From Eledone cirrhosa (taxonomy: Eukaryota): a stretch of 64,000 nucleotides of DNA. The position numbers and the translations under genes are program-made. Location: NCBI GenBank assembly GCA_964016885.1, contig CAXHJY010001150.1, positions 124,001-188,000 on the forward strand, in the 5' to 3' direction. The notes below the pieces were generated by a model that saw only the letters and a list, made by a program, of their open reading frames with translations, ran no database searches and was not told the DNA's origin. Shown one piece after another: positions 1-64,000 of the stretch (the first letter of the stretch is position 1; each line of letters starts with the position of its first letter).

Positions 1-3000
1 TCCCCCGTCTAACCTTCCCCCGTCTAACCTTTCTCCCGTCTAACCATTCCCCCGTCTAACCTCTCCCCCGTCTAACCTTTCCTCCGCCTAACCTTTCCCC
101 CGTCTAACCTTTCCCCCGCCTAACCTTTCCCCCGTCTAACCTTTCCCCCGTCTAACCTTCCCCCGTCTAACCTTTCTCCCGTCTAACCATTCCCCCGTCT
201 AACCTTTCCCCCGTCTAACCTTTCCCCCGTCTAACCTTTCTCCCGTCTAACCATTCCCCCGTCTAACCTTTCCCCCGTCTAACCTTTCCCCCGTCTAACC
301 TTTCCCCCGCCTAACCTTTCTCCCGTCTAACCATTCCCCCGTCTAACCTTTCCCCCGTCTAACCTTTCCCCCGTCTAACCTTTCCCCCGTCTAACCTTCC
401 CCCGTCTAACCTTTCTCCCGTCTAACCATTCCCCCGTCTAACCTTTCCCCCGTCTAACCTTTCCCCCGTCTAACCTTTCTCCCGTCTAACCATTCCCCCG
501 TCTAACCTTTCCCCCGTCTAACCTTTCCCCCGTCTAACCTTTCTCCCGTCTAACCATTCCCCCGTCTAACCTTTCCCCCGTCTAACCTTTCCCCCGTCTA
601 ACCTTTCCCCCGTCTAACCTTTCCCCCGCCTAACCTTTCTCCCGTCTAACCATTCCCCCGTCTAACCTCTCCCCCGTCTAACCTTTCCTCCGCCTAACCT
701 TTCCCCCGTCTAACCTTTCTCCCGTCTAACCATTCCCCCGTCTAACCTTTCCCCCGTCTAACCTTTCTCCCGTCTAACCATTCCCCCGTCTAACCTTTCC
801 CCCGTCTAACCTTTCCCCCGTCTAACCTTTCCCCCGCCTAACCTTTCCCCCGTCTAACCTTTCCCCCGTCTAACCTTTCCCCCGCCTAACCTTTCCCCCG
901 TCTAACCTTTCCCCCGTCTAACCTTCCCCCGTCTAACCTTTCTCCCGTCTAACCATTCCCCCGTCTAACCTTTCCCCCGTCTAACCTTTCCCCCGCCTAA
1001 CCTTTCCCCAGTCTAACCTTTCCTCTGCCTAACCATTCCCCCGTCTAACCTTTCCTCTGCCTAACCATTCCCCAGTCTAACCTTTCCTCTGCCTAACCAT
1101 TCCCCCGTCTAACCTTTCCTCTGCCTAACCATTCCCCCGTCTAACCTTTCCCCCGTCTAACCTTTCCTCTGCCTAACCTTTCCCCCGTCTAACCTTTCCT
1201 CCGTCTAACCTCTCCCCCGTCTAACCTTTCCTCTGCCTAACCATTCCCCCGTCTAACCTTTCCCCCGTCTAACCTTTCCTCTGCCTAACCTTTCCCCCGT
1301 CTAACCTTTCCTCTGCCTAACCTTTCCCCCGTCTAACCTTTCCTCCGTCTAACCTCTCCCCCGTCTAACCTTTCCTCTGCCTAACCATTCCCCCGTCTAA
1401 CCTTTCCCCCGTCTAACCTTTCCTCTGCCTAACCTTTCCTCCGTCTAACCTCTCCCCCGTCTAACCTTTCCCCCGTCTAACCTTTCCTCCGTCTAACCTC
1501 TCCCCCGTCTAACCTTTCCTCTGCCTAACCATTCCCCCGTCTAACCTTTCCCCCGTCTAACCTTTCCTCTGCCTAACCTTTCCCCCGTCTAACCTTTCCT
1601 CTGCCTAACCTTTCCCCCGTCTAACCTTTTCTCCGTCTAACCTCACCCCCGTCTACCCTTTCCTCTGCCTAACCATTCCCCCGTCTAACCTTTCCTCTGC
1701 CTAACCATTCCCCCGTCTAACCTTTCCTCTGCCTAACCATTCCCCCGTCTAACCTTTCCTCTGCCTAACCTTTCCCCCGTCTAACCTTTCCTCTGCCTAA
1801 CCATTCCCCCGTCTAACCTTTCCCCCGTCTAACCTTTCCTCCGTCTAACCTCTCCCCCGTCTAACCTTTCCTCTGCCTAACCTTTCCCCCGTCTAACCTT
1901 TCCTCTGCCTAACCATTCCCCCGTCTAACCTTTCCCCCGTCTAACCTTTCCTCCGTCTAACCTTTCCCCCGTCTAACCTTTCCTCTGCCTAACCTTTCCC
2001 CCGTCTAACCTTTCCTCCGTCTAACCTCTCCCCCGTCTAACCTTTCCTCTGCCTAACCATTCCCCCGTCTAACCTTTCCCCCGTCTAACCTTTCCTCTGC
2101 CTAACCTTTCCTCCGTCTAACCTCTCCCCCGTCTAACCTTTCCTCTGCCTAACCTTTCCCCCGTCTAACCTTTCCTCTGCCTAACCTTTCCTCTGCCTAA
2201 CCTTTCCCCCGTCTAACCTTTCCTCTGCCTAACCTTTCCTCTGCCTAACCTTTCCCCCGTCTAACCTTTCCTCTGCCTAACCTTTCCTCTGCCTAACCAT
2301 TCCCCCGTCTAACCTTTCCCCCGTCTAACCTTTCCTCTGCCTAACCTTTCCTCTGCCTAACCATTCCCCCGTCTAACCTTTCCCCCGTCTAACCTTTCCT
2401 CTGCCTAACCTTTCCCCCGTCTAACCTTTCCTCTGCCTAACCTTTCCCCCGTCTAACCTTTCCTCCGTCTAACCTCTCCCCCGTCTAACCTTTCCTCTGC
2501 CTAACCATTCCCCCGTCTAACCTTTCCCCCGTGTAACCTTTCCTCTGCCTAACCTTTCCTCCGTCTAACCTCTCCCCCGTCTAACCTTTCCTCTGCCTAA
2601 CCTTTCCCCCGTCTAACCTTTCCTCTGCCTAACCTTTCCTCTGCCTAACCTTTCCCCCGTCTAACCTTTCCTCTGCCTAACCTTTCCCCAGTCTAACCTT
2701 TCCCCCGTCTAACCTTTCCTCCGTCTAACCTCTCCCCCGTCTAACCTTTCCTCTGCCTAACCATTCCCCCGTCTAACCTTTCCCCCGTCTAACCTTTCCT
2801 CTGCCTAACCTTTCCCCAGTCTAACCTTTCCCCCGTCTAACCTTTCCTCCGTCTAACCTCTCCCCCGTCTAACCTTTCCTCTGCCTAACCATTCCCCCGT
2901 CTAACCTTTCCCCCGTCTAACCTTTCCTCTGCCTAACCTTTCCCCCGTCTAACCTTTCCTCTGCCTAACCTTTCCCCCGTCTAACCTTTCCTCCGTCTAA

Positions 3001-3060
3001 CCTCTCCCCCGTCTAACCTCTCCCCCGTCTAACCTCTCCCCCGCCTAACCTTTCCTCCGT
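1..3060. repeat. 16-bp C-rich tandem satellite (consensus AACCTTTCCCCCGTCT), telomere-like CTAACC core
   Basis: Continuous ~190 units running off the window start. Variants CATTCCCCCGT, TTTCTCCCGT and TTTCCTCTGCC; the last appears only after ~1010. Confidence 0.95.
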
Positions 3061-3264
3061 CCAACCCACCAAGCTAACCATCTATCATCCACCCATCAAT
3101 ATCTACCCAACCATTCAACCATCAATCCACCCCCAACCCATCCATACATCTAATCCCCATCCACTCCCCCGCCACACTTCCTCCTCCCTTCATCTATTGA
3201 GTTACTATTTTTTTTTTTCATCTTTCTTTTTCTTTCTCTTTTTCATTTTCTCCATTCACAACTG

Positions 3265-4435
3265 AACTCTCACCACTCCCAAACTCCCACCACGCTCATC
3301 ACTCCCAACCCAACTCCCACCACTCCCACAACTCCTACAACTCACACCACTCCCAACTCATCTCCCACCACTCCCAACTCAACTCTCACCACTCCCAAAC
3401 TCCCACCACGCTCATCACTCCCAACCCAACTCCCACCACTCCCACAACTCCTACAACTCACACCACTCCCAACTCATCTCCCACCACTCCCAACTCAACT
3501 CTCACCACTCCCAAACTCCCACCACGCTCATCACTCCCAACCCAACTCCCACCACTCCCACAACTCCTACAACTCACACCACTCCCAACTCATCTCCCAC
3601 CACTCCCAACTCAACTCTCACCACTCCCAAACTCCCACCACGCTCATCACTCCCAACCCAACTCCCACCACTCCCACAACTCCTACAACTCCTACAACTC
3701 CCACCACTCCCAACTCATCTCCCACCACTCCCAACTCAACTCTCACCACTCCCAAACTCCCACCACGCTCATCACTCCCAACCCAACTCCCACCACTCCC
3801 ACCACTCCCACAACTCCTACAACTCCCACCACTCCCAACTCATCTCCCACCACTCCCAAACTCCCACCACGCTCATCACTCCCAACTCAACTCCCACCAC
3901 TCCCACAACTCCTACAACTCCCACCACTCCCAACTCATCTCCCACCACTCCCACCACTCCCACCACTCCCACCATCCCCACGACTCCCACAACTCCCACC
4001 ACTCCTAACTCAACTCCTACCGCTCCCAACTCAACTCCCACTACTCGCACCACTCCCACCACTCGCACCACTCCCACCACTCCCACCACTCCCAACTCAA
4101 CTCACACCACTCTCAACTCAACTCCAACCACTCACAACTCCACTCCCACCACTCCTACCACTCCTAACTCAACTCCCACTACTCCCAACTCAACTCCCAC
4201 TACTCCCACCACTCCCACAACTCCCACAACTCCCAACTCAATTCCCACCACTCACACCACTTTCAACTCAACTCCCACCACTCCCAACTCAACTCTCACT
4301 ACTCCCACTACTCCCACCACTCCCACAACTCCCACAACTCCCAACTCAACTCCCACCACTCCTAACTCAACTCACCACTCCCACCACTCCAACCACTCCC
4401 AACTCAACTCCCACCACTCTCACCTCAACTCTACT
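3265..4435. repeat. C/A-rich repeat built of ACTCCC/ACC subunits with a 116-bp higher-order unit that decays rightwards
   Basis: AACTCTCACCACTCCCAAACTCC recurs at 3265, 3381, 3497 and 3613 (116-bp spacing), then at 3738. Confidence 0.9.
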
Positions 4436-4654
4436 TCAATATATAACAAATACATTTGTCCTCTTGGCCCCTTCCAGCTCCTTATGTGTAGATTGTGACC
4501 TCCTCTACATCGGTTAACCTCATCACCATCATACGTATCTTTTGGGGAGGATGGTTCTTTTACGATCAACTACCCAGAAGAAGTTCGTCAACAGGTATAT
4601 AGGAATGCCATAACCTTCAGGACTATATCCAACGCAACAAGAAAGCCAGCTCAA

Positions 4655-5932
4655 ATGACAGAAAGTCAATTGACAGAAAGTCAAATTGAGCTGGTTCTGA
4701 AAGACATAAAAAAAGACATACGCTTTATTGAAAGAGGAAAGCTGTATGCCAGCATTATGGTCCGAATGAAGGACGAAATGCTGGCTCAAAAATGCTCGGT
4801 GGCACCTATAGTGTCACCACAATACACCTTCTTCCCTACATATAAAGGAAGAAGAACACAAAGACTAAGAATGTGGAGCTCAACGCCAGAAGTAAACATC
4901 TGGTCCGTCCTGACAGGATTCACGGACCTAGAAAAGGACATCCTAATATCAGCAGGTGAGTCCACCCGTGGACTGTTCGGGGGGGGGGGGGGGGGAAGTC
5001 TGGAGCTTCTCTTACAGATGACACCTGAGAGAATCGCCGGAATACCCGACCGAGTACTACTGGATGGTCGAACCTTTATTAATATTACGGTGGAAGGTCA
5101 CCTGAGGACTGCCTGCCCTCTACTAACAACAAAAAAAACACTTCTACAAACACCACAACAACAACAAAAACAACCAGCACTACCACCACAAAAACAACAA
5201 AATACACCACCATCACCACCACCACCACAACGACAACAAAAACCAACAACACCACCTCCAGCACCACCACCACAACAACAACAGCTCAAGATAACAACCC
5301 CAAAACACGGTCCCACAGAACACAAATACAAAAACACACGCAGTGCATACACAACCTGGCAATATACCCCTCCCCTCCAATACGGAAGAGGAGCTCATAT
5401 CTTCGGAAGACGAGGGGGCTCCCTTCCAAAAAGTCAAAAGGAAAAAACGTACACACCACACAAACAAAAATAACCCCACCTGACAACACAACACAGACAA
5501 CAAAACGCAAGCTCACTCAAGAACAACAAGCAAAAACAAACACAACAACACAAAAACTCTACACATACATAAACAAAAACAATAAAAACTTAACAGAAAA
5601 AATAGACAACAACCCTTCGGTTTGTACCGAAGGGCCGAATTTTGCAATGGCAATGGGACTCCCTAACCTGAAAATGGTGAAAGTCCCACTTGACATTTTC
5701 AAAACATTGAAAAACATTTACCCTGAGGACGTGGGGCCACCCTGCACCAGGCCACTCAACCGCGACCTCCTGAAAGGTTTTCCCATCCTCAAACACCCAC
5801 ACAATTCCAAACACCCCAACCCCTCCACACACTAATACCCCCACACCACCACAAATAACCACCCCACCCAACAACCCCTCCACCACCCCCATGGAAACTG
5901 AGCAGCCCGGACCCCGGGACGCAGAGAGGTAA
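4655..5932 (+). pseudogene. LINE ORF1 (gag-like), disrupted
   Basis: 272-aa ORF with a half zinc knuckle (ITVEGHLRTACP) and a Pro/Gln/Thr-rich linker. Fragments continue to METEQPGPRDAER-TAA (5891-5932), just upstream of the ORF2 ATG. Confidence 0.65.
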
Positions 5933-5955
5933 GTGCCTCTTTCTTTACCACCAAC

Positions 5956-8900
5956 ATGGCTGTGTTAAGAGTAGGTTGTCTAAATGCGCGTGGCCTGGGC
6001 TCACCTTGGAAGCAAGCTAAACTTCTAAATGACCTCAGGTCACGATGTATAAATGTGATGGTTATTTGCGAGGCCCGGATCAGCAGCGTGCGACAGCTAG
6101 CCCACCACCTTTGATGACTTTGAGATGCACGCATCTCTCTGTCAGCCCGGAGATGGGGGTGGGGTTGTCGTTCTGCTTCAAAAACATCTGGGTCTCGCTA
6201 CTCAAACGGTACACTTGGACCCGGAGGGTCGACTCGTGGTTCTGGACCTTGGCAGTGGTGAAGGCGAAGCTTTTAGGCTTGTCGCCGTTTACGCCCCTTT
6301 TGGAGCAATGCGGTCGGACTTCTTCCATCGTCTGGAGACTTTTCTAGGGACGTCCCGCTCCTTGCTTTTAGTGGGGTACTGGAATGGTTTCCTAGATGCA
6401 CGTTGGGACTATGTAGGGGCATGTCCCGATAGAGGGGGGTGTAACAGCCTCAAGGGGTTAATCGGCCGATTTGATCTGGCCGATAGATATCGACTAGATT
6501 TTCCGACTGTGCCAACCTGGACTTGAACAAATCATAGCAGCCAATCTAGATCGTACCTAGATAGGTTCTTAGTTAGAATTAAGGATTGGGACTTTTTAAG
6601 TTGTCCAGAAATTCTCATGGTGGGCTATTCAGACCACAAGTTAGTGACCTGCGTAGTCCACCTTGATAGAACGCATAGGCAGGGACCCGGTTACTGGAAG
6701 CTCAACTTGTCCTTACCGGCAAGTAGAGCTTACAGGGACCGGATTAGAACCTTAGTTAAGGAGCGGTTGACGGGCGTCATCGTCAACAGCAGGTGGTGGG
6801 GCTCTCTAAAAAGAGAGATTAGAGTAGTTTCAATAGGAGTTAGTAAGGAGTTAGCCTCAGATAGAAATAGGAAGGAAAGGGAGTTGGTAGTTAATGTTGA
6901 AGAGGCAATGAGAAGCGGCAACGTGGCCAGAGTGCAAGCGTCGAGAACGGCCTTGAGCCAGTTCTTCGACGCGAAACACGAAGGCTGCGTTGTCCGAAGC
7001 AAAATACGTGCTCTGGGAAACGAGGGGACCAAAGCTGTTAGCTGGACCCGCGTGACAGAAGCCAAAAGTGGGATTAGATCCACTATCCGGTCTTTGCGAG
7101 ACCAGGATGGACGGGTGATCCTTGAACCTAAGCAAATGTGCGAGGCCTTTCAAAGGCGCTGTGCCCGATTGTTCAGGAGGGGAGGGGGGCCGGTTGGAGA
7201 TGTGGATTTCGGTCCATACCTCGACGGCCTGCCGCGTCTTTCGGACAAGGAGGCTAGGTCCTGCGACGGGCCGATCTCAGCTGCTGAAATAGGAGACGTG
7301 CTGAGCCTATGCGGCAAACGCAAATCTCCAGGGCTCGATGGTCTGCTCTACGAACTATATATTAATATGCCGGACTTGTTCCCCGATCTCCTCGAGGCGG
7401 TCTACTGCAACTGGCAACAGAACGGGTGAATTCCCTGTTCTGTGACCAAGGGCGTAGTCTCGCTAGTGAGGAAGGACGAGAACAAGGGGGATGACATTAG
7501 TAATTTTAGGCCCATAACTCTGCTAAATGCAGAGTTAAAGATTTTGGCCAAGGTGTTAGCGAAGAGGTTGGCGCTTGTCGTGGGGGGCCTGGTGGGAGAT
7601 GCGCAGACATGCGCTATCCCGTCCAGGTCCATCCACGACAACCTCCACCTCAGGCGATACATCATAGAGAGGGTTGGGAACGAACCCGGCTTTGGTGGGG
7701 CCCTGATAAATTTAGATCAGTCTAAAGCGTTCGATAGGGTGGACCATGGTTACCTGGATGCGATGCTAGCGGCGGCTGGTTTCGGACCCGTTTCAGGGGC
7801 TGGATCACTGCCATGCACAGCAACCGCATCTGCTCTAGAGTCAAGGTGAACGGCTACCTCTCGGAGCCGTTCGAAATCACCCGCTCCATCCAACAGGGGT
7901 GCCCTCTCTCCTCCCTTCTGTATGTATTGGCTCTCGAGCCACTACTGCGGAAGTTGGAGTTGTTGCAGGGCATCCCTTTGGAACCGGGATTGCGCAAAGC
8001 GGTGTCGGCCTACGCCGATGACGTAACAGTTATGGTGTCGACCACCGCGGAAATCGAGGCAATCGGCACCTTACTGGAGGAGTACGAAAGGTTGACAGGG
8101 GCTAAGCTGAACCGGGACAAGTCAGTCGCTTTGCAATTCGGCGAGTGGAGGGGCAAAGCGATGCCCTCCGATTGCGTCGTCGGACGCCGGACGGAGGGCC
8201 CGGTGAAGTTGCTTGGGGTCTGGCTCGGACTGGACCTCCAGGTGGAGAAAAACTGGAGTGAGGTGACGAATAGGGTGTTTGCACTGACCCAGAAGTGAGC
8301 CGAGTGCAAACTATCCCTGAAAGGTCGGGCGGAGGTGGCGAACGCTTACATAGCGTCCGTCATCTATTACCGCTTGACTATCGTGCCTTGCCCGAGTGAG
8401 ATCCTCGCCAAAATGGAGCGCGCCCTCTTTTATTTCCTTTGGAAGAAGAGGTCTCCTCTGGTGAGGAGATCCATCTGCTGTCAACACCCTTTGAAAGGAG
8501 GGCTGGGGATGCCGTGGCTAAAAATGCGTAAACACGCATTGAGGCTAAGGCCCCTCCAGGTATTCCTCACCGGTCAACCGGTGTGGGCTCCGTTTGTGAG
8601 GCGAGCCTTCCCGAGGCTCGTCTCGCTCACCGAGCTGCAGTCCTGGGTGAAGCAAAGACCGAGAAAACTGGGCGACTGGCACACCGAGTGTGCCCAGGCG
8701 CTCACGGCTCTCTGACAGGCGGACCCGGCTATCCATGGAGACTCCACCTCGTCATTCTATAGAGGGCTGGTGGTTAGTAGGTGCGACGACGCCCTCGGAG
8801 AAGCCCTAGGCATGGAGGAGGACGAACTGGCCAGTCTATTCGGTAGGACTTTCGGCCCGGGACCTATGGACAACTTCCAGAAGTCCTTGGCCTGGCAGTG

Positions 8901-9395
8901 CTACCGAGGGGCTCTGCCCGTTCGGGATAAGCTCTACAGACACGGGCGCCGGGGTAGGGGGACCCCTCGAAAAAGATCTGTCCCAGATGCGTGCGCGACG
9001 AGGAAACCGTCGCGCACGCATTGGTGCACTGCCCGGGCGTTGCCGATCTGTGGGGCTATGTCGAACAACTGCTGTCACGGGTGGGACCAATTAGGTTGAT
9101 CACCGAATCCATTGTAACGATCAAGCCGCCTCCCCCCTTCAAAAATGAAGGAGAGGCGGTCTTCCTCTGTGTAATAGCCATGGTAAAAGAGGTTATATGG
9201 TGGACGCGTCTGAAAGGGCTGAGGTCGGACACCTTTCTCTCCGGCCAACAACTGGTCCTTTTCTTCCGATACCATTTCGGAAGAAGGATCAGGATGGAGA
9301 GAGAGGTGCTCCACTCCAGCCAGTTTTATGAAAGGTGGGTGAAAGTTGCGAGAATGGCCCGTGTGAATAGGCCTTCTCTCTACCTCAGCCTGTAG
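5956..9395 (+). pseudogene. LINE ORF2: apurinic endonuclease + reverse transcriptase + C-terminal Cys/His motif, with stops and frameshifts
   Basis: Starts MAVLRVGCLNARGL at 5956. APE: GRLVVLD, AVYAP, SDHKLV, GPGYWKLN. RT: KSPGLDGL, NFRPITLLNAELKILAK, DQSKAFDRVDH, QGCPLS, AYADD. C-terminus: CPRC..EETVAHALVHC. In-frame TGA at 6524, 7427, 8296 and 8713; frameshifts near 6110, 7790 and 8970. Confidence 0.93.
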
Positions 9396-9984
9396 GTGGA
9401 AAAGGAAGAAGGGAGCACCCTCTCTTTGTGCTCCCGTGGAGAAGGGTCGCACATTTTTTTCGGGGGTGTGTGTGACCCCAAAACGATCCCTCCCTATTGA
9501 GGACCTTCTTGTTAAAATTTTACTTATTACATTTTTCTTACTCGATTTTTATGTAAACTCCCCCCACCCATGTACATGTCCCTTTCTTTTGTGCCCTAGT
9601 GGCAAATAAACAGAAATTTGTCTGTCTAGCTATCTGTCCGTCTCTCTGTCCGCCTGTCTGTCTGCTTCCCTGTCATAAGCTTGCTTGCTTTACACTTCAC
9701 TCAATTACATGCCACACTCCAGTTTCTTTCATAACTTTTACTCCATTCATCTACCTTCCTTCGCCATGTCATTCAGCCCAGCAGCCATTTGTCTATTTAT
9801 TTATTTAATTATTTAGCTATTTATTTATTTGGCTGGTTGGTTGTGTGTTGTGTGTTATGTGTTGTGTGTTGTGTGTTGTTATGTTTTACTTTGTTTTCTA
9901 TAGTATGCCTCTGTGGTTGTGCATTTCTTTTCAGGTTTTTTCAAGGAAAAAAATCCGAATATCCATCACAATACACACACAAGT

Positions 9985-10385
<401 letters not shown>

Positions 10386-10639
10386 TCACACACACATTCT
10401 TTGTTAATCGTTTGTATATTTAATGTGTTTAGTTTACTTAACAAGCCCCACCAAGTTGTCTCCTCGTTGTCGGTGGTGGTATTGTGTTTTACATAATATG
10501 ACAGATAACATCTTGTCAGTTAATGTTCAACCATGACCTTATAACCTCATCATAATCAGCTCTTCCGTTGTTTTCTATATATTCTTTTATATCATAGTTA
10601 CCTCCCTTCTTTATATCACTTCTATTGACCACCGCTTCC

Positions 10640-10908
10640 TCTGTCTCTCTGTGTGTGTATGTATGTATATGTATGTGTGTGTGTTTCTGTTTGTATATGT
10701 GTGTGCGAGTGCGTGTGTTTCTGTCTGTATGTGTGCCTCCCTGTCTCTGTTTCTCTCTCTCTGTTTGTGTGTGTATGTGTATCTGTGTGTGTATGTTGTG
10801 CATGTGTGTTCGTGTGTGTGTGTGGAGTGTGTCTGTGTGCCTCTCTGTGTGTATGTTTTTATGTGTGTGTGCATGCGTGTCTGTCTATCAGTTTGTCCGT
10901 GTGTGTAT

Positions 10909-10952
<44 letters not shown>

Positions 10953-11026
10953 TGTGGTGTGTGTCTCTCTGTGTGTATGTTTTTATGTGTGTGTGCATCC
11001 GTGCCTGTCTATCAGTTTGTCCGTGT

Positions 11027-11078
<52 letters not shown>

Positions 11079-11148
11079 GTGTGTGTCTCTCTGTGTGTAT
11101 GTTTTTATGTGTGTGTGCATTCGTGCCTGTCTATCAGTTTGTCCGTGT

Positions 11149-11179
<31 letters not shown>

Positions 11180-11382
11180 GTGTGGTGTGTGTCTCTCTGT
11201 GTGTATGTTTTTATGTGTGTGTGCATTCGTGCCTGTCTATCAGTTTGTCCGTGTGTGTATGTGTGTGTGTGTTTGTGTGTGCGTGTGTCTGTGTGTGTAT
11301 GTGTGGTGTGCTGTGTGTCTCTCTGTGTGTATGTTTTTATGTGTGTGTGCATGTGTGTCTGTCTATCAGTTTGTCCGCGTGC

Positions 11383-11441
<59 letters not shown>
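10640..11441. repeat. GT-rich compound minisatellite (~110-125 bp unit containing CTGTCTATCAGTTTGTCCGTG)
   Basis: The motif recurs about 5 times (10880-11380) among (GT)n runs. Confidence 0.85.
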
Positions 11442-11445
<4 letters not shown>

Positions 11446-11449
11446 GGTG

Positions 11450-11520
11450 CAGAATGCCGAATGGCTAAGATGTTCGCCTCGCAATCATTAGGTGCCAGAT
11501 TCGATTCTACTGAATGACAT
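11450..11520 (+). mobile_element. Degenerate tRNA-derived SINE head
   Basis: A-box-like GCCGAATGGCTAAG and B-box-like GATTCGATTC. Confidence 0.4.
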
Positions 11521-11834
11521 GTTTCCTTGTGGTTGGTTGAATGATATCCACACCTGATGAGGAGTCAATAAAATCCGAAAATCGATTAAAGATATTTGTC
11601 ATTTGTTCAATTTAAGAGGAAATTCTTATTTTCTGGCATGTTTACATTCCTACAAATTACATATGTGCATATATTTATACACGTTGGGGCAGTTTGTATT
11701 TATGTAGATATAATTTATATCATATACTTCGGCTGCTACATTTCATATATATAATTATAAACTGTATGTTATCAATTCCGGCTGACAAAAACTTTCGGAA
11801 GAGTTTACAGTATAAAGAGGCCGAACATATGTCC

Positions 11835-13690
11835 AAATATAGAGTATTAGAGATAGATACAGGCTATAGAGCTTTAAAGATAGAGATAGAATATAGAGCT
11901 TTAGAGATAGAGATAGAATATAGAGCTTTAGAGATAGAGATAGAATATAGAACTTTAGAGATAAAGATAGAATATAGAGCTTTAGAAATAGAGATATACT
12001 ATAGAGCTTTAGAGATAATCTATAGAGCTTTAGACATAGAGATAGAATATAGAGTTTTAGAGATAGAGATAGAATATAGAGCTTTAGAGATAGAGATAGA
12101 ATATAGAGCTTTAGAGATAGAGATAGAATATAGAGCTTTAGAGATAGAGATAGAATATAGAGCTTTAGAGATAGAGATAGACTATAGAGCTTTAGAGATA
12201 GAGATATACTATAGAGCTTTAGAGATAGAGATAGAATATAGAGCTTTAGAGATAGAGATAGAATATAGAGCTTTAGAGATAGAGATAGAGATAGAATATA
12301 GAGCTTTAGAGATAGAGATATACGATAGAACTTTAGAGATAGAGATAGAATATAGAGCTTTAGAGATAGAGATATACTATAGAGCTTTAGAGATAGAGAT
12401 AGAGATAGAATATAGAGCTTTAGAGATAGAGATATACGATATAGAACTTTAGAGATAGAGATACAATATAGAACTTTAGAGATAGAGATACAATATAGAG
12501 CTTTAGAGATAGAGATATAATATAGAACTTTAGAGATAGAGATACAATATAGAGCTTTAGAGATAGAGATATACGATAGAACTTTAGAGATAGAGATATA
12601 CTATAGAGCTTTAGAGATAGAGATATACGATAGAACTTTAGAGATAGAGATATACTATAGAGTTTTAGAGATAGAGATACAATATAGAGCTTTAGAGATA
12701 GAGATAGAATATAGAGCTTTAGAGATAGAGATACAATATAGAACTTTAGAGATAGAGATAGAATATAGAGCTTTAGAGATAGAGATAGAATATAGAGTTT
12801 TAGAGATAGAGATAGACTATAGAGCTTTAGAGATAGAGATATACTATAGAGTTTTAGAGATAGAGATAGTCTATATAGCTTTAGAGATAGAGATAGAGAT
12901 AGACTATAGAGCTTTAGACATAGAGATAGAATATAGAGTTTTAGAGATAGAGATATACTATAGAGCTTTAGAGACAGAGATAGAATATAGAGCTTTAGAG
13001 ATAGAGATATACTATAGAGCTTTAGAGATAGAGATAGAATATAGAGCTTTAGAGATAGAGATATACTATAGAGCTTTAGAGATAGAGATAGAATATAGAG
13101 CTTTAGAGAATGAGATAGACTATAGAGCTTTAGAGACAGAGATATACTATAGAGCTTTAGAGATAGAGATATACTATAGAGCTTTAGAGAATGATATAGA
13201 CTATAGAGCTTTAGAGACAGAGATAGACTCTAGAGCTTTAGAGACAGAGATATACTATAGAGCTTTAGAGATAGAGATATACTATAGAGCTTTAGAGAAT
13301 GATATAGACTATAGAGCTTTAGAGACAGAGATAGACTATAGAGCTTTAGAGAATGATATAGACTATAGAGCTTTAGAGACAGAGATATACTATAGTGCTT
13401 TAGAGATAGAGATAGAATATAGAGCTTTAGAGATAGCAATAGAATATAGAGCTTTAGAGATAGAGATAGACTATAGAGCTTTAGAGATAGAGATAGAATA
13501 TAGAGCTTCAGAGATAGAGATAGACTATAGAGCTTTAGAGATAGACTATAGAGCTTTAGTGATAGAGATAGAATATAGGGCTTTAGAGATATAGATATAG
13601 AAATAGATATTACTATAGATATACTATAGAGCTTTAGAGATAGACAGTAGAACTTTAGAGATAGAAATAGATAGTAGAGTTTTAAGGTTA
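11835..13690. repeat. 27-bp minisatellite (TATAGAGCTTTAGAGATAGAGATAGAA)
   Basis: Tandem units; these explain the spurious YRALEIEIE ORF. Confidence 0.95.
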
Positions 13691-13959
13691 GAGACAACAT
13701 TTTTCCTCTTTTTTTTTTCTTACACTTTGCTCAGGGAATAAAGGTCAGTGCCCATGGCCCTTTTCAGTGCCTCCGAGATATGATGAGAGGAGTAAGGTAC
13801 CTTTAAACCGGTGACCTGGCCCGAATGCTAGCAACAGAGTAGACTGGGTGAAAGGAACCCATAAACCAGGTGGTTGTATTAAACCGGGTGAGGGATTAAA
13901 TCTACCACCCCAGTAGACCACAGCCGGATGCAAAGAACCGATGCTTTAACAATTACGTA

Positions 13960-14690
13960 CTTGCCTGTTATTTTATTTTATTGACCCCGAAAGGATGACA
14001 GATAAAGTTGACTTTGGCAGGATTTGGAATACCGCAAGGCATTTTCATGTCCTCATTTTGTAATATTTCATATTAGAACATACAACTTTTTATAAAGACA
14101 GATTGTTGGGTAATTGCTGGCCTTGTGCCAAAAGTAGAAACAATTATTAGTATAATAATAATTACGGGGTTGATAAAATAAAGTACCAGTAATATACTGA
14201 ATAATTGCTGGCCTTGTGCCAAAAGTAGAAACAATTATTTGTATAATTATTTTGGAAAAGATGTTTTTTTTATGCTCTGTAAACTCACCGTTGTTGTTTC
14301 ACTATAGATCAGCTCTAATTGGACAATTATGATCAAAGACAATCCAATATTGACCATCCTGCCTTTTCCAGACAAATATCCAGTAGGGCATGAATTGAAG
14401 CGGATTTACTTGCTATTTCTAGCAGGTCGTGTACTCACATAGTGTCTGCCTTGTTGGCTTAGAAAGTTGTAATATACTCCATTGATATAACTCTGGGCGG
14501 TGGAATGGCTCGTTGTGTCCTTAAACAAGACACTTTATTTCATGTACACTCAGCTGGATAAAATGAGCTGTGCCTGTGCATGTATCAGTGGAATGCTCAG
14601 CCACTTACACGTTAATTTCACGAGGAGGCAGTTCCGTTGATTGAATCAAGTGGATCCCTCACCGTCGGAACCGAGAAAGGTCCGACAATA
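13960..14690. mobile_element. Cluster of SINE fragments (Nin/Deu-like core and TGTGTCCTT..CAAGACACTTTA type)
   Basis: TTTATTGACCCCGAAAGGATGA..AAAGTTGAC and GCTGGCCTTGTGCCAAAAGTAGAAACAATTATT match other copies at 44697, 53570 and 60790. Confidence 0.7.
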
Positions 14691-15278
14691 TATATATTCA
14701 TATGTAAGTTTTAAACATTTACCCACACACATACATACGGTTATATACACACAATGATTTTACAAGCTAAGCCATATTACTACAATAAGAAGTTCCCTTC
14801 GGTCGCTCCCTGATAGTTTTGTGGTCGAGCCTGTGGCAGTTGAAGTGGCTGATCTAAGCATTTCACCCTCACCATCCTCTGTGGCAATGTCTTCTCTATT
14901 TTGTCCACCGGGACCACGAAGCCGACTAACTTTTAAACAGAGAATAGAACCCCCCCTCTCACACACACCCCCACACCCACACGAACACACTAAACAGTTT
15001 TTTTCTACTTTTACAAACAATTATACAAACACGTTTATCAACAGAAAGCGTGTATATAAATATCACAATTGTCTCCCTGTAAAACCATTTGTACATATAC
15101 GCCGCTGATCATTTATATGATTACACAGAAATAAGTTATACTAACACACATAGATATATATTTAATTTCTATATATATATAAATTTTGAGCAACTTTCTA
15201 GCAGAACCTGTTGGTTAATAACATGCGTTACGTTTTATAAAATTGACTTGGTATATTTGCGAAATAACTTTCTATGAT

Positions 15279-15348
<70 letters not shown>

Positions 15349-15349
15349 T

Positions 15350-15804
<455 letters not shown>

Positions 15805-16109
15805 TTGTAACGTCCAGTTACTGTAGGTTCACCACAGTGAGCATTCGATCCGTAGATTCCAGAGTCGGGCTAGATCGATATAGATCGAACTTGAGCTGAT
15901 CGATAGCCAAACGCGCGTCACTAAATAAACGTAATGAAGACATAACAAATCGTCCTTTTATATATATTTCCGTTCAGAAATAGCTGTCGAAACGGCCGGA
16001 GCTCAACCGTCGGGGTCATGACTCTTTTCCTATTACCCACTCTACTACCCATAGTATCGAGTATTCGGGTGCGTTATTGTCCACCTGGTTCCTTACCACA
16101 CTTCCTTCG

Positions 16110-16221
<112 letters not shown>

Positions 16222-16278
16222 CGAAGGAAGTGTGGTAAGGAACCAGGTGGACAATAACGCACCCGAATACTCGATACT

Positions 16279-17097
16279 ATGGGTAGTAGTGATAAAATTA
16301 TGTACATAGATAATGATAAACAAATTAAACAAAATAACAACTATTTTAATTATGGCCACAACCTTAACAACTATAATAGAAAGCATTACAATAATTCCAA
16401 AAGCCATAAAAGAAATAGAACTAGGAATATAATATGGTTTGCCCCCCCCCCTTTCTCACTAGACATTGGAACCCACATTGCTGAACTATTTTTTGAAGCT
16501 CTCGATGGTCGCTTCCCTAGAGCACATGGGTGTCACTCAATTTTCAATAGACATGCTGTAGAACTAACCTACTCATCCACCGGAGATTTGGCGCAGGGTG
16601 TTAATAGAATAAATAGCGGGAACTTGGAACCTAGCGATAATGGCATAGGTGGTGTCCAAGTTGGCGGGTGTAACTGTGGGGATAGATCTGAGTGTCCGTT
16701 AAATAACAGCTGCTTAGTTAAAAGTGTGATGTACAACTGTGGTGTTAAAACGGACGTTGGTTCTTTTGGCTACGTTGGTTCTACATCGACGGAATTTGGA
16801 CTTCGCTATAACAACCACAAGAATTCTTTCACAGATCCATCCAGGGAATCTTCAACAGCACTGTCAGGCGTACTCTGGCAACTTGGGCGTGGTAACGTTG
16901 GATATTCGACGACTTGGGGTGTGGTTTCAGGGGGGATTCCTTTTGATTCATCCTCTGGGACATGTGACCTCTGTGCGGGGGAGATGTTCTTTATACTAAG
17001 ATCTAGGGGTTCCCTTGGTCTACGGACAGGTTTGTTCGGTTGCTGCAGACGTAGATTGAACTCAACGTTTGAATATAAATTTAAATTTAAAATGTAA
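16279..17097 (+). pseudogene. PLE C-terminal GIY-YIG endonuclease region (Naiad-like), apparently A-to-G hypermutated
   Basis: [54 protein letters not shown]. Gly/Arg occur where sister copies have Lys/Asn/His. Confidence 0.88.
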
Positions 17098-18378
17098 TTA
17101 TGTTTGTTTTGATTTGATTTGTAGTTGTTTATGAAGCTGGCCGATAAATCTTTCGATTTCTTCTTTTTATTAAAACATTCTTTTTATTAAAACATTCTTC
17201 ATGGGTGGTTGGGCTGCCCTAAAGGCTGATGCTCCAGATATATCGAATTAGGTTTTAAACTAGATAAACTTCTATATTATATGTAGGAACATATGTAGAC
17301 CAGGTGGGTATCCTGGGCTTTTGGAGTGATTTCTGCTAGACAGGATTTGGTAAACAATTTTTGTTTTATCTGTTTCGACTCTGATGCTTATGATGATCTT
17401 GGCAATATGTTGTCAGTTAACTTTGAAAGGCTGATCTCTGTGTTTTATTTGTATTATTTTTTAATATTTTGTAATATTTTTTATTTTTAATATTAAATGT
17501 TTTAGTTTTCTGTTTATTTATTTATTTATTTTCTTGTCTCTGATATTTTTATTTTTATTTTTATTCTTATTTTTATTAATATATTGAAATCTGTTCTCTA
17601 TTTCTGCTTGATCGACAATCAGGTAGAATAAAGACAAGAATAGTATTGTTAAAATTAATATAAACTCTATATATATATGTGTATATATACACACATATAT
17701 GTATACTTGAATTTTTATAGCACAATGAGAATGTTTTCGTGTGAATTGGGAGTTTGTTTATAATTATGATATAAACATATGAATTTTTAAAAACTAGACA
17801 TAAGATCATTACTTTTCACACATTATAGATACATGTCTCATTCATGAATACTGGTACTTACATTATAATGCCTGTTTTATACGAACTAATATTTTCTACG
17901 GATAAAACATAGCGGTTTTAAATTCTGCATCGTTTATGTCTGGTTATGTTTCATTTTCTCTTTTTCATTTTCTCTTTTTTTCTCTCTATATAACGGCTAT
18001 TTTCTCTCTTAACTACATACATCTCTCTTTGCATTAATACTAGAGCTAAATAAATAAATAAATAAATAAATAAATGTATCAACCGATACTCAACTTCCTA
18101 ATTTCTCTATCTATCTCTATCTATCTCTTTCTTTTTTCCTCTCTCTATATATATTTCTCTCTGTTTCTTTACATGAAGTTCTTCTCTTTATCTATCTTTC
18201 TATATCCCTCTATTTAGTCACATGCATTTCTTCTTTTTCTTCGTTTCTCTTTCTTTCTCTCTTTATCTCTTTCTTTTTACAACTGTCCACAATATTTTTT
18301 ACTACCAAATCAACATCCCAAATGCAAGGTGATTGAAAGGTATGTCGTATCTATTTATTTATAAGACTGTTTATATTG

Positions 18379-18444
18379 TATTTTGTCTGAAGATGGCATA
18401 ACATATTGTTAATATGATATCCCTGAAATATATATAACGAAATA
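18379..18444 (+). ncRNA. Type I hammerhead ribozyme motif (family B)
   Basis: Stem I TATTTTGT/ACGAAATA, CTGAAGA at 18387, stem II CATATT/AATATG, GAAA at 18425, palindromic ATATATAT, cleavage-site TA. Confidence 0.8.
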
Positions 18445-18586
18445 AATATGGTTTTATAAATATAGTTTCCATTTATTTAATATCATAAATATACTCCAAA
18501 TACTTGTTGAGTGCTTTTATATCAGTTATAAATATTTACTCGTTGTTAACCCAACAATTTAAATATAACTTTCCATGTATAAATAT

Positions 18587-18625
<39 letters not shown>

Positions 18626-19353
18626 AATATTATACTCTTGATTTGGCCTGAGATGAATATTTCCAGATACCTTTTAAGCGTAACTTTCCGTATTTATTAT
18701 TACTATGAAATATTGATTGTTATTCTGGTATCACATCTCTGTTTTTAGCCTGAGAAAATACCTATATGTATGTATAAATAATGCATGCATATATTTATTT
18801 TTTAAAAATCTAATTGAGTTCTTCACACGCAAGGTTAAAATTGTTGAAAAAATTAATTGACCCGCGTGTATATTATTTTACATTCGTATGTTTCGCGATG
18901 ACCTCCCCTTTCCGCTTGATGACAGATTGAAATTTTTCATTCTGAGACTGCTGGAATTTCAAATTTGGCGGACATTTTGATACGGAGAGGACCATCGCTA
19001 ACATGGGAATGGACATCGGTAAGAAGGTTTTTTTTATATCGATGTTTAACGGGCATCCACTGATGATTTATAAGTGCCCACCTGCATATATTCCTACGGA
19101 ATGTGTGCAGGCTTCTACATAACCTGGACACATTCTCCCAACTTGTAGAAAACTTATAATGAAAAAATTGTTTGGAAAGGGAGATATATTTTAATTATGT
19201 CTCATATAAAATAATACAACTGGCTTTCCGCAAAATACATATAGTTAGCACCCCAAACGTAAAATTGGGATTATACTAAGGTATATCCTAATGTTTGTTG
19301 AGTGAGATGGAAGCCAGTCAGAGTATAGCTTACAGCTTTCTCTGTTAATGTGT

Positions 19354-19397
<44 letters not shown>

Positions 19398-19419
19398 GTA
19401 TAATAAACAATACAATATA

Positions 19420-19495
19420 ATTACCTCATTACCAGAGATTTCCCGAATACGACGAATACAAGAAACGTCCTCATTCGTTCGTCAGACAAGGCAAT
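19420..19495 (-). ncRNA. Type I hammerhead ribozyme motif (family C) in the 3' pLTR of a minus-strand PLE
   Basis: Minus strand reads ATTGCCTTGT-CTGACGA-stem II-GAAA-TCTCTGG-TA-ATGAGGTAAT. Inverted near-copy of 24265-24340. Confidence 0.8.
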
Positions 19496-20149
19496 TTAAA
19501 ACATAGTGAAATATTTGAAAAACCTCCTCAAGAAAGGCAAAAGTTTAACGGGCAAAAAAAAAAAAAAAAAAATTATATAAATAAAAGTAATGCAAGAGAT
19601 ATATAAAAATAAAATAAGGAAATATAGTAAGGGTATGTGTATAAATGTGTGTATATACACCTACAAATGTACATATGTGTGTATGTACAGTACAAATGCA
19701 TGTGTATAGTGAAAAAATGTGTGCGTAAGTACATACATGAGGGCAAGCATATCAGTGTATGTCTGACCACAAATACGTATATAATATATGTTGAAAAAAG
19801 AAATTGTAAGATAATAGAGTTAGCGTACATACAGACTCGGGGACTAGGGATTGAAATATATACACATACAAGTATGAAAACACGCGTATAAACACACACA
19901 CACGCGCAACCACATACATGTATGTGATATATACAGGGAAGGGAGTGTATCAGTCAAAGCAGTGTCAGGCTGAAGGTCGATTCAGATATAAAAAATGAAA
20001 ATGAAAAAATATATGAGAATAAAAAAATTAAATCAAGGAGAAAGTAAGAGGGAGGGGTTATCAATTATAAAGTAACACTAGAAAAAATAAATAAAAAGTA
20101 GAAAACATACGGAGGTTCGTACGCACATATATATATATATATAAATATA

Positions 20150-21897
20150 CAATATATTAATAAATGGAAACTACATTTATAAAACCATATTTATTTTATT
20201 ATATATATTTCAAGGGCAACCAAGGCAAATTATGGTGCGCTTTCATCAGATAAAATACAGATTTGTTTTATAAATAAATAAATATTGACATACCCGGAAA
20301 AAAAGCCAACCTTAACGGTTGGAGCTTCCTGGATAGTGGAGATAATATTTTATTGAGGGTAATACAAAGTTATGAGTGAGTATGCAAATGAGTGTCCGAA
20401 AAGTTGAAAAGATAACGGTTTATTTAAATTAAACTGTTGGAAGAAGAGGATATGTAAGGGAGAGAGAACAAAAGGAAGGAGAAAGAGAGAAGAAGAAACA
20501 AAGAACGATTATACATAGTGATAGTGAAGATAGTGAAGAGTGAACGAAGAAATAAATATTAATGGAAGAATATAGATATATCTAAGTGAAAGAAGAAGTG
20601 AAAGAAGAAATAAGATTAACGTGGAAGAATAATATTTAGAAAGTAGGGTTCATTACGTTGTGATTATAATATTTATAAGTTGAAAAATTAGATTAAAATT
20701 AAAAAATTAGATTAAAATTAAAAATTAAAAATCAAAATTAAAGATTAAAATTTACTTTAATAATAAAAATTTAATTTAATATTAATATTAAAATTAAAAA
20801 TTAAAATTAAAACAGAAGTATTTATATTATATTAAGATGTATTATTAATAATATATTGGTTTAGATGTGTATGTTATGGATTATAAATTATTTAAATGTA
20901 TAGTATTTTACATTAGAGAAAATCTAGTATAGTTTATTAGATTAAAGTAAGTTTGGCAAAATTATATTTATTAATAGTTGTAAGTCAAAACTTAAACATC
21001 CAAATAATTCCAAATTTATGAATATTTACGAGAGTTTACAAAGGAATAACTACTTAATTAGATTATAAAAACAGTAAGGAAGTATAAAGGAAGTTAGAAG
21101 TGATTTTTTAAGAACTCAAATGACTCCAAGGATACATAAAAAAAACTTTAAAAACATTTTTAAAAACATTTTTATGAGAAGTCATAAATGTTATAAAGTT
21201 AAAATTTTATCATAAGAATATAATTAAAACATAAACCATATGTTATTTTATAAGAAGTTATAAATTTATCTTAAGAATATAATTAAAACATAAACCATAT
21301 GTTATTTTATAAGAAGTCATAAATTTATCTTAAGAATATAATTAAAACATAAACCATAGGTTATTCCACATATATATAAAAATCATATGTCATTCCACAT
21401 ATATATAAGTATTTGGATATATATTAAAAATGTTTGAAAATATAAAATATTGGAAGATATGAAAATAATGGTTTTTCCATATCTTTCAAAGGAACTTTCA
21501 AAGGATTTACCAAGAATTTTCTAAAACCTTCAGAAAGTCTATCAAGGAAAATTTTTCTTAAAAGAATTTCAAGTAGTCATATTCTTAAAAGAATTTCAAG
21601 TATATTTATGAAATAGAGATAATAGAAAATAAATTAAATATATATGAAACATATATAGATATAATCTGAGGGATGAAGTTGTAGGTAGTTGGATATTGAA
21701 AACGTTATGTAAAGGAGATTAACCATATATTACATTTTATATATATCTAAAAGTTGAGTTTAAACGATGTTTACAAGAAGTAAATAAATTATTACGCAAA
21801 TTAATAGAGTTCTTACTTTTTAGTATAAAAAATATTTCTTCAACGCAAATTTTTAAGCTTGTTGAATCCCAACAAATTAAATATAACCTCTGCATAT
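20150..21897 (-). mobile_element. Nested 3' fragment of a family-B PLE
   Basis: C-terminus [37 protein letters not shown] (21737-21850), AT-rich UTR, hammerhead at 20192 and an inverted tail at 21850-21897. Confidence 0.75.
20192..20257 (-). ncRNA. Type I hammerhead ribozyme motif (family B)
   Basis: Minus strand reads TATTTTAT-CTGATGA-AAGCGCACC..GGTTGCCCTT-GAAA-TATATA-TA-ATAAAATA. Confidence 0.8.
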
Positions 21898-22031
21898 AAA
21901 TATATATATATATATATATATGTACAGACAAAAGCACATACATGCGTACATACATACAAAAGCGCGCATACATACACAAGAAGCCCATATATATACATAC
22001 ATGTACATCTAATCACACGCACGCACGCGAC

Positions 22032-22116
<85 letters not shown>

Positions 22117-22872
22117 TAAGAATAATGAGTTCTAAACTCAAGCAGTCCTTTACAATGAAATAGCTCAAAGAAAGAAGTATTTCTGAGCCGTGTAATACAA
22201 ATTAATATAAATTAATATATATGATAAAACACAAATACCAACATATAAGTGTTTGTATTGTAAATGACTAAGTTAGCTAGAATGAAAAATACTAATTATA
22301 ATAATACAGTTTGCCTGTCTCGATTTAAAATAATAAATCAATAAAAACAAACGATATTGGCAAATGGCCGTGGCCATTTGCCATTTGCCAATATATGCTT
22401 ATATATATATATACACATATATATAAGTATGTAAAAAACATAGATATAAAAACACACATACACACACACATATACACATACACGCGCACATACGAATGCA
22501 TTCGTATACATATACAAACATGTATACACACATATGCACACTTACACGCATACATACAATATAAAAACAAGCCGTATGAATAAATGAGTACAAATTATAT
22601 GCAAGTAAACATACATAAAAGCGGCTGAGGGACAACACAATATATCTGGAGTTGAAAACATAAGTGACATGTGATATCAAGTAGTGAAAGAAAATGGGGA
22701 AGTAAAATATGTAAAATTGTGAAGATATAAAGTAAGTGAATCAAAAAGGGGATGGGAGGGGGCGGATCACTGGTGGATGTGAAGTAAAAATAAAGTTAAA
22801 AATAAAAATAGAAATAAATCAGAAAGAGAAGTCTGTAAAGAAAGTAAGTTAAGGAAAGTGAAGAACAAGAGT

Positions 22873-24200
22873 TTATGGAGGATAAGTATCTGAAAGTGAG
22901 TTAAATTTATATGAGCTGGAAAGCAAGTGTAATTTCATGTGTGGGCAACTGGTGAAAATTTCTGATTTTGCATTTAGGCAGGTTTTTGGTGATTTAAGGT
23001 TCTGTAAAATCCAATATTTTTCACTTATGCAGAGTGTGCATCTTCTTGTTCCGCTTGCATATTCTTTAGATTGGTTCAAAATTGACCAATCTAATTTATA
23101 TTGGATACCTTGGTCTTTCAAATCCCATATTCTGCTAGCCAGAGCTGTTGTAAATCTTTTTTTCAGGATGTCGGAAAGATGCGACATGTGAGTAATAACG
23201 CGTTTTGAATTTGTCTTGTGTCATACACACATATCGTTCGCTGGTGGCTGGTAGGTTGTTGCTGGTGGTTGTCACTTTAGCCGCATATACAATGGCTTTG
23301 GTGTTGCATTTACCTTGTAATGGGCATTCACTTTTGACTCTACAGGAGCAATTTTGATGTTCTCTGGGTATTTTCTTATTGAGGATATAAGATTTAATAG
23401 GGGGACTGCAGGAGTAGCTCATTTTGACACAGTTTCTATTGAAGATCTTATAGTATCTATGTGTTCTAGGGAAATATTTATCTAAGAGCTCTAGGAATTT
23501 TTTGCCTACATTAGTTTTAACTGCTAAAGAGTAGGGGTGTGTGAACCAGATTATTTTTCTTTTCCTATTATTATGTTTAAAGGAGTTAGTATTGTTGGGT
23601 ATGTACTTAATCGGTTCGCCAAATCCGCTATTTTGAAGGGCTTTATTATAGTAGGGGGATGCCTTATTGAAAATAGCTTCTGAGGAAGAGAGGGTGGAGA
23701 TCCTACGGCTAATATTAGGGATAAGATTTTTAAAAACTATAGGAGGATGGCAAGAGCCTTTATTTATATATTTTAAATTTTCATTAGGTTTATAAGAAGC
23801 AATAGGCAGATCTAGGTTTATATCTAGAAAATTAACATTAGAAGGTTAGTGTCAATGGTAATTTTAAGATTAAAACTAGCGAAGGTTTTTATTAAGTCTT
23901 TCCTGAATCTAAGTTATGGCCTATAGTGGTATGGGAAAGTATTAGACCATCGTCACGATAAAGCCCAAAGGTATGATTAGGGAATTTTTCTTTAAGTGTG
24001 TGTAGGAGGAACAGGCCGACTAAATCACACACGTCAGCACTGTCAAAAGAACCCATTGAGACATCGAATGGGTTCTCTGGGCTAGATTTTTTTACCCAAG
24101 TGTCACTATTAGTAAATAGTAAAGTGTTTCTAGCATTCAAAATGACATTCTCTTCAATATCAGAAATATTGATAAACTTTCTAGCGAAATTTAATGCTTT
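22873..24200 (-). pseudogene. PLE RT + GIY-YIG ORF remnant (frameshifted)
   Basis: FDVSMGSFDSADVCDLVGLFLL, GLYRDDGL, CSCRVKSECPLQGKC, FKTRYYSH, TALASRIWDLK, CTLCISEK, CPH. Confidence 0.92.
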
Positions 24201-24264
24201 TTTTTTGCCCGTTAAACTTTTGCCTTTCTTGAGGAGATTTTTCAAATATTTCACTATGTTTTAA

Positions 24265-24340
24265 ATTGCCTTGTCTGACGAACGAATGAGGACGTTTCTT
24301 GTATTCGTCTTATTCGGGAAACCTCTGGTAATGAGGTAAT
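24265..24340 (+). ncRNA. Type I hammerhead ribozyme motif (family C) in the inverted pLTR
   Basis: 10-bp stem I ATTGCCTTGT/ATGAGGTAAT (with G-U pairs), CTGACGA at 24275, stem II CGAATGAGGACG/CGTCTTATTCG, GAAA at 24318, stem III ACC-TCT-GGT. Predicted cleavage after A24330. Confidence 0.85.
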
Positions 24341-24454
24341 TATATTGTATTGTCTATTATGTATTAAATTTAGCTCTGTAACTTACAAAGAGCACTCTTC
24401 ACTCTATGACTTTTTCAATTTTCAACGAAAACTTCAATAACCCCCCCCCCCTCC

Positions 24455-24510
<56 letters not shown>

Positions 24511-24672
24511 TAAACGGAATAGAAAATGCTGACAAATTGTTCACAGTGAAAAATAGTTTAATTAGGAATAAGTGATAATTAGTAATAGTATTGGTTAGTA
24601 TTAAGTTTTGGTTATAAGTTTTAAGTTTTAAAACCAATATATCATAACTTGTGTGTTACACCTCTATTCTTT

Positions 24673-24744
<72 letters not shown>

Positions 24745-24749
<5 letters not shown>

Positions 24750-25340
24750 AAATACGTCCCTCATCAGTGATTTGCCGAAGATCATAGATATTTCATTGCA
24801 TTAAAAATCATATATCTCACTTCGGTGCAATAATAACCAAAATAAGTTATTAGGACAATTAAAACGCGTAAAGCGAGTGAGACAGGAGAACAACAGAAAA
24901 TATAGCATACCGTGGGAGAGAAACAAGCTTCAAAAATTATTCTGTTAGCGTAAGCTAGGTGAATATATGAGCGCTTAGAGAAAGAATAGTGCCAGCACGA
25001 ACGAAGGCCATTGAGCAGAGAGAGAAAAAATAGCGTCCGTGAGTGCGGACGCTATTTTTTCTCTCTCTGCTCAATGGCCTTCGTTCGTGCTGGCACTATT
25101 CTTTCTCTAAGCGCTCATATATTCACCTAGCTTACGCTAACAGAATAATTTTTGAAGCTTGTTTCTCTCCCACGGTATGCTATATTTTCTGTTGTTCTCC
25201 TGTCTCACTCGCTTTACGCGTTTTAATTGTCCTAATAACTTATTTTGGTTATTATTGCACCGAAGTGAGATATATGATTTTTAATGCAATGAAATATCTA
25301 TGATCTTCGGCAAATCACTGATGAGGGACGTATTTTATTA
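24745..25340. repeat. 596-bp palindrome (295-bp arms, 6-nt spacer) between microsatellites
   Basis: Arms 24745-25039 and 25046-25340 appear to be exact reverse complements; spacer TGAGTG. Confidence 0.9.
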
Positions 25341-25366
25341 CATGTTACCATGTGCTACCTGCAGTA

Positions 25367-25509
<143 letters not shown>

Positions 25510-25709
25510 GCAAACATCACGAGCGCTCTATCTCAAAATTATTTTTGAAAAGCATTAGAAATGCGCAACCGGTAAAAACTTAAAACTAAATACTAACCAA
25601 TACTTATTACTAATTTATACTTATTTCTAATTAAACTATTTTTCACTGGGAAAAATTTGTCACCATTTTCTTTTCCTTTTACTAATATATATATATATAT
25701 ATATATATA

Positions 25710-26226
25710 TACTAACAGTGGTACCCGGCGTTGCACGGGATAAGGTATTTTGGAACGCGGGCCGCCAACAGACTTAATCGTGGAAAAACTGCATGCCTGG
25801 ACAATATGTAAAGAAAATAAACAGAATACTCTGATGGCTGGATAATCTTTAAGATTTTCCTCGATGAAGCAGGAAAAATGCAGGTTTTCACCTAATGTGG
25901 GCCCTAGGCCATAAAAAGTTGGGTTTTCTTTGCTCACGGTATGAAGAAGAGACTGACTAATACATAGTTACAATTTCAAGGAAATCGGTCTGATGTAACA
26001 CCTCAAAAAACCCTAAAAACCTGAAAAAACGCAGTTTTTCACCTAATGCGGGCCTTAGGGGATCAAAAAATTGAATTATGTGCATAACACTCCCTGAAAC
26101 ATAAGTAATACACATGTAAAGTTTGAAAAAGATCGGTTGGGTACTTCTCGAGTTTTAGGGATTAAAACTCACAGACACACACGCACACACACACAGACAG
26201 ACATCCTCAGTTTTATATATATAGAC
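25710..26226 (+). mobile_element. Non-autonomous Helitron/Helentron-like (DINE-1/Lep1-like) element
   Basis: 5' ACTAAC..CCCGGCGTTGCACGGG hairpin, AAAGTTTGAAAAAGATCGG, CAGA microsatellite, TTTATATATATAGA end. Confidence 0.55.
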
Positions 26227-27270
26227 TAGTAGAAAACCACCCGGTGGGCGGTTTTCTGCTAGCAAATCTAGTGTATATACTGATATTGTTGAGATTTGGA
26301 TGAGAAATGTTTTCGGCACCACATGTTCACCGTCTCTCGGTGTGTCTTTGATGCATGTATAAATATATATGTTATCTATACGGTGAAATCTTTGAAATAA
26401 ATATATGTTAAAACGAAAAAGGAGAAAATAAATAACTGGCGGTTAGAAAAAAATATTCCTATGAAATTTTAATCATACCATTAGGTGTGAATAAGGAAAT
26501 ATTTTTTTATTGTCAAAACAAATGTTCAAAAGTTAAACTTCAATTTTTAGAATTATTTCCAATTTTTTCATGAAATTGAACACTGGACATTGGCTGCTGG
26601 AAATGGAAATTAAATCGTATTTAATTGTATTTAAATTTCTAACCTTATTTTATTATTTATATTTTTTCAATAAGAAATAAAAAAAAACAACAAAAAAAAT
26701 TGAAGAAAAAAATTGAACAAATCAAACGTAGGTTATGGAACTGTGCAATCTGATTAATAAATTACCTCATCAGCAACAACCTTCTTATCAGCAGCAACAA
26801 CCACAAATTCAATGGCAACCTTCTTCAAATGGTCCTTATTATCAGCAGCAACAACCACAAATTCAATGGCAACTTTCTTCAAACCACAAATTCAATGGCA
26901 ACCTTCTTCGCATGGTGTCAAGTCAGAACCGCCTCGAACTGGTTACTTCTGGCTTGTGCAAGGTGTCTCTATAGCAACCAGCGATTCCCTCGGCCTCAGT
27001 GACCAAAGTCAGTGGAGAGGGGAAGGTAATGTTTCTATAGCGACAGTGTTTCTCTTGGTAGTACCAAAGTGGAGAAAGGAAGGGGAAGGTAATATTTCTG
27101 TAGCACGTGTTTTAGCGTCTATTCACTCTCTCTCTCTCCCTCTCTCCCTCCCGCTATCCCCCTCTCGTAGTCTGTCTCTTTCTTTCACTCTCACTCTCTC
27201 TCTACGCACGTGTTTCCACTGTCGGATAGACAGACAGAGAAATTGCTGGTTATATATATATAAGTAGATT
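26226..27270 (+). mobile_element. Second Helitron-like element abutting the first
   Basis: Starts with an ACTAGTAGAAAACC..GGTTTTCTGCTAG hairpin; ends GACAGACAGA..TATATAAGTAGAT. Confidence 0.45.
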
Positions 27271-27316
27271 ATTCAAAATATTAATAAATGAAAACCATTT
27301 TCATAATCAAAATATA

Positions 27317-43053: not shown

Positions 43054-43091
<38 letters not shown>

Positions 43092-43121
43092 AGATCAAAA
43101 GATGGTTAAAGGAGTTCCATG

Positions 43122-43192
43122 TATTTTATTATGCGCATTTCAAAAACAAACATCATCATGCAATAATATTTGTGTTTTCATCAGATAAAACA
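43122..43192 (-). ncRNA. Type I hammerhead motif (family A) in the 3' pLTR
   Basis: Same core as 42953 on the minus strand. Confidence 0.85.
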
Positions 43193-44000
43193 GGAGGACA
43201 TGATATGAAGGCTAAAAAACACTTGTGGATAGTGCAGTTTTAAATCAACATATGAAAAGTAATTTTAGATTGATGTGTGATATTGGGAAAATATTTTGTT
43301 TAGAGAGGGGGGGTGGAAAGGATGAAAAATAGGGGAGGAGATGAGAGTGGAGAGGGAGAGATGGGTGATAGAGAGAAAGAGATAGTTTTTATAACTGAGA
43401 AAAGATATATTGTTTTACATAGAGAGGTTGAAAACCATTGGAAGATAATGTATAAATTAAAAGAATTTGAAAATTAACGAAGGGAAAAATATGTACGAAG
43501 AAGGAGAGGGAGTTAATATGTATTGAGATTAAAAAGTTTGATGATAGAGAGAAAAGAATAATGTATTGCGGATGAATATTCTAACGTCAAAAAAAATTGT
43601 GTGTATGTTTACAAGTATTATGGAAATTTGAAAATTAACGAAGAGAAAAAATTATTAAGGTTTGTGTATTGAAGGATTTGAGAAAAATAATGTGAAGTTA
43701 AGGTTTGTATATTGAAGGAATTGATAATATGTGCGAAGAAAGAGTTAATATGTATTAAGAATGAGTTAGATGATGGGAGAAAAAAATAATAAATTAAGGA
43801 TGAATAATCTAGCGTCAAAAACAAATGTATATGTTACGAAGGATTTTACAAGGTGAAGATAGAGTGAGGGTAATGAGTAAACAAGTATTATAGAGTGTAT
43901 AATACCCTTTGAAGTAAGGTAGGAAGATGGGTATATTTTAAAAGAGGTGTATGTATATGTGCCTTTGAGAAAAGATTCTAAATTGATAAAGAATTGAATA

Positions 44001-45063
44001 TTAGCTGTATACTTTGTGAAAAGTCTTATGGAATTTATGCAAGCAGATAGAAAACAAATCTGTACGTCTATTTATTATAGAATCTAGATTAGAGATAATG
44101 GTAAATTTTTCATTTAGGCAGAGATTACAGATTTTAGATAGAGAGCTGTTCAAGTATGAAGACGCAGAAGAAACCTTCTTCCAAAAGATGGTATATTTAA
44201 TGTTTTTGTCTTTCAAGGACCATATGAGTTCTGAGAGAGCCGTGTTGGTTCTTTTAAGTTTGTATTTAAAAGATGAATGATGATTATAGAGACGAGCTTT
44301 AAAAGAGGTGGAAGTGGAGCCAAAATAGGTGAAGGAATTGGTGCTAGTTATAACTTTACATTCATAAATTAAGTTTTTATCAAGACAATGGTTGTTGAGA
44401 GGACATTTATTTTTAATGCGGCAGTTACAATTAGAGAGATTATTAGTGAGTGACCTAGTGTTATCTATAGAAGGAATTGGATTGGAGAAGTTGTTTGCGA
44501 TAGGAATAATAGTTTCTTGATTTAGAGTTGGATTATGAACATTTAGCGAAGTTGTGTTTGACGTTGTATTTGGGTTTACAGAAATTAGCCTAGGGTTTAC
44601 AATGACGTCGGGAGTACTATTACTGTTATTATGAAATTCAGTGTTGGAAGGAAGAGATTTAGTATTTAGTATTTTATTGTTGTGTTTAGAGATAATTGTT
44701 TCTACTTTAGGCACAAGGCCAGCAATTATCCAGTGCATTACTGGTACTTTATTTTATCGACCCCGTAAGGATGAAAGGCAAAGTCAACCTCGGCGGGATT
44801 TGAACTCAGATCGTAAAGGGACGTAACTATGCTGGAAAGCGTGGCGTCCGACCCTCTACCGATACTGCCAATCCACAGCACAGTTGTGTTTAGAGATAAT
44901 GTTGGAAATATTGGAGGATGTAGAATAAGAAAATTTTATGGTGTGTTTGTTAAATATTTTACTATAGATATGTGAGGGAGGGAAGCATTTATTTAAGGCA
45001 CTAAAGAATAATTTAGGAATATTGTTATTAATAGAGATGGAGAAAGGAGCATTATACCAGATT
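44001..45063 (-). pseudogene. PLE GIY-YIG region, interrupted by a SINE
   Basis: WYNAPFS..KIFNKHTIKFSYS..ISKHN|NKILNTK..CNCRIKNKCPL..C..IYEC..YFGSTSTSFKARLYNH..TALSELIW..CNLCLNEK..CLH. Confidence 0.92.
44697..44882 (-). mobile_element. Complete SINE insertion (Nin/Deu-like core) with 18-bp TSD
   Basis: TSD GTTGTGTTTAGAGATAAT at 44679-44696 and 44883-44900; B-box GTTCAAATCC on the minus strand. Removing it restores the PLE reading frame. Confidence 0.88.
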
Positions 45064-45265
45064 ATACTATCTCTTTCTCTCTATCACCCATCTCTCCCTC
45101 TCCACCTTCACTCTCATCTCCTCCCCTATTTTTCATCCTTTCCACCCCCCCTCTCTAAACAAAATATTTTCCCAATATCACACATCAATCTAAAATTACT
45201 TTTCATATGTTGATTTAAAACTGCACTATCCACAAGTGTTTTTTAGCCTTCATATCATGTCCTCC

Positions 45266-45336
45266 TGTTTTATCTGATGAAATCACAAATATTATTGCAT
45301 GATGATGTTTGTTTTTGAAATGCGCATAATAAAATA
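45266..45336 (+). ncRNA. Type I hammerhead motif (family A) in the inverted pLTR, sense to OTC
   Basis: TGTTTTAT-CTGATGA(45274)..GAAA(45317)-TGCGCA-TA-ATAAAATA. Confidence 0.85.
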
Positions 45337-45462
45337 CATGGAACTCCTTTAACCATCTTTTGATCTTATATATTATGTATACTCCAGTCCTACAAACTGT
45401 AGAGTGCTTCTTATCCGATATCTGCATTGCTTTATTGTACTACAATAAAACTCACCTCCTAC

Positions 45463-45500
<38 letters not shown>

Positions 45501-45537
45501 ATATTTATATATATATTTATATATATATTTATATATA

Positions 45538-45569
<32 letters not shown>

Positions 45570-45761
45570 TCGTTTCTGAATTTGTTTAGCAAGATTCTTT
45601 ATCTGAAATCGTGTGTTGAAACCGATATTGTTATACTTTGGGAGGGTCATGTTGCCAATAAGAAACACACACACCAGTTGCTTTCACTTCAATTTATTAT
45701 ATATTTAAAATGGCGTAGGATAGAAGAAAGAAAAGGCACAGAAACGAAGAAAGGAATCCCC

Positions 45762-45806
45762 AGTCACTGAAGAGGTCACAGAGTGTGTGACGAAAGGACT
45801 ATGACT
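45762..45806 (+). ncRNA. Minimal type I hammerhead motif (family E), sense to OTC
   Basis: AGTCA-CTGAAGA-G-GTCACA/TGTGAC-GAAA-GGAC-TA-TGACT; lies between inverted repeats 45625-45710 and 45884-45966. Confidence 0.75.
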
Positions 45807-45989
45807 ATATATATAAACAACTATCTGGTTGTGGAACCAACCAACCAACCAGAAATTTATAAGTTTGTAGATTTATAAATTTATAAATATATAATAAATT
45901 GAAGTGAAAGCAACTGGTGCGTGTGTTTCTTATTGGCAACATGACCCTCCCAAAGTATAACAATATATATATATATATTTATATATATT

Positions 45990-46022
<33 letters not shown>

Positions 46023-46073
46023 ATTTATATATATATATATTTATATATATATATATTTATATATATATATATT

Positions 46074-46104
<31 letters not shown>

Positions 46105-46111
46105 ATATTTT

Positions 46112-46142
<31 letters not shown>

Positions 46143-46277
46143 ATATTTATATATATATTTATATATATATTTATATATATATTTATATATATATTTATAT
46201 ATATATTTATATATATATATTTATATATATATATATTTATATATATATTTATATATATATTTATATATATATATATT

Positions 46278-46312
<35 letters not shown>

Positions 46313-46397
46313 ATTTATATATATATTTATATATATATTTATATATATATATATTTATATATATATTTATATATATATTTATATTTATATATATATT

Positions 46398-46502
<105 letters not shown>

Positions 46503-46509
46503 ATATATA

Positions 46510-46556
<47 letters not shown>

Positions 46557-46650
46557 TTATATATATATATATATTTATATATATATTTATATATTTATAT
46601 ATTTATATATTTATATATTTTATATATATATATTTATATATATATATATT

Positions 46651-46682
<32 letters not shown>

Positions 46683-46696
46683 TATATATATATATT

Positions 46697-46730
<34 letters not shown>

Positions 46731-47081
46731 TATATATATATATTTAAATTTATATATATATATTTATATATATTTATATTTATATATATATATATCATCA
46801 TCATCATCATCAACGTTTAACGTCCGTGTTCCACGCTTGCATGGGTTTGGGTAGTCCCACATGGGGGTAGTCCCACTTGAGGCAAGAGTGATTGTCTTGC
46901 TTGCATAGGACTGTCTGGCAGGTTTTCTACAGTTGGATGCCCTTCCTAACACCAACCACATTTACAGTGTGGGTCTGGGAGGTGTGCTAACACGGCCACA
47001 TTACAGCGTGGACTGTGTGTTTTTTTGTCGTGACACCTACACGATCTCATTTGTTTCGGCCTCGATGGCCGAATATATATT

Positions 47082-47112
<31 letters not shown>

Positions 47113-47125
47113 ATTTATATATATA

Positions 47126-47458
47126 TCATCATCATCATCATCATTTTACGTCCGCTTTTCCCTGCTTGCAAGGGTGGGACGAGAACTAATTCTGGCTTGA
47201 TTTCTACAGCTGGATGCCCTTCCTAACACCAACCTCATTTACTGGGTGCTTTTTTGCCGTGGCACCTCCACGACCACTTTGCAGTGGACTGATATGGACC
47301 CCAGTCCCTATCATCTCATTTCTACAGCTGAGTAAACTGGAGCAATGTGAAATAAAGTGTCTTGCTCAAGGAAACAACACATCACCCGGTCTGAGAATTG
47401 AACTCACAACCTTTCGATTGCAAGGCCAATGCTCTAACCACTAAGCCATGTGCCTCCA
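47126..47458 (-). mobile_element. Full tRNA-derived SINE (second copy at 55840-56185)
   Basis: Minus strand has A box TGGCTTAGTGG, B box GTTCAATTC, TCCTTGAGCAAGACACTTTA core and a (GAT)n tail. Confidence 0.85.
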
Positions 47459-47619
47459 CTATATATATATTTATATATATATATATTTATATAAATATAT
47501 ATATATATTATATATATATATATTTATATATATATATATTTATATATATATATATTTATATATATATATATTTATATATATATATATTATATATATATAT
47601 ATTTATATATATATATATT

Positions 47620-47650
<31 letters not shown>

Positions 47651-47681
47651 ATTTATATATATATATATATTTATATATATT

Positions 47682-47736
<55 letters not shown>

Positions 47737-47821
47737 GTATATATTTATATATGTATATATTTATATATATATATATTTATATATATATATATTTATATAT
47801 ATATATATGTATATATATATG

Positions 47822-47854
<33 letters not shown>

Positions 47855-47895
47855 GTATATATTTATATATATATATATTTATATATATATATATT

Positions 47896-47928
<33 letters not shown>

Positions 47929-48097
47929 ATATGTATATATTTATATATATATATATTTATATATATATATATTTATATATATATATATTTATATATATAT
48001 ATGTATATATTTATATATATATATATTTATATATATATATATTTATATATATATATGTATATATTTATATATATATATATTTATATATATATATATT

Positions 48098-48170
<73 letters not shown>

Positions 48171-48173
<3 letters not shown>

Positions 48174-48466
48174 TATGTATGTATGTATACGTACATACAT
48201 ATATGTATACAGACGTACAGTAGTATATGCACACATATATATATATATATGCACGTATTGGTTGAACAAAAAAGTGACGTGGTTGCCTAAACACTGTATG
48301 GCGTAATTCGAGCTCTTTGTTTGTTTAAAAACAAACCGAACATTATAATAAATGTTCGGTAAACCGATACGTGCATATATATATATGTGTGCATATATGT
48401 ATATATATACATACTACTGTACGTCTGTATGCATATATGTATGTACGTATACATACATACATACTT
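48171..48466. mobile_element. MITE-like inverted repeat
   Basis: 48171-48263 pairs with 48362-48466 (AGACGTACAGTAGTAT/ATACTACTGTACGTCT). Confidence 0.65.
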
Positions 48467-48524
48467 ACATTTAAGTAACTGCCGTACTAAGAGTGATAAA
48501 TGAAATTTCGTTTCATTCTATTCC

Positions 48525-48766
<242 letters not shown>

Positions 48767-48773
48767 GTATATA

Positions 48774-48950
<177 letters not shown>

Positions 48951-48973
48951 CTATATATATGTATATATCTATA

Positions 48974-49004
<31 letters not shown>

Positions 49005-49604
49005 GGTCAGGTCACCAGTTGGTGCTACTGGTAACATGTATCCCAGTACAACCTGTCTCATGGTCGGGTCGTTGGCGACTAAACTGGCAACCCCACCAAG
49101 GTTTCTTGGTGAGGAGGGTGACTTTGGACATCCTGCAGGACTAAAAACAAAACCTGTCAAAGCAGCTCTTAAGAGTCAATGGCTATCCAAAATCACCGGG
49201 AGAGATGACCCTTAGCCTTTGTCAAGGCAGAATTCTAGGAGAAGGAAAACTCTGATATAACACCCGCAACCCTGATGGTATCCAATGATGTTGACTTGTT
49301 CTTCTTTTGGTAAATATCATCTTGGTTAAGAGAGTGGGACTGGCTTTGTGCAGTGCCTTTGCTCACTATAAAAGCTTCACGGCACAGGCATTGCTTTATA
49401 TCTGGAGATCTCTCTGCACTTGTCGTCACATGGTACCATGGGCCCTGCACTATGTGTCAGTAATTGTCACAAGTGTACTGTTTGTACCAGAGTTTTCAAG
49501 TCGCTGGCTGGACTAAAAAGTCACACTCGTTCAGCGCATCGGTAGGGGTTCTCCTACATGGATATAAAGTAATGGCCATACTCGAAAACGAGTTGGCAGC
49601 CACC

Positions 49605-49605
<1 letters not shown>
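49005..49605 (+). mobile_element. RTE-related non-autonomous element
   Basis: TTCTAGGAGAAGGAAAACTCTGATATAA; homologous to 41430-41785. Confidence 0.5.
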
Positions 49606-49668
<63 letters not shown>

Positions 49669-49669
49669 G

Positions 49670-49762
<93 letters not shown>

Positions 49763-49763
49763 G

Positions 49764-49885
<122 letters not shown>

Positions 49886-49892
49886 TATATGT

Positions 49893-50520
49893 TGTTTACT
49901 CGAGAGAAGGCTACGTTGGTATGGACACGTGATGCGCATGAAAGTCGATAGCTGTATAACAAAGTGCAGGGCAATAAAGATAGACGGTAGTCACGGAATA
50001 GGCAGACCTAGAAAAACCTGGGACGAGCTGATAAACTCCGGCATCACACACTTACACCTCTCCAAGACAATGTCACTGGACCGAGACCTTTGGCGGTACT
50101 CAGTAACAGAGAAGACCCGCCTTACCTAAATATATAGTAAAACCTACTCCAGCCAGTAGGCATCTCTAACAAAATACACCCCGTCCCACCACCCCCACCC
50201 CCACCCCATCCACACCACCCCGTTCTATGTAAAGTTATGTTGGTGCCGCGCCATCCAGGCCGAAACCAATGAGATCGTGTAGGTGTCACGACAAAAAAAC
50301 ACACAGTCCACGCTGTAATGTGGTCGTGTAGGCAACACGGTAAAAACCTCCCAGACCCACACTGTAAATGTGGTTGGTGTTAGGAAGGGCATCCAACTGT
50401 AGAAAACCTGCCAGACAGTCCTATGCGAGCAAGACAATCACTCTTGCCTCAAGTGGGACTACCCCCGTCCAAACCCATGCAAGCGTGGAACACGGACGTT
50501 AAACGTTGATGATGATGATG
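49893..50520 (+). mobile_element. RTE LINE 3' end plus SINE-type tail
   Basis: [25 protein letters not shown]; ends GGACGTTAAACGTTGATGATG. Confidence 0.85.
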
Positions 50521-50717
50521 ATATATATATATATACTTTAACTTTAATTATATCTCATAAAATAATACAACTGGTTTTTCCACATTATACATATTGTTAG
50601 CACCCCAAACACTTAAATTGGGTTTATATTTAAATATAACCTAATGTTTGTTGAGTGAGATGGTTACCAGTCAGAGTTTAGCTTTAAACTATCTCTGTTA
50701 TTGTATTAAATATATAT

Positions 50718-50760
<43 letters not shown>

Positions 50761-50762
<2 letters not shown>

Positions 50763-51131
50763 GGCATACGTCAAAATGGCCGGTCTCAAAAGTGAAACTA
50801 ATTTTTGACTGTTACGTACACGTTATAAGAGTTATTTAAATTTATATATATAAAATAAAGGAGCAAATAAGAGCATGATATGAAGTCAGTCATGTGTGTG
50901 TATATGTGTGTGTGTGTGTAAAATTCTAGGAAACCTTATCTATGCCCTACATATATTCTTTTACATTCATTTACACACACACACACATATACACACACAT
51001 GACTGACTTCACATCATGCTCTTATTTACTCCTTTATTTTATATATATAAATTTAAATAACTCTTATAACGTGTACGTAACTGTCAAAAATTAGTTTCAC
51101 TTTTGAGACCGGCCGTTTTGACGTATGCCAT
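50761..51131. mobile_element. MITE with ~160-bp terminal inverted repeats inserted in (TA)n
   Basis: ATGGCATACGTCAAAA..; arms 50761-50922 and 50970-51131 are near-perfect. Confidence 0.8.
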
Positions 51132-51138
51132 ATATATG

Positions 51139-51185
<47 letters not shown>

Positions 51186-51186
51186 G

Positions 51187-51220
<34 letters not shown>

Positions 51221-51244
51221 TACATGTATATATATATATACATG

Positions 51245-51372
<128 letters not shown>

Positions 51373-51376
51373 CATG

Positions 51377-51416
<40 letters not shown>

Positions 51417-51579
51417 TACATGTATATATATATATACATGTATATATATATATACATGTATATATATATACATGTATATATATATATATACATGTATATA
51501 TATATATATACATGTATATATATATATATACATGTATATATATATACATGTATATATATATACATGTATATATATATAC

Positions 51580-51702
<123 letters not shown>

Positions 51703-51733
51703 CATATATATATATACATATATATATATATAC

Positions 51734-51862
<129 letters not shown>

Positions 51863-52127
51863 TACATATATATATATACATATATACATATATATATATA
51901 TACATATATACATATATATATATATATACATATATATACATATATATATATACATATATATACATATATATATATATACATATATATACATATATATATA
52001 TACATATATATACATATATATATATACATATATATATACATATATATATACATATATATATACATATATATATACATATATATATACATATATATATGTA
52101 CATATATATATGTACATATATATATAC

Positions 52128-52316
<189 letters not shown>

Positions 52317-52429
52317 CATATATATATACATATATATATACATATATATATACATATATATATACATATATATATACATATATATATACATATATATATG
52401 TACATATATATATACATATATATATGTAC

Positions 52430-52506
<77 letters not shown>

Positions 52507-52733
52507 CATATATATATACATATATATATATACATATATATATATACATATATAAATATACATATATATATATATACATATATATATATACATATATATA
52601 TATATACATATATATATATACATATATATATATATACATATATATACATATATATATATATACATATATATACATATATATATATATACATATATATACA
52701 TATATATACATATATATATATACATATATATAC

Positions 52734-52782
<49 letters not shown>

Positions 52783-52838
52783 TATACATATATATATATG
52801 TATATATATATATGTATATATATGTATATATATATATG

Positions 52839-52883
<45 letters not shown>

Positions 52884-52884
52884 G

Positions 52885-52931
<47 letters not shown>

Positions 52932-53020
52932 GTATATGTATATATATATATGTATATGTATATATATATATGTGTATATATATATATATGTATATATATA
53001 TATGTATATATATATATATG

Positions 53021-53069
<49 letters not shown>

Positions 53070-53122
53070 GTATATATATATATGTATATATATATATGTA
53101 TATATGTATATATGTATATATG

Positions 53123-53348
<226 letters not shown>

Positions 53349-53438
53349 TATACATATATATAATGAACGAAATGTGGTAAGGAACCAAGTGGACCATAAC
53401 GCACCAAAGTACTCAATACTTGGGTAGTAGAGTGGGTA

Positions 53439-53469
<31 letters not shown>

Positions 53470-53569
53470 CTTAAGCATCCCCCATCACAAAACGGTTAAA
53501 GAAGCTCTGGTAAATAAATAAATATTTTAATTATTGAATAACTTTTATATTTTCATGTAACATGCAACA

Positions 53570-53925
53570 TAGAGTTACGGCCCTTTGCGGACCGAGTTAA
53601 AATCCAACCGATGTTAACTCTGCCTTTCATCCTTACGGGGTCGATAAATTAAAGTACCAATAACGTACTTGGTCGATTCAATCGACTTTCTCCCCCCCCC
53701 CCCCCCAAAAAAAAAAATTACTGACCTTGTGCCTATACTAGAAATCAATGGCAGTATCGGTAGAGTCGGACACCATGCTTTCCAGCATAGTTACGTCCTT
53801 TTACGGTTTTAGTTCAAATCCCGCCGAGGTTTACTTTGCCTTTCATCCTTACTATGTCGATAAAATAAAGTACCAGTAATACACTGAGATAATTGCTGGC
53901 CTTGTGCCTAAAGTAGAAACAATTA
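53570..53925 (+). mobile_element. Two tandem Nin/Deu-like SINE copies
   Basis: GTTCAAATCCCGCCGAGG..CTTTGCCTTTCATCCTT..GTCGATAAAATAAAGTACCAG. Confidence 0.8.
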
Positions 53926-56900
53926 TTTTCATGTATACATGATCTTCTTTGCCCACTTATTCTTGAGAGAGTTTAGGGGGCAGAGTCCTCAAACACTTCT
54001 TCCAGTGGATCCTGTTAGAAGCAACCTACTCCAACAAATCATTAATAGAAACACTAATAACATTTTGCCACGTGTATTTATGTAGATAAGAAGTAAATAC
54101 AGTACTGTTAGTTTCAGTACCTTTACTTTGTTGCTTTTTTCCCTACAATGTTAAAATAGGAAACAACCAAGCTATGATCAAATGCATTCCAATCATAACC
54201 ATCTCATCTTAAGACTACATTATCCAATGTGTCTTTTCCTTTTTTAAGACAGTAGATTGGATTCAAGGGAGATTTCACTGCTATTTCTAACAGTGTGAGT
54301 GTCCACGTTGAGGTTTACTCTTTATAGTGAGTTGCATATTGCTATATATAGCATGAGTGCTCCAATTGCTGCAGTTTCTCATTTAATGAGGTTGGTAATT
54401 TGATATCAATATTTAATACTGCCTATAAGAAATTTATTTTCTGGTATTATCATTATCATCATCGTTTAATGCTATTTTCCACCATGCTAGTATGGGTTAG
54501 ATATGTTATCCCATTTGAGACAAGGCAGATTATGTGACCGTGTCTTGCTCATACAGAACTGTTTCTGGTCTGGTTTATATGGCTAGTAGCCCTTCCTAAT
54601 GTCAATTACATTCAAGTGTGGGCTGGGTGCTTTTAGGTTGTGACACCTATATGACTACTTTACAGTGTGGACTGGGTGCTTTTTATCAAGCGCCTTAATA
54701 ACCACTTTGCAGTGTGGGCTGGGTGCTTTTTGTTGTGATACCAACACAACTACTTCACAGTGTGGACTGGGTGCTGTTTGTCGTGTCACCAACACGAGGA
54801 CTTTACAGTGTGAACTGGGGGCTGAGGCAGGGTGTGTGTGTAAAGACATGGGTAAAAGGTAGCATGTTAGGGCATGGGAGGTATATATGGAAGGGGAGAA
54901 GGAGGATAGGGGTAAACTGGTGCATACGAGATGTATATGGTAGATATAAGAATTGAAAACTAATGATTTCCAATTTAGGAATAAGGACAGTAATTTTTAA
55001 AGAGACAGGGACATTGATGAAATCAAGTTCTTGATTGGTACTTTATTTTATCAACCCCAAAAGGATGAAAGGTAAAGTTGTCTTTGGCATGGCAGGATGT
55101 ACAGAGCTGAAACAAATGTCATAAAACATTTTACTCAACACTCTAATGATTCTGCCAACCCACCACCCTCAGAAGTGAAAAATAAACTAGTTTATGTTTG
55201 CAACTTATTTAATCCACATCAGGATTTGAATTCAAAACAAACTCTGACAATTCCCCTAATCCACTGCCCTAGACTTTGTTTTATTGACTCTGATAGGATA
55301 AAAGGCAAAGTTGACCTCAGTGGGATTTGAACTCTGGGAATTAGAATAAATAATACAAGGTATTGTGATCTACGTTTCATTGACTCTACCAATTCATTTT
55401 TAAGTTTTAATCATATTTCTGATCAATAATTTTATATCATTTAAATAGATTATGCCTCTAATTTTAATACTATTGTCATGATGCAAAATGAAATAACAAA
55501 AGGCTTTATAATTCATTCATTTCATATATATCATCATCATCATTGATTTTATCTTGATTTTTCTATAGTGGCATGGGTTATATGAGACTTTATGAGGCAA
55601 TATTTTACAGCTGCACAGAGGGCTTATAATGTCCTCATTTAGTAAAGAAAATGAAAGTTCTACCTTAAAATCCTTAATTAGGGGTAAAACTAGATAGTAG
55701 GCCAAAATCTGAATTCAATCAAAAGTTATGCTACCTTGAATATGACCTAAAAATCAAATGTAACACATTACACCTGTACAGTTAGTGTTTTACAAAACTC
55801 ACTATCTTAAAGTATATACTCAAATATATATATATACTATCATCATCATCATCATCATCATTTTACGTCCCCTTTTCCCTGCTTGCCAGGGTGGGATGGG
55901 AACTGATTCTGGCTTGATTTCTACAGCTGGATGCCCTTCCTAACACCAACCTCATTTACAGTGAGTGCTGGGTGCTTTTTTGTCATGGCACCTCCACGAC
56001 CACTTTGCAGTGGAATGATATGGACCCCAGTCCCTATCATCTTATTTCTACAGCTGAGTAAACTGGAATAATGTGAAATAAAGTGTCTTGCTCAAGGAAA
56101 CAACACATCACCCGGTCTGAGAATTGAACTCACAACCTTTTGATTGCAAGCCCAATGCTCTAACCACTAAGCCATGTGCCTCCAGTATATATACACAAAT
56201 ATAAGCCAAGGAATATATGACCAAGAAATTGATGGGGAGTCAGCTTATATTTGGGGTCAATATTTTGACGATTTTCACCAACTTCAAATTCTTTGTAAAT
56301 AAGGTTTGGATTTTTGCCCATTTCTCAGTTGGCTTATATTCAAGTTTATATAGTAATTTAAAATTATTAAACAACACCACTAGACAGTCTACATTTTGCC
56401 ATGTTTTGGAATGATAAAATTTTAAGAAAAAAAAACATTATTTTACAATACTAAGTTGAATTTAGAAATCGTCTGTTTGAAATTGGCTTTTGAGCTGAGA
56501 AATGGCATATTTTCATCAATTTTTTGGCTCAGAATTTCACTTATGAGTTCAAATAACATAAAATCTAGATGTGTGCTCATACTAAACTTTACTATGTTCT
56601 GAAAGCCCTCAGAACAATATAAGTTTTGGTATGAGTACTTCTCTAGATTTTAAGCTATCAGTAGATATATGTGATCGGAAGTCAGAGATTTAAGGGGGTA
56701 AAAAAATGACCCAATTTTAGAAAGAAAATTTTCATGCATAAGATTTTAAACACCTCAAAATTGATGTAAAATGGGTGCACTAATTTTGAATGGTATTTGC
56801 ACCTGTTTTGGCATCAAACAAAGCTCATTGGGAAATGTGAGGGTTTGAAAGCTAGTGAATATTGGGGGAAAAGGAGGAAAAATAAGAAAAACACATCAAA

Positions 56901-57097
56901 ACTCTGAAAAGTCGTAAAATTTGAAGTCCATCATTTTCAATAGGGACAAGCAACTGGACACAATGCTGTAAACCCAGATCTTATCCTGTTGTATAACTCC
57001 TTATGTTACGTGACTATGTTATTTATAGTTTGAAATATCATCCTAGTATCCTTGTATAGGTTATTCTAATTGAAAAAGGATCAACTACTTTCTTTAA

Positions 57098-57327
57098 CCC
57101 TTTAACATTTAAACTGGCCGTATCTGGCCAGAATTCTCTCACCTCTTTCTGTTCAAACTGGCTGTTACTGGCCACTCATATCATTGTTAAGGTATCGTCG
57201 TTAAGGTTCTCAAAATAAATAATATCAAAATCTGATAGATTCGATATTATGTGAGATAATTTTGTGAGATAAAAAGCTTTTACCATGAAAATATAATAGT
57301 AAATAAAGTAATGCAAATGCTAAAGGG
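57098..57327. mobile_element. piggyBac-type MITE
   Basis: TTAA|CCCTTTAACATTT...AAATGCTAAAGGG|TTAA. Confidence 0.7.
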
Positions 57328-57612
57328 TTAAAAAGAAAAAAAAAACCTTTTCAACCAGCCACCTCTGCAGAAAATATACAAAACTCGTACTCTGCAAGTC
57401 CACTGGAAGAGGGTAGTGTCAACTATGTTAACTAGCCATATGCAGGGCCTCTGAGAAATATTTTATAAAGTGGAACAACTGTTTTCAGGTCCAGAGGGTG
57501 GAAGGGTATTCTTGTCAATGTTGAAAGGTGTTTTGGAGAGTAGTGGGCAGTGTTAGATATTGATGAGTATAATTTTAATTGTATATTTTCTACCTGTTTT
57601 TAATTTTGGTAG

Positions 57613-57724
57613 CTCACTTCTGGGAAGAGACTTTGATACTTTGAGGTATTACCAACCAGATGAAATTCAGCAACTATTATGGACAGCAAACGATTTAAAG
57701 ATTCGCATCAAGAAAGACAAGGAG
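57613..57724 (+). CDS. OTC: OTC exon 2 (SLLGRDFDTLRYYQPDEIQQLLWTANDLKIRIKKDKE)
   Basis: TAG acceptor and GT donor; similar to vertebrate LKGRDLLTL..LWLSADLK. Confidence 0.9.
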
Positions 57725-57894
57725 GTTGGTATATGTTATTTACACAGAAAATTATTTAACGTATTAATGGAAGCATAATGGCAACAGTGTTGAACTTGTT
57801 TAAATTTTTGGTGTCAAGGATTCGTATGCCACAAACACCAATATACCAGGATTACTGGATACACTTAGCTTTGTCCATCTATGAAGAGCGTGTC

Positions 57895-58890
57895 TATCCA
57901 TCTGTATTTTCTGAGAAAGTGTGTATATATGTCTGTTTTCCCTGAGAAAGTGTGTAAATGTGCCTTGTATTTTCTGAGAAAGTATATATATATATGTCTG
58001 TATTTTCTGAGAAAGTATGTATATGTGTCTTTATTTTCTGAGAAAGTGTGTATATAGGTCTGTATTTTCTGAGAAAGTATGTATATATGTCTTTATTTTC
58101 TGAGAAAGTGTGTATATAAGTCTGTATTTTCTGAGAAAGTGTATATATAAAGGCTTAGAATTTGCATCACCAGTCTGGAACCCCTATCTTGCTCAGAACA
58201 TTGACCGCCTGGAAACTGTTCAGAGACGTGCAACCAAGCGAATACCCTCCATCAGGCATCTACCATACTCTGAACGCCTTGCTTCTCTGGGCATGGATAC
58301 ATTGAAGCTCCGACGCCTGGCGACTGACTTGGTAAACACCCACAAAATTGTTAACCATCTTGCCAACAATAACCCTGAGTACCTTTTTGATTTACATGTG
58401 TCTAACACATGTGGACATGCCCACAAAGTCAGAAAACAGCACAGTTCCCATGACTTTCGGAAACATTTTTTCATGCTCAGAGTTGCTGAAGCATGGAACA
58501 AACTACCTGCATCGGTTGTTAGCTGTTGAGATGCATCCTTTAAAACCTCCATGCTTCCAAAGATTCGCCAACACTACACCTAATGTCCCCCCTCCATACA
58601 CATACACACATGTATATCATGCCTCATATACTATTCACTTCCCTGACATTTGTATATTATTCTATGTACTATACATGCACCTTTGACGAGTTGTAGTGCA
58701 CCTGAGCACTTTACACAATAATTTCATTGTTATTATTATTATTATATATATGTCTGTATTTTCTGAGAAAGTATATATATATATATATATATATGTCAGT
58801 ATTTTCTGAGAAAGTGTGTATATATATGTCTTTATTTTCTGAGAAAGTGTATATATGTGTCTGTATTTTCTCTCAGAAAGTATATATATA
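57895..58890. repeat. ~31-bp minisatellite (TGTCTGTATTTTCTGAGAAAGTGTGTATATA) split by a CR1 insertion
   Basis: Units at 57895-58150 and 58748-58890. Confidence 0.85.
58152..58745 (+). mobile_element. CR1-clade LINE 3' fragment
   Basis: LEFASPVWNP..LETVQRRATK..YSERL..L..RR..DL..FF..RV..WNKLP; (ATT)n tail. Confidence 0.9.
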
Positions 58891-58977
58891 TATATATACA
58901 CGTTTTCTTCTAAGAACAGAGAAATCTTTTAATGAGGTTTATTATTAAGTTTTCATTTCTTCAAAATTTATTTTCAG

Positions 58978-59059
58978 TTGTATCAGCCTCTGCTAGGAAA
59001 GTCTCTTGCTATGATTTTCCAGAAAAGAAGTACACGAACTCGAGTTTCTTCTGAAACAG
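58978..59059 (+). CDS. OTC: OTC exon 3 (LYQPLLGKSLAMIFQKRSTRTRVSSETG)
   Basis: Carbamoyl-phosphate-binding STRT motif; TTTTCAG/GTAAAG splice sites; 82 nt. Confidence 0.96.
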
Positions 59060-60438
59060 GTAAAGTAAAGTAAATACAACAAGCTTTATGAGGCCATTTC
59101 CCCTGCTAACGTAAGGGTTAGCTAGCTACCTGAACTGCACAAGTTTTGCTATTTTGCCCTATTGGCTGCATCTGCCTTCACCAAGCTCCTAGCTTTCATA
59201 GTCTCCTCCATCATCTTTAACCATGATAGGATCTGTCTCCATGTGGGGGCACTGAATTTTACTGCAACCCCCACCTATGTTTTAATGGTGCACCCTCAGT
59301 CTTAGAGAATAGAGTTTATATAAAAAAAACGTCCTGAAATACTTTCCTTGAAGTCTCGACTTTACTAACTTTACGTGTCAAAACAAGAACAAAGAACACA
59401 AATAAATTAAAAAATAACAAACAAAAAGGCTGATCAAAAACTTCCCTGAGTACCAAAGCCTAGTGAAGGGCTTGGCCATGACTTTTGTTGTGTTCCTCTT
59501 CATATACTTCCTTCCACATTCATTTCTATCAGTTCTCAAACAACATGGTTTGAACAAGTAGAGATTCTTACAATGTATTAAATATATCGTTTATGCGATT
59601 AAGTTAGATATGGCCTGGGCCAATACTGGTCGAAACCTATCAAAGTTATGTATTAACGATGGTATTTACATTGCAGGTGGTATTCTTTTCTATTACAACC
59701 ATTGTTGTCATGGCTGGTATGGTGTTGTTGAAGCGTTGCTAGTCATTCCTCAACCTGAAAGACTAATGAAACTAATCAAACCTATGAGACAGAGCATGAC
59801 AAAATTTCCATTATTAGTCTGTTAATAACAATACAAGGGAAATAAATCTTACGAATCCTGAATTACCTGCCTTGCTTATATATGTCAAGCAACTGCATTG
59901 ATGTTGTCCCTCGAGCTGTCTAGGAAGATGGTGTTGTTATTGGACCTCTGTCTGTTCCAACAACAAGAGTTCCATGAAACAAAACCTTCTATTTTAAAGG
60001 GTTCGCATTTAAATTATAACATTCCAATATAATTTTTATAAGAACCATTTGTTAACTCTTTCATTGCAATATTTATTACAAGACATACTGTATTGCAATT
60101 AATTAATGAAGAAGCTAGAGGGATTTACTAAAGTAATGAATTATTTTTTTATTAAGATTGTATTTGTAATATAATTTAACAAACGGCTCTCATGTCAAAT
60201 TATACTGGAAGATTTGAATTTAAATAGGAACCATTTAAAATAGGTTCCTTCGCTTCATAGAACCAGAGGCAGTTTTAGGCTGCTTGGTTTAATGATGAAA
60301 TAATTATATTTTAGTAAAGTTCTTCATTAATTGATTGAAGTACAGTGTACACTATTAGAAATATAGTCATGAAATCATTAAAAAATCTTCATTTACAGTC
60401 TGCATAGAGTGAAGTTTTACACTTTTTTTTGTCTCCAG

Positions 60439-60526
60439 GAATTGGCCTTCTAGGAGGTCAATCTGTTTTTCTTGGGCCAGAAGATGTCCACATTGGTGTC
60501 AATGAAAGCATCAAAGACTCTGCTCG
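60439..60526 (+). CDS. OTC: OTC exon 4 (IGLLGGQSVFLGPEDVHIGVNESIKDSAR)
   Basis: LGG..H.GVNES..D.AR motif; canonical splice sites; 88 nt. Confidence 0.96.
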
Positions 60527-60784
60527 GTAATTACTTTTCTAGGTTACTTTGGTTCTATTTGATCTGTTGCACTCTTACAACAATAGTTCTATTTTCTACA
60601 ATTGTGTGCCTCAGGATGTTGATCTTTTTGACACTGAGGTAAGAAATTTCTTCTATTTTATGTCACCCCATTGCATATACTTTTGAATAATATGAAAGCA
60701 TGTAATATAACTGGGAGAGATTAATATGGTATGTTTGTATTGAATTATTTCAAATTGTGGAGGTCTAGGAAACTGTCATTATAA

Positions 60785-61210
60785 TAATTTTCTATCTTTG
60801 GTACAAGGCCAGCAATTAACTCAGTGCATTACTGGTGCTTTATTTTATCAACCTCATAAGGATGAGTTAACCTTGGCGGGATTTCAACTCAGAATATAAA
60901 GGGCCATAACTCTATGCTGCAAAGCATGTTGTCTGACACTCTAGTGATACTGTCAATCCGCCACCCTGTCATTATAATAATGGTTTCTGATTTAGGTGCA
61001 AGACCAACAATTTTGGGGGAAGAGAAAGCCTATTAAATTGACACCAGTGCATTACCGGTATTTTATCAACCCCGTAAGGATAAAAGGCAAGGTTGACCTT
61101 GCAATTTGAACACAGAATGTAAAGAGCTATAAATAAAATAATGGTTTCTGATTTAGGCAGAAGACCAACAATTTTGGGAATGGGAAAAGTTGATTAAATC
61201 GACCCCAGAG
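60785..61210 (-). mobile_element. Tandem Nin/Deu-like SINE copies
   Basis: Same motifs as 44697-44882. Confidence 0.75.
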
Positions 61211-61589
61211 TACCTGACAGAAAGTCAAATGATCAGAAATATATTGAGAGGATAAGATGAGCAATTTCATTGGACCTCAATACTTAACTGGTCCTATATT
61301 TTATTGAGGTCCTTTTGTTTATCACTGTCAATTTTATCATCAATGTTTTCATATTGACTTTTCTATACTGGCATGGGTGGATGGGACTTCTTGAGGTAAT
61401 GCTTTACAACCAGATGCTCTTCCTGACTCAAACCCTGTTAGTTACTTATTATAAAATGCAGGGATATACTGTATCTACCTAAACCAGATACATACAGCCT
61501 ATTGGATACAAGGATGTTGGAAATTTCTTTAATGATAGTAGTTCTTAACACATGGCTTTGGATTAAATGATTGTTTTTCATCTTTGCAG

Positions 61590-61743
61590 TGTTCTCTCCC
61601 GAATGTGTGATGTAATTTTAGCAAGAGTCTATGAACATGACATAATTGATTCACTAGCTGCAGAAAGTTCTATTCCTGTGATAAATGGACTCTCTGACCT
61701 TTACCATCCACTGCAGATTCTTGCTGACTTGCTCACTCTTCAG
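61590..61743 (+). CDS. OTC: OTC exon 5 ([37 protein letters not shown])
   Basis: HPxQ motif; canonical splice sites; 154 nt. Confidence 0.97.
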
Positions 61744-61779
61744 GTAACACTATGTTACTAATTATCACCTTTAGGCTGT

Positions 61780-62140
61780 ATGACACCTGAGTGTGAAGTG
61801 TGATTCTGCATGGTAGTGAAACATAGACAGTGACAGCTTCTGCTATCTAGGTAACCTAATTAGCAGCAAAGGAGGGTGCTTCGAGAGCATAATAGCTAGA
61901 ATAAAGATAGGATGGAAGAAGTTTAGAGAGCTACTCCCACTGTTGACAACAAAAGGTTTCTCCCTACGAACAAAAGGACTACAAAGCCTGTGTGCGAAGC
62001 TAGTGAAACATGGGCTGTGACTGCAGAGGATATGTGTAGGCTTGAGAGAAATAAAGCTACCATGCTTCATTGGATGTGCAATGTAAATGTGAGAGAAAGG
62101 CTGAGCTTGGATGAACTAAGGGAGAATCTGGTTTAAGAGG
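61780..62140 (+). mobile_element. RTE LINE RT C-terminal fragment
   Basis: IARIKIGWKKFRELLPLL..SETWAV..LER..ML.WMCNV. Confidence 0.75.
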
Positions 62141-62669
62141 AATGACACTATACAAAATCTATCAATTGGAATAAATATCTTATAGTCAATGATAATATCC
62201 TATAGTCAAGTGGACTGGGTGCTTTTTGTTGTGTTGCCAACACAGCCACTTTACAGTGTGGACTAGGCATTTTTGCTGTGGCACAAAACGACCACTTTAC
62301 AGTGTAGGCTCGGCGCCTTTTATCGCGGTAGTAAGATGATCAGTTTACAATGTTGACTAGGCATTTTTGCTGTGGCACAAAACGACCATTTTACAGTGTG
62401 GATTGGGTACTTTTGTTGTGGTGTCTCCAACACGACTACTTTACAGGTTGAGCTGGGAGCTTTTGTCATGTTGTCAACTTGTCCACTTTACAGGTTGAGC
62501 TGGGCGATTATAAGAGAAATATAATTTTAATAACCCCTTGAAATATTTCAGCAAATTCCAATGTTATTAGAAAGAAAAGGGAAATAACTATGAGTGGGAA
62601 TCGGACCTTTGTTACAGAACTGATTTAGTTGTAGCTTATCACATATGTGGCACTCACTATACACATACA

Positions 62670-63080
62670 TCCCTCTCCATCTCACATGCATAGAGTCCCT
62701 ATTTCTCCTCTTTCTTCCTCTCCATCTCACATGCATAGAGTCCCTATTTCTCCTCTTTCTTCCTCTCCATCTCACAGGCATATAGTCCCTATTTCTCCTC
62801 TTTCTTCCTCTCCATCTCACAGGCATATAGTCCCTATTTCTCCCTCTCCATCTCACAGGCATATAGTCCCTATTTCTCCTCTTTCTTCCTCTCCATCTCA
62901 CAGGCATATAGTCCCTATTTCTCCTCTTTCTTCCTCTCCATCTCACAGGCATATAGTCCCTATTTCTCCTCTTTCTCCCTCTCCATCTCACAGGCATATA
63001 GTCCCTATTTCTCCCTCTCTTTCTTCCTCTCCATCTCACAGGCATATAATCCCTATTTCTCCCTCCTCTCTTACACATGC
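62670..63080. repeat. 45-bp minisatellite (CTCCATCTCACAGGCATATAGTCCCTATTTCTCCTCTTTCTTCCT)
   Basis: About 9 tandem units. Confidence 0.9.
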
Positions 63081-63540
63081 ATGTAGTCTCTATTTTTCCT
63101 TTTTCCCCTCTCACATGAATACAATCCCTATTTCTTTTCTCTCTCTCTCATACGTATATAGTCCTTACTTCTCATCTTCTCTCTTTATTAACAGTCAATG
63201 TCTTTATAAACCATTTAATAATTACACCTGCTTTCTTTCCAATATAGTTTAGTTGTTTAGTCCCAGGTTTATCCTGATTCAGCAGACATGATCAAAGGCA
63301 TTCCAACCATGGCAATCCTGTCTTTTTTTTAGGTAGTGTATCTTGGACCACATTATACAATGTGTCATTTTTTAAAAAGGCAGTAGGGTGTAATGTAAGG
63401 GATATGTGACTGCTATTTCTAGCAGGTCAAGCAACCACATAGAAGCTATTTTGTTAGCTTGTCCAAAATAGTTTGTTTATTTCAGTGTGAATTTCTTCAT
63501 GTTAATCCTATTTATTTTCCTTATGTTTCCATGATTCCAG

Positions 63541-63663
63541 GAACATTTTGGTGAACTGAAGAACTTGAAGTTAGCTTGGGTTGGTGATGGTAACAACATT
63601 ATTCACTCTTTGATGATTGCTTGTGCCAAGCTTGGAATGGAAATACGGATTGCTACACCAATG
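63541..63663 (+). CDS. OTC: OTC exon 6 (EHFGELKNLKLAWVGDGNNIIHSLMIACAKLGMEIRIATPM); the gene continues beyond the window
   Basis: WVGDGNN motif; CAG/GTAATT splice sites; 123 nt. Confidence 0.97.
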
Positions 63664-64000
63664 GTAATTTTTTTTATTGTTGCTATTTTCATAATAAAGG
63701 ACAGTATTTCTGTGAATGCTAATCTTTGTGTGGTGTTTCTGTGAATACCTCTAATAATTAGTAGATTTTCTCTTGCCTGCTGGAGCCAGCGCAGAAGCCC
63801 CAATTGCTCATAATAGTGAGAGATGGGGAGAGCGGGAGTCACAAAGTGACAGTGGGAGTTTGGTTCTTTTGTGTTCAGACCTGGTGTATATGTATAAACT
63901 ATTTTAAATAGAATCATTGCTAAAGATATTTACTGAACGTCTCTGAGTGACAGTTTAATAATTGCATTTCTGATTTAGGCACAAGGTCAACAATTGTGTG

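What the first reader, a model, noticed from the sequence alone, without database searches (positions are those of the whole stretch)
16440..17430. Penelope copy apparently reverse-transcribed from an A-to-I hyper-edited RNA (an ADAR fossil in genomic DNA)
Seen: this GIY-YIG ORF is abnormally rich in Gly/Arg. Its C-terminus CAGEMFFILRSRGSLGLRTGLFGCCRRRLNSTF aligns with the related copy at 21737 ([33 protein letters not shown]). Many differences are explained by A>G alone: I>M (ATA>ATG), K>R, N>G and H>R (CAT>CGT). The last removes the His of the terminal CxH motif, which is kept in the 21737, 22873 and 44001 copies. LKDKNIKY/LKDQGIQY becomes LGRGNVGY. Several A residues after G are spared (GAT, GAA>GAG). 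The upstream part (16290-16440) stays A-rich, and A>G cannot create stop codons, which would explain the intact ORF. Known: ADAR hyper-edits dsRNA and disfavours a 5' G neighbour; coleoid cephalopods edit RNA extensively; PLE inverted pLTRs make dsRNA. Inference: host RNA editing was written back into DNA by retrotransposition, pointing to an ADAR-based defence or diversification route for PLEs.
Basis: partly seen in the sequence, partly recalled or inferred. Interest (0 to 1): 0.88.

Follow-up and report, generated by a model that had tools for sequence, protein, structure and literature searches.

The report
RNA edits fixed in Penelope copies
A young jumping-gene copy carries 109 A-to-G changes on one strand and no other private change across 955 bases, and 14 other copies in the genome carry their own sets over much the same stretch, most likely because the RNA-editing enzyme ADAR rewrote the element's RNA before it was copied back into chromosomal DNA.

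Summary
Confirmed. Window 16287-18576 is a 5'-truncated Hydra-clade Penelope-like element. Against 29 family copies, 109 of 347 A are G in 16462-17416, with 0 of 323 T>C; upstream and downstream A are spared (0/79, 1/340). Short-read contigs at depth about 10 carry 67 of the 109 changes. It is not alone: 15 loci from at least three subfamilies are hyper-edited, each with a different set, about 4% of motif-bearing copies (13/306). All are on the sense strand, with ADAR context (5' U>A>C>G, 3' G, UAG best). Inverted arms of one insertion share 162/162 edits, so editing preceded reverse transcription. Best explanation: ADAR edited element RNA paired with an unidentified antisense RNA, then it retrotransposed (0.92). 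Defence is only hinted; no edited copy left progeny among those seen. The scan noted this phenomenon before on other DNA of this and other genomes; 10 literature searches found no germline retrotransposon precedent.

The parts
16287..18576 (+). 5'-truncated Hydra-clade Penelope-like element copy (2.3 kb of a ~3.8 kb element), very young: 4 private substitutions outside the edited tract
16462..17416 (+). A>G hyper-edited tract: 109 of 347 A, no other private substitution
16288..17097 (+). C-terminal remnant of the single ORF: linker, CxCx5C motif and GIY-YIG endonuclease; 55 of 211 codons in the tract changed, conserved Asn to Gly and CxH His to Arg; RT domain absent
16287..16461 (+). unedited 5' segment (0 of 79 A); its right end marks the tract edge shared with other edited copies
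17417..18486 (+). unedited 3' UTR / pLTR (1 of 340 A to 18570)
18387..18428 (+). hammerhead-like core motifs (CTGAAGA ... GAAA), unedited; no Rfam match
   Evidence: sequence
18487..18576 (+). 90-nt 'tail', present on only one arm of inverted pairs in the family
18578..18626 (.). (TA)n at the 3' junction, the family's target
16042..16289 (.). 5' junction: 68 bases of flank (16042-16109) duplicated in reverse at 16222-16289 around a (TA)n, joined to the element by a 3-base overlap (TAG)

Best explanation
This is a Penelope-like retrotransposon copy with 109 sense-strand A-to-G changes in one tract, most likely made when ADAR hyper-edited the element's RNA while it was paired with a long antisense RNA and the element's reverse transcriptase then copied the inosines into DNA as G. 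Shown: the one-way, one-strand, sharply bounded spectrum; ADAR-type neighbours; presence in short reads; 15 independently edited loci; edits shared by both arms of an insertion; a near-fixed 5' edge of the tract. Inferred: that the enzyme is ADAR, that the partner is an antisense RNA acting in trans whose end lies near window position 16460-16500, that this happens in the germline, and that one RNA is primed twice (at the pLTR end and at the tail end) to build the inverted arms.
For: Spectrum and edges. Pooled 15 loci over the endonuclease region, positions invariant in three subfamilies: A>G 1016/2626, T>C 16/2082, G>A 4/852, C>T 19/1185; 5' T 0.51, A 0.43, C 0.25, G 0.16; 3' G 135/250 vs 788/2109; TAG highest (73/112), GAT lowest (6/123); site-level W-A-G vs W-A-H p 0.008. 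This matches A=U>C>G (PMC2790459 passage) and G depleted upstream, enriched downstream (PMC4365171 passage). Adjacent A are edited together (window AA: GG 31, AG 23, GA 16, AA 67; p 7e-6). Independent events: all 105 pairs differ at 23 or more sites. Bimodal census: 44 of 45 loci on contig C1 have at most 4 A>G in about 335 sites, 1 has 65/255. Arms share 162 of 162 edits in 5 loci; in L067 the long copy lacks the tail and the short arm has it, so neither was simply copied from the other. Sense strand only: two antisense patterns gave 0 matches. Host has ADAR-type deaminase loci, one with HAE, PCG and SCSDK motifs. Lizard Penelope RNA is known to be massively hyper-edited (PMC5625713 passage).
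Against: The double-stranded partner was not found: no long self-complement in the element, no antisense copy in the window, no antisense AATAAA at the edge. No RNA data. In the window copy alone the 3' G preference is not significant (16/36 vs 93/311, p 0.09), and PMC5625713 reports A rather than G enriched downstream in invertebrates. One of 7 informative copies (L114) starts about 450 bases further upstream. Arm identity could in part reflect later gene conversion. The read runs are of unknown kind and may be the assembled sample. Human L1 RNA was not found edited by ADAR1 in a cell assay (PMC5224506 passages).
Confidence: 0.92

Rival explanations
1. The element's RT misreads template A (an error-prone mode or a dNTP imbalance) and inserts dC, with no RNA editing.
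For: Gives sense-strand A>G; edited copies are more often truncated in the tract. Adenine-specific mutagenic RTs exist in diversity-generating retroelements (recalled).
Against: Only A>G, not A>N. Two separately primed arms share 162/162 changes. The tract starts at the same place in different insertions and RT is accurate before and after it. UAG preference and 5' G avoidance.
Confidence: 0.03
2. The changes arose in DNA at or after insertion: adenine deamination in an RNA:DNA hybrid, or error-prone gap filling with a W-A preference (polymerase eta type, recalled).
For: 5' W preference is shared with such polymerases; ADAR can act on DNA in hybrids (recalled).
Against: Arms lie on opposite genomic strands yet carry the same sense-strand edits; 31-52% of A changed with no other error class; 3' G preference; flanks and neighbouring elements untouched (L102 neighbour 4/201); fixed edge in element coordinates.
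Confidence: 0.03
3. Polarity is reversed or the copy belongs to a G-rich subfamily.
For: None found; single shared A>G variants do exist as subfamily markers (5 loci).
Against: Three subfamily majorities have A; each edited copy has its own G set; conserved residues are lost; best genome matches are all 87%.
Confidence: 0.01
4. Assembly or base-calling artefact.
For: The window lies on a small contig; runs X1-X3 may be the assembled sample; three RAD runs were uninformative.
Against: Short-read contigs reproduce 67 of 109 changes at depth about 10 in two runs; 14 more loci lie on large contigs.
Confidence: 0.01

Closest known systems
ADAR-attributed A-to-G hypermutation of avian retroviruses RAV-1 and ALV (Felder 1994; Hajjar and Linial 1995, seen only as cited in PMC2790459; papers not held)
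   Same: Clustered A>G recorded after reverse transcription of an edited RNA.
   Different: Exogenous viruses; here an endogenous non-LTR-type retrotransposon, many independent genomic copies, about 4% of the family, with a near-fixed tract edge.
APOBEC DNA editing of LTR retrotransposons (Knisbacher and Levanon, PMC4866542; passages and supplement passages read)
   Same: Host deaminase scars fixed in genomic retroelement copies, sense-strand biased, found by polarising against the subfamily.
   Different: G>A from C-to-U on cDNA in vertebrates; other cluster types were reported negligible and 19 invertebrate genomes devoid, for LTR elements only. Here A>G, at the RNA stage, in a Penelope-like element.
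Hyper-edited Penelope RNA in lizard (Porath 2017, PMC5625713; passages read)
   Same: Penelope transcripts as heavy ADAR substrates; G depleted upstream.
   Different: RNA level only; no write-back to DNA reported in the passages read.
Hydra clade of C-terminal EN+ Penelope-like elements (Craig 2021, PMC8557442; section 11 and passages read)
   Same: RWK-like, DKT, CxCx5C, CxxC and CxH motifs, (TA)n targets, inverted 5'-truncated arm, tail at one end.
   Different: No editing described; this family has a ~1.4 kb 3' UTR and a 90-base tail rather than 30-40.
Drosophila mdg1 subfamilies (Nurminsky 1993; seen only as a citation for 'ADARs also target transposable elements' in PMC2790459; not held)
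   Same: Possibly an early report of A>G changes in a genomic retrotransposon copy.
   Different: Content not seen; it may reduce the novelty.

Membership tests
Hydra-clade Penelope-like element | Single ORF with RT and C-terminal GIY-YIG endonuclease | tested here: met
   745-aa ORF in natural copy L044 with RT-like motifs read by eye and IIY..YVG..R..H..E..N; Pfam and PDB gave no hit; 16 full-length homologues at 33-39%, 11 carrying PF26215
Hydra-clade Penelope-like element | RWK motif, DKT, CxCX5C linker, CxxC and CxH around E and N | tested here: met
   RWR, DKT, CNCRDRSKC, CDLC, CRH in P0001 against PMC8557442 section 11; RWR differs from RWK by one residue
Hydra-clade Penelope-like element | Insertion in (TA)n, inverted 5'-truncated arm, tail at one end | tested here: met
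Hydra-clade Penelope-like element | Canonical hammerhead ribozyme | tested here: inconclusive
   core-like motifs at 18387-18428 by eye; no Rfam hammerhead match at E<=1
Hydra-clade Penelope-like element | Placement in the RT phylogeny | not tested
ADAR hyper-editing product | A>G only, on one strand, clustered, up to about half of A | tested here: met
ADAR hyper-editing product | 5' neighbour A=U>C>G | tested here: met
   window T .39, A .40, C .12, G .12; pooled .51/.43/.25/.16
ADAR hyper-editing product | 3' G favoured | tested here: met
   pooled 135/250 vs 788/2109, site-level p 0.008; window alone p 0.09
ADAR hyper-editing product | Long double-stranded partner covering the tract | tested here: inconclusive
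   none found in cis; fixed edge and a weak mismatch footprint point to a trans partner
ADAR hyper-editing product | Change made on RNA before reverse transcription | tested here: met
   indirect: arms share 162/162 edits, tail on the short arm in L067
ADAR hyper-editing product | Dependence on ADAR activity | not testable with these tools
   only host PF02137 loci shown; dsRNA-binding domains not checked
APOBEC-edited retroelement | Sense-strand G>A clusters | tested here: not met
   G>A 4/852
DGR-type mutagenic reverse transcription | A replaced by any base | tested here: not met
   no A>C or A>T in the window tract

The most novel reading that the evidence does not exclude
One long-lived antisense RNA, carrying a fragment of an older subfamily that ends near the start of the endonuclease linker, has paired in trans with this element's mRNA through several subfamily waves and steered ADAR onto the endonuclease coding region in the germline, so that progeny come out truncated and endonuclease-dead: an ADAR-based, antisense-guided counterpart of APOBEC restriction whose guide RNA can be read from the scars.
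Probability: 0.3. Interest if true: 0.92.

Novelty: new variant of a known kind. Interest (0 to 1): 0.8.

Why it matters
A-to-I editing is thought of as transient; here it appears as a recurrent source of genomic mutation in about 4% of a family's copies. Each edited RNA is a unique barcode, so three open questions become testable from DNA alone: which strand and how many RNA molecules build a Penelope insertion (one sense RNA for both arms), where germline antisense RNA pairs with the element (a near-fixed edge), and whether dsRNA or inosine hampers retrotransposition (more truncation inside the tract). It also gives the germline ADAR motif from a genome assembly.

Tried and rejected
Pfam on 5 window ORFs and 2 full ORFs, and PDB search: no hits. 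3' flank search for an empty allele: the flank is itself a repeat, no empty site identified. No RNA holder listed. Three RAD runs: only partial reads of unedited relatives, tract not covered, uninformative. Run X3 and X4 contigs did not cover most of the tract. 3' UTR pattern found only the window. Five loci with a single G variant in the motif were unedited subfamily members, and one more single-G locus was unedited. The L046 arm's apparent A>G excess was microsatellite, not editing. Own inverted pLTR as duplex source: rejected. Antisense polyadenylation at the edge: no AATAAA. L034's 2147-3932 deletion as splicing: junction lacks splice dinucleotides on either strand. Fewer full-length copies among edited (1/15 vs 14/44): p 0.08, not significant. 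Purifying selection on edits: none, synonymous 10/57 vs non-synonymous 73/185. The partner locus was not found among 84 candidates. Literature: 10 searches; three older papers not held.

Full report
Coordinates. 'ref' numbers positions along a natural full-length copy (reverse complement of L044:3001-7400); window 16287 = ref 1969, 16462 = ref 2141, 17416 = ref 3094; the ORF spans about ref 564-2776.

1. The observation. The window lies in a 3.0 Gb genome, and the stretch 16480-17100 has 40 other scored matches, 39 full-length at 87% (40 of 1661 candidates scored). Against 29 of them, 104-113 differences per full alignment are family A to window G. By majority, 109 of 347 A are G between 16462 and 17416; T>C 0/323, C>T 0/161, G>A 1/123, the last a family polymorphism. 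Upstream 0/79 and downstream 1/340 A are changed, and only 4 private substitutions lie outside the tract, so the insertion is very young. Short-read contigs of X1 and X2 (kind not on record, one sample, possibly the assembled one) match 16442-16723, 16859-16980 and 16951-17070 with 0-1 other letters at depth 9.9-11.8, against 380-2400 for unedited family pieces; they hold 67 of the 109 edits. Single-copy depth was not measured separately. An identical dense pattern at that depth is what DNA gives, since hyper-edited RNA molecules differ from each other (inference).

2. The element. The copy runs 16287-18576, 5'-truncated, ending in a 90-base tail and (TA)n. Full-length relatives encode one 745-aa ORF with RWR, DKT, CxCx5C, CxxC and CxH, the marks of the Hydra clade (PMC8557442 section 11). 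Pfam and PDB gave nothing; 11 of 16 homologues carry PF26215. The copy lacks the RT, so it was dead on arrival whatever the edits did. Its 5' junction duplicates 68 bases of flank in reverse with a 3-base overlap.

3. It recurs. Degenerate patterns with fixed G found other copies. All 15 loci so found and examined, window included, are hyper-edited, and they fall near three subfamily majorities, with L100, L103 and L111 more distant. Over ref 2208-2770, at positions invariant in three subfamilies: A>G 1016/2626, T>C 16/2082, G>A 4/852, C>T 19/1185. All 105 pairs differ at 23 or more sites; median sharing is 0.63 of the smaller set, the highest 14/16 against a copy with half its A changed. So these are separate events, and none looks descended from another. 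Frequency: a 35-base motif with A/G free has 303 matches; with G fixed at its UAG site it has 13, all in verified edited loci, 3 of them outside the first pattern: 13 of 306, a rough lower bound. A census of all 45 loci on contig C1 gave 1 edited and 44 with at most 4 A>G in about 335 sites; none was edited in the RT region alone and none showed T>C clusters. Two antisense-editing patterns gave 0 matches.

4. Signature. Pooled rates by 5' neighbour: T 0.51, A 0.43, C 0.25, G 0.16; by 3' neighbour G 0.54, A 0.42, C 0.34, T 0.32; TAG 0.65, GAT 0.05; per site, W-A-G exceeds W-A-H (14 vs 135 sites, p 0.008). ADAR's stated preference is A=U>C>G with up to 50% of A modified (PMC2790459), G depleted upstream and enriched downstream (PMC4365171); invertebrates are reported to enrich A downstream (PMC5625713), which fits only partly. 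Neighbouring A are edited together. Non-synonymous sites are not spared. The genome has PF02137 matches at four places, one with HAE, PCG and SCSDK (motif names recalled).

5. Timing. Many family insertions are head-to-head: a long copy and a shorter inverted arm. In five edited loci with edits in the overlap the arms share 162 of 162 sense-strand edits (27, 19, 10, 78, 28); two further loci had no edits in the overlap. In pairs where both 3' ends were read one arm has the tail and the other not; in L067 the short arm has it and the long copy lacks it. Neither could then be copied wholly from the other, so both most likely came from one already edited RNA primed at two sites. This fits a Penelope protein that cleaves and extends both DNA strands and initiates internally (PMC11167929, part 1 of 4 and passages). 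It argues against RT error and against editing after insertion; later gene conversion between arms is not excluded.

6. The duplex. Among 7 edited copies that extend upstream, the tract begins at ref 2141, 2174, 2174, 2174, 2198 and 2207; L114 begins at 1717. Six of seven within 67 bases has p about 4e-5 under uniform starts. Upstream A are nearly untouched (0/70, 3/278, 0/111, 6/302, 4/421, 4/183). Right ends vary (ref about 2800-4100); the last 300 bases have 0-7 of about 65 A changed. No long self-complement and no antisense copy in the window exist. A weak footprint points to a partner in trans: edits are depleted within 3 bases of mismatches to the third subfamily (z -2.9, 0 of 275 shifted controls; z -2.05, 2 of 273 when direct neighbours are excluded), not to the other two. 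Three partners and four windows were tried and sites recur across copies, so this is a hint only. The partner locus was not found.

7. Defence or diversification. Edited copies end inside ref 2140-2545 in 8 of 15 cases against 5 of 44 census loci (p 0.002); the two sets were gathered differently and differ in subfamily make-up. Full-length share 1/15 vs 14/44 is not significant. The conserved endonuclease Asn is changed in 12 of 15 copies, and the one full-length edited copy (L104) has an unedited RT but changed endonuclease Tyr and Asn (residue roles by analogy, recalled). Yet the copies prove that heavily edited RNA still inserts, and the element protein can come from another RNA. Defence is plausible, not shown; diversification has no support here.

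8. What is known. Hyper-edited Penelope RNA in lizard (PMC5625713, passages); APOBEC G>A scars in LTR elements, other clusters negligible, invertebrates devoid (PMC4866542, passages; supplement file 2 searched, file 1 not available); trace survey treating A>G clusters as RNA editing (PMC2873906, passages); ultra-edited ESTs (PMC3197674, passages); ADAR1 restricts L1 without editing it (PMC5224506, passages); A>G retroviruses and Drosophila mdg1 seen only as citations (not held). Ten searches found no paper on genomic retrotransposon copies fixed from ADAR-edited RNA; subscription papers and unseen supplements may hold one. The scan's own notes report the same phenomenon, and the one-RNA barcode idea, on other DNA of this and other genomes; I read them after my analysis and they are not independent evidence.

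Verdict: real, recurrent, best explained by ADAR editing before retrotransposition (0.92); new variant of a known kind; interest 0.8. The fixed tract edge is the part still unexplained.

Noticed in passing
L034:5572-6190: The inverted arm has an internal deletion joining ref 2147 to 3932, almost exactly the interval that is edited in other copies; could be an RT jump across a removed or blocked duplex. One case.
   Followed up: partly
window 16546: One X2 contig (depth 10.2) reads G at a further family A inside the tract, X1 reads A; second allele or contig error.
   Followed up: no
window 15350-15523: Perfect 87-base palindrome with no loop after a (TA)n, part of another repeat family; looks like a Penelope-type fold-back junction.
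   Followed up: no
window 19388-19562 and 24198-24372, ORFs 22873-24260: A different, frameshifted Penelope-like element on the minus strand with a 175-base inverted segment 4.6 kb away.
   Followed up: no
window 21727-21841 and 44001-44753: Distant GIY-YIG-type relatives (74% DNA identity over 116 bases; 41% protein identity); not checked for editing against their own families.
   Followed up: partly
window 4499-9548: A LINE-like element with endonuclease and RT reading frames broken by several stops.
   Followed up: no
ref 2133-2147 (window 16454-16468): The antisense strand has a donor-like TA|GTGAGA two bases from the window copy's first edit; three other copies start right after a T6 run at ref 2168-2173. 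Either could mark the partner's end.
   Followed up: partly
L130, L136, L142, L150, L151: Five of 53 unedited copies or arms on C1 are 5'-truncated at ref 2210-2265 and none at 2047-2209; possible RT stop just inside the tract edge, not tested for significance.
   Followed up: partly
L114: Edited tract shifted upstream (ref 1717-2815), reaching into the RT thumb region; the exception to the fixed edge.
   Followed up: partly
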